Of a stretch of DNA of 64,000 nucleotides, positions 1 through 64,000 are shown one piece after another; position 1 is the first letter of the stretch, and every line of letters starts with the position of its first letter. The stretch comes from an uncultured Candidatus Rokubacteria bacterium (GTDB taxonomy: Bacteria > Methylomirabilota > Methylomirabilia > Rokubacteriales > DASRDR01). The notes beneath the pieces were generated by a model that was not told the DNA's origin, did no database searches, and saw only the letters and a list, made by a program, of their open reading frames with translations. The DNA lies in the NCBI GenBank assembly GCA_963805625.1, contig CAWDVE010000017.1, positions 512,001-576,000 on the forward strand. Direction: 5' to 3'. A program made the translations under genes and the position numbers.

Positions 1-224
1 TACACCGTGACGACGATCGTGTGACCCTCCACAGGCTCATCGGCGACCACGAGATGAATCGGCCGATTGCTGACCCACCCAAGGATGAGCCGGCTCGGGT
101 AGGGCACGTCCTCGGGGTAGTCCTCCACCAGTACGGGTGCGCGCAGGGCCTCCCGAACCTCCCGAACCAAGATTCGGCGCAGGCGCATGCGCCTGAGGGC
201 ATGAGTCGTGAAGATCAGGGCCAT
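1..224 (-). CDS. DUF4258-family protein (putative toxin/nuclease of a TA pair), runs off window edge
   Basis: Not in ORF track; manual translation from ATG at 224: MALIFTTHALRRMRLRRILVREVREALRAPVLVEDYPEDVPYPSRLILGWVSNRPIHLVVADEPVEGHTIVVTV; HA..RM, EDYPED.PYPS.LILG, RPIH.V and IVVTVY-like motifs fit DUF4258. Confidence 0.8.
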   Translation of the reverse strand, partial: MALIFTTHALRRMRLRRILVREVREALRAPVLVEDYPEDVPYPSRLILGWVSNRPIHLVVADEPVEGHTIVVTV

Positions 225-451
225 GGCCTGAGCTGAGCCAGTGTACTACGTCATCGCCGGTCGGGACTCCGCCTTCGAGATGGCCCAGCGCCGACCGGGG
301 ATCGGTGAGGGGCCTGCGGTCGAAGCCGGTGAGCTGGCGCGCGGCGACGCAGCGTACTCCATCCACCGAAGAGCGGGCAGACATCCAGCAGGCCCTAAAG
401 TATGCGGCCTGGTTGACGCGCGCGGAAGTCCGCACGAGTTAGGCGAGACGC

Positions 452-829
452 GTGCGATTCCTCGCCGACATGGGCGTGGACGTGCGAGTCGTCGAGTGGC
501 TACGCCGCCTCGGGCACGAGGCGGTGCATCTTCGTGAGCAGGGACTGCACCGAGCTCCCAAGGAGTAGGTCTTCATGAAAGCCTTGGCCGAGGATCGGAT
601 CGTCCTCACGCTCGATCTCGACTTCGGCGACCTCGCGGTGCTCACGCGTGAACCCGCTGCCAGGGTGATCCTCTTCCGCCTTGAGAACACCCGGACGATA
701 CATGTGATCGAGCGGCTCGAGACCGTGCTGGCCGGATCCTCGGACGCACTGGCGCGCGGCGCGGTCGTGATCGTGGAGGAGGGGCGGCAGCGGATCCGTT
801 ATCTCCCCATCGGTGAGACCGGAACGTAG
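452..829 (+). pseudogene. DUF5615 PIN-like toxin with premature in-frame TAG (566-568)
   Basis: GTG at 452 gives VRFLADMGVDVRVVEWLRRLGHEAVHLREQGLHRAPKE*VFMKALAEDRIVLTLDLDFG; in frame with ORF 575..829. Confidence 0.8.
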
Positions 830-909
830 CGACAGGGGGAGGATGCACCGCGGGCGTCGCCGGTTCCGCACCCCCTTCGGGCGCTGGAGTCAGGGAATCT
901 TGCCTGAAT

Positions 910-1011
910 TGTCCGTGTTCTGTCCGTGAATGCCTGCCAACCAGCCCAACCCGGCCCAACCGGGCGCGCTACAATCTCCAATTTCCTTTGGGGCCAGTTG
1001 GGAGGGTTTGG
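910..1011 (+). repeat. Short direct and inverted repeats next to the tRNA fragment (candidate integrase arm-type sites)
   Basis: TGTCCGTG at 910-917 and 921-928; GCCCAAC at 944-950 and 954-960; inverse-like GTTGGG/GTTTGG at 997-1011. Confidence 0.45.
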
Positions 1012-1034
1012 TGCCCGTCGCACCCGCCGTTGCT

Positions 1035-1079
1035 CTCATAACCCAAAGGTCGCTGGTTCAAATCCAGCCCCCGTAACCA
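1035..1079 (+). tRNA. 3' half of initiator tRNA-Met (fragment, probable attachment-site duplication)
   Basis: CTCATAACCC anticodon loop plus 3' stem strand, GGTTCAAATCC T-arm, CCCCCGTAACCA end; no D-arm or 5' acceptor strand upstream. Confidence 0.85.
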
Positions 1080-1084
1080 GGAAG

Positions 1085-1125
1085 CTCAACGGGTTACGGC
1101 ACGCGCCGTAGCCCGTTGGGTTTTT
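1085..1125 (+). terminator. Rho-independent terminator after tRNA fragment
   Basis: CTCAACGGGTTACGGC-ACGC-GCCGTAGCCCGTTGGG followed by TTTTT. Confidence 0.75.
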
Positions 1126-1399
1126 CGAGCAACGGTCGCCTCGAAATCGCGGCAGAAAACCTGGTCGTCCGCAGACACGCCAGCCAGCCCTGCGCTGACA
1201 GTTCGCTTCGGGCATGGCCCGACGCGAGATGGCCCCGTGCTCCGTCCCCGACCTGCCACCGGGTGAGAGGGCCGGGCTAGCGTTCGGCCAGCAGCATCGG
1301 GGAGCCTGGGTGACGCCGTGCTGGCTCGATGGCGTCCACCATACCCGCGAAGCCAGGCGGCGTCCGGAGTCGCGCGCCTCGATCACGGCGCGGTGGCGG

Positions 1400-1560
1400 C
1401 TTGGGTGCAACCAGTCTCCGGTCGAGGCCTCACGGCCCGTACTGCTGCGATGGTCGCCAAGTCCAACCCCGTGTCCTCCCGGGTCTCCCGGAAGGCCGTC
1501 ACGTCTGATCGATCCCGTGTGTTCCGCCGCTCGCTCACCGAGACAGGCAGCGGCAGCGCC
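1400..1560 (-). pseudogene. Degraded Nudix hydrolase (CoA-pyrophosphatase-like) remnant
   Basis: TAFRETREDTGLDLA resembles the Nudix box; adjacent frame gives RAAEHTG; no intact ORF; boundaries approximate. Confidence 0.35.
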
Positions 1561-1651
1561 GGTGCGGCATTTCCACTTGGTCTGCGTGGCGCGATTTGTG
1601 CTTGCCGGCCGGGGCACCACGAAGTAGCGTCGAGGGCGGCACTGACACCCG

Positions 1652-2113
1652 ATGGCAGGCAAGCGAGGGAATGCCACGAAGGCCCCGGCCAAGCCCCGCC
1701 CGGGGCAGCTGCTCGGCCGACTACAGGCTGGGGAGGCGGCCCAAGTCCTGCGGGCCCTTCTCGCACGGCATCCCCGGATGGCGGCGGAGGCCGAGCGACT
1801 CGCGAAGTCGGTGGTAACGGACGTTGCCGCGTACGAGCATGTGGCCGTGGAGATCCCGCCGGGCAGACCTCAGATCAGATACTTCGAGCCGGGCGACCAG
1901 TGGACGCCGCGCGGCGATGTCCTCCGATGCGAGATCGACGACGGCGGTCCCGGTGGCGAGCCGATCATCCACGTTGACGACCGCGAGCTGTCCTGGCGCG
2001 AGTTCGGCCGCCTTTTGACGACGCATGCCGGCTGGGGTATGCGGATCGTGTTCGTTCCGGACGACGAACTGGATGAGGAGCCGCGCATCGAGATTCGCGA
2101 GGCAGAGGAGTAG
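1652..2113 (+). CDS. Hypothetical protein, possibly chimeric
   Basis: 153 aa ORF; C-terminal two-thirds looks like a conserved domain (QWTPRGDVLRC.IDD, VDDRELSW.EFGRLL..HAGWGMRIVFVP). Confidence 0.65.
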   Translation: MAGKRGNATKAPAKPRPGQLLGRLQAGEAAQVLRALLARHPRMAAEAERLAKSVVTDVAAYEHVAVEIPPGRPQIRYFEPGDQWTPRGDVLRCEIDDGGPGGEPIIHVDDRELSWREFGRLLTTHAGWGMRIVFVPDDELDEEPRIEIREAEE

Positions 2114-2149
2114 ACTCCCTGATGGCCAGCGACGAAGCACGGAGGCATC

Positions 2150-4663
<2,514 letters not shown>

Positions 4664-4808
4664 TAGACAACCTGGCCGAGGGTGTCAGCGCGCAGGAGCT
4701 CCTCGACGCGTACCCGCAGCTGACGGCGGACGACATCCGGGCCGCCATCGCGTATGGTGCCGAGATGGCCCGCGAGCGCTTCGTCGACATTCCCACAGAA
4801 CGGCCGGC

Positions 4809-5180
4809 ATGAGGCTGAAGCTGGACGAGAACCTCGGCTGGAGGATCGCTGAGGGCCTTCGCGACGCGGGGCACGACGTAGCCACGGTCCGGGATGAGGA
4901 ACTCGGCGGGGCGGACGACGACGCTCTCTTCGCCCGCTGCCGGCAGGAAGGCCCCTGCCTCGTGACGCTGGATCTCGATTTCAGCAACGTCCTGCGGTTT
5001 CCGCCCGAGCAGACCGAGGGCCTGGCCGTCCTGCGTCCCGCCAGAAGGCCCACGCTGGCCGCGCTCGGGCGCCTGGCCGGACAGCTGGTCGAGGCGCTCT
5101 CCCGCGAGTCCGTCGCGGGCCGCCTGTGGATCATCGAGCCCGGGCGAATCCGGATCCACGAGTCACCGGAGAGGGAGTGA
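4809..5180 (+). CDS. DUF5615 PIN-like toxin (intact)
   Basis: MRLKLDENL..GHDVATV..LVTLDLDF; ATGA overlap with the DUF433 stop. Confidence 0.88.
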   Translation: MRLKLDENLGWRIAEGLRDAGHDVATVRDEELGGADDDALFARCRQEGPCLVTLDLDFSNVLRFPPEQTEGLAVLRPARRPTLAALGRLAGQLVEALSRESVAGRLWIIEPGRIRIHESPERE

Positions 5181-5265
5181 GGATGCGGACGTCCCCTCGG
5201 GGACGAGTTCGGCCTCGGGACAGTGCAGGCATCATCCTCGTCGTGCGGAGGGCCCTTCGCTGACG

Positions 5266-5760
5266 ATGGAGCCGTGCGGAGTGCCGCTGGACTGGGACGA
5301 GCTGGAGCTGGGGCTCGAGATGCGCTCGGATGAGTGGGCTTCCTACCTCGACGTGCGGACGGGCGAGATCTGCGTCTCTCGCATCGATCCATTCGGCGGT
5401 GAGCGCGAGGACCACGAGCTGACGGACGAGGAGGTCGAGGCCGGCCTCGCCAACGGCACCCTCATCGCCGTCGAGCCGCTCGAGTCCTCGGTCGAGTACG
5501 CCTGGATGGCCGCCTTCGCCGACGCCGTGCCCGACGCCCGCGTGCGGCGGGCCCTCCAGCAGGTGCTCGGCGGCGGCCGGCCCTTCCGACGCTTCAAGGA
5601 CGCGCTGGCCGCCCATCCCCGCGAGCGCGAGGAGTGGTTCGCCTTCCGCGGGGAGCGCCTGTGGGACACCGTCCGGAAGTGGCTCGCCGACCACAACATC
5701 GAGCCGACGACCAAGCCGCCGGCGCGGTCCGGCCAAGCCGCCCCGAGGGGCACGCCATGA
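5266..5760 (+). CDS. UPF0158-family protein
   Basis: YLDVRTGEI, GRPFRRFKDAL and EREEWFAFR motifs. Confidence 0.8.
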   Translation: MEPCGVPLDWDELELGLEMRSDEWASYLDVRTGEICVSRIDPFGGEREDHELTDEEVEAGLANGTLIAVEPLESSVEYAWMAAFADAVPDARVRRALQQVLGGGRPFRRFKDALAAHPREREEWFAFRGERLWDTVRKWLADHNIEPTTKPPARSGQAAPRGTP

Positions 5761-6425
5761 GCACGGTCGCGACCATCCGGTCCTATCAGGAGCTCCGAAA
5801 GGCTGGCCGGGTGTCTCACGGGAAGGTCCTCAAGGTGATTCCGAGGCCCATCATCGTGTCGACCGCCACGGAGCTGGGCCTGTGGAGGAAGGGGATTCTG
5901 CTCGCCGGCGAGGACGGCGCGGACGTGCTGGCGGATCGCATGATCTACGACAAGCGATGGGTGGGGAAGAGTGCCCTCGAGCACTTCGAGAAAGAGGTGG
6001 CGGAGTCGGCCTGGACCGAGAACGAGCGCCGGTTCGCCCGCGCGATGAGGACAGCCTACATGTCGCTGTTTGAGATTGTCGATACCTGCCCCGGAAGCCA
6101 TGTTGTACTCGTCGAGTGTCTCGCCGGACCGCGCTCGGGCGACTTGGGTCCCAGGATCGAGCTGGTCGACCTCGGTCTCTCCGAGACGGCACTTCCGGGC
6201 GCGCTCCTCGCCGTTCGCCTACTGGACGCTGGGGGGTTCTTCATGAGCACCGGCGTCGGCTTCCCGTTCCCGGCGGACAGGGAGGCGGCGATTCTGAAGT
6301 ATCTGGGCGATAGAGAACCCGGCTTCCGCAAGAGGCGCCTCGACATGCCGGAGGACTATAGCCTCTTCTTCCACCGCCTGCACCGCCGGTTCGGCATCGG
6401 CGTGACGTACGGCCCCGAGGCGTGA
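5757..6425 (+). CDS. Hypothetical protein
   Basis: ATG at 5757 overlaps the upstream stop (ATGA); MSTVATIRSYQELRK..SLFEIVD..LVDLGLSET. Confidence 0.7.
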   Translation: MSTVATIRSYQELRKAGRVSHGKVLKVIPRPIIVSTATELGLWRKGILLAGEDGADVLADRMIYDKRWVGKSALEHFEKEVAESAWTENERRFARAMRTAYMSLFEIVDTCPGSHVVLVECLAGPRSGDLGPRIELVDLGLSETALPGALLAVRLLDAGGFFMSTGVGFPFPADREAAILKYLGDREPGFRKRRLDMPEDYSLFFHRLHRRFGIGVTYGPEA

Positions 6426-6504
6426 CCGCCGAGTCGGCCGCAGCCGCCGCGAGAGGAGCCCTGTGTGTGGCACGGCTCGTAGGTGTCCAGCAGCCCGGCC
6501 CTCC

Positions 6505-6799
6505 TCAGAGGCGCGACCGCTAGTAGCCTGGCCGCCGATGCAGATGGGCGACCGCGACGACGAGAATGCGTGACGGCTCGATGCGGTAGAGCAGACTGTA
6601 GGGGAAGCCTCGGACGAGGATTCGCCTGAGTCGATGGCCGAACGGGCGACCGCTGTCCGGGAACTCGAGGATCCGTTGGTAGGCTCGCCGGACCGCGAGG
6701 ATGAAGTCCAGGCCCAGATTCGCGATGTGGCTCTCGCAGTGCTGCGAGGTCCGAAATGAGCTCGACTTCCGCTTCGGGATGGAACTCGACGCTTCTCAC
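6505..6799 (-). pseudogene. RelE/ParE-family toxin, frameshifted near 6750 with premature TAG (6520-6522)
   Basis: VRSVEFHPEAEVELIS / ..HCESHIANLGLDFILAVRRAYQRILEFPDSGRPFGHRLRRILVRGFPYSLLYRIEPSRILVVAVAHLHRRPGY*RSRL. Confidence 0.85.
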
Positions 6800-6866
6800 C
6801 GAAGCGTCGAACGGGCCTTCTCGAGCACCTGCTTCGCGGGGATGCCGGCGACCTTGCCGGACTCGG
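6796..6866 (-). pseudogene. C-terminal remnant of an addiction-module antitoxin
   Basis: AESGKVAGIPAKQVLEKARSTLR* with GTGA overlap onto the toxin start. Confidence 0.6.
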
Positions 6867-6983
6867 CACCCTGCCGAACGCCTCGCTCCATTCCACGCAC
6901 GTGGCGTAAAAGTGCGGATGCGAGATCGCGATGGTCCGAAGCCCGCCACGCTCGCGGACGGCCGCGACGGTGGCTGCGTCGCG
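6867..6983 (-). pseudogene. Internal fragment of a metallo-beta-lactamase-fold hydrolase
   Basis: DAATVAAVRERGGLRTIAISHPHFYATCVEWSEAFGRVP (SHxH motif). Confidence 0.65.
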
Positions 6984-7545
6984 AAGAGCCGGATCGTGGA
7001 CCTGACGCAGGGGGAGGCGTTCGGATTCTTGGGCTTTCTCTTTCGCCGGCTCCGCTCGCCGCGGGGTCGGTGGTGGGTACAGAAGACGCCGGCCATCAAG
7101 CAGCGGACGGCGTTGCTGCGCAAGCTCAAGGACGTGTTCCGGCGCTGGCGCTCTCAGCCGGTCGGGCAGGTGATCGCGGTGATCAACCCGATCCTGCGGG
7201 ACTGGGTGAACTACTTCCGGGTTGGGAACGCGGCACGGTGTTTTGGGTTCGTGAAGGAGTGGGTCGAGAAGAAGGTGCGGCGCCATTTGATGCGGGCGAG
7301 GGGCCGTCGGGGCTTCGGCTGGAAGCGGTGGAGTACGGCGAGGATCTATACGGGGCTCGGGGTCTTCCACGACTACCGGGTGCGGTATCAAGTCCGGGCC
7401 TGAAAGCGCGCCCAGCGTGATAGGTCGCATAACCCTTGGCATGAAGCCGGCGGGAGAGCGGCGTACGGGAAACCCGTGCGCGCCGTTCGATCGGGCGGGG
7501 GCTGGAGACGGGCGCATCGCGTACCGCGCCAGCCCTCGACCCTAC
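6981..7545 (+). mobile_element. 5'-truncated group II intron: maturase C-terminus (6981-7403) plus domains V and VI
   Basis: FGFLGF, INPILRDWVNYF and GFGWKRWS maturase motifs; DV GAGCGGCGTACGGGAAACCCGTGCGCGCCGTTC (7456-7488) with AGC triad and GAAA loop; 3' end GACCCTAC at 7545. Confidence 0.9.
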
Positions 7546-7635
7546 AACTAGCATGGAGAAGCCGGTGTCGCCCGGCACGCCCCCGGCGCTCCGCGCGCCG
7601 CAGGGCAGCGAGGCCGTGGTGGACCTGCCCCCCTC

Positions 7636-8004
7636 TTGAGGGCACGGTTCGGCGAGGTCTCTCCCGCACTGTCCGTCCCACGCTCCGCGCGCTACACCCT
7701 CACCTGTCGCGTCGAGAACACCGGCCACGCGCGGTGGCCGAGATCCTCGCCGGACGGATTCGGGCTGGTTCGCCTCGGCGCGCACCTCCACGCCGGTGAC
7801 GGCGCCCCGGACATCCTCGACTACGGCCGGGCGGATCTCCCTCGGGATGTGGAGCCCGGCGCCGCCGAGGTCTTGAGTATCGAGCTCGAGGCCCCCGGCA
7901 GGCCGGGCCGCTATCGCGTGACGCTCGACATGGTCCGCGAGGGGGTGACCTGGTTCTCGAGGCGTGTGCCGTGCAGCGTCGAGGTCGGGCTGACGGTCAT
8001 CTGA
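7636..8004 (+). pseudogene. Ig-like beta-sandwich C-terminal domain fragment (likely 3' part of a disrupted gene)
   Basis: CRVENTG..W, VRLGAH, LPRDVEPG, APGRPGRYRVTLDMVREGVTWF; no good start, lies just after the intron 3' end. Confidence 0.5.
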
Positions 8005-8200
8005 CGGCGCGCGGGAGCCGACCCGGGCCGCTTCGATCCCGGGTACTATGGGGTGATCTCGGCGCGGGCGGAACGGGCTCCGGGCGCGGCGGAGCGTGCG
8101 CCACGGTCGGAATCGACCCCCAGCGGCCGAGATGGGGCATCGGGGAAGGGAGACGGGGATGGATGACGGCACGCCGGAGTCGAGGGAGGCACGCAGATCG

Positions 8201-10603
8201 ATGACGCGTCCCGGGTCAGGCGCGCGAGGAGCCATCAGCCGGCGGGCCGCGCTCGGCGCCCTGGCCGCCCTGGCCTGGCAGACGCGCGCGCTCGCCCAGA
8301 CTCCGCCCGGGGGCTCCGGCCCGACACTCTCGGCCGCGGACGCGCTGGCGGCGAAGGCTCCGCCGACCGCGCCGGACTGGCCTCGAGTGGCCAAGGCGGG
8401 CGAGACGACGCTGAGCATCTACTTGCCGCAGCTCGACTCCTGGGACGGCAATCGCCTGGACGCGCACGCCGCGGTCAGCGTCCAGACCGCGGGCGCGAAG
8501 GAGCCGGTCTTCGGCGTGGCCTTCGTGGCCGCGGACACGCAGGTGGACAAGGGCGCGCGCCGGGTGACGCTCGAGAACCTCCGGATCGAGAAGGTCCGCT
8601 TTCCCTCGGCGACCAGCCAGGAGGTGGCGTACAAGAAGCTCCTCGAGCAGAACATCCCGGCCAAGGTGCGCACGATCGAGCTGGACCGGCTCGAGACCGC
8701 GCTGGCCATGCGGGAAGAGCAGACCAAGGGGGCGTCGAAGCCCCTCAAGAACGACCCGCCCAAGATCGTGTTCTCGACGACCCCGGCCATCCTGGTGCTG
8801 ATCGATGGCGCGCCGATCTATCGAGGGGTCTCCGGAGCCTCCTACGAGCGGGTGGTCAACACGCGTCCCCTGCTCCTGAAGGATGCGACCGGCCACTACC
8901 TCCGGCTCTTCGACGGCTGGATGACCGCGAAGGCCGTCACGGGACCCTGGAGCGTCGCCCCGACGACGCCCGGCGGGACGCTCGACAAGGTCATGGCGGC
9001 GGTGTCGAAGTCGGGCACTGTCGATCTCCTGGCCTTCGTCGACCCGAAGGACACGAAGAGCCGGCCGACCCTGGCCAAGGGCCCCGTCCCCACCATCCTG
9101 GCGGTGACGGAGCCCACCGAGCTGATCGTGACCCAGGGGGAGCCGACCTACGTCCCCATCGACGGCACCCAGCTCCTCTACGCGTCGAACACGACCGGCC
9201 ACGTCTTCAAGCACCTCGGCGATCAGAACACGTACGTGCTGCTCACCGGGCGCTGGTTCCGCGCCGCGGACCCGACGGGCCCGTGGACCTTCGTGCCCGG
9301 CAAGGACCTGCCACCGGACTTCGCGAAGATCCCCGACGACAACCCGAAGGAGAATGTGAAGGCGTCGGTGCCGGGCACCCCCCAGGCCCAGGAGGCCGTG
9401 ATCGCGAACAGCCTCCCCGAGACGGCGGCCATCAAGCGGAGTGACGCGAAGCTCCCGGCGCTTCAGTACGACGGGCCACCCCAGCTCAAGCCGATCGAGG
9501 GGACCCCGCTCGCCTACGTGGTGAACAGCCCCTTGCCGGTCATCCAGGTGAGCCCGACCAGCTACTACGCGCTCCAGAACGGAGTCTGGTTCGTCGGGCC
9601 GTCCCTCCAGGGGCCCTGGCAAGTGGCGACCACCGTGCCCGCCGTCATCTACTCGATCCCGCAGAGCTCACCGCTCCACTATGTGACCTACGTCTACGTC
9701 TACCGCGCCACGCCCCAGGCGGTGTACGTCGGGTACACGCCGGGCTACTACAGCGTCTACGTGTCCGAAGACGTCGTCGTCTACGGCACCGGCTACGACT
9801 ACGTGTCGTGGGACGGCACGGTCTGGTACGGCACGCCGGTCACGTACGGCTTCGCGACCGCCCCGACCTACACGCCGTGGACGGGCTGGGTGATGGGCTT
9901 CGGCTTCGGGCTCGCGTTCGGCGCGGCGACCGCCGGCTGGGCTTGGGGCTCCTATCCCTGGTGGGGCCCGTACCGCTACGGGTACGGAGCGGCTGTGGGG
10001 CCGTACGGGGCCGCGGCGTGGGGCCCCGGCGGCTGGGCGGCGACCACCGGCAACGTCTATCACCGATGGGGCGACACGGCCGCCGTCACGCGCCACTCGG
10101 CCGGCTACAACGCCTGGACGGGGAACGCGTGGGCCGGCGGCGCAGGGATGTCGTACAACTCCCGGACCGGGACGGTGGCGGCGGGCCAGCGTGGCGTGGT
10201 CAGCAACGCCTACACGGGGAACTACGCCTACGGCGCTCGCGGCGCCGCGGTGAACCCGCAGACGGGCCAGGCCGTCTCCGCGGGACGGGTGACGACAGGC
10301 AACGTCTACTCGGGGCAGTCGGGCTCGGCGGGCTACGTCCGCGGTCAGTCGGGCGGCGCCGTCCGGACCGGCAGCGGTGATGTGTACGCCACCCGCGACG
10401 GCACCGTCTACCGGAACACCGGGAGCAGCTGGCAGCAGAACAGCGGCGGCGGCTGGTCGGGGGTGAGCGACCCGGGCCGGTCGGTGAGCAGCGAGGCGCA
10501 GATCCGCTCCACCGGCCAGACGCGCGTCAACAACTACAACGCCTCGGGTGGCGCGCGCATGGGTGGCGGGGGCTCCCGCGGCGGCGGCGGGCGCCGGCGG
10601 TGA
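8201..10603 (+). CDS. Large Tat-exported protein with Tyr/Trp/Gly-rich C-terminal region (function unknown)
   Basis: SRRAALG twin-arginine signal; repeated W..A....GPW motifs; G/Y/W/S/N-rich tail ending GGGRRR; start uncertain (8096-8201). Confidence 0.8.
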   Translation: MTRPGSGARGAISRRAALGALAALAWQTRALAQTPPGGSGPTLSAADALAAKAPPTAPDWPRVAKAGETTLSIYLPQLDSWDGNRLDAHAAVSVQTAGAKEPVFGVAFVAADTQVDKGARRVTLENLRIEKVRFPSATSQEVAYKKLLEQNIPAKVRTIELDRLETALAMREEQTKGASKPLKNDPPKIVFSTTPAILVLIDGAPIYRGVSGASYERVVNTRPLLLKDATGHYLRLFDGWMTAKAVTGPWSVAPTTPGGTLDKVMAAVSKSGTVDLLAFVDPKDTKSRPTLAKGPVPTILAVTEPTELIVTQGEPTYVPIDGTQLLYASNTTGHVFKHLGDQNTYVLLTGRWFRAADPTGPWTFVPGKDLPPDFAKIPDDNPKENVKASVPGTPQAQEAVIANSLPETAAIKRSDAKLPALQYDGPPQLKPIEGTPLAYVVNSPLPVIQVSPTSYYALQNGVWFVGPSLQGPWQVATTVPAVIYSIPQSSPLHYVTYVYVYRATPQAVYVGYTPGYYSVYVSEDVVVYGTGYDYVSWDGTVWYGTPVTYGFATAPTYTPWTGWVMGFGFGLAFGAATAGWAWGSYPWWGPYRYGYGAAVGPYGAAAWGPGGWAATTGNVYHRWGDTAAVTRHSAGYNAWTGNAWAGGAGMSYNSRTGTVAAGQRGVVSNAYTGNYAYGARGAAVNPQTGQAVSAGRVTTGNVYSGQSGSAGYVRGQSGGAVRTGSGDVYATRDGTVYRNTGSSWQQNSGGGWSGVSDPGRSVSSEAQIRSTGQTRVNNYNASGGARMGGGGSRGGGGRRR

Positions 10604-10616
10604 GCGAGACGTACTG

Positions 10617-11114
10617 ATCACCTGGCGTCCGCCTCACGTGGCGGCGCGGCGGGGTCTCGGGCGCACGTTTCAGGCCGCGCGGGTGTTCCCGCGCCTCACC
10701 GCCCGCGAGCATCTCCTGGCGGCCCTCCAGGAGTTCCAGCCCGATGGCTTCGCAGCCCGTCTCTTGCGGCTCCCGTCGGCCGCCCGTGCCGAGGCCGACG
10801 CCGACCGCCGGGCGCGCGCGCTGCTGCAGTGGGTAGGCCTCGCCGAGGCGACGGACTGTCCGGCCACGTCTCTGTCCTACGGGCAGCGCAAGCTGCTCGC
10901 CTTCGCCATGGCGCTGGCGCCGGCGCCGAGGCTCCTGATGCTCGACGAGCCGATGGCGGGCGTGAGCCCCATCCTCATCGAGCACAACCTGACCGTGGTC
11001 ATGACGCTCTGCCAGCGGCTGGTCGTGCTGGACCACGGCCAGAAGATCGCCGAGGGGCCGCCGCAGGTCGTGCGTGAGACGCCGGCCGTCATCGAGGCGT
11101 ACTTCGGGGCGTGA
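10617..11114 (+). pseudogene. LivG-like ABC ATPase, lacking N-terminus and with an internal deletion
   Basis: GLGRTFQ, LSYGQRK and LMLDEP present; no Walker A; GVSPIL joins IEHNL directly. Confidence 0.8.
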
Positions 11115-11121
11115 GGACGGC

Positions 11122-11862
11122 GTGAGCCCAAGCGGACCGCAAGCCCGGCCGGACGCTCCCGTCCTCGAGGTCGAGGGGTTGTGCGGGGGCTACGACGGCG
11201 TCGACATCCTGCGGGGCGTGACGTTCGCCCTCATGCCGCACACCGTCACCGCGGTGATCGGGCCCAACGGCGCCGGCAAGAGCACGCTGCTCCGTGCGAT
11301 CTACGGCCGGCTCCGCCTTTCGGCGGGTGCGGTCCGGCTCCGCGGCGACGCCATCACCGGTCTCCCGCCTGGGGAGCTCCGCTGCCGGGGCCTCGCTTAC
11401 GTGGCCCAGGGCCGCTGCAGCTTCCCCCTGATGACCGTTCGTGAGAACCTCGAGATGGGCGCGTTCGCCCGGCGGGACGCGCGCGTCCCGGCCGACGTGG
11501 AGGCCTGCCTCGCGCGGTTCCCTCTCCTTCGTGAGCACGCGCGCCGCCGGGCCGGCGACCTCTCCGGCGGGCAGCAGCAGCTCCTCGAGCTGACGATGGG
11601 GCTCCTCGGCGAGCCGGTGGTGCTGTTGGTCGACGAGCCGTCGATGGGCCTCGCGCCAGTGGCGATCGCCGAAGTGGGGACTACCCTCACCGAGATCCGC
11701 TGGGCTGGCACGACCATCCTGCTGGTCGAGCAGAACGCCAGGAAGGCGCTGGAGTTGGCCGACCGTGGCCTGGTGCTCGACCTGGCTGAGGTCCGCCGCG
11801 ACGCGCCTGCAACGGCGCTCCTCGTGGACCCGGAGGTCCGACGCATGTACCTCGGCGGCTGA
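11122..11862 (+). CDS. LivF-like branched-chain amino acid ABC ATPase
   Basis: GPNGAGKST, LSGGQQQ, LLVDEPS, LVEQN. Confidence 0.85.
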   Translation: MSPSGPQARPDAPVLEVEGLCGGYDGVDILRGVTFALMPHTVTAVIGPNGAGKSTLLRAIYGRLRLSAGAVRLRGDAITGLPPGELRCRGLAYVAQGRCSFPLMTVRENLEMGAFARRDARVPADVEACLARFPLLREHARRRAGDLSGGQQQLLELTMGLLGEPVVLLVDEPSMGLAPVAIAEVGTTLTEIRWAGTTILLVEQNARKALELADRGLVLDLAEVRRDAPATALLVDPEVRRMYLGG

Positions 11863-11963
11863 CGCGGTCGTCTCGATGGAGTCCGTTTAGGCGGGGGACC
11901 GCGTGCGCACGGTGCCGGCAGGAGCGGACGATCAGAACCGCTCCGGTCACCCAGGACCGACCG

Positions 11964-12105
11964 ATGAGCTGCGGCCCAGGGGACCGCTTCGTCACCCTTC
12001 AGGAGATCGTGCGCGCGGCGCGCTCGTGTCAGGCTCGCGGAACTACCTCGTGGGCGGTGCGGAGACCGAGACGACCTTTCGGCACTGGCCAGCTCGCCCT
12101 CGCCG
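11964..12105 (+). pseudogene. N-terminal remnant of an FMN-dependent alpha-hydroxy-acid oxidase
   Basis: FVTLQEIVRAAR, then after a frameshift NYLVGGAETETT. Confidence 0.6.
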
Positions 12106-12168
12106 CCCCGGAGACTCGGGAGGGCGACAGCGCCAGGGTTGAGGGTCGCCCGCGCTGCGTTCTAGCGC

Positions 12169-13338
12169 TCATGAGGCCGTGCGCGTCTCCGACGAAAGAT
12201 TGTAGAGCTTCGACACGTTCTCGCCGGTGATCTTCCGGCGGATGCGCTCCGGGAGCCCGCCCAGGTTCTTTTCGAGGTGTCGGCGCGAGTCGGGCCAGAG
12301 ACAGTCGGGATGTGGGTAATCGGCCCCCCAGATGATGTTGTCCTCACCCACGATGGAGATCGCAGGCTCGAGGTATTGATCCTGCTGGTAGGTGGTGAAC
12401 CCCTGGCGCCGGAAATAGTCGCTGGGCTTCAGGGAGAACCCGAGCGCTCGGCCGCGATCCGCGTACTCGGTGTCCAGGCGATCGAACACGTAGGGGATCC
12501 AGGTCACGCCGGACTCTCCGAGGACGAACTTGAAGTCCGGATAGCGCTCGCAGGCCCCCGAGGCTATCACAGAGACGAGCACCTCCATCCCGTCGAGCTG
12601 AAACAGGCTTGCCCGCACGAGGCGCCAGGGCACCGCGTACTCCTTCTCCATCTGCGGGGTATCGGGGGCCCGCAGGCCCTTGAACCCCGTGGAGTGGAAG
12701 GAGATCGGGAACCGACACTCCTGGGCGGCCTCCCAGAGGGGATCCCAGCCGCGGTGATAGAGAGGCACGCTCAGGCGCTTGAACGCGAGATCGCCGCCCC
12801 GGAGCCCCAGCTTGGCGCAGCGCCGCACCTCGGCCGCGGCCACGAGCGGATCGGTGTTCGGAATGATGGCGAGAGGGAAGATCCGGTCGGGGTCGCTGCG
12901 CTTGGCGAAGTCCGCGGCCCAGTCGTTGTAGACCTGGTTGGTCCAGGCGCGCAGGCCCGCGTTTTCGATGAGTTCGTTGACCATGAGGCAGCCATAGATG
13001 ATCTCCGCATCGACGCCGTCGCGATCGAGGTCAGCGAGCCTCAGAGCGGGCGTGGTCGGCCGAGGCTGGGCGCCCGGGCGTGAGTCCCACGTGAAACCGC
13101 TGTCCTTCATCTCATCGATGTGCCCGAAGATCCCTCGCTCGTACTTCAGGAACCGCGGCCCGACCCCGTTCCACATCCCCTGGTCGTGCCCCTCCACGAA
13201 CCAGTGACAGCCGTCCTCCAGCTCTTCCACGCGGGGGACGAGGAGCCGCCACTTGGCTGGCGCCTGGGAGGACCAGAGATCGGGCGGACAGTAGGTCAGG
13301 TCGATGTGGTTGTCGCCAGAAATCAGCCCGTATCGCAT
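12169..13338 (-). CDS. Amidohydrolase_2 family protein
   Basis: ISGDNH, RLADLDRDGVDAE, ISFH, ESGVTW, WGADYPH; GGAGG RBS. Confidence 0.9.
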   Translation of the reverse strand: MRYGLISGDNHIDLTYCPPDLWSSQAPAKWRLLVPRVEELEDGCHWFVEGHDQGMWNGVGPRFLKYERGIFGHIDEMKDSGFTWDSRPGAQPRPTTPALRLADLDRDGVDAEIIYGCLMVNELIENAGLRAWTNQVYNDWAADFAKRSDPDRIFPLAIIPNTDPLVAAAEVRRCAKLGLRGGDLAFKRLSVPLYHRGWDPLWEAAQECRFPISFHSTGFKGLRAPDTPQMEKEYAVPWRLVRASLFQLDGMEVLVSVIASGACERYPDFKFVLGESGVTWIPYVFDRLDTEYADRGRALGFSLKPSDYFRRQGFTTYQQDQYLEPAISIVGEDNIIWGADYPHPDCLWPDSRRHLEKNLGGLPERIRRKITGENVSKLYNLSSETRTAS

Positions 13339-13471
13339 CGCACCCTCCGTTCTCTGAGATCCTGTGGCATCAAGAAGTCCATGGGCTCGCGCCGCGCTCT
13401 TCGGCTCGCATCAGGCACGACCCGAGGCGGTCATCGCCGAGATGGAGCGGGGCGCTTCGGGAATCGCCCCG

Positions 13472-13567
13472 GACCGTGCGGCCCTCGTGGGTGATGGCGG
13501 CCTGGTCGGGGGCCGCGGCGGCGAGCCGGGCAACGGCCACGCCAAACGGCGTCCCTGTCTCACTCAC
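13472..13567 (-). pseudogene. N-terminal remnant of an AMP-binding (acyl-CoA ligase) enzyme
   Basis: VSETGTPFGVAVARLAAAAPDQAAITHEGRTV after an RBS; homology stops there. Confidence 0.45.
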
Positions 13568-13614
13568 GGTTTCGTTCTCCGCCGCATGGCAATGAGGGTC
13601 ATGTGCACCATGGC

Positions 13615-14305
13615 TCAACTGAACTCGCTCTGCTCCGCCTGGGCGAGCCAGAGCCCCATGCCCATCTCGCGGTACGTCGTGGCGGCGGTGGTGTGCCTCT
13701 ACTGCGCGGACCCGGCGGCCCCCGGCGCCCAGCGCGGCGAACTCGGTCAGGGCTTGTTCGAGCAGTCGGACCGCCTCCGTGGTCTGACCGGACAGGAGGG
13801 CCACCTCGCCGAGCAGCGCACGAATGCTCGGCAAGAGAGTCGGCTGATCCCCGGCTTGGGTCTTGGCGAGGGCGCGTTCCGCCAGGGGCCGCGCGTCTGC
13901 GGCCTTGCCCCACACGCAGAAGAGCGTCGCAACGCCGCGACAGGCCACCACCAGGCTGACCGGGTGATCCATCGACTCGGCGAGCCGTAGCGCCTCGTGG
14001 CCATGCGCCAGACCCTCGTCGAACTCGCCGAGCGCCCACGCGAGGAAGGCGCGGGCGAAGATCGCCGGGAGGCCGGCGAGGCCGCACCGGTCTTGCCGCC
14101 GGCCGCTGACGTGCCTGGGTATGTACGACTCAGGAGACGGAGACCGAGTGGCCGCCGCGACGGGCGTCCCGCATTGGCTACAGAACCGAGCGCCTCCGAG
14201 CAACTCGGCCACGCAGGCAGGGCAGACGATCGCCAACCGGGCGCCGCACCCGAGGCAGAACTTCGCCTGAGGCGAATTGTCTGTCTGGCACCGGAGACAC
14301 TGCAT
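13615..14305 (-). pseudogene. Internally deleted double-zinc-ribbon / adenylate cyclase / AAA / TPR gene
   Basis: MQCLRC..KFCLGCG..CPAC..RFCSQCG..SPESYIPRH joined directly to TPR helices; cyclase and AAA domains absent; C-terminus YREMGMGLWLAQAE in a shifted frame. Confidence 0.75.
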
Positions 14306-14508
14306 GCCGGGGCCTCCAGCCGACCGGGCCGGCGACTGGGTCGGACAGTGGGCCAAGCCTAGTCGGGGGGCCAGGGAAGGTCAAGCGACGCTTACCTGGC
14401 TCAAGAAGCTCCGCCGTGGGATCGAGGCAGCCGGGAGTGGCCGAGCAGCGCCCACCCTTCTCGAGAACGTGCCGCTGCTGCAGGTCCCGGCGACCGCCTT
14501 TCGGGCGG

Positions 14509-14537
14509 TTGACCTTGGCCTGCGGGGGCCGTAAGCT
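14509..14537 (+). promoter_or_regulatory. Sigma70-type promoter of groESL
   Basis: TTGACC-17 bp-TAAGCT immediately before CIRCE. Confidence 0.7.
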
Positions 14538-14562
14538 GGCACTCGTACCTCGCGAGTGCTAA
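14536..14562 (+). promoter_or_regulatory. CIRCE element (HrcA operator)
   Basis: CTGGCACTC-N9-GAGTGCTAA. Confidence 0.93.
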
Positions 14563-14638
14563 CCGCCCGACGGTGACTGTCGGGTCGGCGGCCCGTGTCC
14601 TCCACCCCCCTCACCTGAAGGAAGGAGACTCTCGCACG

Positions 14639-14950
14639 ATGGCTACGACAACCAAGCTAAAGATCAAGCTGCGGCCGCTCCACGATCGGGTCCTCATCAA
14701 GCGGCTCGAGGAGCAAGACGAGAAGCACGGCAGCATCATCATTCCGGACAGCGCCAAGGAGAAGCCCCAGGAGGGCAAGGTCATCGCCGCGGGCACGGGC
14801 CGGGTGACTGAGGATGGGAAGACGCTGCCCCTCGTCGTCAAGACGGGGGACCGCATTCTCTTCGGCAAGTATTCCGGCAGCGAGGTGAAGATCGACGGCG
14901 AGGAACTGCTCATCATGAAGGAAGAGGACATCCTGGGGATCCTCGACTAA
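14639..14950 (+). CDS. groES: Co-chaperonin GroES
   Basis: [25 protein letters not shown]; AAGGAG RBS. Confidence 0.97.
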
Positions 14951-14994
14951 CGATTCTGACGCGACGCTGGCGAGTGAGACCGACAATCAACTGA

Positions 14995-16668
<1,674 letters not shown>

Positions 16669-16696
16669 CCCGCCGGCCGGGGTATCCGGCCATTTC

Positions 16697-16740
16697 GACG
16701 GCCTCCGGAGGCCTCCCGCCTCCGGGGGTCGTCTCGTTTT
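16697..16740 (+). terminator. Rho-independent terminator of groESL
   Basis: GACGGCCTCCGGAGG..CCTCCGGGGGTCGTC stem followed by TCGTTTT. Confidence 0.7.
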
Positions 16741-17224
16741 CTATGCCGATCACGGTGTGTCGAGCGGCATCGAAGGCCGGCGGAGATCCGCCCCGACGTT
16801 GACCCGGGGTCCGTGATGCCAATCAGTGAATCTGGGGGAACGCGATCACGGCTCAAGCGCTGGTTCGAGACAACCAATTGTGGGCACACCAGCCTCCTGG
16901 GCAACCAGGAGGCTGGCGTGTTTCGGGCGCCCGCGCAGCTTGACCCGCCGCCTCGTCCCTCTGACAGGAGCGGTACCCAGCTCGAGATCCTCATCGAAAT
17001 GCCTCCGAATCTCCGCCCGCTGTTCCGGTAGAGCATTGCACCACGCCAAGACCAGGCTGCCAAAATGCTACGAGCTGAAGTCTGGAAGCGTCGCGAAGTC
17101 GACATGCAGGGCGTCGGCCGGAGCGAAGCCTCGTCGAACGATTGGGGCTCCCGCGGGGCCCGGGGCCGCGGCCCGCGGCCCCGAGCTCGTCCAGTGGCCG
17201 AGCAGCGGTTCGCAGCCGGATCCG

Positions 17225-18601
17225 CTACGGCCAGACTGGCGGGTGCGTGCCGAGCGGGACGACCGGGCGCTCCCAGCGGGGTGGAGTCTCGGACATCTCG
17301 AGCGCTGGCCGCAGGTGCTTCAGGCGGCCGAGCGGTGTCTGGGTTTCAGTGCAAAGATCGTCGACGTTCTCGAGGCCCCGGGCCGCCGCGGGGTCGCAAA
17401 TCGGGCCGAGGCGATGGAGCCACATGCCGGTCTGGCACAGCGAGGCACGGACGAGGTAGCTACCGCCGGCGTGGGCGCGACGCCAGAGCGCCACCATGGC
17501 GCCGAGCGCGGCCAAATAGCCGGTCGTGTAATCGCAGACCGCCGCCGGGATGCGCACCGGCCGTTCCGGCGAGCTGTGGGTCGCGGTCAGACCGGTGACC
17601 GTCTGGGCCAGTTGCTCCCAGCCGGGGCGCGCCTCCCAGGGACCAACGTGGCCGTAGCAGTTGATCGCGACGTAGATCAACCCCGGCCGCAGCTTCACCA
17701 GTTCAGTCGGGCCAAAGCCCCGCCGCGCCAGTGAGCCGGACCGGTAGCCCTGGGAGAAGACGTCCGTTTCGCGGAGCAGCCCACGCAGTTGCTCGACGGC
17801 GTCGGGCTTTTCGAGATCCAGGTGGGCCGCGAGCTTGCCGTGTCCGGTGTCCAGGACGAACCCGAGCGGACTGGGCAGGTTGGGCGAGGCGATGTGCAGC
17901 ACGTCGGCGCCGTGCTCGGCCAGGGTCCGGGCACAGGTGGGCCCGGCCAGGATGCGGGTCAGATCGAGCACCCGCACGCCCCGCAGTGGCCGGTCGGCGG
18001 CCGGCAGCGGCTCCGGGTCGGAGTCGCCGAGCTTGACGATCTCGACCCGCGGCACCTCGGCGAGAGCCTGGCCCTGGGGGTGCGCGGCCCATTCCTCGGC
18101 CGTGCGAAGCAGCGCGCCGCACTGGCGCGCCTCGGCCAGAGCGTTCTCGAGCGCCCGGCCGTCCCAGCGAGCCACCGCGGCGGCGACCGCCTCGCGTTCG
18201 TTGGCGCATCCGAGCATCTTCAGCGTGCCCTCCGCCAGATTCGGGAGTCCTCCGTGGAGGTGGACCCAGCGCCCGTCGCGGCAGCGGTAATAGTCCACCA
18301 GCGGGTTGCCCGTCGCGGGCGAGGGCGGGGCAGGCCCGCCGTTCAGCCGCAGGATGGGGTGGCTGCGGAGGGAGGCCGCGGCGTGCCGCACACTGACCCG
18401 CGACCGCTGCGGCCGCCCCCCGCGAAGCTGCCAGAGCGCGTCCGCGGCCACACCGCAGGCGGCCAGCGTCAGCGCCGCGGCCTCGCCAACCGGAAAGGCG
18501 GTGGCCACGACCGGGTCCTGTCCCTCGATCGTGACCGCCCCATCCGCGGGCGCCGGCAGACCGACCTCGTCCAGTAGCTCGAGCAGCCGCGCGTCGGTCA
18601 T
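17225..18601 (-). CDS. CaiB/BaiF (family III) CoA-transferase, long form
   Basis: PLRGVRVLDLTRILAGP, HGADVL, DVFSQGYR, CDYTTGYL; GGGAGAGGGAG RBS before ATG 18601. Confidence 0.9.
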   Translation of the reverse strand: MTDARLLELLDEVGLPAPADGAVTIEGQDPVVATAFPVGEAAALTLAACGVAADALWQLRGGRPQRSRVSVRHAAASLRSHPILRLNGGPAPPSPATGNPLVDYYRCRDGRWVHLHGGLPNLAEGTLKMLGCANEREAVAAAVARWDGRALENALAEARQCGALLRTAEEWAAHPQGQALAEVPRVEIVKLGDSDPEPLPAADRPLRGVRVLDLTRILAGPTCARTLAEHGADVLHIASPNLPSPLGFVLDTGHGKLAAHLDLEKPDAVEQLRGLLRETDVFSQGYRSGSLARRGFGPTELVKLRPGLIYVAINCYGHVGPWEARPGWEQLAQTVTGLTATHSSPERPVRIPAAVCDYTTGYLAALGAMVALWRRAHAGGSYLVRASLCQTGMWLHRLGPICDPAAARGLENVDDLCTETQTPLGRLKHLRPALEMSETPPRWERPVVPLGTHPPVWP

Positions 18602-18753
18602 CTCCCTCTCCCATCCGGTCGTCAGGAGCGACCGGGACTCGGACCATGCTAGCACTCCGAGGGGTCTGGCTTCGGGTAGGCCGACGTCCTCGACGCGATC
18701 GTTGGACTCGTGGGACACTGCGGGCAAGCCAGTCGCGCCCAAGGGAGAGGCCG

Positions 18754-19659
18754 ATGACGTTCGCCGCCGAGCCCGACGTTCCCATCCCCTACATGCAGCG
18801 CACGCGCGACTACTACCAGGCGCTCGGCTTCGCGCCTTATCGCTGGGCGCACTTCACCGAAGTGCCGTTCACGCCGCTGGCCAAGCCGCTGGCCCAGTCA
18901 CGGGTCGCGCTCATCACCACGGCGGCGCCGTACCAGCCCGGCGCCGGCGACCAGGGCCCGGGCGCGAAGTACAACGCCGCCGCGAAATTCTACACGGTCT
19001 ACTCCGACTCCACCGAGACGATCCCCGACCTGCGCATCTCGCACGTCGGCTACGACCGTATCCACACGACGGCCGGCGACCCGCGAACCTGGCTGCCGCT
19101 GGGGCGACTTCACGAGTTCGTGAAGGCGGGCCGCATCGGCGCGCTGACGCCGCGATTTCATGGGGCGCCCACCAACCGGAGCCAGCGGGTGACGACGGAG
19201 ACGGACGCGCCCGAGCTACTTCGGCGGTGCCGCGAAGACGGCGCCGACGTGGCGTTGCTCGTCCCGACCTGACCGGTGTGCCACCAGACCGTGAGTCTGG
19301 CGGCGCGGCACCTCGAGACGAACGGGATCCCGACGGTCATCATGGGATGCGCCAAGGACGTCGTGGAGCACTGTGGCGTGCCGCGCTTCCTCTTCAGCGA
19401 CTTCCCCCTCGGAAACTCGGCCGGCCGCCCCGACGACGCCGAGTCGCAGACCTTGACGCTGGAGCTGGCGCTCCGAGTGCTGGAGACGGCGCCCGCTGCC
19501 CGGACCACGGTGCAATCGCCGCTCCGGTGGCGGGCCGACGCGTCCTGGAAGGTCGACTACCACAACCTGGCCACGGTCACGCCCGGGGACCTCGCCGAGC
19601 ATCGCAAGGAGTTCGACGTCGTGAAGGCCATCATCAAGAGCAAACAGACGCCAGCGTGA
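18754..19659 (+). CDS. Glycine/sarcosine/betaine/D-proline reductase selenoprotein-B-like protein, Sec at UGA 19270-19272
   Basis: KPLAQSRVALITTA, DVALLVPT-U-PVCHQTVSLAARHLE.NGIPTV; ORFs 18646..19272 and 19276..19659 are in one frame across the TGA; UxxC motif. Confidence 0.88.
19278..19311 (+). promoter_or_regulatory. Putative bacterial SECIS hairpin
   Basis: CCAGAC-CGTGA-GTCTGG upper stem-loop, loop starting 18 nt after UGA with G at loop position 2; GTGCC/GGCAC lower stem. Confidence 0.7.
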
Positions 19660-20849
19660 GCAAGCCATTCGCCGGCGTCCGCATCCTCGACTTCACCCGC
19701 TATCTCGCCGGCCCGTACGGCACCTACCAGCTGGCCCTCCTCGGCGCCGACGTGATCAAGATCGAGTCGCGCGACGGCGACGAGACCCGCAGCCAGCCCG
19801 TCTCCAAGGTGTGGGCGGACCGCAGGATGCCGCCGAGCTTTCTGGCCGTCAACGGCAACAAGCGCAGCATGACGCTCGACCTGCGGCGGCCGGAGGCGGT
19901 CGTGGTCGTCAAGCGGCTCGTCTCCAACGCCGACGTCGTGTGGGAGAACTTCCGCCCCGGCGTGATGGACAAACTCGGCCTCGGCTACGACACCCTCGCG
20001 GCACTCAACCCGCGGCTCATCTATTGCGCGGTCTCCGGATTCGGCCACACGGGACCGGAGCGGACCACGGCCGCCTTCGACGGCAAGCTGCAGGCGATGT
20101 CCGGGATCATGTCGATCACCGGCGAGCCGGACGGCGGCCCGATGCGCGCGGGTTTCGCCATCTGCGACACGATCGGCGGCATGACCGCGGCGCTGGCAGT
20201 GGCGAGCGCGCTCTACCAGCGCACGCACACCGGCCGCGGCCAGTTCGTCGACGTGGCCATGCTCGACGCCGCGCTCGCCTTCATCCCGGGGCCGGTGTCG
20301 GAGTACACCGTGGCCGGCATCGAGCAGACGCAGATCGGTAACGGCTCGGTGAGCCGCAAGCCCACGGCCAATCGCTTCCGGGCCAGGGGCGGCTACATCG
20401 TGCTCGCCGTGCTCACCGAGAAGCAGTTCGTGAGCCTCATGACGACGATCGGGCGCCCCGACGCGCTCCTGGACCCTCGCTTCAAGGACTGGGCGGCGCG
20501 GATGGAGCACGTGGCGCCGCTGCGCGAGGTGATCGAGGGCGCGCTGGCCAGGGACGACCCCAAGACCTGGGAGACGCGGCTGACCGCCGCCGATGTGCCG
20601 TGCGCGTGCATCTGGAAGATCGACGAGATCGTCGAGCATCCGCAGCTTGAGCACCGCGACGTGCTGCAGACGATCGACTCGCGCTACGGCCCTATGCGCC
20701 TCGTCGGCGCCGGCTTCCGCCTCGCCCACGGTACCCCGGGCCTCGACCGCCAGCCACCCACGCTCGGTGAGCACACCGACGAGATCCTGACCGAAGCCGG
20801 CTACACCGCCACGGAGATCGAGCAGCTGCGACGCGACTCCGTCGTATAG
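19656..20849 (+). CDS. CaiB/BaiF (family III) CoA-transferase
   Basis: PFAGVRILDFTRYLAGP, GADVIKIE, NGNKRS, ENFRPGV; GTGA overlap with the selenoprotein stop. Confidence 0.92.
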   Translation: MSKPFAGVRILDFTRYLAGPYGTYQLALLGADVIKIESRDGDETRSQPVSKVWADRRMPPSFLAVNGNKRSMTLDLRRPEAVVVVKRLVSNADVVWENFRPGVMDKLGLGYDTLAALNPRLIYCAVSGFGHTGPERTTAAFDGKLQAMSGIMSITGEPDGGPMRAGFAICDTIGGMTAALAVASALYQRTHTGRGQFVDVAMLDAALAFIPGPVSEYTVAGIEQTQIGNGSVSRKPTANRFRARGGYIVLAVLTEKQFVSLMTTIGRPDALLDPRFKDWAARMEHVAPLREVIEGALARDDPKTWETRLTAADVPCACIWKIDEIVEHPQLEHRDVLQTIDSRYGPMRLVGAGFRLAHGTPGLDRQPPTLGEHTDEILTEAGYTATEIEQLRRDSVV

Positions 20850-21317
20850 GAACGGGGGCCCTTCGAACGGATTCCAAGCCTCCGTGAGCGGGTCGGGACC
20901 GCCATCTTCGTGATTTCCGCTTTCTTCAAGCGAAGACTCCCGACGAGGAGGGGAGAACCAACCTGCGCTGACTCCCAGTCGTGTGAGCCCATCTCGCGTG
21001 ACTTCGTCGACGCGACGGTATCGAAGTCGCTCTCGTTCCGCCTCGAACGCGCTGCCGCCCGCAATATGTTCCTTGACTCGGCCCGCGTGAGATGGTCAGC
21101 ACTACACGTGTCCACGCGGCCAGCATCAGAGAGCGACGATGAGGCGCAGCTCCATACGGGCCGGTGCCGTGAATGCGAAAGGGGTCCTTCCACCAACACG
21201 CGGTGGCAACGGCGTGACTGGATCCCCGCGCGTGAGAGCGTCGGCGGGGTGGGGCGCTCGGCCGCCGCCGCCACGTGCCGAAGCTCGGGCGCGCAAGCCG
21301 TGGTGGTGTGCCTAGAG
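20330..21317 (+). repeat. Direct repeat copy 1 (CoA-transferase 3' end, spacer and DMT stop), with ~310 bp extra internal segment
   Basis: Near-identical to 25405-26071 from GCAGATCGGTAACGG to CTAGAG. Confidence 0.9.
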
Positions 21318-21560
21318 TGTCCCGGACCGCATTAGTGTTGACACTGTTGAGCGAAACGCAGGAGGGTCACCAGCCCTATCCTCTCCAGAGTGGGCATCCC
21401 GGCAAGGAAACCACCTGGGGAGGAGCGAGTGATGACCCTCGACGAGAGCATACAAGGGCTGCGGCTGCGCGTCATGCGGCGGGCCGAGCAGATCGGCAAT
21501 GTGAGCCAGGTCTGCACGGAGTTCGGGATCTCCTGGACGCTGTTCTGCCGGTGGCGGCGG
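21318..21560 (+). mobile_element. IS481-family left end and truncated transposase
   Basis: TGT start (TGTCCCGGACCGCATTAGTGTTGACAC); ATG 21432 MTLDESIQGLRLRVMRRAEQIGNVSQVCTEFGISWTLFCRWRR is an HTH N-terminus; no DDE domain follows. Confidence 0.7.
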
Positions 21561-21975
21561 CCCGGGATCCGACCCCGCCCAGTTAGGCCGCCCTCCGGTA
21601 ACCGGGGGGCTGAGTCGATGCGCAGACTGTCGGGCTGCCTTGACAGGCCCGGACCCGTGGCTATACTGGCCGCGCCATCGGGCGCCAGATGCCGTGCTAT
21701 TCTGCTCGAGCGATCCGTCCAGCCGGTCTTCGTCTTCTTCTCTTCCTCTGGGGCCCTGGCCGACCTGCGCGCGCTGGCGCGGAGGATGTAGTGGACCTGG
21801 TGCACCCGGCCGGGGCCCGGCCCTGGGCATTTCGGTCAAGCTTTCCGCCGCGCCCGGCGCGGCGGAGCGCGCGTTGCTGGCCGAGCGGGGCGACGGCGAG
21901 GGCGAGCGGCACCAGCTCCGGGGCGCGAGCGCCGGCGCCTCCCGGACAAACCCTGACTGGAGGAGGACAACGACA

Positions 21976-22974
21976 ATGCGACAGACTCGGATCCGACCTC
22001 TTGCGTGCCTCAGCGCCACGGTGGCGGTCCTCATGCTCGGCGTGGCGCTCGCCGGGAGCGCCCTGGCCCAGGCCAAGTATCCGACCCGGCCGATCGAGGT
22101 GGTGGTGCCCTACGCGCCCGGTGGCGGCACCGACAACCTCATGCGGATGATCGTCGGGATCATCGACGAGAACAAGTGGTCGCCGGAGCCGCTTAACATC
22201 GTCAACAAGGCCGGGGGAAGCGGCGCGGTCGGCTACAGCTACACGATCAGCAAGAAGGGCAATCCCTACGTGGTCTGTGGGGCCACTCCCACCATCGTCA
22301 GCGGCAAGCTCGAGGGCCGATTGCCGGGCGACCACCGGGACGCCCTTCCAATCATCATGATCGTGGCCATCGACGAGCTGATGCTGTCGGTTCGGGCCGA
22401 GTCCCCGTACCAGACCGTCGAGCAGTTCGTGAAGGCGGCCAAGGACAAGCCGGGCCAGCTGACGATGGGCGGCACCGCCACCAATTCCGAGGACCACATC
22501 TTTACCTATCTCTTCGAGAAGGCGGCCGGCATCAAGGTCAAGTACGTGCCCTTCAACTCCGGGGGCGAGGTGACGGCGGCCCTGATGGGCGGCCACATCG
22601 ACGCTGCGGTCGAGAACCCCAACGAAATCGTGGCCCAGATCGAGGCCAAGAAGGCCCGAAACCTGGCGGTGGCCGCCAAACAGCGGATGAAGGACGCCGC
22701 CGACGTGCCGACCTTCCGGGAGAAGGGCTACGACTTCCTGTGGGAGCAGATGCGCGGGGTGTGTGGCCCGGCCGACATGGGGGCCGAGGCCATCAAGTGG
22801 TGGCAGGACACCCTCCGGAAAGTCACCGAGACCCCCAAGTGGCAGACCCAGTACATCAAGCGGAACCTCCTGACCCCAGTCCAGTGGGTGGGCGAAGAGG
22901 CCAACGAGTACCTGGACAGCCTCCGGGGCAAGTACACGGACGCCCTCACCGCCCTCGGGGCCATCAAGAAGTAG
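21976..22974 (+). CDS. Tripartite tricarboxylate transporter substrate-binding protein (TctC/Bug)
   Basis: Signal peptide; YPTRPIEVVVPYAPGGGTD, NKAGGSG, VPFNSGGE..ALMGGHID. Confidence 0.92.
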   Translation: MRQTRIRPLACLSATVAVLMLGVALAGSALAQAKYPTRPIEVVVPYAPGGGTDNLMRMIVGIIDENKWSPEPLNIVNKAGGSGAVGYSYTISKKGNPYVVCGATPTIVSGKLEGRLPGDHRDALPIIMIVAIDELMLSVRAESPYQTVEQFVKAAKDKPGQLTMGGTATNSEDHIFTYLFEKAAGIKVKYVPFNSGGEVTAALMGGHIDAAVENPNEIVAQIEAKKARNLAVAAKQRMKDAADVPTFREKGYDFLWEQMRGVCGPADMGAEAIKWWQDTLRKVTETPKWQTQYIKRNLLTPVQWVGEEANEYLDSLRGKYTDALTALGAIKK

Positions 22975-23026
22975 GCGCGACCGGGGTCGGGGCCCGTCCG
23001 GGACCCGACCCCTCCCGAGCCCCTCG

Positions 23027-23479
23027 ATGCGCTTCGCTGACCGCGTGGCCGCGGTGGCCCTGATCCTTCTCGCGGCCTGGTTCGTCGCCCTCGGGCGGCG
23101 CTTCCCCTACTGGCATCCCGACACCGGCCCCGGCTCCGGGTTCCTCCCGGTGTGGCTGGGCCTGGCCCTGGGGGTGCTGGCTGCCCTCCTGTTCCTGAAC
23201 GCCGGGGGCGCGACTCCCGGCGGCGCCTGGGCCCCCGGCCGGGTCGCCCTCCGGCGGCTCGCCCTCATCCTGGCGGCCAGTGTGGTCTTCGTGGCGGCCA
23301 TGGACACCGTGGGGATGATCGTGGGGACCGCCCTGTTCCTGGTCTTCGTGCTCCGGGTCGTTGAGCGCTATCGCTGGACGACCGTGGTGGGAGTGGCGGT
23401 GGCGGCGGCGGCCGCGAACTACCTGGTGTTCACCTACTGGCTGCGCGTCCCGTTCCCCACCGGCTTTCTGGGGGTCTGA
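23027..23479 (+). CDS. TctB small permease
   Basis: Four hydrophobic helices; GPGSGFLP, LRVPFPTG. Confidence 0.85.
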   Translation: MRFADRVAAVALILLAAWFVALGRRFPYWHPDTGPGSGFLPVWLGLALGVLAALLFLNAGGATPGGAWAPGRVALRRLALILAASVVFVAAMDTVGMIVGTALFLVFVLRVVERYRWTTVVGVAVAAAAANYLVFTYWLRVPFPTGFLGV

Positions 23480-23598
23480 CCGGTGATGACCGCACCGGTC
23501 GTGCGTCCGCGTCCGGTCGGCCCCCAGGGCGGCGGGGGGGCAGCCACCCGCGAAGTGAGCCGGGGGGCAGGCGCCGAGCCTCCCCGCGGGGACTGACC

Positions 23599-25113
23599 GT
23601 GGACGAGATTCTCGGCAACCTGACCCTCGGCTTCTCGATCGCCCTCAGCCCCTTCAACCTCCTGATGGCTGCCGCGGGCGTCACCGTCGGCCAGCTCATC
23701 GGAGCCCTCCCCGGGATCGGTCCGGTCTCGGGGGTGGCGCTCCTCCTGCCGCTGACCTTCGGCATGCCCCCCACCTCCGGCATCATCATGCTGGCCGGGA
23801 TCTACTACGGCTCCCAGTACGGCGGCACCATCACGTCCGTCCTCATCAACACTCCGGGTGAGTCGGCCTCGGTCGTCACCTGCCTGGACGGTTACCAGAT
23901 GGCCCTCAAGGGTCGGGCCGGGCCGGCCCTGGGCATCGCCGCCTTCGGATCGTTCATCGCCGGGACGTTCGGGGTGGTCATGCTCATGCTGATGTCCCCC
24001 ACCCTGGCCCGGTGGGCGCTGTCGTTCGGCCCCCCCGAGACCTTCGCCCTGATGCTGCTGGGCCTGACCACGGTGACCGGGCTCACCGGGGAGAACGCCA
24101 TCAAGGGTTACATCAGCATGGTGCTGGGGTTGATGCTCGCCATGGTGGGCTTCGACATCATCTCCGGCGACCCGCGCTATGCCTTCGGCGTCAACGAGCT
24201 CCTGGACGGCTTCGACTTCCTGCCGGTGGCCATCGGTCTGTTCGGGATGGGCGAGGTGCTGGTGGGGGTCGAGCAGGCCCTGGACCTCAAGGTCCTCCAG
24301 GGACGGTACGGGATCCGGGACGTCCTGCCGACCGCCGCGGACTGGGCTCGCAGCCGGTGGGCGATCGCGCGCGGCACGGTGCTCGGCTTCTTCGTGGGCA
24401 TCCTGCCCGGGGCCGGCTCCACCATCGCCTCGTTCTTCTCCTACGCGGTCGAGCGGAAGTACTCGAAGCACCCCGAGGAGTTCGGGCACGGGGCCATCGA
24501 GGGGGTGGCCGGGCCCGAATCGGCCAACAACGCCGCCTCGGCCGGGGCCATGGTGCCCCTCCTGACCCTGGGCATCCCCGGCTCCGGCACCACCGCGATC
24601 CTGCTGGGCGGCCTCATGATGTGGGGCCTCCGCCCGGGGCCCCTCCTGTTCGAGAAGAACCCCGACTTCGTGTGGGGCCTCATCGCCTCCATGTACATCG
24701 GGAACGTGATCCTGGTCATCCTGAACATCGCCTTCATCCCCGTCTTCGTGCGGGCGCTGCGCATCCCCTACAGCATCCTGATGTCGCTGATCATCGTCTT
24801 CTGCATCACCGGCGCCTTCGCCGCCAACAACCGGGTGTGGGACGTCGGCGTGATGCTGGCCTTCGGGGTCCTGGGCTACCTCATGCGCAAGCTCGACTAT
24901 TCGGCGGCCGCCCTGACCCTGGCCTTGGTGCTCGGCCCCCTGGCCGAGCGGGCGCTCCGGCAGTCCCTCATCATCTCCGATGCCGGGGTGCTCATCTTCG
25001 TCCAGCGTCCCATCGCTGCGGTGCTGACCTCCCTGGCCATCCTGGCCGTCCTGGTCCCCACTGCCCGCGGCCTCTGGGCGCTGGCCCGGGGCCAGCGGAG
25101 CGTCCCGGCTTGA
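23599..25113 (+). CDS. TctA large permease
   Basis: GALPGIG, YYGSQYGG, GPESANNA, LTLGIPGS. Confidence 0.93.
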   Translation: MDEILGNLTLGFSIALSPFNLLMAAAGVTVGQLIGALPGIGPVSGVALLLPLTFGMPPTSGIIMLAGIYYGSQYGGTITSVLINTPGESASVVTCLDGYQMALKGRAGPALGIAAFGSFIAGTFGVVMLMLMSPTLARWALSFGPPETFALMLLGLTTVTGLTGENAIKGYISMVLGLMLAMVGFDIISGDPRYAFGVNELLDGFDFLPVAIGLFGMGEVLVGVEQALDLKVLQGRYGIRDVLPTAADWARSRWAIARGTVLGFFVGILPGAGSTIASFFSYAVERKYSKHPEEFGHGAIEGVAGPESANNAASAGAMVPLLTLGIPGSGTTAILLGGLMMWGLRPGPLLFEKNPDFVWGLIASMYIGNVILVILNIAFIPVFVRALRIPYSILMSLIIVFCITGAFAANNRVWDVGVMLAFGVLGYLMRKLDYSAAALTLALVLGPLAERALRQSLIISDAGVLIFVQRPIAAVLTSLAILAVLVPTARGLWALARGQRSVPA

Positions 25114-25404
25114 CGGCCGGCCGCGGGCGCCCCGCGTCCCGCGGCCGCATGACCCGGGCCGGCTGTCCGCCTTCACAGCGGCGCCCGCCTCCCTACAGTT
25201 GGAGACCACGGCGTCGGGAGGGAGCGGATGAGGCGGCCGGCCGGATCGAGCGCGGCGGGCGGCGAACGATGCGCGACCTGCCCCGGAGACGCTCCGGTGT
25301 CCGGATCCTCCGTCGTCGCACGTACCTGACCCCGAGCGTGCCGCGGTATGGCCACCGAAGTACTCGAAGGCCCACTCGTGGGCGTCGAGGAACTGTGGCA
25401 AGGT

Positions 25405-26071
25405 GCAGATCGGTAACGGCTCGGTGAGTCGCAAGCCCACGGCCAATCGCTTCCGGGCCAGGGACGGCTACATCGTGCTCGCGGTGCTGACCGAGAAGCA
25501 GTTCGTGAGCCTCATGACGACGATCGGGCGCCCCGACGCGCTCCTGGACCCTCGCTTCAAGGACTGAGCACGTGGCGCTGCTGCGCGAGGTAATCGAGGG
25601 CGCGCTGGCCAGCGACGACCCCAAGACCTGGGAGACGTGGCTGACCGCCGCCGATGTGCCGTGCGCGTGCATCTGGAAGATCGACGAGATCGTCGAGCAT
25701 CCGCAGCTTGAGCACCGCGACGTGCTGCAGACGAGCGACTCGCGCTACGGCCCTATGCGCCTCGTCGGTGCCGGTTTCCGCCTCGCCCACGGTACCCGGG
25801 CCTCGACCGCCAGCCACCCACGCTCGGCGAGCACACCGACGAGATCCTGACCGAAGCCGGCTACACCGCCACGGAGATCGAGCAGCTGCGACGCGACTCC
25901 GTCGTATAGGATCAGGGGACCCTTCGAACGGGTTCCGACCCCTTCCACCAACACGCGGTGGCAACGGCGTGACTGGATCCCCGCGCGTGAGAACGTCGGC
26001 GGGGCGTGGCGCTCGGCCACCGCCGCCACGTGCCGAAGCTCGGGCGCGCAACCCGTGGTGGCGTGCTAGAG
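25405..26071 (+). repeat. Direct repeat copy 2: degraded CoA-transferase 3' fragment
   Basis: Matches 20330-21317 but has a 14-nt deletion creating TGA near 25565, a 1-nt deletion near 25797, and lacks the ~310 bp segment. Confidence 0.9.
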
Positions 26072-26925
26072 GGCGGTGATCAGGTACACGCCGAGGACGA
26101 TGAGCAGTGTTCCCGTGACGAGGCGAGCGTTGATGCGCTCGATGTCCCGGAGAAACACCCACGAGAGCGCGAGGACGAAGAGAGGCATGGTGCCGCTGAG
26201 CGGAGCCACCACGCTCACGGTACCCACCCGGAGCGCGAGGACGCCGAGGAGCACCCCGAAGTTCTCGAGGACGCCGGCGGCGATCAGGTAGCCGAGACTC
26301 GGTGGCTCGCACCGGAGGCGGCGCAGGTGGCCGGAGGCGGCGAGGAAGACGGTGAAGGCGACGAGGGCGGTGGTGACGTTGACAGCGAAGCCGAGGAGCG
26401 GTCCGGCGCCGCCCAAGCCTAGCTTCCGGAGGATCGCGACCGCGCCGAAGCACGCCGCCGAGAGAAAGGGAAAGACGAGCTGGGAGGGGCGGAAGCCGAG
26501 GATCCGGCCGCCTGCGGAGAGCAGCACCGTACCCGCCACGATGACCGCGGTGCCGGCGAGGATCGGCGCGGTCACCGATTCCCCGAGGAGGAGAATCGCG
26601 AGCCCCGCGGCGATGAAGGGGTGGAGGTTGGTCAGCGCCGCGGCGACTGACGCACCCATCCGGTCGATGCTCACGAAGCGCAGCAGCCGGCCTGCTGTCG
26701 TCCCGACGAGGCCCGCGAGGACGAAGTAGAGGATGCCGTGGAGCTCGGTTGGGCCTGATGGCGCCGCCACGAGCACGGCGAGCCAGAGGCCCGCAGTGCC
26801 TACGACGAGATTGATCCAATAGCTCGTGAACGCATCGGCCCCCCGGAAGCCCAGACGGATGAGGATGGTCGCGCCCGCAGTGACGACAGCACTCCCGAGG
26901 GCGAGGACGTGGACGAGCTGGGGCA
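26066..26925 (-). CDS. EamA/DMT family transporter (start codon unclear)
   Basis: Two EamA repeats, about 10 TM helices (HVLALGSA..GATILIR, LLGESVT, VVAPLSGTMPLF); no clear ATG at the expected N-terminus. Confidence 0.8.
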
Positions 26926-27591
26926 GGGAGCGTCCCCCTATCGGCGCCTGCGGGTGACGGGACGAGACGGGCCGGGCGACACGACTGGTCCCATGTATCC
27001 CGTATGGCCATCGAGTGCAAGACGTCCAGGAGATGACGGGTCCGGAGGAGCGAGCGATGGCTCTCGCAGTCGTGCTTGTCCGCGAACGGGCGACCGCCAC
27101 CGCCGTCTGGACGTCCTCAGGCGCCACGATTGTGGAAGCACACAGGGGGCCAGACCTTGTGATGGTCACACCTAGATTGGCAACGTATAGCACAGTCAAG
27201 GAAATTCAGGTTTCTCCGCGGCATGCTATCTGCAGACCTTGGAAGGCACTTTGGCGCGGGATCGCCGAGTCTGGTGATCGGAGCAGGATGCTCGAGTTAC
27301 CTTCCGCCGGAGGCGAAGTCCCTCGCGGCCTCAGCGAGGGCGATCCCCGCCCGCCACCATCATGGGCGTTGACGGCCAGGCCGTGCTGACCGTAGAGTGC
27401 GGTTCACTCGAGACGGACGGGATCCTCCGAGAGGCGCTTCACCATCGAGACAGGCGACCGCGCGATGAGCAATCCCGTGTCAGGCCTTCGCCACCCAACC
27501 CTTCGGGGCCGCCGACGATTCGGCACACGGATCAACCCGGCATGTCGCAGGAAGTCACGCTCCGCTTGGATGGAAGGGAGGTTCAGGATCA

Positions 27592-29601
27592 ATGATCACA
27601 CGACGCACGTTCCTGAAATACAGCGCTGGCGGCACGATGCTCACGCTGTTCGGCTTCGACAAGGTTACCGGCCTCGCGAAGGCGCTCGCTTCGATCCCGG
27701 GGGGCTCACTCGACCCGTCCACGATCCTGAAGTACCAGACCCCGCTGCTCATCCCGCCGGTCATGCCCAAGGCCGGAACGATCGTCCTGCAGGGCGGCCC
27801 GAACGCCGACTACTACGAGATCTCGATGCGGCAATTCAAGCAGCAGATCCTGCCGGCCGGCTTTCCACAGACGACCGTCTGGGGCTACGGCGCGGTGACG
27901 TCCGCCAGCAAGAAGGGCCTGCTGCTCCACCACGCGCCATCGCTCACGATCGAGGCGCACTGGAAGCGCCCCGTCCGCATCAAGTGGATCAACGAGCTGG
28001 TGGATGCTGCGACCGGCGACTACCTGCCCCACCTGCTCCCAGTTGACCCGACGCTCCACTGGGCCAACCCGCCCGGCGGCACGGCGGCGCGCGACACGCG
28101 GCCCGATTTCACCGGCAAGACCTACGTGCCGCTGGCCGAGTTCAACGATCCCACCACGCAATACACGCAGTACACGGGCCCGTGCCCATCGTCACTCACG
28201 TCCACGGCGCCGTCGGCGTGGACGACGAGAGCGACGGCTACGCCGAGGCGTGGTACCTGCCCACGGCGGACAACATCCCCGAGGGCTACGCGACCGAGGG
28301 CACCTGGTATGGCTTCTTCGCCGACAAGGCCGAGGCGCAGTTCGAGGTCACGTGGGGGCCGGGGTTCGCCGTCTTCCAGTACCCGAACGCGAATCGCGCC
28401 TCGACCATCTGGTACCACGACCACGCGCTGGGCATGACGCGGCTCAACGTCTACGCCGGCCCGGCCGGCTTCTACATCATCCGCGGCGGTCCGGCAGGCG
28501 ACGATGCCGTGCTCGACAGCCGCTTCGGCACGCCGGCCATGCTTCCGGGTCCAGCGCCCAAGCCGGGGGATAAGTTCCCACCGAACAAGACCTACTACGA
28601 GATCCCGATCGCCATCCAGGACCGCTCGTTCAACAGCGACGGCTCGCTCTTCTACCCGGACACTCGCGCCTTCTTTCAGGATGTCCCCGCAGGAGGGCCC
28701 TTCATCCCGCTCTCCGACATCTCGCCGATCTGGAACCCCGAGTTCTTCGGCAACTGCATCATGGTGAACGGCAATACCTGGCCGTTCCAGACCGTCGAGC
28801 AGCGACGCTACCGCTTCCGCTTCCTGAACGGCTGTCAATCGCGCTTCCTGATCCTCGTCTTCGACAACCTCCCCGGCGTCGAGGTGTGGCAGATCGGCAA
28901 CGAGGGCGGCTTCCTGGCGGCGCCGGTGAACCTCACCGCGGTGAACGCCAACAAGCTCCTGATGGGCCTGGCCGAGCGCGCAGACGTCATCGTCGACTTC
29001 ACCAACGTCCCGGTCGGCAACTACGTCCTCGGGAACGTGGGCCCGGACGAGCCGTTCCCGGACGTAGATGAGGATTTCCCGGCCGCCGACCCGCTTACGA
29101 CCGGCCAGGTGATGGAGTTCCGCGTCGTCCCGGCGGTGGCACCTGATCCGACCACCCCGCCGCAGTTCCTGGTCCTGCCAGCCATTACTCCACTGCCACC
29201 CGAGTCGGTGACTCGACCGCTGGCTCTGCTCGAAGAAGTCTCGGCGTTCTCCGATGACGCCCCTGCGGAGACGCGGCTCGGCACGATAGAAGGCGATCCC
29301 AACGCGGGTCCGGGTACCTGGACTGCGAGACGGTGGAAAGACCCGGTCACCGAGAACCCGGCCGTCGGCGCGACCGAGGTCTGGGAGTTCTACAATGCAA
29401 CGGCGGACGCCCACCCGATCCACGTCCACGAGGTCGTCTTCGAGGTGGTCAACCGGCAGGCGATCTCTGTCGACGAGAGCGATCAGACAGTCCAGGTCGA
29501 ACCCGGATCGGATCCGACGCCGCCGGAACCGTGGGAGACGGGCTTCAAGGACACCGTTATCGCCTATCCCGAGCAGGTCACGCGCGTGCAAAGTACCTTC
29601 C
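27592..29601 (+). pseudogene. Tat-exported multicopper oxidase (bilirubin oxidase/CotA-like), frameshifted and C-terminally truncated
   Basis: MITRRTFLK; frameshift at ~28181 (GGC CC GTG); THVHG, WYHDH, HPIHVH present; HCH..HED T1 motif missing after GFKDTV..VTRV. Confidence 0.88.
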
Positions 29602-29685
29602 AGGTAATTGATTCGTTCGCGGGCCGCGTGGACGATGCCGACAGGAGCTGGTGGACTCTTCAGGCGCCGGACACGGAGGCCCCTC

Positions 29686-29940
29686 ATGCGGACATACCAT
29701 ATCGGTGATCCCCGGGCCGAGGCGTACCTCCTGAAAGTCGAAGAGATGCTGGCAGAGGCTCGCGCCTTCAGCGCCCGACGGGCGCTCCTCCGCGATGCGC
29801 GTCCGCCGCGCCGCAAGGCGCGGGTCTGGCTGGGCTCCGTCCTGCTCGCGGTCGGCCACCGCCTTCTCCAGTCAGTCCCCAGGCCCGCGGCCTCCGGCGT
29901 AGGCGCTCCAGCCGAAGGATCTCGGCCTTCAGGTCCTTGA
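29686..29940 (+). CDS. Small hypothetical protein
   Basis: GGAGG RBS; MRTYHIGDPRAEAYLLKVEEMLAEAR..RVWLGSVLLAVGHRL. Confidence 0.55.
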   Translation: MRTYHIGDPRAEAYLLKVEEMLAEARAFSARRALLRDARPPRRKARVWLGSVLLAVGHRLLQSVPRPAASGVGAPAEGSRPSGP

Positions 29941-30110
29941 TCCCCCATGGCGAATCGTGTGACACGTGAGACGTGGTGTGACACGCAACGCTCATCGCGC
30001 GCAGTCGAACGAACCCCACCGCGCTCGATCCAGGATCTCGCGGTGACCTGCGGCAGAGGCGGCGGGGGCCGGGACCGGCGCGCAACACGCTCCGCGTGCC
30101 GCTCTCAGGG

Positions 30111-31904
30111 CTATCGGCGGGACGGGATCTGCCGCAGCACGGCGGACGACGTCGCGCGGCTGTACTCCGCGGCGACGTGCACGTCGATCAGGCAGAGGGC
30201 ACCGCTGCGCACGTGCTCGATGCCTTCCTTGAGCGCTGCCGCCAGGTCCGCCGCGGTCTTGATGGGCCCGATGCCGACGGCACCCTGACCTCGAGCCAGC
30301 GCTGCCAGGTCGATCGGCGGGTCGCCTATCCGCACCCCGATGCCGCGGTTCTCGACCGGGCGCTCGCGCAGGCGGGCGACGCGCTCCTGGTGCAGCTCGT
30401 CGTTCAGGAACGACTGGTTGTTGGCCACGACGACCAGCAGCGGCACGCGATGGTGCACGCCGGTCCAGAGCGCGGTCACGCCCATCAGGTAGTCGCCGTC
30501 GCCCAGGATCGCGACCGGCAGGCGGCCCGTGCCCCGCAGCGCCAGGCCGGCGCCCACCGCCATGCCAGGGCCGGAGCCGAGGCCGCCGCCACCATCGAAG
30601 CCGATGTAGTCGAGCGGGTGCGCGAACCGGCAGTACTCGCCCGGCCACCCGAGCGGAAGCCGGATGTAGCTGGGACTGTGGGCCGCCAGGACGTCGGTGC
30701 AACCCTGCGCCAGCCCCGCCATCGTGATGACGTCGGGTACCCCGTCGGCTACCGGGGATTCCTCACGGAGCGTACCCGGCCCGGGCGCGGGAGGCGCCGC
30801 GGCGGATGTGCACGCGGGGAGGGCCTGCAGCAGCCTCGCCACCACGCGGTCCGGCGGCGCGAGGAGCGACACGTCGGCGGGCGGCAGACCCTGGTGATCC
30901 ATGCTCCAGCCGTTGTGGCAGTACTGGTCCACGGAGCACTGGATGACTTGCCCGGCGGGCAGGGAGCCCGCGCCCGCCAGGCGCAGGGAACCCGCGAGAT
31001 CGATCCAGTCGAGGCTCAGGATGACGTCGGCCTCGCGAATGGCCGGCCAGGCCTCCGCGCTCAGGAACAGGCCCGGCGGGCAGCCGTGGAGGGGATGGGT
31101 GGTGGGAAAGCAGGCCCCGGTCTTGAGGTCGGTGAACACCCGAGCGCCGAGCCGCTCGGCCAGGGCTACGCGACGGTCCCAGTCGTCGAGATGGGTCGAG
31201 ACACGGCCCATCAGGATGACCGGGCGGCGGGCGGCCGCGAGGAGGGACGCGGCGCGCGCGAGCGTCTCGGCCGGGGGATCCGCAGGCTCGGCCGCGCGGA
31301 ACCGCTCGAGCGGCGGCATCTCCACCGGATCGTCGATCGGCTGCTCCTGCAGGGTGGCGTCGAGGCACACGTAGACCGGCCCCGCCGGCGGGGTGGTCGC
31401 GATGATGCGCGCGCGCAGGATCGCCTCCAGGGCGGCGGGGACCGAGCCCGGCAGGTCGTCCCACTTGACGTAGCCGCGGACCATCGAGCCCAGGTCGCGC
31501 GCGGTGTGGATCCAGTCCACCCAGGGGCGTCGCCGCACCGAGTCGATCGGTCCCACCGCACCCAGGACCAGGATCGGCACGCGGTCGCACCAGGCGTTGA
31601 AGATCGCCATCGTCGCATGCGTCAGGCCGACGTTGCTGTGCAGGGCGACTGCCATCGGCCGCCCGGCCACCCGGGCGTAGCCGTGCGCGATGGCGACCGC
31701 GCTCTCCTCGTGTACCGCCAGCAGGAGCTCGGGCCGCGTGTTCCCGAGATAGTTGACGAGGCTGTCGTGCAGCCCGCGGAAGCTGGCGCCCGGCGTCAGC
31801 GCGATGAACTCGATGTCCATCAGACGCAGCAAGCGCACGATCGCGTCGCTCCCCCAGGCTGGCGCGGCGGCCGGCGGCGTTTCGGGGCGTTCGGTGGGCC
31901 TCAT
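30111..31904 (-). CDS. Thiamine-diphosphate-binding enzyme (acetolactate synthase/decarboxylase-like)
   Basis: PGASFRGLHDS, HEESAVAIAHG, GDGD..(N)NQS ThDP motif. Confidence 0.92.
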   Translation of the reverse strand: MRPTERPETPPAAAPAWGSDAIVRLLRLMDIEFIALTPGASFRGLHDSLVNYLGNTRPELLLAVHEESAVAIAHGYARVAGRPMAVALHSNVGLTHATMAIFNAWCDRVPILVLGAVGPIDSVRRRPWVDWIHTARDLGSMVRGYVKWDDLPGSVPAALEAILRARIIATTPPAGPVYVCLDATLQEQPIDDPVEMPPLERFRAAEPADPPAETLARAASLLAAARRPVILMGRVSTHLDDWDRRVALAERLGARVFTDLKTGACFPTTHPLHGCPPGLFLSAEAWPAIREADVILSLDWIDLAGSLRLAGAGSLPAGQVIQCSVDQYCHNGWSMDHQGLPPADVSLLAPPDRVVARLLQALPACTSAAAPPAPGPGTLREESPVADGVPDVITMAGLAQGCTDVLAAHSPSYIRLPLGWPGEYCRFAHPLDYIGFDGGGGLGSGPGMAVGAGLALRGTGRLPVAILGDGDYLMGVTALWTGVHHRVPLLVVVANNQSFLNDELHQERVARLRERPVENRGIGVRIGDPPIDLAALARGQGAVGIGPIKTAADLAAALKEGIEHVRSGALCLIDVHVAAEYSRATSSAVLRQIPSRR

Positions 31905-31977
31905 GGCTCCTCTCCTTCCGGTGTCACCGCCGGTCGGCGTCTGGGGAGGTCGGGTCGGCCGGCGGCCCGGGACCTCG

Positions 31978-32517
31978 TACGCCAGCTTCCCGTGGCTGAC
32001 CGTTCGGGACAACATCGCCTTCGGGCTCCGCCAGCGCGGCGCCGGCCAGGCCGAGATCAGCCGGCGCGTGGACGACGCGCTGGCACTCATGGGGCTGACC
32101 GAATTCGCGGCCGCCTATCCGGCACAGCTGTCCGGCGGCATGCGCCAGCGCGTGTGCATCGCCCGCACCCTGGTCCTCGAGCCGCGGCTCATCCTGCTCG
32201 ACGAGCCGTTCGGGGCCCTGGACCAGCAGACGCGTCTGCTGATGGGCGACGAGCTCTTGAACCTCTGGCGACAGTCCGGCGCCACCGTGCTGCTCATCAC
32301 CCACGCTCTGGACGAAGCCGCGATGCTCGCCGACCGCGTCGGTGTCATGTCGGCCCGCCCCGGGCGGTTCCTGGACATCGTGGAGACCGGCTGGCCGCGC
32401 GGCCGGGACAGCACGATCGTCGCCGACGCCGAGTTCGGCCGGATCACCGGCCGGCTGTGGTCACTCCTGCGCGGCGAGTCGCTGAAGGCGCTGCGCTCCC
32501 AGTCCGGGGCTCGCTGA
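31978..32517 (+). pseudogene. TauB/SsuB-like ABC ATPase lacking N-terminus
   Basis: FPWLTVRDN, LSGGMRQR, LLDEPFGALD, LITH; no Walker A or start. Confidence 0.8.
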
Positions 32518-32519
32518 CC

Positions 32520-33272
32520 GTGCGGCCGGCCACCCGCCTCCGGATCGTCGTCCTGGTCGCGTCCATCGCCCTCGTCGAGGGGCTGTGCCGCACCGGCGTG
32601 ATCGGCACCTTCACGATGATTCCGCCGACCGAGATGGCGCTCAGCCTATGGCGGCTCCTCCGCTCCGGCCGGGTGCAGGCCGACATCTACCGCACCCTGA
32701 CCGCCGTTGCCATTGCCATCGGCTCGTCGATCGTCGTCGGCATCGTCGTCGGCGCGGCAGTGCACGCGCTGCCCCGGCTCCGGCGCACCGTCGACCCCCT
32801 CCTGGCCGCGTACTACTCGGTGCCGGTGTTCGTTTTCTACCCGATGTTCATCGTGATGTTCGGCCTGAACGACATTCCCAAGGTCATGATCGGCTTTCTC
32901 TACGCGGTGGCCGTGATGATCATTAACACGCTCAACGGCCTCGATCGGGTGTCGCCGGTGCTCCTGAAGACGGTCCGGGTGCTCCGGATGGGCCGGACCG
33001 CGACCGCCTTCAGTGTGGTGCTGCCCTGCGCCGCCCCCTACCTGTTCACCGGCGTCAAGCTGGCCATCGCCTATTCGTTTATCGGCGTCGTCGGCTCCGA
33101 GTTCATCCTGTCCAGCGGCGGACTGGGCTATCAGATCGGCTTCGCCTATCACGACTTCAATAACCCGACGATGTACGCCCTGATCCTGTTCATCCTGTCC
33201 TTCGTCCTGGTCGTGAACATGACGCTGCACGCCTGGGAGAAGGCGCTGATGGCGCGGCGCGGTCTCCGGTGA
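32520..33272 (+). CDS. ABC permease (TauC/SsuC-like)
   Basis: IPPTEM, YYSVPVFVFYP, SEFILSSGGLG. Confidence 0.85.
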   Translation: MRPATRLRIVVLVASIALVEGLCRTGVIGTFTMIPPTEMALSLWRLLRSGRVQADIYRTLTAVAIAIGSSIVVGIVVGAAVHALPRLRRTVDPLLAAYYSVPVFVFYPMFIVMFGLNDIPKVMIGFLYAVAVMIINTLNGLDRVSPVLLKTVRVLRMGRTATAFSVVLPCAAPYLFTGVKLAIAYSFIGVVGSEFILSSGGLGYQIGFAYHDFNNPTMYALILFILSFVLVVNMTLHAWEKALMARRGLR

Positions 33273-34033
33273 GTACCGCCGCGCCGTCCCGGCTGCTGGG
33301 GAGCCGAGCGGTCGACCTCGCGATCCTCGCCGGCGTGGTGCTGGCGGTGTGGCAGCTCGCGCATCGGGGGGGGGGCGAGGTGGCGATGACCACGCCTCTC
33401 GGCACGCTGCGCCACACCGCTCTCACGCTGGCGTCCGCCGAGTTCTGGCCGCATGCCGGAGCCACGCTGACCGCGTTCGTGATCGCGCTCCTGCTGGCCG
33501 CGGGCACCGGTGTCCTGGCCGGCGCGCTCCTCGGGTACCACCGACTGTCGGGCGAGGTCGCGGAGCCGGTCCTCGTGGCGATCTATTCCATCCCCAAGGT
33601 CACGCTGTACCCGATCATCCTGCTGTTCTTCGGCATCGGGATCAGCGCCGAGGTCGCCTTCGAGGCGCTTCACCGCGTCATCCCCATCACGCTCTTCACG
33701 ACGAACGCGGTGCGTAACATCAACCCCGTGCTCGTCAAGACGGGGCGGATCCTGCGCCTCCCCCCGTGGACGCTGCTCCGGTCCGTGCTCCTGCCCGCCA
33801 CGCTGCCGGAGGTGTTCACCGGGCTCCGGGTCGGCTTCGCTCTGACGCTGATCGGCACCCTGCTGAGCGAGATGTTCGGCTCGCGGCGCGGTCTCGGCTT
33901 CATGCTGATGAACGCGATCGGTCTACACAACATGGAGGTGATCATGTCGCTCACCTTCATGCTGGTCGCCTTCGCGGGCTCGGTGAACGCGCTCCTGCTC
34001 GCCGTCGACCACCGCTTGCATCGCCGAGTGTAG
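33269..34033 (+). CDS. ABC permease (TauC/SsuC-like)
   Basis: YSIPKVTLYP, LPATLPEVFTGLR, SEMFGSRRGLG. Confidence 0.85.
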   Translation: MSTAAPSRLLGSRAVDLAILAGVVLAVWQLAHRGGGEVAMTTPLGTLRHTALTLASAEFWPHAGATLTAFVIALLLAAGTGVLAGALLGYHRLSGEVAEPVLVAIYSIPKVTLYPIILLFFGIGISAEVAFEALHRVIPITLFTTNAVRNINPVLVKTGRILRLPPWTLLRSVLLPATLPEVFTGLRVGFALTLIGTLLSEMFGSRRGLGFMLMNAIGLHNMEVIMSLTFMLVAFAGSVNALLLAVDHRLHRRV

Positions 34034-34440
34034 CCCTGTCATCGGATTGTGCGGGAACGGTGCGGACGGGGGTCCGAGGTCCAGGGCCTCGGTCGACATG
34101 CGCGGCTACGACGAGGTCGTCGCATGGCCAGGGGCGGGCGTCCCGGGGATGGAGGGGCCGACGACGTCAAGTATCGCTGCGAAATGTAGCACCGCGCTGT
34201 GAAATGCAGCGGCCGGCCCAACTGAGCTCCGCGAGCGGAACCCGGCGTCTAATCCGCTGCGGGGGATTGGGGCCAGTCGCGTCTTCTTGCCCCCTCGCCT
34301 GAAGACGCCCAAGTCCGAGGTGCGGCGGGGGCCGTCCGGTGCCGTCCTTGACACTGCCCGCGCTGGCGCGCACGTCGAAGTCGAGTGGGTCAGGGCTGCA
34401 ATCCCGACTGGAGGGAACGGGGGAAACGGTCGAAAAGGGG

Positions 34441-34692
34441 CCGCTGATCGTGCTCGGGCAGATCTACCAGTGCCACGGTGATCCGGCCCAGACGATGGTG
34501 CATTCCGGAGGGCGCTCGCGGAAGAGACCGGGGAGCCCCAGCTCCTGTTTCCCTGCTACGATGGCCTTGCCACCGTTCATGTGGACCTAGGCGACGAGGG
34601 CCGGGCCGAGGCGTTCATGCAGAGAGTCCAGGCAGGGAGTGAGGGGGAAGCTCGAGCCCGCCGCGCTCGTGGTGCTGCCATTCCTGGATTGA
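34441..34692 (+). pseudogene. Frameshifted C-terminal TPR remnant of a cyclase/AAA-TPR protein
   Basis: PLIVLGQIYQCHG, LAEETGEPQLLFPCYDGLAT, LVVLPFLD* spread over several frames. Confidence 0.6.
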
Positions 34693-34717
34693 AAGCAAGC
34701 ACGAGGAGACACTGGTC

Positions 34718-35383
34718 ATGACAGTCGAGCCCCTCCGTCCCGGTGAGCCTGCCCCAGATTTCGCCCTGCCCGCGGTCAATCGGGAAGGTCAGGTCTCGCT
34801 CGCCGAGTATCGTGGCCGCAGCCCGATCCTGGTCGGTCTGTTCCGAGGGCTCCACTGACCCTTCTGCCGACGCCAGCTCGTGCAGCTGGGCACCACGCAG
34901 GAGAAGCTCAAGGCCGTGGGCGTGGAGACGCTGGCGGTGGTCAACACCGCGCTCGAGCGCGCGCGGCTCTACTTCAGGTATCGCCCGACCCGCGTGCTGC
35001 TCGCCGCGGACCCCGATGCGGCGACGCACCGGGCGTTTGGGGTACCCGCAGGCGTGCTCGTCGAGGACGAGGCGGCAGCCGCGTGGCCGCTCCGCGCCAC
35101 GATTGGCCAGCTGCAGACGGTACTGATCAATCCCACCGGAGAGCTGCCCGCGCCGCTGAACCCCTTCGCGGCAAAGGAGGCGCTGAACCAGCGGGACGGC
35201 TTCGAGCCGACCGAGGTCGACCAGCAGATCGCGACCGCGCACGGCACCCAGCTGACCGGGCACTTTCTCATCGACCGGGAGGGGATCATCCGGTGGGGGC
35301 AGATCGAGGCCGGCGAGCGGATCGGCGACCTCGGCAAGTTCCCGAGCGACGAGGAGATCCTGCGCGCGGCCCGCGGTCTCTAG
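34718..35383 (+). CDS. AhpC/TSA (peroxiredoxin-like, thioredoxin-fold) selenoprotein, Sec47 at UGA 34856-34858
   Basis: GAGGAG RBS; MTVEPLRPGEPAPDFALPAVNREGQVSLAEYRGRSPILVGLFRGLH-U-PFCRRQL continues in frame into ORF 34880..35383 (FLIDREGIIRW). Confidence 0.88.
34865..34892 (+). promoter_or_regulatory. Putative bacterial SECIS hairpin
   Basis: CCAGCT-CGTGC-AGCTGG, loop starting 21 nt after UGA with G at loop position 2. Confidence 0.65.
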
Positions 35384-35470
35384 GCCGGCTCCGGCCTGGC
35401 CCGATTCATTGCGGCCACCGACCGCCGGGCCGGGACCCCACCGCGTGGTTCGAGGCGGCGATGCCGCCGC

Positions 35471-35900
35471 TTACCCTTGCCTCCCCAAGTGAAGGTCGAA
35501 GAAGCGCGCGACTTCATCGTGGTACTCGCGGGTCTCGGGTGCGGTGATGTCGGCGAGGTACTGCGCGTGAGATTGACCTTCCCACACCTGCAGCACCGCC
35601 TCGACCCCGGCCGCGCGCAGCTTGCGATGCATCCGCACCGTGTTCGACAAGTACAGGTCGCGTGTGCCGCTGGTCAGGATGGTCGGCGGAAATCCGCGCA
35701 CATCTCCGTAGATGGGAGATAGCAGCGGGTCTCTCAGGTTGCGTCCGTTGGCGTAGAGCAGGGCGGTGGCTCGGATGAAGCCGTCCTGGGTGCCCAGGAC
35801 GTTGTCGACCATGGCGTTCGTGAACAAGGTTTCGCCGGTCTTGGTCAAGTCCACCGTAGGCGTGCCCGGCGCTATGGCACCGGGCATCGGCAGGCCGACT
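35471..35900 (-). pseudogene. C-terminal half of an HSL-type alpha/beta hydrolase
   Basis: DPLLSPIYGD..FPPTILTSGTRD..WEGQSH; nucleophile GxSxG region absent. Confidence 0.75.
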
Positions 35901-36039
35901 GTGATCCGGGCACTCGGTGACGATTTTCGTCACTTCCGGGAGGGTCTCCGGGCCGCTCAGCGGACAAATCGCAGGCCATTCGGCCATCTGAGCGACGTCC
36001 TGCAAGCTGGCACGCCTTGCAAGACCTGCCCTGGTCACC

Positions 36040-36447
36040 ATGGAAGAACAACGTCGCCTCCGGGTGCTCGTGATCGACGACGATCCCAGTGTGCGTGAGA
36101 TCGTGTGCTATCTGGTCGCCTCGTTCGGGTACGACTGTGAGACGGCGGCCGATGGCGCGAGGGGACTGGCTCGCTTCGACGAGGGGGGTTGGGACCTCGT
36201 GATCACGGACCTCGCCATGCCGAGGATGAGCGGGTGGGAGCTCGCGGAGGCCATCCGGCAACGATCCCCGACCATGCCGATCGTCCTCATCACGGGACTG
36301 ATTGACTCCGAGGTGATGCGGCGCGCCGACGAGCGGGGCCTGCCCGTCGTCCCGAAGCCATTTCGCGAGGAGATGCTGAAGACGGTCGTGGCCAAGGCGC
36401 TCCGGGCACGTCCTTCTTTCGAGACCAGTTCCTCCCACCAGGGCTGA
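36040..36447 (+). CDS. Single-domain response regulator receiver
   Basis: VLVIDDD, DLVITDLAMPRMSG, LITG, KPF. Confidence 0.88.
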   Translation: MEEQRRLRVLVIDDDPSVREIVCYLVASFGYDCETAADGARGLARFDEGGWDLVITDLAMPRMSGWELAEAIRQRSPTMPIVLITGLIDSEVMRRADERGLPVVPKPFREEMLKTVVAKALRARPSFETSSSHQG

Positions 36448-36781
36448 GCCGTTCCGGTCGCCGTTCCGAGTCACCAGCCGACCGCTGACGCTTGAGAGTC
36501 TCGGGAAGCCTCCTTCGACCGTAGCTCCTCGTCCGTTCGCACTTGAGCTGGCGCCACAACCCTGCGAGGAAAGCGACAGGGTGACAGCACGTCCTTCCGC
36601 GGAGCCGCGGCCAGGCTGGGAAGGTGTACCCTCTCGTGAGGGTCCACTTGACGGCGATACTCCGGGCGCCCGGCGCGGATAGGAAAGCTCGGGAACGGGT
36701 TCACGGCACGTTCGCTGGCGAGAGAGAGCTCAGTCAAGTCATGGTGGGGACGAGAGCCCCCGCACAGTTGGTGAGTGATCT

Positions 36782-37003
36782 ATGCCAAGCCTGAAGCTCC
36801 TGGATGCGATCGGCAACACTCCCTTGGTCGAGCTCCACCACGTCGTACCGGCCGGGTCCGCGCGCGTGGTCGCCAAGCTGGAGTCGGCGAATCCCACCGG
36901 GAGCATGAAAGATCGTTTGGCCCGGGCGCTGATTGAACGCGCCGCCGCGGACGGACGGCTCTCACTGGGAGGCACGGTCGTCGAATACACGGCCGGCACC
37001 GGG
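36782..37003 (+). pseudogene. Cysteine synthase N-terminal fragment
   Basis: IGNTPLV, KLESANPTGSMKDR, VEYTAGT; homology stops there. Confidence 0.85.
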
Positions 37004-37736
37004 CATGCGTGCCCCGAGCGTCGACACGAGCCTCTACTTCTCGCCGCGCCCGCCCCAGTTGCCCTATGCGTTGAGCATGCAGCAGGCGGAAGGGAGGGCG
37101 ACGCGCCGAGACGGCAGCGTCCCTGAGGATGCGACGGTGGTCTGCGGCTTCCTGGGGCTCGACGCTCGGCCGTTCAATCCGCTTCTGGCGGCGCTCCCTC
37201 GCGTGCTTCGGATTCCGGGCAGCACGCTGGGACCCGACTCCTGGGTCACGACCTTCATGCGGTCGGTCGTGGCCGAGTCGAACTCGAGGCGGCCCGGCGG
37301 CGAAGCGGTGCTCGAACGGATGAGCGAGATGCTCTTCGTGGAAGTGCTGCGTCGGCACATCGACTCGCTCCCGCCGGAACAGAAGGGCTGGCTCGCGGGA
37401 ATGCGGGACCCGGCCATTGGTCGCGCGCTCTCCCTCATTCACGAGAAGCCCGCCGAGGCGTGGACGCTGGAGCGATTGAGCGAGGAGGCGGGGCTCTCGC
37501 GCTCGTCGCTTCACGAGCGCTTTGTGCACTTCATCGGCCAGCCGCCGATGCACTATCTGGCCCGGTGGAGAATGCAGGTCGCGTCGGGACTGTTGCGCGA
37601 CACGAGCGCGAAGCTGGTGGCGGTGGCGCTGGACGTCGGCTACGAGAGTGAAGCCGCCTTCTCGCGGGCTTTCAGACGGGTCGCCGGTATGTCGCCCGGG
37701 GCGTGGCGCAAGGTGAAGCGGGCTAGTTCGCGATGA
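36999..37736 (+). pseudogene. AraC-family (cupin) regulator lacking N-terminus
   Basis: VVCGFLG.DARPFNPLL, WLAGMRDPAIG, WTLERL, VGYESEAAFSRAF; joined out of frame to the cysteine synthase fragment. Confidence 0.8.
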
Positions 37737-38041
37737 TCCAGGTTGCGTGACCCCGGGGGGCAGGACCCGTGAGGGTTGCCGCTGTCTGATCCTGCGGGGA
37801 TTGATCTGACCTGATGGGCTCGCGGACGGACGTGTGTCTGGGGGCCGACACGCTCCCGATGACATGCGGTCCTTCTCCGCGCGAGGTCTGGATCGAGGAT
37901 GTGCCACGGTACATGCCGCCTACATGACAGGCAGGGCGGCCGGGACTTGGCCGGGGAGGGCTCCGCGGCGAGGATTGCGGATGCCGCGAGCCGGCCGAGC
38001 GCAGGCCAAGGCTCACGCCGAGCGTGATAGCATGCCTCGGC

Positions 38042-39439
38042 ATGGTCGGGACCGATCCCACGCGCGCAACGGTGACCGAGCTGTCGGCCGCGCTCGAGAG
38101 CCGACAGCTCTCTCCCGTCGGCCTCATGGATGCCGTCCTCGACCGGATCGCGCGGCGCGACCCTGAGCTCCACGCCTTCGTCACCGTCTACCGCGACGAC
38201 GCGCGGCTCGCCGCCGAGGCGGCCGAGCGGGCCATACGCTCAGGCCACCGGATCGGCCCGCTTCACGGCATTCCGGTCGCCCTGAAGGACCTGGTCGAGC
38301 TCGAAGGCCGGGTCACCACCGGCGGATCGAAGGCGTGGCTGTCCCGCATCTCGTCGGAGACCGCGACTCTGGCGCGACGGCTCGTCGAGGCCGGCATGAT
38401 CGTGCTCGGCAAGACGCACACGGTCGAGTTCGCCATGGGCGGCTTTGGGACCAATGTCGAGCTCGGCACGCCGCGTAACCCCTGGGACCTCCGGATTCAT
38501 CGCACGCCGGGCGGCTCGTCGAGTGGCTCGGGCGTCGCCGTCGCCGCCGCTCTCGCCCCGGCGGCGATCGGCACCGATACCGGCGGCTCGGTGCGTCTTC
38601 CCTCGGCATGGTGCGGCATCGTCGGGCTGAAGGTCACGGTAGGGCGCATCTCGACCCACGGCGTCCTGCCGTTGTCCACGACGCTGGACACGCCAGGGCC
38701 GATGGCGCGATCCGTCGAGGACGCAGCGATCATGTTCCGTGTGCTGCAGGGCCCGGACCCTCTCGATCTCCGGACGCGGCTCGAGCCCCCCATCGATCCG
38801 ATCCCGGGGCTTCGCCGCGGCGTGGCCGGTCTCCGCCTCGGAATCCTGTCGCAGTCCGAGCGCGCCGGGGTTGATGCCGAGGTCCTCGAAGCCTACGATC
38901 GCGCGGTCGATGCTCTCGCGCGCCTCGGCGCCCGGGTCGAGCAAGCGAGGCTTCCCCGGACGTTCCAGGACTACCTCGCGGGGACCGGCCGGATCATCGC
39001 GGCCGAGGCCTACCACGTCCTGGGCCCGCTTGCCGAGGATCCGGCGCTCCCGCTGGGCTCGCACGTCCGGGCCCGGCTCCTCCAGGGGCGCGGCGTGACC
39101 GCCCGTGACTACCTGGAGACGCTCCATCAGCAAGCGGAGGATCAGCGAGGCTACGCGGCGGCGACGTCCGATCTCGACGCGCTGTTGACCCCGACGACCC
39201 GCACGCCGGCGATCCCGTTGACCGAGGTCGACGAGGGGACCACGCCGGCGTACTTCACGCGCATGGCCAACTACCTGGGCCTGTGCGCGCTCGCGGTGCC
39301 GAATGGCTTGACCCGGGCCGGCCTGCCCACATCGCTCCAGATCATCGGCCCCCCGTTTGCCGAGGCCATCGTCCTGCGTATCGGCTGGGCCTACGAGCAG
39401 GCCACGGAGTGGCACATGCGCCGCCCGCCCGAGGCCTGA
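38042..39439 (+). CDS. Amidase-signature family amidase
   Basis: GIPVALKD, PGGSSSGS, GTDTGGSVRLPS. Confidence 0.93.
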   Translation: MVGTDPTRATVTELSAALESRQLSPVGLMDAVLDRIARRDPELHAFVTVYRDDARLAAEAAERAIRSGHRIGPLHGIPVALKDLVELEGRVTTGGSKAWLSRISSETATLARRLVEAGMIVLGKTHTVEFAMGGFGTNVELGTPRNPWDLRIHRTPGGSSSGSGVAVAAALAPAAIGTDTGGSVRLPSAWCGIVGLKVTVGRISTHGVLPLSTTLDTPGPMARSVEDAAIMFRVLQGPDPLDLRTRLEPPIDPIPGLRRGVAGLRLGILSQSERAGVDAEVLEAYDRAVDALARLGARVEQARLPRTFQDYLAGTGRIIAAEAYHVLGPLAEDPALPLGSHVRARLLQGRGVTARDYLETLHQQAEDQRGYAAATSDLDALLTPTTRTPAIPLTEVDEGTTPAYFTRMANYLGLCALAVPNGLTRAGLPTSLQIIGPPFAEAIVLRIGWAYEQATEWHMRRPPEA

Positions 39440-39602
39440 CGGGCATCAGTTCGTGTCTCACGGGCTTTGTCGCCCTCGTCTTTGCGCGAACGCCCCGGAA
39501 TCCGCGGTTTGGCCCCTGGTATCCCGAGGTAGGATGAGCCATGCTGAAGGCTCACGCCCCACCGAAGCCCCATCTCCTGCACGGCCTCGCCAACTGCCCC
39601 GC

Positions 39603-40634
39603 ATGAGCCCGTCGCCGATCGATCACGTAGAGACCCGGGCGCTCGGGCGCACCGCGGTGCGGGTGACTCGCCTCGGGTTCGGGGGCGCGCCGCTCGGCAA
39701 TCTCTTCCGTCCGATCTCGGAGGCCCAGGCCGTCGACACGGTGCGTGCTGCCTGGGCCGCCGGCGTGCGCTACTTCGATACCGCTCCCCTGTACGGCCAC
39801 GGGCTCAGCGAGCGACGCATCGGCGCGGCGCTCCACGGCCAGCCCCGCGATGCGTTCGTGCTCTCGACCAAGGTCGGGCGGCGCCTCGTGCCTCGGCCCG
39901 CCGATCCCGCCGCGGAGAGCGCCTACGTCCACACGCCGGCGCTGACGCCGGTGTTCGACTACACGGCCGAATCGGCGCGGGACTCCCTCGCCGCGAGCCT
40001 CGAGCGACTAGGGGTCGGCCGCGTGGACGTCGTGCTGATCCACGACATCGGCCAGGTCACGCATGGCACCGAAGATGCCGCCCGGTATCGCCAGGCCATG
40101 GACGGAGCGTATCGCGTGCTGCACGACCTCCGCGCCGCCGGTGTCATCCGGGCGATCGGCGTCGGCGCCAACGAGTGGCAGATCCTCGAGCGCTGCGTGC
40201 GGGACGGCGACTTCGATTGCTTCCTGCTCGCCGGGCGGTACTCCCTCCTCGAGCAGACCGCGCTCGACAGTTTTCTGCCACTGTGCACCCGGCGTGGCAT
40301 CAGCGTGATCGTGGGCGGGCCCTTCAACTCCGGGATCCTGGCCAGCGGCGCGGCCACGGGGGCGACCTACAACTACCAGCCCGCCCCGCCTGCGATCCTC
40401 GAGCGCGTTCGGGCGCTGGAGCGCGTCGTGACCGCCCACGGCGTGTCCCTCGCGACCGCGGCGCTCCAGTTCCCGTTCCACCACCCCGCCGTGACCACGG
40501 TCATCCCCGGCGCCCGGGCCGCCGCCGAGGTCGAGCAGAATCTCGGGCTCCTTCGCTCCGTGATCCCGCCGGCGGTCTGGCGCGATCTGAAGACCGAGGG
40601 TCTCGTCCGGCCCGACGCGCCTACTCCTGGATGA
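39603..40634 (+). CDS. Aldo/keto reductase (D-threo-aldose/L-fucose dehydrogenase-like)
   Basis: GFGGAPLGNL, FDTAPLYGHGLSE, STKVGR, LAGRYSLLEQ. Confidence 0.88.
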   Translation: MSPSPIDHVETRALGRTAVRVTRLGFGGAPLGNLFRPISEAQAVDTVRAAWAAGVRYFDTAPLYGHGLSERRIGAALHGQPRDAFVLSTKVGRRLVPRPADPAAESAYVHTPALTPVFDYTAESARDSLAASLERLGVGRVDVVLIHDIGQVTHGTEDAARYRQAMDGAYRVLHDLRAAGVIRAIGVGANEWQILERCVRDGDFDCFLLAGRYSLLEQTALDSFLPLCTRRGISVIVGGPFNSGILASGAATGATYNYQPAPPAILERVRALERVVTAHGVSLATAALQFPFHHPAVTTVIPGARAAAEVEQNLGLLRSVIPPAVWRDLKTEGLVRPDAPTPG

Positions 40635-41473
40635 CGGTGCGCGGGGCGCGGCGCGTCGACGCCCACCAGCACTTCTGGCGCCTTGCGCGGGCCGACTACG
40701 GCTGGCTCACCCCGGCCCTGGCACCCATCTACCGAGACTTCGCGCCAGCCGATCTCACCCCGCTGCTCGCCCGTACCGGGATCGACGCCACCGTGCTCGT
40801 CCAGGCGGCGCCGACGCTGGCCGAGACGCGCTTTTTGCTCGAGCTCGCCGCGGCGACGCCCATCGTGGCGGCCGTCGTCGGCTGGGCGCCGCTCGACGCG
40901 CCTGATGCGCCCGAGGTGGTCGCCGATCTCGCCCGGGACCCGTATCTCAAGGGCCTCCGCCCGATGCTCCACGACATCCCGGACGTCGACTGGATGCTCG
41001 GCCCTGCGCTCGCGCCGGGCCTCCGCGCGATCGCGGCGTTGGACCTCGCCTTTGACGCCCTGGTCCGACCGCCGCACCTGCCGAACCTCCGCCGGCTGTT
41101 GGAGCAGCACCCCGATCTCCGCGTGGTGATCGACCACGGGGCCAAGCCGGAGATCGGGCGGGGCGCGCGTGAGCCTTGGGCTACTCACATGGCCGGACTC
41201 GCACGGGACACGCGTGCGTGGGTCAAGCTCTCGGGACTGGTGACCGAGGATGGGCCGGGGTGGTCGGTCGACCGCTTGCGGCCCTACGTCGATCATCTGC
41301 TCGATTGCTTCGGCCCGGAGCGCCTGATCTTCGGGAGCGACTGGCCCGTCGTCACCCTGCGGGCCACCTATGCCGAGTGGGTCGCTGCGGCCGAGGCGCT
41401 CCTCGCCGGCCTCGAGCGGGACGCGCGAGACCGTGTGTTAGGACTCAACGCGACGACGTGCTACCGCCTCTGA
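40631..41473 (+). CDS. Amidohydrolase, L-fuconolactonase-like
   Basis: DAHQHFW, VLVQA, IDHGAKP, KLSGLVTE, FGSDWPV; ATGA-coupled to the AKR. Confidence 0.88.
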   Translation: MTVRGARRVDAHQHFWRLARADYGWLTPALAPIYRDFAPADLTPLLARTGIDATVLVQAAPTLAETRFLLELAAATPIVAAVVGWAPLDAPDAPEVVADLARDPYLKGLRPMLHDIPDVDWMLGPALAPGLRAIAALDLAFDALVRPPHLPNLRRLLEQHPDLRVVIDHGAKPEIGRGAREPWATHMAGLARDTRAWVKLSGLVTEDGPGWSVDRLRPYVDHLLDCFGPERLIFGSDWPVVTLRATYAEWVAAAEALLAGLERDARDRVLGLNATTCYRL

Positions 41474-41621
41474 GCGGCAGGGTCACCTCAGCCCGAGCCG
41501 ACCGCCATCCGCCGTGCGGAGGAAGTTGCCGTGTCATCCATCGACACGCCGCCGTGCTCGGTCGTCCTGTCTGGTTCCGCAGGCCCCTTAGTCTGACCGC
41601 GACCCGATCATCGTCCGGGGG

Positions 41622-42272
41622 CTACCTCTCGATGTAGAGGCTCGGAAATTTCTTCCGCAGGCTGTCGATCTTCGGCCAGTCGTGGAACACGATGTACGGG
41701 TCATCGGGATGCCGATTCAGGTAGTCTTGGTGATACGCCTCGGCCGGGTAGAATCCGGCGAGCGGGACGACCTGCGTCACGATCGCCCGCGGAAACGCCC
41801 TCGCCGCGGTGAGCTGGTCGATGTGCGCCTGCGCGCTCGACTTCTGCGTCGCGGTCGCGTAGAAGATCGCCGACCGGTACTGGAGCCCCACGTCGGGACC
41901 CTGCCGGTTGAGCTGCGTCGGGTCGTGGGCAACGGTGAAGAACACTTGCAGGAGCTCCGCATACGAGATCCGCGCCGGATCGAAGGTGACCTCCACCGAC
42001 TCGGCGTGCCCCGTGGTGCCGCGGCTCACGGCCTCGTACTGGGCCGAGCCGGCCGAGCCCCCTGCGTATCCGGACACAGTCCGCGTGACGCCCTTGACTC
42101 GCTGGAAGACCGCCTGGACGCCCCAAAAGCACCCGCCCGCGAACACGGCCGTCTCCTCGGGCGGTCCTCCCGCGGCCAGATTCGGCCTCCCCACCGTCGC
42201 GCCCGCCTCCAGGCTTGCGAGCGTCACCACGATGGCAAGCCAGCCGCGACAACGATGGAACCCTTGGATCAT
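41622..42272 (-). CDS. msrA: Peptide-methionine (S)-S-oxide reductase, probably exported
   Basis: FAGGCFWG, GHAESV, HDPTQLNRQGPD, AEAYHQDY; hydrophobic N-terminus. Confidence 0.95.
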   Translation of the reverse strand: MIQGFHRCRGWLAIVVTLASLEAGATVGRPNLAAGGPPEETAVFAGGCFWGVQAVFQRVKGVTRTVSGYAGGSAGSAQYEAVSRGTTGHAESVEVTFDPARISYAELLQVFFTVAHDPTQLNRQGPDVGLQYRSAIFYATATQKSSAQAHIDQLTAARAFPRAIVTQVVPLAGFYPAEAYHQDYLNRHPDDPYIVFHDWPKIDSLRKKFPSLYIER

Positions 42273-42508
42273 CACGACCTCCGTCGACCGGCCGCCTCCT
42301 TGGTGGCGTCGGTCCTCGTGAGTTGGGCTGTGGTTCACAGTGCGCCGCGCGGAACCGGCCACGTGTCACAACCGAGTGAAATCGTTGGATTCGCCGCTTC
42401 GAGCCGTGGGTTCCCCGGGCCGCTCGCGCGCCCTCTCGGGGAGGGGAAGGCCGTCGGGCTGTCCATCAGCCCGGCCTCCGTCTAACCTCAGCGAACGGGG
42501 CAATCGTC

Positions 42509-42697
42509 TGCTATAGTACGTGTGCGGGTCGATGGGGTCATGTGATCTCCACCGGCTCCGCAGGGTGCTCTGCCGGACTTCCCCTCTCTGAGAGACTGGC
42601 CTCGCCTCCGTCGGTTCATCCGCATCTTCGGGGCGCGTATCCCAAGCGGATGAGTTGAATGACCCCCGATGCGGTCGGGGGAAGAAGGAGGCGCCCC
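42509..42697 (+). promoter_or_regulatory. Extended -10 promoter and long structured 5' leader of the RRM gene
   Basis: TGCTATAGT at 42509-42517; hairpins TTCATCCGC..GCGGATGAG and CCCCCGA..TCGGGGG just before the AAGGAGG RBS. Confidence 0.45.
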
Positions 42698-42985
42698 ATG
42701 GCGTCCAAGCTATATGTCGGCGGAATGTCCTACTCGACCACCTCCGAGAGCCTGCGGCAGCTGTTCGCCCAGTACGGGACGGTCGAGTCGGCCACGGTGA
42801 TCACGGACCGGATCTCGGGCGACTCGCGCGGGTTCGGGTTCGTGGAGATGGCCACCGAGGCCGAGGCGCAGGCGGCCATCCAGAAGCTGAACGACCAGTC
42901 GTTCGAGGGTCGGAAGCTGATGGTCAACGTCGCGAAGTCGCCGGGCTCGGGCGGCGGCGGCCCGCGCAAGACGTCCCGCTGGTAG
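42698..42985 (+). CDS. RRM (RNP) RNA-binding protein
   Basis: RNP2 LYVGGM, RNP1 RGFGFVEM, Gly-rich tail. Confidence 0.95.
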   Translation: MASKLYVGGMSYSTTSESLRQLFAQYGTVESATVITDRISGDSRGFGFVEMATEAEAQAAIQKLNDQSFEGRKLMVNVAKSPGSGGGGPRKTSRW

Positions 42986-43118
42986 TCGCGACCGGCTACG
43001 TCGTCAGAGCGGCGCAGGAGCCGAGGCTCCTGCGCCGTTTCTCTTTCTGGCGGCGGGTCTCCGCGCCGCTTGCTGACGGGCCCCGGTGTCTGGCTCCATG
43101 GCGGGGCGCCGATGCTGA

Positions 43119-44285
43119 TCACGTCACGACGCGGGCGGACTCCAGCGCCTGCCGGATGCGAGCCCCGAGCATGGTGAGCCGTTCGACTGGCTCGTTGCTG
43201 AAGACGAATCGGACGTGGCGAGCCGCGACATCGCCGCCCCAGCCAGGCATGGGCGTGGCCGCGACCTTCTGCTCGAGCAACCGGCGAGACACCTCCGCGG
43301 GGTCGAGACCGAGCGTCGCCACATCGAGGAGCAAGGACCATGCGCCCGCCGGCCGGCAGGCCGGCAGGCCCGCGAGCTGGCGGAGCGTCTCGTCGCGGCG
43401 CCGCTGCCACTCGGCGTTGGCGGCCGCCAGATCCTCGGGCGGCTCGGCGAGTGCCACGCGGGTTCCGACCTGAGCGAATCCGCTGCTGACGAGCCCATTG
43501 TAGATCTGGACGCGAGAGACGTCGTTCACCAGTGCGCCCGGTGCCACGACCCAGCCCACGCGCCAGGCGATCATCCGCTGCTCGAACGAGGGCGCACCCA
43601 CGGTCACGGTCCGATCGCGCATGCCCGGCAGTGCCGCCGGGTGACGGACAGGTCGGCCGTCGAAGAGGACGCCCTCGAAGCCTCCCCAGTAGAGGAGCCA
43701 GAGATCCCGTTCACGGCAGAGCGCCGCGATGGCCGCCCATTCCTCGTCGCTCGCGACCCAGCCCGTCGGGAAGGAGGCGTTGTTGACGAATACCACGCGC
43801 GTGCGGCGGCCCGCAGCGGCCCGCAGGGCGTCCAAATCGAGGCGCCACTCGCCGCCGCTGACGCGAAGTGGCACCAGGCGCGGCGCGGCTCCGACCAGCC
43901 GGACACGGTTGAGCATGCCGGCATAGGTGGGGTCGGTAAGGATGACCTCGTCGCCCGGATCGGTGAGGCAGAAGAGCGCGTCGAGGATCGCCTCACCCTC
44001 GCCGCAGGTGATGACGATCTCGCGCCGGCCGTCGTAGCGAGGCCCGCCGCGCCCCTCGATGTAGGCGGCCACGGCGTCCTTGAGATCGTCGCGTCCGGTG
44101 AAGGGGAGCCAGCTGTTCGCGTCGTCTTCGCCGAGGGCGAGGCGAGTCGCCGTGATGGCGCTCGCCGGCGGCGCGATGTCGGTGTCGAGATTCTCCATCC
44201 GCAGGACGTCCGGATCGTCTCCGGCCGCCGCCGCCACCCGATCGATGTTGAATCCCGGGATGTCACAAAGTCGCGAGACGCTCAT
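43119..44285 (-). CDS. Class I/II aminotransferase-fold protein lacking canonical PLP Lys/Asp
   Basis: PGDEVILTDPTY, FPTG, VRFVF; YWGGFE in place of D.xY and GAPSFEQRMIAWRVG in place of S.SK..GWR.G. Confidence 0.8.
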   Translation of the reverse strand: MSVSRLCDIPGFNIDRVAAAAGDDPDVLRMENLDTDIAPPASAITATRLALGEDDANSWLPFTGRDDLKDAVAAYIEGRGGPRYDGRREIVITCGEGEAILDALFCLTDPGDEVILTDPTYAGMLNRVRLVGAAPRLVPLRVSGGEWRLDLDALRAAAGRRTRVVFVNNASFPTGWVASDEEWAAIAALCRERDLWLLYWGGFEGVLFDGRPVRHPAALPGMRDRTVTVGAPSFEQRMIAWRVGWVVAPGALVNDVSRVQIYNGLVSSGFAQVGTRVALAEPPEDLAAANAEWQRRRDETLRQLAGLPACRPAGAWSLLLDVATLGLDPAEVSRRLLEQKVAATPMPGWGGDVAARHVRFVFSNEPVERLTMLGARIRQALESARVVT

Positions 44286-44414
44286 GCGAGCACTCTCCTG
44301 TCGCCCTGAGCCCGGGCCGCGCGGCGGATCCTGCAGGGGGCGACGGCCGCCGTTGCGCCCGTCGGCTGTGTCCGGCGCCGGGTCGTCGCGGGCGCCGACC
44401 GGTGCGGGGCTCGG

Positions 44415-46616
44415 TCACGGCGCTGCGAAGCGGCGAAGGACGTTGTCGAGAACGCGGGAGATGTTGTTCCGGTAGCCGTTGTGCGAGAGGCTCCCGCAGA
44501 AGGTGATCGAGCCGACCGAGAAGACGGCCCCGCCGCGCGGCGTCTCGAAGTAGACCATGTCAGCCCGGATCAGCTTGTCGGGCGGGTCGCCGGGCCAGGT
44601 CGCCACGTGGGTTAGCCAGTCCTCGGGGACGAGGACGAACTTCGTGAGGTCGTGCTTCTCCGAGGAGGCCAGGACCACCGCGTGGGGCGGCGTCCCGAGC
44701 CGCGCGTCGGCCCGGTCGAGCTCGAAGCCCGCCGCGCCGCCGCCGGAGAGCCCGAAGTCACCGAGGATCTCGTCCGGCACACCGTCGAAGATCCAGGAGA
44801 CCCGAGGGTCCCGTGATGCGGGGAGGCGGCGGTAGTACGAGCCCTCGAACGGTCCCTGGGAGGTGAACCCCACCCCGGCCAGCTTCTGGGGCGGCCGCCC
44901 GTTCCGCCGCCAGAGCCCCCCGTACTGGCCGTCCAGGCTCATGAAGTACTCTCCGGGCTCGGCGGCCCAGGCGCGGATGCCGCCCTCAGCGCGCCGCACC
45001 TCCAGCGCGCCCGGCACGGCCGAGTGGGCCGCGACGCGCCAGTAGAAGCCGTTCCCACCGAGGTACATCAGCCGGCCGCCCTGCTCGAGATAGGCCGTCA
45101 GCGCGTCCATGGTCTGAAGACTCTGGTACTCGGGATGGGTCGGCGTCAGGACGACCTTGTACGAGGCGAGCAGCTCGAGGCCCTCGGCGTGGAGATCCTC
45201 GTCGGTGACCACGTCATAGCGGTGGCCCATCTGCTCCAGCCAGTCGAGGAGGTAGAGATCGGCGGGGAGGTGACGGACCCCCGACCCGCGCGGGTCCACG
45301 TAGGCGAGGAAGCTCGAGCGAAGGTTCAGGATCGGCCGGAGGCGCGAGGAGTAAGCGATCCCGCTCCCGTCATGATGGTAGTTGTAGGTGGACAGCGCGT
45401 AGTCCTGGTGCTCGTCGCTCGTCCACGGACGCGCCCCCCAGGCCGCCACGCGCGCTCGGTACTCGTCGTTGGTGACGTCGCGCGCGATGTTCGCGTACAC
45501 GATGTACGTGAACGTCGGCATCAGCACGCAGACGTCCGCGGTCCGCCGCCCGCGCGGCGGGCGGACGAAGAACGGGATCATGTCCTCGACGTCGCCCGCC
45601 CTGAGCCGCACCGCGTACACGCCGCTCCGGAGCCCGTCCGGCACGGTATAGGTGAAGTCGGTGGCCCACCCGCAGTCGTAGAGATCGTCGTCGTGGAAAT
45701 GGATGGCGCCGTACTGGCCGGGCGCGTGGCGCCAGCACATCTCCTCGCCCGTCCAGGTCGAGCCCATCATGGCGCGAGCCGGGAGATTGACGACCTCTCC
45801 GTGGTGCCCGCTCGGCCCCACGTCCACCACGCGGGTGCTGGAGGTCTCGCGGCTGAAGTCCCAGGCCGCCACCAGGTGGCGGCGGAACGTCCCGTCCGGC
45901 GCGGAGGGAATGGCGGCTTCTGGGAGCGCGACGTCGTACACCGCGGGGCGCTCGACCTTGCCGTTGTAGTGGCCGCCCACGGGCGCGCCCCCCAGCGCGG
46001 CGACGAGCAGCGGGGTGCGGCTGTCGAGCGCCGGCGAGAAGGGCACGGTGACGGTCGCGTGGCCTGCGTCGTCCGCGCGCACGCGCGGCACCAGCGGCGC
46101 CTGGCCCACGGTGAGCGTCCGTGCGGCCGCGTCATAGGTCGCCCACACGCGATACCACGCCCTCGCCAGCAGAAGCTTACCGACATGGACCGTTGCGACA
46201 TCACTGCGCCCGTTCCCGACCAGCGCGCCGGCACCTCGGTCGTCCACGAAGAGGGCGAACCCGGTACCGGCCTTCGGATCATGGCGCGCCACGATGCCCT
46301 GGCGCGCGCGATCGGGCGTGGTCGGCCAGATCGTCGCAACCATCGTGAAGCTGGCGAGCCGCCCGAACGCCGGGGCGTCCGGCACGCGGACGTAGGAGCC
46401 GAGTGGCACCGGCTGGACGCGCGAAGGATAGCTCGCGGCGAACGGCGCGGAAAGGGGCTCCTCCTTGAGGCCGGGGCCCGCGGGGTTCGGGTCGCCGGAA
46501 ATGAGACGGACCAGACGCGCCTGATATGGCGTCGCAGCGGTGCTCGACACCTTGAAGGCGATTGTCTGGCCCGGCGCAACGGAAAAGCGGTCCGCGTAGC
46601 CGGTCAGGGGAAGCAT
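44415..46616 (-). CDS. N,N-dimethylformamidase large (beta) subunit-like protein
   Basis: GYADRFSVAPG, LamG-like insert, AIHFHDDDL, PTFTYIVYAN, HPEY, YLGGNGFYW; GAGGAGG RBS. Confidence 0.9.
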   Translation of the reverse strand: MLPLTGYADRFSVAPGQTIAFKVSSTAATPYQARLVRLISGDPNPAGPGLKEEPLSAPFAASYPSRVQPVPLGSYVRVPDAPAFGRLASFTMVATIWPTTPDRARQGIVARHDPKAGTGFALFVDDRGAGALVGNGRSDVATVHVGKLLLARAWYRVWATYDAAARTLTVGQAPLVPRVRADDAGHATVTVPFSPALDSRTPLLVAALGGAPVGGHYNGKVERPAVYDVALPEAAIPSAPDGTFRRHLVAAWDFSRETSSTRVVDVGPSGHHGEVVNLPARAMMGSTWTGEEMCWRHAPGQYGAIHFHDDDLYDCGWATDFTYTVPDGLRSGVYAVRLRAGDVEDMIPFFVRPPRGRRTADVCVLMPTFTYIVYANIARDVTNDEYRARVAAWGARPWTSDEHQDYALSTYNYHHDGSGIAYSSRLRPILNLRSSFLAYVDPRGSGVRHLPADLYLLDWLEQMGHRYDVVTDEDLHAEGLELLASYKVVLTPTHPEYQSLQTMDALTAYLEQGGRLMYLGGNGFYWRVAAHSAVPGALEVRRAEGGIRAWAAEPGEYFMSLDGQYGGLWRRNGRPPQKLAGVGFTSQGPFEGSYYRRLPASRDPRVSWIFDGVPDEILGDFGLSGGGAAGFELDRADARLGTPPHAVVLASSEKHDLTKFVLVPEDWLTHVATWPGDPPDKLIRADMVYFETPRGGAVFSVGSITFCGSLSHNGYRNNISRVLDNVLRRFAAP

Positions 46617-46789
46617 GATCCTCCTCGGCGTCCGGGCCCGGCGGCGGGCCGGTCCGGGGATGAGGGCGCCACGGGCGCCCGGAGATCGTCGTCGCGGTGG
46701 CTGGAGTCTAGCGCGCGGCGGGTTGGGCCAGCAAGAACCGAGGCGTGTCGTGCTCGCGGACCGCCGTCGCCTTGGCTCAGCCTTCCGGG

Positions 46790-47533
46790 ATGTCGTAGAG
46801 CGTGAAGCGACCTCCGGGGACCCGAGCGAACAATGGGCCATAGCTCCACCAGGACCGCCGCTCCGTAGACACGCCGCGAGGACCGTTCGCGCCGGGGACG
46901 GTAGTGGACGGCCGTGATGCCAGCGCCACGCGGCGCGGGCGGTCCAGCCCGTCGCGATCACGCCCGCCGCCTGCAGGCCGACCTGAACGTGGATCAGGGT
47001 TGCTCCGATGAGCGCTGGAACCGCAGCCCGCTTCCGTCCAGCCACCACGCCAGGGCGAGGAGACCCGGGGCCTTGGCCAGGGGAGCGGGTTCAACTCGGC
47101 GCGGACCAGCCAGTGATCGGCGAGGGCCGGGCCCGGGACCAGAACGCAGAGGGCTGCTGCGAGGTATCCGGCGGCCCGGTTCGCGTGTAACGCGCGACCG
47201 AGACGGTAGCCTGCCACCGCCAGGAGAGCGACCCTGGATAATCCAGAGCAGCAGTGCCGCGGTGGGTATGCCGAGCATGCGAGAGAGCGCCCCGAAAACG
47301 CCCAGATATGCGGCCCGGACTCCCTCGCCGCCGGCGTTCAGGAACCAGTCGCGGGCGAGAAACCCCGGATCGAGGACACGCTGCAGCTCGACGAGGTGAA
47401 CGAGCTGGTTCCCCCGGTCGAACAGATAGCAGGTGTCCGAGGTCCAAGTCCACGCGAGGATGGCTAGGAGAATGGCGGCGCCGATGGTGCGCTCGATCAC
47501 GCGATCTGCCGGCCCCGTTGGCGCGGCGCTCAT
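46790..47533 (-). pseudogene. Multiply frameshifted integral membrane protein
   Basis: NQLVHL..DPGFLARDWFLN, then TM segments continuing in three different frames; 3' end approximate. Confidence 0.55.
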
Positions 47534-47819
47534 GGCGCCCCGACCGTGTATCACAGCCATTCAATCGGCCCCGCGTTTCAGGGTTCGTCGCGGACGACCC
47601 CGGGGAGCTCACTCTCGGGGCATTGGGCGGTCGTCAGGGGCGTCGCACGCTCCTGCCAGGAACGGTCGTCGCGGCGCCGATTTCCGTGTCGACCAGCCCT
47701 TTGATTGCCTTGGCGCGTGTCGTGTAACATATGATGTAAAATGGATAATCTGTCATTGACGTGATTCGGTGTGTCCGGACGATCCCGTGGCAATTCCTTT
47801 GCATCCTCATCCAGGCACC

Positions 47820-50083
47820 ATGGATGGAGGAGTGCGCCCAGGGTTTCGACACATGGCGGCGCTCGTGCCGATGCTCCTGGGAGCCTGTCTGTTCACGGCT
47901 CCGTCGCCCCCAACCTGGTCCGCCCCAGCTGAACGGGTCGACTTTCGGCGAGACGTTCAGCCCATCCTCCAGGCGTCCTGCACCAAGTGCCACGGTTCGA
48001 CTCGCCAGCGGGGCCAGCTCCGGTTGGACTCGCGGACATTCGCTTTCCACGGCGGCGTCACGGGGCCGGTGATCATCCCTGGCGACAACGCGCGGAGTCG
48101 TCTCGCCCAGCTCATCGCCCATCCCGACGCGGCGGAACGGATGCCCCAACCTTCCACCGTGCCCGCCCTGTCCGCGGAGAAGGTGCAGCTCATCCGACGC
48201 TGGATCGACCAGGGTGCAGTCTGGCCCGAGATCGCGGGCGAGGCCAGGTACGAGCCGCACTGGGCCTACCGCGAGCCGGTCCGCCCGAGCCCGCCGCCCG
48301 TGAGGAATGCCGGCTGGGTGCGCAATCCGATCGACGCGTTCGTGCTCGCGCGGCTCGAGCAGGAGGGGCTCGCGCCATCGCCGGAGGCAGCGCGGGTGAC
48401 CCTGATCCGACGCGTAACCCTTGACCTCACGGGACTGCCGCCGACCCCGGGTGAGGTGGATGCCTTCCTCGCGGATACTCGCCCTAACGCCTACGAGAAG
48501 GTTGTGGACCAGCTCCTCGCGTCGCCCCACTACGGCGAGCGCTGGGCACGCTCCTGGCTCGATCTCGTGCGCTACGCGGACACCGACGGCGGGAGCTGGG
48601 ACCGGCCGCGATCGATGTGGCCGTACCGCGACTGGGTCATTCGCGCGTTCAACCAGGACATGCCCTTCACGCGGTTCACGATCCAGCAGATCGCCGGCGA
48701 CCTCCTGCCGGGCGCCACGTCCGATCAGTTCGTGGCCGCGGGCATGCACGCCAACGCCACCCTGAACCAGGAGGCCGGCGTCGATGCCGACGAGGTTCGC
48801 TGGGAAGCGCTGACCGACCGCGTGGACACCACCGCGACGGTGTGGCTGGGATCGACGCTCGCGTGCGCGCGTTGCCACAACCACAAGTACGACCCGTTCA
48901 CACAGAAGGACTACTACCGGTTCCTGGCCTTCTTCAACCACGCGGACGTGTTCGAGTACGCGCTCCCTCACCTGCCCGATCCGGCGCGCGCGGGCAAGCC
49001 TGCTCTCACCTCCGTGGTCATCGAGCACCCGACGGGGATGCCGGCCGCCCACGTGCGAGTCCGCGGGATCTTCACTCAGAAGGGCGAGCAGGTCTCGGCC
49101 GGCACGCCGCGCGTTCTTCACCCGATGCGCCGCGGATGGCCCGTGAATCGACTTGGGCTCGCCTACTGGCTTGCCGACGACGCCAACCCCCTGACCGCCC
49201 GCGTCGTGGTCAACCGGTTCTGGGGGGAGATGTTCGGCCGGGCCCTGGCGGAAACGGCGGAGGATCTCGGCACCCAGGGTCGGCGCCCGTCCCATCCGGA
49301 GCTCCTCGACTGGCTGGCGACGGAGTTCGTGCGCGGGGGCTGGAGCATGAAGGGGATCCAGCGCACGATGGTGACCTCGGCCACGTACCGCCAGTCCTCC
49401 CGCGCGACGCCAGTGCTGCTGGAGCGGGATCCGGAAAACGTTCTCCTCGCGCGCGGCCCGCGATTCCGCCTTCCAGCTGAGACGATCCGGGACGTCGCGC
49501 TCGCGGCCAGCGGGCTGCTCAACCCCAAAGTTGGCGGGCCGAGCGTCTTTCCGCCGCTGCCGGACGAGCACGTCTTTACGCCCAACAACAAGAGCCAAGC
49601 GGCCTGGACAGCAAGCGTGGGCGAGGATGCGCGTCGGCGCGGGCTCTACACGTTCTGGCGACGGACGGCGCCTTATCCGGCTTTTGCGACGTTCGACGCG
49701 CCGAGTCGCGAGGTGACGACGGTTCGGCGCCCTCGCACGAACACGCCGCTCCAGGCGCTGAGCGGCCTGAACGACCCCGCGTTCGTCGACGCGGCCCGGG
49801 GGCTCGCGCGCCGAATCGCGCGAGAGCCGTCAGGTGATCCCGCGGCTCGCGCGATCCACGCCTTCCGCTTGTGCGTGGCGCGGCCCCCGGAGCCGGAGGA
49901 GCTTCAGCTGCTGCTGGCCGAGTTCCATCGGGAGCGCGACCACTTTGGGACCGAGCCGCGAGCGGCACGGCAAGTCGTCGGAGACGAAAGTCCGCGTGTC
50001 GCCGAGACCGAGCTCCGTGATCTGGCGGCCTGGACAGTCGTGGCGGGGGCCCTACTGAACCTCGACGAGACGCTGACCAAGGA

Positions 50084-50087
<4 letters not shown>
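47820..50087 (+). CDS. Planctomycete cytochrome c / DUF1549 / DUF1553 (PSCyt-PSD1) protein
   Basis: [65 protein letters not shown]; start uncertain. Confidence 0.92.
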
Positions 50088-51538
<1,451 letters not shown>

Positions 51539-51602
51539 GAGGACTGCCGCGTCCTCAATTCGCCCGCCGACGCGAGCCTCGCCAGCAGGATCGGGGCCCT
51601 GA

Positions 51603-51905
51603 TCAGACCGGGCGTTCGCGGATCTCGCCGATCTTCCGGTCGCGGTCGCGGGTGAACCGGTCGCGATCGCGCGCCAGCTCCTCGTTGAGCTTCTGGACCT
51701 CCTCGTGGCTCTTCGCCTGGCGCAGGGCGCCGCGGTGCAGGATCTCCCGCTCCGCCACCTTGGCCTCGTAGACGCGCCGCGCTTCCGCGATCGCCGCCTT
51801 CTGCTCGCTGGTGAGCGGACGCTCAACGACGCCCCCCTCCTTGTCCTTCAGGCGGAGGCGCTCCATCGCGAGCTCGTACGCGCTCTTGGGTCCACTGTCC
51901 GTCAC
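51603..51905 (-). CDS. Small conserved coiled-coil hypothetical protein
   Basis: PKSAYELAMERL..LTSEQKAAIAEAR..AKVAEREI; GAGGTG RBS. Confidence 0.7.
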   Translation of the reverse strand: MTDSGPKSAYELAMERLRLKDKEGGVVERPLTSEQKAAIAEARRVYEAKVAEREILHRGALRQAKSHEEVQKLNEELARDRDRFTRDRDRKIGEIRERPV

Positions 51906-52019
51906 GGTCGCCACCTCACTTTCCCGAGCGTTCCGCGTAGTGTAGCGCGACGGCGGGGCCCGTGGGGAGCGCGACTGCAGGTGACGCGGGAGACGATCTA
52001 CGCTAGCATCCTCGCGACC

Positions 52020-52766
52020 ATGACCGGGATCGCGCCGGCTGTCCGGGCCGACCTCGCTCCGAGCGGGACGCTTCGCGCCGGCGTCAACTACGGGAATTTC
52101 ATCCTCGCCACGAAGGACCCGGCGACCGGGGAGTCCCGCGGAGTGGCGATCGACCTGACGCAGGAGCTCGGCCGGCGGCTGGGCGTGCCGGTCGCGATCG
52201 TCGCCTACGACAGCGTCGCCGTCATGGTGGACGCCGCGAAGACCGGCGCCTGGGACATCGCGTTCCTCGGGATCGATCCGGCCCGCGAGGGCGAGATCGG
52301 CTTCACCGCCGCCTACCTCGAGATCGAGGCCACCTATCTGGTGCCGGCCGGGTCGCCACTCGGGGCCGTGGAGGACGTCGACCGGGAGGGCGTGCGCGTG
52401 GCCGCGCCGGCGAGGGCCAACTACGAGCTCTACCTGGGCCGGCATCTCAAGCGCGCGGAGCTCGTGCGGGCCCCGAACGCCGAGGCGGCCTTCGGCTTGC
52501 TCGCGGCCGGTCAGGTGGACGTGCTCGCCGGTCTCCGGCAGGCGCTGATCGCGCTCCCCGAGCGGCTCCCCGGGGCGCGTGTGCTCGACGGGCGGTTCAT
52601 GGCGGTGCAGCAGGCCGTCGGCATGCCGCGGGGCCGCGACGCCGGCCTCGCGTACCTCCGCGGGGTCGTCGAGGACGCGAAGGCCTCCGGGTTGGTTGCG
52701 CGCGCGATCGAGAGGACGGGCGCGCGGGGCGTCTCGGTGGCTCCCCGAGCGGCCGGAACAGGATGA
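52020..52766 (+). CDS. Polar amino acid-type ABC substrate-binding protein (family 3)
   Basis: LAPSGTLRAGVNYGN, WDIAFLGIDPAR, VDREGVRVA. Confidence 0.85.
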   Translation: MTGIAPAVRADLAPSGTLRAGVNYGNFILATKDPATGESRGVAIDLTQELGRRLGVPVAIVAYDSVAVMVDAAKTGAWDIAFLGIDPAREGEIGFTAAYLEIEATYLVPAGSPLGAVEDVDREGVRVAAPARANYELYLGRHLKRAELVRAPNAEAAFGLLAAGQVDVLAGLRQALIALPERLPGARVLDGRFMAVQQAVGMPRGRDAGLAYLRGVVEDAKASGLVARAIERTGARGVSVAPRAAGTG

Positions 52767-53602
52767 TCCCCGATTTCCTCTACGGCACCGCCTGGAAGGA
52801 AGACCGGACGGCGGCGCTGACCGAGCTCGCGCTCCGGACCGGCTTCCGGGGCGTCGACACCGCGAACCAGCGGCGGCACTACTTCGAGGTTGGCGTCGGG
52901 GAGGGGCTCGCCGCGGCCTACCGCGCGGGGGTGGTGTCGCGGGCGGATCTCTTTCTCCAGACGAAATTCACGTACCAGCCGGGCCAGGACCACCGCCTGC
53001 CCTACGATCCGGTGGCCGATCTCTCGACGCAGGTCGCCCAGTCGCTCGCGAGCTCGCTCGAGCACCTCGGGACCGACTACGTCGACAGCTACGTGCTGCA
53101 CGGCCCCGCCTCCGGCCACGGCTGGACGCCCGACGACGCCGAGGTGTGGGCTCAGATGGCGCGGGAGCGGGACGCTGGGCGCACGCGGCTCCTCGGCGTC
53201 AGCAACGTCTCCCTGCGGCATCTCCAGGAGATGGCGGGCTCCGGCGCCGAAGCTCCCGCGTTCGTCCAGAATCGCTGCTTCGCCCGAACGGGCTGGGACC
53301 GCGAAGTGCGAGCGTTCTGCGCCAAGGCGAAAAGCGTGTATCAGGGCTTCTCGCTCCTGACCGCGAATCCCGAGGTGCTGCGCCACCCTGTGGTTGCCGG
53401 CATCGCCGCACGTGGCAAGGCCACGCCGGCCCAGGTGGTGTTCCGGTTCGCCCAAGCGGTCGGGATGCTCCCGCTGACGGGCACCACCGACGCCGCGCAC
53501 ATGACGCAGGCTCTGGAGAGCCGCGCCCTGACGCTCAGCCCCGACGAGGTGCTAGCCGTCGAGAGCCTCGCGGTGTCCCGCGGAGTCCGAGGAGGGCGTT
53601 GA
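52763..53602 (+). CDS. Aldo/keto reductase
   Basis: YGTAWK, DTANQRRHY, QTKFT, YVLHGP, GVSNV. Confidence 0.88.
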   Translation: MIPDFLYGTAWKEDRTAALTELALRTGFRGVDTANQRRHYFEVGVGEGLAAAYRAGVVSRADLFLQTKFTYQPGQDHRLPYDPVADLSTQVAQSLASSLEHLGTDYVDSYVLHGPASGHGWTPDDAEVWAQMARERDAGRTRLLGVSNVSLRHLQEMAGSGAEAPAFVQNRCFARTGWDREVRAFCAKAKSVYQGFSLLTANPEVLRHPVVAGIAARGKATPAQVVFRFAQAVGMLPLTGTTDAAHMTQALESRALTLSPDEVLAVESLAVSRGVRGGR

Positions 53603-53648
53603 CGCTCGCCGATTGATGGGGGTACTGTGCTGGCTGGATAGCACAGTA
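53599..53648 (+). promoter_or_regulatory. Promoter with overlapping palindromic operator (GntR autoregulation)
   Basis: TTGACG (53599)-18 bp-TACTGT; perfect IR TACTGTGCT-N8-AGCACAGTA (53623-53648). Confidence 0.7.
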
Positions 53649-53669
53649 TCACGTGGGTGGTGATCGCGA

Positions 53670-54659
53670 GTGCTCACAATCGACCGGGCGAGCGGGCTGC
53701 CGATCTACCTCCAGATCCGGCACCAGATCGTCTACGAGATCGCCCTCGGGCGTCTTCAGCCCGGCGCGCCTCTGCCCTCGATCCGCCAGCTGGCCGCGAG
53801 CCTGCGCGTGACGACGGTGACCGTCCGTCACGCGTACGATGCGCTGGCCGCCGAGAACCTCGTGGTGAGTCACCCCGGCCGGGGCGTCATGGTCGCGGAC
53901 CTCAGCGCGGACGCCCGGATCCAGGTGTCGCTCAGGCGCGAGGCGCTGGCCGACCTGTTCGCGCCGGCGTTGAACCGGGCCCGCGCGCTCGGCTACTCGC
54001 CGGAGGAGATCCGGGCGGGGTTCCACCGGGCGCTGGCCGGGAAGGGGCGGCCGCGGGTCGCGTTCGTCGGCTCGGAGCAGGAGTTCGTGGACCGCTACAC
54101 GCCGCTGCTCGCCGAGACCGTGCGCGACCTCGGCGTCGAGGTGGTCGGGGTGCTACTGCGCGACCTCGAGCGCCGCGGTGTCGAGGCGCTGGGGGAGCCG
54201 CCCGAGCACGTCGCCACCCTGGTGCGGAGCTACGCGGCGGTTCGGAACCTTTTGCGGGACACCGCCCTGCCGGTCTTCGGCCTGGCCCTCGAGCTGTCGT
54301 CCGAGACGCGTGCCGAGCTGCTCGCCCTGCCCGGCACGACCCGCGCCGTGCTGGTCGCGGAGCACGTCAACCTCATCGGGATGGCTCACTTGATCGAGCA
54401 GTACTGGATGCCGGCAGGTTCGATCCGCCACGTCCCGCTGGAGAACCGCGCCCTCGCGGCGGCGCTGCGCGACGCCGAGGTCATCATCCATTCCTTGCAC
54501 GCGCGGCGGGCGGTGGCGCGTGCGGCGGCGCCGGGGCGGCGGCTCCTGGAGCTGCGTCACGACCTGAGCCCGATCTCGGCCGCCCGCTTCCGCGACGAGC
54601 TGGTCGCCTCGCGGCTGGCCGTTGCCGATCAGCCCGTGCGGGTGGCCAACCCAGCATGA
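53670..54659 (+). CDS. GntR-family (YtrA-like HTH) regulator with extended C-terminal domain
   Basis: PIYLQI..LQPGAPLPSIRQLA..TVRHAY..GRGV. Confidence 0.88.
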   Translation: MLTIDRASGLPIYLQIRHQIVYEIALGRLQPGAPLPSIRQLAASLRVTTVTVRHAYDALAAENLVVSHPGRGVMVADLSADARIQVSLRREALADLFAPALNRARALGYSPEEIRAGFHRALAGKGRPRVAFVGSEQEFVDRYTPLLAETVRDLGVEVVGVLLRDLERRGVEALGEPPEHVATLVRSYAAVRNLLRDTALPVFGLALELSSETRAELLALPGTTRAVLVAEHVNLIGMAHLIEQYWMPAGSIRHVPLENRALAAALRDAEVIIHSLHARRAVARAAAPGRRLLELRHDLSPISAARFRDELVASRLAVADQPVRVANPA

Positions 54660-54687
54660 ACCAGATCCGACTCACACCGAGGGGAGA

Positions 54688-55965
54688 ATGACCGTGGAGA
54701 ACAAGCGAGAGGCGCGCCAGGCCCGCCTGACCGAGTCCTCGACCGCCTCGTGGCTGTCCGCCAGCATGAAGGCGTCCTTGATGCTCGACTACGCGGACGG
54801 AGGCCTTCCGAGCCCCGTGACGGCCGCGCGCTACCTGAGCGACCTCTCGGAGGAGCTCGGGGACGTCGTGAGCCTGTCGGGCGGGACGATCGGGGACCGG
54901 CTGCCGCCCGACTTCGTCCGGGATGCGGCTCGCGCGGCGGTCGACAAGTACCCACACTACCCGGGGGTCAAGGGCCACCGGGATCTCCGGCAGGCGATCT
55001 CGCGGAAGCTCGAACGCGAGAACGGCATGCTCGCAGACGCCGACGACGAGATCCTCGTCACCATCGGCGCCCAGCAGGTCATCGACAGCACCTTCCGGAT
55101 CCTGGTCGGCGCCGGTGACGAGGTGCTGCTGTTCGATCCCGAGTACGCGAGCACGGAGCCGGCGATCCGGATGGCCGGCGGCCGGGTTGTCCCGGTGCCC
55201 CTGGCGCTCGAGAAGAGCGAGTGGCGCTTCGACTTCGAGGCCCTGGCGCGCCGGGCCACTCGCAAGAGCAAGCTCCTCGTCATGAGCAACGGCGGCAACC
55301 CCTCGGGCATCGTGTATTCCCGCGAGGACCTCGCGCAGATCGCCGACCTGGCCCGGCGGCTCGACCTCTGGGTCTTCTCGGACGAGGAGTACGAGAAGAC
55401 TCTGCTGGACGGGACGACGCACTACAGCATCGCGGCGCTGCCCGGCATGAAGGAACGGACCGTGACGGCCTTCTCCTTCTCGAAGGCGTATGGCATGACG
55501 GCGTACCGGATCGGCTACGCCGTCGGCCCCGCCAAGGTCATCGATCACATGCACAGCATCCTGCGCTTCTCCCTACAGGCCTGCCCGGCGGTGGGGCAGC
55601 GCGCGGCCCATGCCGTGCTGACCGGCGACATGGAGCCCTGGCTGCGCGACAACATTGCCAACCTGGAGCAAAAGCGGGACTACCTCGTCGACCGGCTCAA
55701 CCGGATCCCGGGGGTGCACTGCAACACGCCGAAGGGCTGCTACTTCACCTTTCCGGACGTGCGGGGGCTGGGGTTGCCCACGTTCCAGTTGGCGGAGCAT
55801 CTGCTGCGGCGCGGCCGCGTCGCCGTCGCTCCGGGATTCGAGTTCGGCCCGAAGGGCGAGGGCCACATCCGCATCAGCTTCTGCTTCAGCCTGGAGCAGA
55901 TCGCCGAAGGCATGAATCGGCTGGAGCGGGCACTCGGCGAGCTGCCGGCCCCGCGGCCCGCCTGA
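54688..55965 (+). CDS. Class I/II PLP aminotransferase
   Basis: NPSG, SDEEY, SFSKAYGMTAYRIG. Confidence 0.92.
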   Translation: MTVENKREARQARLTESSTASWLSASMKASLMLDYADGGLPSPVTAARYLSDLSEELGDVVSLSGGTIGDRLPPDFVRDAARAAVDKYPHYPGVKGHRDLRQAISRKLERENGMLADADDEILVTIGAQQVIDSTFRILVGAGDEVLLFDPEYASTEPAIRMAGGRVVPVPLALEKSEWRFDFEALARRATRKSKLLVMSNGGNPSGIVYSREDLAQIADLARRLDLWVFSDEEYEKTLLDGTTHYSIAALPGMKERTVTAFSFSKAYGMTAYRIGYAVGPAKVIDHMHSILRFSLQACPAVGQRAAHAVLTGDMEPWLRDNIANLEQKRDYLVDRLNRIPGVHCNTPKGCYFTFPDVRGLGLPTFQLAEHLLRRGRVAVAPGFEFGPKGEGHIRISFCFSLEQIAEGMNRLERALGELPAPRPA

Positions 55966-55975
55966 GGAGGGTTGA

Positions 55976-56959
55976 ATGCGACAGCCCGGAACGTTCGGCA
56001 GTCTCCGGGCCGCGCCGGGGACCAAGGTCACCGGCTGGCTCGACGTGGCGGAGCGGCCAGGAGGGGCGATCCGCTGCCCCGTCGGACTGGTCAACGGCGC
56101 CGAGGATGGGCCGCACCTGTCGATCACGGCGGGAGTCCACGGGACGGAGTACGTCGCCCAGGAAGCAGCGATCCGGTTCTTCCGAGAGCTGGATCCTAAG
56201 GCCGTTCGCGGCGCCGTCGGCTTCATCTTCATCGTCAACGTGCCCGGCTGGGAGGCGGCCGAGACATTCGCCAACCCGATGGACGGGCAGAACCTGAACC
56301 GCATCTTTCCCGGTAACACGAACGGCACCGTCAGCTTCGTGATCGCCCACCGCGTCGTCGAGCTGCTCTCGAACTGGGGCAAGTGGCACATCGACATGCA
56401 CGGAGGGGACGCCTCCGAGTGGCTCAACCCGTTCGCGATCTTCCACCGGACCGGCAAGCCTGAGGTCGATTCGGTCTCCGAGCAGATGGCTCGCCTGTGG
56501 GACACCGAGGTGGTCTGGTCGATGACCCACCAGTCCGGCTACCCGGGGACACTGGTCGGGACGCTGGCCGACCGCGGGATCCCGTCGATCGTGGCGGAGT
56601 CCGGATACCTGTCCACATACAACGAGCCGGAGATCGCGGTACACCTGAAGGGGGCCCGCAACGTGATGCGGGCGTTCGGCCTGGTCGACGGGAAGCCCGA
56701 GCACGCTCGGTCCCGCGACCCGATGATGATGACCGAGAACTGGGTGGCCTACGCCACCCGGGGGGGTGTGTTCCACCCGCAGGTCAAGCCGGGCGACCGG
56801 GTACGCGCCGGCCAGGTGATCGCCGTGATCAAGGACGTCTTCGGCGAGGCCGTCGAGGAGATCGTGTCGCCGAAGACCGGGCTGGTGCGCATCCAGCATC
56901 CGCGCCGCGTCGTGAACAGCGGCAACCCGGTCTTCCGTGGCTGGGTGGTGTCCGGCTAG
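55976..56959 (+). CDS. Succinylglutamate desuccinylase/aspartoacylase family deacylase
   Basis: GVHGTE, NLNRIFPG, IDMHGG, C-terminal biotinyl-like domain. Confidence 0.9.
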   Translation: MRQPGTFGSLRAAPGTKVTGWLDVAERPGGAIRCPVGLVNGAEDGPHLSITAGVHGTEYVAQEAAIRFFRELDPKAVRGAVGFIFIVNVPGWEAAETFANPMDGQNLNRIFPGNTNGTVSFVIAHRVVELLSNWGKWHIDMHGGDASEWLNPFAIFHRTGKPEVDSVSEQMARLWDTEVVWSMTHQSGYPGTLVGTLADRGIPSIVAESGYLSTYNEPEIAVHLKGARNVMRAFGLVDGKPEHARSRDPMMMTENWVAYATRGGVFHPQVKPGDRVRAGQVIAVIKDVFGEAVEEIVSPKTGLVRIQHPRRVVNSGNPVFRGWVVSG

Positions 56960-56984
56960 GGCTGACCCGGAAGGAGGCAGGCCG

Positions 56985-57677
56985 ATGGATCTCGACGGAC
57001 GTTTGCGACGACGTCATGCTCGCTTGCCGGAACCGACCCTCCGGCGCCACGATACCGCGCTGCTCGCGATCGATCTGCAGTACGGCGACGCGCACCGGGA
57101 CCACGGGCTCCTCCAGCAGATGCGTGACCGCGGTGACGGCGCGGCGGTCGAGTACTACGCCAGGCGCCTGGAGGAGTCGGTCATCCCCAACGTCCGCCGG
57201 CTCCAGGAGGCCTGCCGACAAGCGGGGATCGAGGTGATCCACACGAAGATCGAGTCGCTGACCCGCGATGGTCGGGACCGGAGCCTCGAGCACAAACACC
57301 TCGGGATTCACCACCCGCCGGGGTCGAAGGACGCGCAGATCCTCGACGAAGTGGCGCCTCAGGGCGACGAGATCGTGATCACCAAGACCTGCGGCGGGGC
57401 GTTCAATGGCACGAACATCGAGTACGTGCTGCGGAATCTCGGCATTCAGCACCTGATCATCGTGGGCGTCGTGACGAGCGGCTGCGTCGAGGTAGCCGTG
57501 CGCGATGCGGCGGATCGCGGATTCCAGGTCCTGCTCATCGAGGATGCGACGGCGACGTGGTCCGACGACATGCAGCGGGCGGCGATGCGCGCGATGGACG
57601 AGATCTACGCCAAGGTCCAGTCGACGAGCGGAATGCTCGCACGCCTGGAAGCCCTGGGCGTCACGGTAGCCAGGTGA
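56985..57677 (+). CDS. Isochorismatase-family cysteine hydrolase
   Basis: Asp-Lys-Cys triad: IDLQ, ITKT, TSGCV; AAGGAGG RBS. Confidence 0.9.
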   Translation: MDLDGRLRRRHARLPEPTLRRHDTALLAIDLQYGDAHRDHGLLQQMRDRGDGAAVEYYARRLEESVIPNVRRLQEACRQAGIEVIHTKIESLTRDGRDRSLEHKHLGIHHPPGSKDAQILDEVAPQGDEIVITKTCGGAFNGTNIEYVLRNLGIQHLIIVGVVTSGCVEVAVRDAADRGFQVLLIEDATATWSDDMQRAAMRAMDEIYAKVQSTSGMLARLEALGVTVAR

Positions 57678-57765
57678 GGCCGGCAGGACGCCGCTCCGGA
57701 TATCGAGCGCCGATCACGACATGACCGCAGCGCGGAGAACCGGAACGAAAGGGAGGGCAGAGGCC

Positions 57766-59403
57766 ATGGGCGGACGCGGGAGAGTCGACAGGTCATCGAG
57801 CTCCAATCCGAGCCGGCGCGCGTTCATTGGACTCGGCATCGGCGCGGGGCTGGCGGGCGCCGGCCTGCTCACCGCCCGGCCCTCCTCGGGGCAGCCCGTC
57901 CGGGGCGGGACGCTGGTCCACGCCTTCCGGGATCCGCTCAACACCCTCGATCCACCGGTACCGAACTCGGACTCCCAGTCGCGGCTGCTGAACTCGATCC
58001 TGGACCCCCTCGTGTGGCAGCCCGAGGCGGGCAAGTTCTTCCCGGGACTGGCCACGGCGTGGCAGGTGTCGCCGGACGCGACTCGCTACACGTTCACGCT
58101 GCGCGAGAAGGTGAAATTCCACGACGGGACGCCGTTCAACGGGACCGCGGCCAAGGCCACGTTCGACCGGGTGGTCGATCCCCAACTCAAGGCGCTCCTG
58201 ATCGGACTCCTGGGCCCGTACGACGGCACCGACGTCCTAGGCGACCATCAGATCCGGGTGAGGTTCAAGGAGCCGTTCCCCCTCTTCCTCCACAACCTGA
58301 GCGCGACCGGTCTCCGGCCTGTGTCTCCGACCGCTGTCAAGAAGTGGGGGGCCGACTTCGGCCAGAACCTGGTGGGCACCGGCCCGTTCGCGCTCACGAA
58401 GTTCTCGCCGTCGGAGATCGTCTTCGAGCGTTTCGCGGACTACAACTGGGCGCCGGCGTTCCTGGACCACAAGGGGCCTGCCTACCTCGACCGGCTGATC
58501 CTCCGTCTCATTCCCGAGGCGTCGACTCGCGTCATCGCCCTGGAGCGAGGCGAGTCGCAGCTGATCGACTTCGTCCCTGATGCCGAGGTGAAGCGGCTCC
58601 GGGCCAACCCGAAGTTCGCGGTGGACGTGATCGCGGTGCCGGGCCTGCCGCAGCTGCTTCAGCTCAACGTGACCAAGCCGCCCCTTGACGACAAGCGAGT
58701 CCGCCAGGCCATCCAGTACGCCGTGGACCAGAAGAAGCTGGTCGACGTTCTCTTCTTCGGCGTCCGTCGACCCGGGTACGGTGTTCTCGCCTCGCAGACC
58801 TGGGGCTACTGGAAGGGAGTCGAGGAGACCTACCGGTTCAGTCCGGACAAGGCCAAGGCTCTGCTCGACACCGCGGGCTGGAAGCCGGGCGTCGGCGGCA
58901 TCCGCGAAAAGGACGGGCAGCGCCTGTCGCTCCTCTACATCACCACGAACCGGGCGGAGTACACGCAGACCGGCGAGGTGGTGCAGGACATGCTCCTACA
59001 GGTGGGCATCGAGATGAAGATCGATGCGATGAGCAACGCGGCGTCGCTGACGAAGTACCAGATGAACGAGCACCACATCGGGCGCCTGGGCGAGATCAAC
59101 GCCGATCCGAGCGTCATGGCCTTCCCCGTCCATTCCCGGAATATCCGGGGCGGCACCCAGGGCAACCGTTCGAAGTACACCAACCCGGAGGTCGACGCGC
59201 AGCTCGACGCGGCGGAGAAGGAGGTCGACCCGCGGAAGCGGCTCCAGATGTACGAGACCCTCCAGAAGACCGTGGCCGAGGAGGCGTTCATCCTCGGGAC
59301 GTTCGAGCAGACGCTGATCAACGCCCGCGCCCGGAGCCTGGAGGATGCGTCCTACGACAACCTGGGCCGCTTCTTCTTGCACAAGGCGTGGCTGAAAGCC
59401 TGA
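57766..59403 (+). CDS. Peptide/nickel-type ABC substrate-binding protein (family 5), Tat signal
   Basis: SRRAFIG, LATAWQVSPD, FHDGTPF, GTGPF, VRQAI. Confidence 0.92.
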   Translation: MGGRGRVDRSSSSNPSRRAFIGLGIGAGLAGAGLLTARPSSGQPVRGGTLVHAFRDPLNTLDPPVPNSDSQSRLLNSILDPLVWQPEAGKFFPGLATAWQVSPDATRYTFTLREKVKFHDGTPFNGTAAKATFDRVVDPQLKALLIGLLGPYDGTDVLGDHQIRVRFKEPFPLFLHNLSATGLRPVSPTAVKKWGADFGQNLVGTGPFALTKFSPSEIVFERFADYNWAPAFLDHKGPAYLDRLILRLIPEASTRVIALERGESQLIDFVPDAEVKRLRANPKFAVDVIAVPGLPQLLQLNVTKPPLDDKRVRQAIQYAVDQKKLVDVLFFGVRRPGYGVLASQTWGYWKGVEETYRFSPDKAKALLDTAGWKPGVGGIREKDGQRLSLLYITTNRAEYTQTGEVVQDMLLQVGIEMKIDAMSNAASLTKYQMNEHHIGRLGEINADPSVMAFPVHSRNIRGGTQGNRSKYTNPEVDAQLDAAEKEVDPRKRLQMYETLQKTVAEEAFILGTFEQTLINARARSLEDASYDNLGRFFLHKAWLKA

Positions 59404-59494
59404 ACGACCCGGTCGGGGGGCGCCACCGGGCCCCGGATCCTGGCGGCGGCCGATCGCCCCGGAGGGCTCGCGGCGCCCTCAGGCCAGCCGAGCG

Positions 59495-60454
59495 ATGATC
59501 GGCTACGTCGCCCGCCGGCTCCTGGCGGCCGTGCCCGTGCTGCTGGGCGTCTCGCTGGCGGTGTTCTCCATGCTCCACTTCCTTCCGGGCGACCCGGTTC
59601 TCCTGATGATGTCGGAGTCCGGGGGATCGGGCGCGAAGATGGCAGGGGTGTCCCAGGAGACGTACGAGCGGATCCGCCATGAGCTGGGATTCGACCGGCC
59701 CCTGCCGGCCCAGTTCGGCCTGTTCCTGTGGCGCGCGGTGCAGGGGGACCTGGGACGCTCCTTCCGGGGTAACCAGCGGGTGGCCACCCTGATCGGCGAG
59801 GCCTTTCCCTACACGGTGCGGCTGACGCTCGTCGGGCTCGGGCTGGCCATACCGATCGGAGTCGCCCTAGGGACCCTGGCCGCCGTGCGGCCCGGGTCGA
59901 TGCTGGACAACGGCACCATGGTCGCTGCGCTGTTCGCCGTCTCAATGCCCAGCTTCTGGTTCGGCATCATGTTGCTGCTGGTGTTCGCGCTGCACCTCGA
60001 CCTGCTGCCCGCCGTTGGCCACGGGAGTCTCCGCGCGATCGTCCTGCCGGCGCTGACGCTTGGCCTCAGCAGCGCGGCGATCGTCGCCGCGCTGGTCCGC
60101 TCCAGCCTCCGTGAGGTGCTGGCCATGGAGTTCGTGGCCACGGCGCGGGCCAAGGGGCTGTCGGGCGCCGCGGTCGTGCTCAAGCACGCGCTGCGCAATG
60201 CGCTGATTCCTGTCGCGACCGTCGTCGGCCTCCAGTTTGGCGCGCTCCTGGGCGGCGCGGTCGTGGTGGAGACGGTATTCGCCCGGCCCGGCCTTGGGCT
60301 CATGCTGGTGAACGGGATCAAGGACAAGGACTTCCCGGTCGTGCAGGCCGGCATGCTGGTGGCGGCGGCGGCCTACGTCCTCGCGAACCTGCTGGTCGAC
60401 CTGTCGTACGGTTGGCTCGACCCGCGGATCCGCCTCGACCGGAAGTCGGTCTAG
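59495..60454 (+). CDS. DppB-like ABC permease
   Basis: PGDPV, GDLGRSF, TARAKG, HALRNA, DPRIR. Confidence 0.92.
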   Translation: MIGYVARRLLAAVPVLLGVSLAVFSMLHFLPGDPVLLMMSESGGSGAKMAGVSQETYERIRHELGFDRPLPAQFGLFLWRAVQGDLGRSFRGNQRVATLIGEAFPYTVRLTLVGLGLAIPIGVALGTLAAVRPGSMLDNGTMVAALFAVSMPSFWFGIMLLLVFALHLDLLPAVGHGSLRAIVLPALTLGLSSAAIVAALVRSSLREVLAMEFVATARAKGLSGAAVVLKHALRNALIPVATVVGLQFGALLGGAVVVETVFARPGLGLMLVNGIKDKDFPVVQAGMLVAAAAYVLANLLVDLSYGWLDPRIRLDRKSV

Positions 60455-60457
60455 CGG

Positions 60458-61354
60458 ATGGGAAGGCGGGAGGGCGTACGCGCGTCGGTCGCCCGTGTGA
60501 TGCGCCCGGGCGAGAGTCCCCTCGGGCAGGTCGTGCGGCACCTGGCGAAGAACCGCGGAGCCACGGCGGGCGGGACCCTGCTCGTCGCGCTCGTGGGCAT
60601 GGCGACCTTCGCGCCGCTGGTCGCGCGCTACGACCCGATCCGGACGAACTATGCCGACGCCCTGGTCGGGCCCAGTCTCCGCCATCCCCTGGGAACAGAC
60701 CACTACGGCCGCGACCTCTTTAGCCGGCTCGTCTTCGGCGGACGGCTGTCGCTCACCGCTGGGCTGCTCGCGGTGAGCATCGGCGTCGTCGCGGGCGTCC
60801 TGGTCGGCGTGCCGTCCGGTTACTACGGAGGGATGGTCGACGATCTCACTATGCGGGTCATGGACGTCATGCTCGCCTTTCCCGGCATCCTGTTCGCGAT
60901 GGCCATCGTGGCCATTCTCGGGAGCGGGCTGATCAACGTGATGATCGCCGTGGGCGTCAGCTCGATTCCCGGGTTCGTGCGGCTCGTCCGCGGCTCGGTG
61001 CTCTCGGCCTCCGAGCACGTCTACGTCGAGGCGGCCCGGAGCATCGGATGCCGCAACCGGCGCATCATGGCGCTTCACATCCTGCCCAACGTCTTCGCTC
61101 CGCTCTTCACCTACGCGACCCTGCGCGTCTCGGTGGCCATCGTGTCGGTCGCGTCGCTGAACTTCCTGGGGCTCGGCGCGCGGCCGCCCACCCCCGAGTG
61201 GGGCGTCATGCTGGCGGATGGCCGCGACTACATGCGCCAGTACTGGTGGCTGGCGACGTTCCCTGGCCTCGCTATCATGATCACCACGCTGTCCATCAAC
61301 TTGTTCAGCAACGGGCTGCGGGACGTGCTGGACCCGCGGCTTCACCGGCGATAG
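60458..61354 (+). CDS. DppC-like ABC permease
   Basis: HPLGTDHYGRD, YVEAARSIG, HILPN, PTPEWG. Confidence 0.92.
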   Translation: MGRREGVRASVARVMRPGESPLGQVVRHLAKNRGATAGGTLLVALVGMATFAPLVARYDPIRTNYADALVGPSLRHPLGTDHYGRDLFSRLVFGGRLSLTAGLLAVSIGVVAGVLVGVPSGYYGGMVDDLTMRVMDVMLAFPGILFAMAIVAILGSGLINVMIAVGVSSIPGFVRLVRGSVLSASEHVYVEAARSIGCRNRRIMALHILPNVFAPLFTYATLRVSVAIVSVASLNFLGLGARPPTPEWGVMLADGRDYMRQYWWLATFPGLAIMITTLSINLFSNGLRDVLDPRLHRR

Positions 61355-61365
61355 CGGAGAGGCGA

Positions 61366-63417
61366 ATGGCACGCGTCGCCCGCTGCGCCCTGGTCCAGGT
61401 CGGTAGCGATCTCCCCATGGATCGGCCGGTCGAAGAGATCAAGACCGCGCTCAACGACAAGTGCGCCCGCCTGATCACGGACGCCGCCTCGGGCGGCGTG
61501 CAGGTTCTCGCGCTGCCCGAGCTCTTCAACACGCCCTACTTCGCGGCGGCCACGGATCCGCGCTGGCACGCCGCCGCGGAGCCCGTCCCCGACGGCCCCA
61601 CGACAGCGCTGATGCGGGAGTTGGCCCGCCGGCACGGGATGGTCATCGTGGCGCCGCTCTACGAGCAGGCCGGCACCGCCCGGTACAACTCGGCGGCCGT
61701 CATCGACGCCGACGGGCGGTTCCTCGGTGTCTACCGGAAGCACCACGTGCCCAGCCCCCACGCCGGGAACTACGAGCCCTTCTACTTCCACCGGCCCGAC
61801 ATCGGATTCCCGGTCTTCGACACGGCGCACGGTCGCATCGGGGTGTACATCTGCTACGACCGGCATTTCCCGGAGATCGCCCGCATCTACGGGGTCAAGG
61901 GAGCGGAGATCGTCTTCAACCCCTCGGCAACGGGCGGACGCCGGTCCGAGCTGGTGTGGGAGCTCGAGCAGCAGGCTCACGCGCTGGCCAACGGCTACTT
62001 CGTCGGCGCCCTGAACCGGGTGGGGCGCGGCCAGCCGTACGACAGCGCGGAGTTTTTCGGCAAGAGCTACTTCTGCAATCCGCTGGGCGAGCTCGTCGCC
62101 CAGGCGGGGCGGGGAGTCGAGGAGGTCCTGATCGCCGACCTCGATCTCGACGAGATCCAGTCGAGCCGCGAGAGCTGGCACACGAACCGGCTGTACCTCG
62201 ACCGGAGGCCGGCCACGTACCACGAGATGCTCGTGGAGGGCATCCCGACCCCCGAGACACGGAAAGGAGAGTCCACCGTGGCTCACCGGCAACGAAGCAT
62301 CCACTACGTTCCAATCATGACGGACGAGATGAAGGCGGCGGCCGTCCGGGCGCTGGAGGACGGACGCCTGATCCGCTCCTACCTGGAGAAGGACAGTGAC
62401 GGCGGCCGGTTCGAGGACGAGTTCTGCGCCTATATGGGCGTCAAGCACGGTGTGGCGGTCAGCTCGGGCTTCGCGGCGCTCCACGTCGCGATGATGGCGG
62501 CCGGTATCGGTCCCGGCGACGAGGTCATCACCGAGTCGCGGACCTTCATCTCGGTCGGGGACGTCATCGTGCTGGTGGGCGCGACCCCGGTCTTCGTCGA
62601 CATCGACCGCGACACGCTCAACCTCGATCCCGCCCGGATCGAGGCGGCCATCACGTCCCGGACGCGGGCCATCATGCCCGTCCACAACAACGGATTGACG
62701 TGCGAGATGGGTCTGATCGAGGCGATCGCCCGTCGCCACAGCCTCAAGGTGATCGTGGATTCCTGCCAGAGCATCGGCACGTCCTATCGGGGCGACCGGC
62801 ACGCGACCGTCGGCGACATCGGGGCGTTCAGCTTCGTCCGCAACAAGTCGATGACCTGCGGTGGCGAGGGCGGCATGGTGATCACGGACAACGACGAGCT
62901 CGCCTACCGCGCGAAGCTGCTCTCGAACCACGGCCGCGGCCGAGACTACCAGGAGTCGCACGACGCCGAGCTGATCGGGTACAACTACCGGCTGAGCGAG
63001 GTGCTCTCGGCGATCGGTCGCGTCCAGCTCCGTCACGTGGACGCCTGGAACAACGAGCGCCGGACCAACACCGCCCTCTACCAGGAGCTGCTGGCCGGGC
63101 GCGATCTTCCGGTGACGATCACCGGGGAGCCCGCGTGGGGCCTGCACACCCGCATGCGTTGCGTTGCGCTGGTGCCGAGACGTGACGAGCTCGTCGACCA
63201 CCTGCGAAAGCGGGACATCGGTGTCAGCCCCGAGTACAAGCTCCCCATCCACCTGAACGCGCCCTACGTCCGGCGGTTCGGGTTCCGGCCGGGGCAGTGT
63301 CCGGTCAGCGAGCAGGTTGCCCAGGAGACCTTGGTCCTGCCCAACTGGCCCGGTCTGACGCGGGGAGACGTCGAGTACGTGGTCGACGCGATCGAAGAGT
63401 TCTTCCGCGGCCGATGA
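61366..63417 (+). CDS. Nitrilase-family (beta-ureidopropionase/N-carbamoyl amidase-like) domain fused in frame to a DegT/DnrJ/EryC1/StrS aminotransferase
   Basis: E-K-C triad (PELF, YRKHH, ICYDRHFPE); DegT motifs VSSGFAALH, DSCQ, FSFVRNK..GEGG, GYNYRLSE; internal AAGGAG plus GTG at 62278. Confidence 0.85.
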   Translation: MARVARCALVQVGSDLPMDRPVEEIKTALNDKCARLITDAASGGVQVLALPELFNTPYFAAATDPRWHAAAEPVPDGPTTALMRELARRHGMVIVAPLYEQAGTARYNSAAVIDADGRFLGVYRKHHVPSPHAGNYEPFYFHRPDIGFPVFDTAHGRIGVYICYDRHFPEIARIYGVKGAEIVFNPSATGGRRSELVWELEQQAHALANGYFVGALNRVGRGQPYDSAEFFGKSYFCNPLGELVAQAGRGVEEVLIADLDLDEIQSSRESWHTNRLYLDRRPATYHEMLVEGIPTPETRKGESTVAHRQRSIHYVPIMTDEMKAAAVRALEDGRLIRSYLEKDSDGGRFEDEFCAYMGVKHGVAVSSGFAALHVAMMAAGIGPGDEVITESRTFISVGDVIVLVGATPVFVDIDRDTLNLDPARIEAAITSRTRAIMPVHNNGLTCEMGLIEAIARRHSLKVIVDSCQSIGTSYRGDRHATVGDIGAFSFVRNKSMTCGGEGGMVITDNDELAYRAKLLSNHGRGRDYQESHDAELIGYNYRLSEVLSAIGRVQLRHVDAWNNERRTNTALYQELLAGRDLPVTITGEPAWGLHTRMRCVALVPRRDELVDHLRKRDIGVSPEYKLPIHLNAPYVRRFGFRPGQCPVSEQVAQETLVLPNWPGLTRGDVEYVVDAIEEFFRGR

Positions 63418-63568
63418 CAAGGACGGTCGGAGCTGGAGAACGGAGGCTGGGCTTGACGCGTCAGTGCCGTCGGCGTGAGCATGACACGCCGGCCGCGTGG
63501 CGCTCAGCCTCTCTTCGCGGGCCTGCGCACCTCAGAGCGCTCTGCCACCACCGAGCAAGGAGGACCCC

Positions 63569-64000
63569 ATGAGCCTGTGGCGATTCTGTGGCCGGCGAGG
63601 CTGGACCACCGCACTGCTGACCGTCCTGGCCCTCTGGCCGGCGATCGGATCGGCGGCGGGACCCGACAACGTCCTCTTCGTGGGCTGGGGGCAGAAGGTC
63701 GACAACCTCGACCCCCAGACGTCCCGCGGCAATCGGAACTGGTGGGTGCTGGCCGAGCTCTACGACACCCTGACCGTCCTGCCGGACCAGAGCCTGCAGG
63801 CGGCGCCGCAGCTGGCCGAGTCCTGGACGATCTCGCCCGACGGCAAGGAGTACGTCTTCAAGATCCGCAAGGGCGTCAAGTTCAGCACCGGGAACGAGCT
63901 CAACGCTCACGCCGTCAAGCTCGCGCTGGACCGGCTGCAGACGATCGGTCTCGGCCCGCTGTACATGACCCGGGACGTCTACAACCGGACCGAGGTCATC
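63569..64000 (+). CDS. Second family-5 ABC substrate-binding protein (runs off window)
   Basis: AAGGAGG RBS; signal peptide; NLDPQ, LYDTL, PQLAESWTISPDGKEYVFKIRKGVKF. Confidence 0.88.
   Translation, partial: MSLWRFCGRRGWTTALLTVLALWPAIGSAAGPDNVLFVGWGQKVDNLDPQTSRGNRNWWVLAELYDTLTVLPDQSLQAAPQLAESWTISPDGKEYVFKIRKGVKFSTGNELNAHAVKLALDRLQTIGLGPLYMTRDVYNRTEVI

Follow-up and report, generated by a model that had tools for sequence, protein, structure and literature searches.

The characterised relatives of the protein described here, Prd and Grd, cleave C–N bonds, and C–F cleavage has been predicted for Far (PMC10838667, PMC11229817, PMC10298544). Clostridial PrdB is a short B-type subunit with a UxxC motif, with PrdA encoded in the same cluster, while GrdB, GrdF and GrdH are about 430 aa long, carry the motif UxxCxxC (PMC13188914) and work with the partners GrdE, GrdA, GrdC and GrdD. 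A PF07355-related UxxC family from the environment has been filed as ‘proline reductase PrdB’ since 2005–2008 (PMC1088965; PMC2398784). In the Sargasso Sea data, it ranked third in abundance among selenoprotein families (42 genes; Zhang, Fomenko and Gladyshev 2005, PMC1088965), and in GOS it comprised 235 selenoproteins alongside 110 homologs with Cys (Zhang and Gladyshev 2008, PMC2398784). The available portions of these reports assign the clostridial function by name and say nothing of partner genes, a link to CoA or a test.

The PrdB-like gene studied here, located in a 64-kb window (the whole stretch of DNA analysed) of a Candidatus Rokubacteria genome, belongs to this environmental family, being PF07355-related with UxxC. 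Supplementary dataset 3 of the 2008 GOS study (PMC2398784) contains its UPVCHQ motif 86 times, and the first ‘Proline reductase’ entry there is visibly a close relative. The selenoprotein is thus not a new find; what the present survey adds is the link to CoA, for which searches of open-access literature text returned no paper. Cys forms of the family number in the thousands.

As proposed in the preliminary description, the ORFs 18646..19272 and 19276..19659 constitute a single frame across the TGA at 19270–19272, reading VPT-U-PVCHQ and ending at the true stop TGA 19657–19659 (Table 1). Translation likely starts at ATG 18754 rather than at 18646, since AAGGGAGAGG precedes this ATG and homologs begin there.

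Table 1. Features of the PrdB-like locus (positions within the 64-kb window).
Feature	Position	Strand	Remarks
Second, longer family III CoA-transferase	17225..18601	-	458 aa; PF02515 E 1e-54
PrdB-like (PF07355-related) selenoprotein gene	18754..19659	+	301 aa; U173-P-V-C176-H-Q
In-frame TGA, predicted selenocysteine codon U173	19270..19272	+	column TGA/Cys in homologs
TGC codon of C176, predicted resolving cysteine	19279..19281	+	invariant in alignments A1 and A3; putative role
Bacterial SECIS-type hairpin inside the coding sequence	19277..19307	+	upper stem 19284..19300, loop CGUGA
Cognate family III CoA-transferase (CaiB)	19656..20849	+	397 aa; PF02515 E 3e-113

Judging from comparative sequence data, the internal TGA is almost certainly read as selenocysteine. 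Alignment of 108 homologous genes revealed TGA (63 genes) or a Cys codon (45; TGC in 32, TGT in 13) and nothing else in the U173 column. This column holds Cys in 119 of 120 database homologs among those listed, and nearly all listed matches within the phylum carry the single TGA. The hairpin noted earlier behind the TGA is present (CCAGAC-CGUGA-GUCUGG at 19284..19300); by itself it is within chance (z -1.48; 17 of 200 shuffles equally stable), and an Rfam search gave no match. Across homologs, unlike the single hairpin alone, it is beyond chance: a perfect 5-bp stem follows the codon in 59 of 63 TGA genes vs. five of the 45 with Cys. The Ser codon AGT is found in 56 of the 63 TGA genes; all these counts include kin and are not independent. 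In the source genome, AGT is a rare Ser codon (3.3% of Ser codons). The genome also encodes the selenocysteine machinery, with selA, selC and selD intact and selB represented by two ORFs in the assembly. Together, the column, the TGA-tied hairpin and these four genes uphold the selenocysteine reading.

Among protein models, the product is best matched by clostridial PrdB (TIGR04483, E 1e-28), with which it shares the short format and UxxC at the corresponding place; yet it scores 100 bits against an equivalog cut-off of 300. It is homologous to the C-terminal half of GrdB/GrdF/GrdH and FarB (PF07355 27.6 bits, cut-off 22) and presumably has the Sec nucleophile in common with them. In contrast to GrdB/GrdF/GrdH, however, it matches model positions of about 208–423 only, has no counterpart to the 200 N-terminal positions in the GrdB models, retains UxxC without the third Cys (UPVCHQT) and misses all of their NCBIfam cut-offs. 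A PDB sequence search with the protein found no relative, and its structure model (pLDDT 77) had no Foldseek match at E<=0.001, with the best Z of 9.9 to generic alpha/beta folds.

The 64-kb window contains no Grd or Prd partner gene, as stated in the preliminary description, although a separate grdC-grdA-grdB-grdE cluster sits on contig C10 of the source genome (G000). The sole PF09338 gene of G000 adjoins that cluster's own full-length GrdB, to which the PrdB-like protein is 26% identical over 161 aa. Beyond this genome, neither PF09338 (PrdA/GrdE) nor PF04723 (GrdA) was found in any of the 34 non-rokubacterial host genomes of the family, with matches to both profiles in G000 serving as positive control. 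The proposed stand-alone character of the protein, without PrdA, GrdE or GrdA, is thereby borne out in the other hosts.

Downstream, the GTG start of the cognate CaiB at 19656 overlaps the PrdB-like stop codon (GTGA), in agreement with the preliminary description. This CoA-transferase lies over the PF02515 cut-off and reaches none of the seven NCBIfam cut-offs for characterised equivalogs (best 274 of 750 bits). With Frc, SUGCT/CaiB and YfdE, it shares PF02515 and a conserved Asp (Asp171, invariant in 38 sequences), whose catalytic role we take over from Frc/CaiB; Arg234 is nearly invariant. It differs from them in that the cognate CaiBs form a clade of their own (25 of 58 rows; SH-aLRT 99, quick tree), with R/K residues at sites where others have H-P-x-x-x-P-Y. 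The second CaiB, divergent from the PrdB-like gene across about 150 bp, neighbors it here only, an ortholog being found 4.7 kb away in one of 66 related loci. It was rejected as a module member, as its position is not conserved, and is probably incidental. Of the suggested coupling to two CoA-transferases, the part concerning the downstream enzyme therefore stands, while that concerning the divergent one is unsupported.

Co-occurrence of the two genes was surveyed in genomes that include kin and are not independent, and Fisher p-values therefore overstate the association. All 25 Rokubacteria-labelled loci have the cognate CaiB <1 kb downstream, overlapping the stop codon in 23 cases. In chosen Rokubacteriales genomes, the cognate CaiB was present in 20/20 with a main-subfamily PrdB-like gene vs. 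2/40 without, and both genes vary together even inside genera. Among 401 alphaproteobacterial genomes, where only four candidates were scored per genome, 20 contain the PrdB-like gene and nine the cognate CaiB; all nine are among those 20 (seven adjacent, two unlinked), leaving 11 hosts without it. Similarly, in 301 genomes of one betaproteobacterial order, a PrdB-like gene occurs in 11 and the cognate CaiB in five, four of which have both. Both genes are co-present though unlinked in G472, G354, G789 and G173. G616 has a cognate CaiB and no PrdB-like gene detected anywhere in the genome, and G114 (82% complete) has one as well, next to which no PrdB-like gene was detected. No CaiB lies directly downstream in about half of the main-subfamily loci with room (49/91). 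Of 78 loci without the cognate CaiB, eight have a member of another CaiB clade no more than 600 nt away (about five independent cases), against a background of 17 CaiB among 6078 called genes in the source genome. Pairwise identities gave a mirror correlation with rho 0.82 (38 pairs), which was discarded as evidence because shared ancestry confounds it.

Gene fusions offer a further view of the family's partners. Among 38 longer homologs, 25 have an acyl-CoA ligase fused to them, belonging to one of two types (14 and 11 proteins). The two types are only about 26% identical and fall on separate branches, one of them as sister to those betaproteobacterial members using the cognate CaiB (support 99, FastTree). 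Five longer homologs carry a kinase as partner, APH/MtnK-like in four of them and a Ser/Thr kinase domain in the fifth, so the fusion partners are not CoA enzymes throughout. PF02515 is present in four of the 38; in the three of these examined (P0143, P0156 and P0157), inspection revealed a frameshifted junction or garbled stretches, and ‘CaiB fusions’ were therefore treated as artefacts of adjacent genes. A metagenome scan with the ligase fusion as query yielded 80 loci with ligases and a PrdB-like gene in none of them. A glutaredoxin-like gene lies directly 3′ in three subfamily-2 loci, and the surveyed loci share no conserved transporter, regulator or downstream enzyme that would name a substrate. 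Sulfur-related neighbors (rhodanese, thiol dioxygenase, sulfite exporters) occur at about 9 of 127 loci (raw count). Up to six PrdB-like paralogs are encoded in one marine genome.

Since relatives of the PrdB-like enzyme either accompany one CoA-transferase or contain a fused CoA ligase, the enzyme likely cleaves a bond within a small acid that has already been linked to CoA. There is about an even chance, in our estimation, that the predicted Sec enzyme works without Stickland partners on a small acid made into a CoA thioester by CaiB or a fused ligase. The earlier suggestion of a Sec enzyme acting on a CoA-linked substrate thus gains a conserved CoA tie (co-occurrence and ligase fusions), whereas its substrate and catabolic role stay conjectural. 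Mechanistically, CaiB would load CoA onto an alpha-substituted carboxylate, the donor probably being the product acyl-CoA, so that no ATP would be spent. The thioester would activate the alpha carbon and stabilise an enolate, the same job as that of the PrdA/GrdE pyruvoyl group in clostridia. U173 may attack the alpha carbon or a sulfur on it, and C176 would resolve the adduct to an Se–S bond freeing the leaving group and an acyl-CoA now devoid of the substituent (of acetyl- or succinyl-CoA type), after which glutaredoxin or thioredoxin would re-reduce the U-x-x-C pair.

The glutathione lyases LigG and NaGST-Nu resemble this scheme in mode of action only: for them, a mechanism has been proposed in which a thiolate attacks an alpha-carbonyl thioether and an enolate departs (PMC5892560), on an unrelated fold and with glutathione chemistry, whereas a CoA thioester carbonyl and a U-x-x-C redox pair would be used here. 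A review presents the Prd/Grd mechanism without carbonyl activation (PMC10298544). That clostridial PrdB is inactive as U151C (PMC11229817), yet Cys forms are common in the PrdB-like family, fits a more activated substrate. Our guess at this substrate would be an anionic, sulfur-bearing acid (alpha-mercapto or alpha-thioether), with C–N or C–halide compounds second. Betaine as first choice was disfavoured solely by the basic residues in the cognate CaiB, a weak argument.

Other explanations differ widely in how well they account for these data. That the TGA is a genuine stop, with the gene broken or split, is scarcely credible: although the single hairpin is within chance and selB is split, the column is restricted to TGA, TGC or TGT in 108 genes, the hairpin is tied to TGA, nearly all listed phylum matches carry the single TGA, and selA, selC and selD are intact. 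It is very improbable that the protein is an extra substrate-specific B subunit of the source genome's Grd system, using GrdE, GrdA and GrdC in trans. Such a role could draw on the C10 cluster, and some organisms are known to supply a single reductase through several B subunits (PMC10838667), but that cluster owns a full-length, distant GrdB, the N-terminal GrdB region is missing from the PrdB-like protein, and 0/34 other hosts have PF09338 or PF04723.

A role as a general antioxidant (peroxidase or thiol oxidoreductase), with CaiB a co-regulated passenger inherited alongside, appears unlikely. U-x-x-C is a common redox motif, GrdB has a peroxidase side activity, paralogs reach six in the marine genome and more than half of the loci are without a neighboring CaiB, all of which would suit an antioxidant. 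The abundance of the family in oxic seawater (PMC1088965, PMC2398784) would suit it as well. Under the passenger view, however, one would not expect independent fusion to two ligases, the recurrent capture of CaiBs from different clades or unlinked co-presence in four genomes. Doubtful, though with a better claim, is a service to CoA metabolism by thiol-disulfide or repair chemistry, without alpha C–X cleavage of a carbon source, e.g. by reducing CoA mixed disulfides or persulfides, freeing alkylated CoA or handling a thiol from the CaiB pathway. Repair would explain the ties to several unrelated CoA enzymes, the glutaredoxin neighbor and the absence of a conserved transporter. Against it, one CaiB clade is almost confined to PrdB-like genomes, which suggests a dedicated substrate, and the known or predicted reactions of Prd, Grd and Far are C–N and C–F cleavages.

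Returning to reductive cleavage of an acyl-CoA, we tentatively propose, at somewhat less than even confidence, that the ‘PrdB’ family constitutes a new class of acyl-CoA alpha C–S/C–N/C–X reductases. These would perform aerobic Stickland-type chemistry in which a CoA thioester replaces the pyruvoyl subunit and CoA is cycled by a dedicated CoA-transferase or fused ligase, thereby opening a hitherto unrecognised way to strip small organic acids of sulfur or other substituents. PrdB-like proteins are widely labelled proline or glycine reductase though their hosts are without the needed subunits, and partner analysis points to acyl-CoA substrates. The ligase fusions with CxxC represent selenium-free, single-chain test proteins, making the function directly assayable. 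If the mechanism holds true, it would be a new way of cleaving alpha C–heteroatom bonds, and thousands of annotations would be corrected.

The two open reading frames flanking the in-frame TGA form a single frame, as the preliminary description had proposed, most likely starting at ATG 18754 and ending in a stop that overlaps one CoA-transferase gene, with a second transferase gene diverging from it. The product carries the motif U173-P-V-C176-H-Q. Its nearest loci (72–88% identity) are labeled mostly Ca. Rokubacteria/Methylomirabilota, which makes it probable that the genome belongs there too.

Features of the PrdB-like locus
Feature	Position	Strand	Basis or remark
PrdB-like selenoprotein gene	18754..19659	+	frame read across TGA, 301 aa
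In-frame TGA, predicted selenocysteine codon U173	19270-19272	+	TGA/Cys column in homologues
Cognate family III CoA-transferase (CaiB), 397 aa, GTG start	19656..20849	+	overlaps PrdB-like stop
Second family III CoA-transferase, 458 aa	17225..18601	-	runs opposite to PrdB-like gene

Comparison of 108 homologous genes, drawn from 66 GTDB loci, 40 additional regions and the window (matches missing the column excluded), revealed TGA in 63 and a cysteine codon in 45 (TGC 32, TGT 13), and C-P-V-C-H-Q was present in 119 of 120 database homologues among the matches listed, of at least 8000. Of the 63 TGA codons, 59 were followed by a perfectly paired 5-bp stem in constant position, against 5 of the 45 cysteine codons, kinship among homologues inflating both this and the codon counts; the serine codon in the stem was the rare AGT in 56 of the 63 TGA genes. 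Taken singly, the window hairpin scored z = –1.48. The genome encodes tRNA-Sec, selA, selD and selB. Here, selB is spread over two overlapping ORFs (L006:5589-7501). The split is probably a frameshift introduced by assembly, given that selA, selC and selD as well as genes bearing TGA are unbroken. Despite the inflated counts, the predicted selenocysteine reading is secure.

The best profile match was PrdB (TIGR04483; 100 bits vs. a cut-off of 300), and the protein fell under every cut-off of the GrdB-type NCBIfam models. In the portions consulted, earlier surveys list a UxxC ‘proline reductase PrdB’ family with 42 genes from the Sargasso Sea and 235 from GOS (PMC1088965, PMC2398784); a text search of GOS supplementary file 3 returned 86 occurrences of UPVCHQ, and its first ‘Proline reductase’ entry is a close relative. 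The selenoprotein is therefore a new member of an already catalogued family. Its predicted structure is an alpha/beta fold (pLDDT 77), and PDB sequence and fold searches returned no specifically matching solved structure. Elsewhere in the family, a marine gammaproteobacterial genome (G003; L033, L264-L268) harbors six paralogs, all TGA-bearing, and an actinobacterial paralog (L269:3769-8700) lies immediately 5′ of selD-, selA- and selB-like genes, judged by N-terminal sequence. A distant U-G-L-C subfamily (L272:2251-7842, L281:2207-8394) belongs to a conserved cluster that also encodes a radical SAM protein and a metallophosphoesterase, alongside further shared genes; this setting is unlike the CoA module.

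The downstream CaiB is the partner of the PrdB-like gene. Their adjacency is conserved (≤1 kb in 25 of 25 Rokubacteria-labeled loci, 23 with the stop overlapped), and cognate CaiBs form one clade, in which Asp171 is invariant and Arg234 nearly so. Among 60 Rokubacteriales genomes, picked according to PrdB-like status, cognate CaiB occurred in 20/20 with a main-subfamily gene and 2/40 without, one of these two truncated by a contig edge and the other lacking an adjoining PrdB-like gene. One alphaproteobacterial sample of 401 genomes held the PrdB-like gene in 20 and cognate CaiB (≥50% identity) in nine, all within those 20 and one of them being the genome on which the sample was centred. In a betaproteobacterial order (301 genomes), four of five cognate-CaiB genomes have a PrdB-like gene, one via subfamily 2; G616 is the exception. 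The association is one-sided, as 49 of the 91 loci of the main subfamily lack a CaiB immediately 3′. Coupling to the divergent CaiB, also proposed, did not hold up, a nearby ortholog occurring in just 1 of 66 loci. Separately, the 3′ end of cognate CaiB (20330..20875) and the stretch 21186..21317 recur as ~94% identical copies at 25405..25936 and 25941..26071, this partial duplication bracketing TctC/B/A transporter genes (22033..25113).

Other ties to CoA chemistry exist. Acyl-CoA ligase fusions with intact CxxC account for 25 of 38 longer homologues. They fall into two groups, of 14 and 11 proteins, with ~26% identity between their ligase parts; the groups occupy separate branches, one sister to members using cognate CaiB (FastTree, 96 rows, omitting most near-identical rokubacterial rows and rows <250 aa). 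CaiBs of other clades adjoin 8 of 78 loci without cognate CaiB. In three loci (L226:6026-8348, L227:6056-8372, L231:5669-6812), a subfamily-2 Cys-type gene is followed directly 3′ by a CxxC glutaredoxin-like gene, two of them also having a different CaiB. Fusions of another kind speak against the link: in four proteins (P0123-P0126) the PrdB-like domain is joined to an APH/MtnK-like (5-methylthioribose-kinase-like) domain, and in a fifth to that of a protein kinase. Even so, we consider a connection of the family to acyl-CoA likely.

Stickland subunits are unlikely to be the partners: neither PF09338 (PrdA/GrdE-type) nor PF04723 (GrdA) was found in 34 other hosts, many being incomplete assemblies, while both searches were positive in the window's genome. 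The claimed absence of Grd/Prd partners holds for the window, but its genome has a separate grdC-grdA(U)-grdB(U)-grdE cluster (L005:10134-14775; contig C10, about 1,702,133-1,706,774, minus strand). Its full-length GrdB is 26% identical to the PrdB-like protein over 161 aa; no GrdD exceeded the cut-off genome-wide.

Both alpha activation and an enolate sink would come from a CoA thioester. This would account for the dispensability of a pyruvoyl subunit and for the many hosts that manage with Cys; the product acyl-CoA could serve CaiB as donor, closing a cycle. Mercaptopyruvate sulfurtransferase performs chemistry similar to that of the GST lyases cited below. In Prd, Sec attacks the alpha carbon of pyruvoyl-held D-proline and U151C is inactive (PMC11229817). 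According to the sections consulted of this and the following sources, the carbons attacked in the steps proposed for Prd and Grd are not activated (review, PMC10298544), FarB is predicted to attack a C–F bond without a Schiff base (PMC10838667), and an enolate route is proposed for thiolate cleavage of an alpha-carbonyl thioether by GST lyases (PMC5892560). That the PrdB-like enzyme performs alpha-cleavage is about an even call. The substrate may be an anionic sulfur compound, a candidate tentatively favored by basic residues in cognate CaiB and by scattered sulfur-related neighbors: rhodaneses (L215, L226, L266 by Pfam; L217 by clustering), CDO_I (L017; L219 just under cut-off) and exporters (L219, L220, L228).

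In the open-access literature, we found no paper tying the family to CoA-transferases or ligases, nor do the consulted parts of PMC13188914 and PMC1794560 mention such a link. The feature is real and its selenoprotein family known; it probably represents a hitherto undescribed, CoA-dependent variant of Prd/Grd chemistry, which can be tested now.
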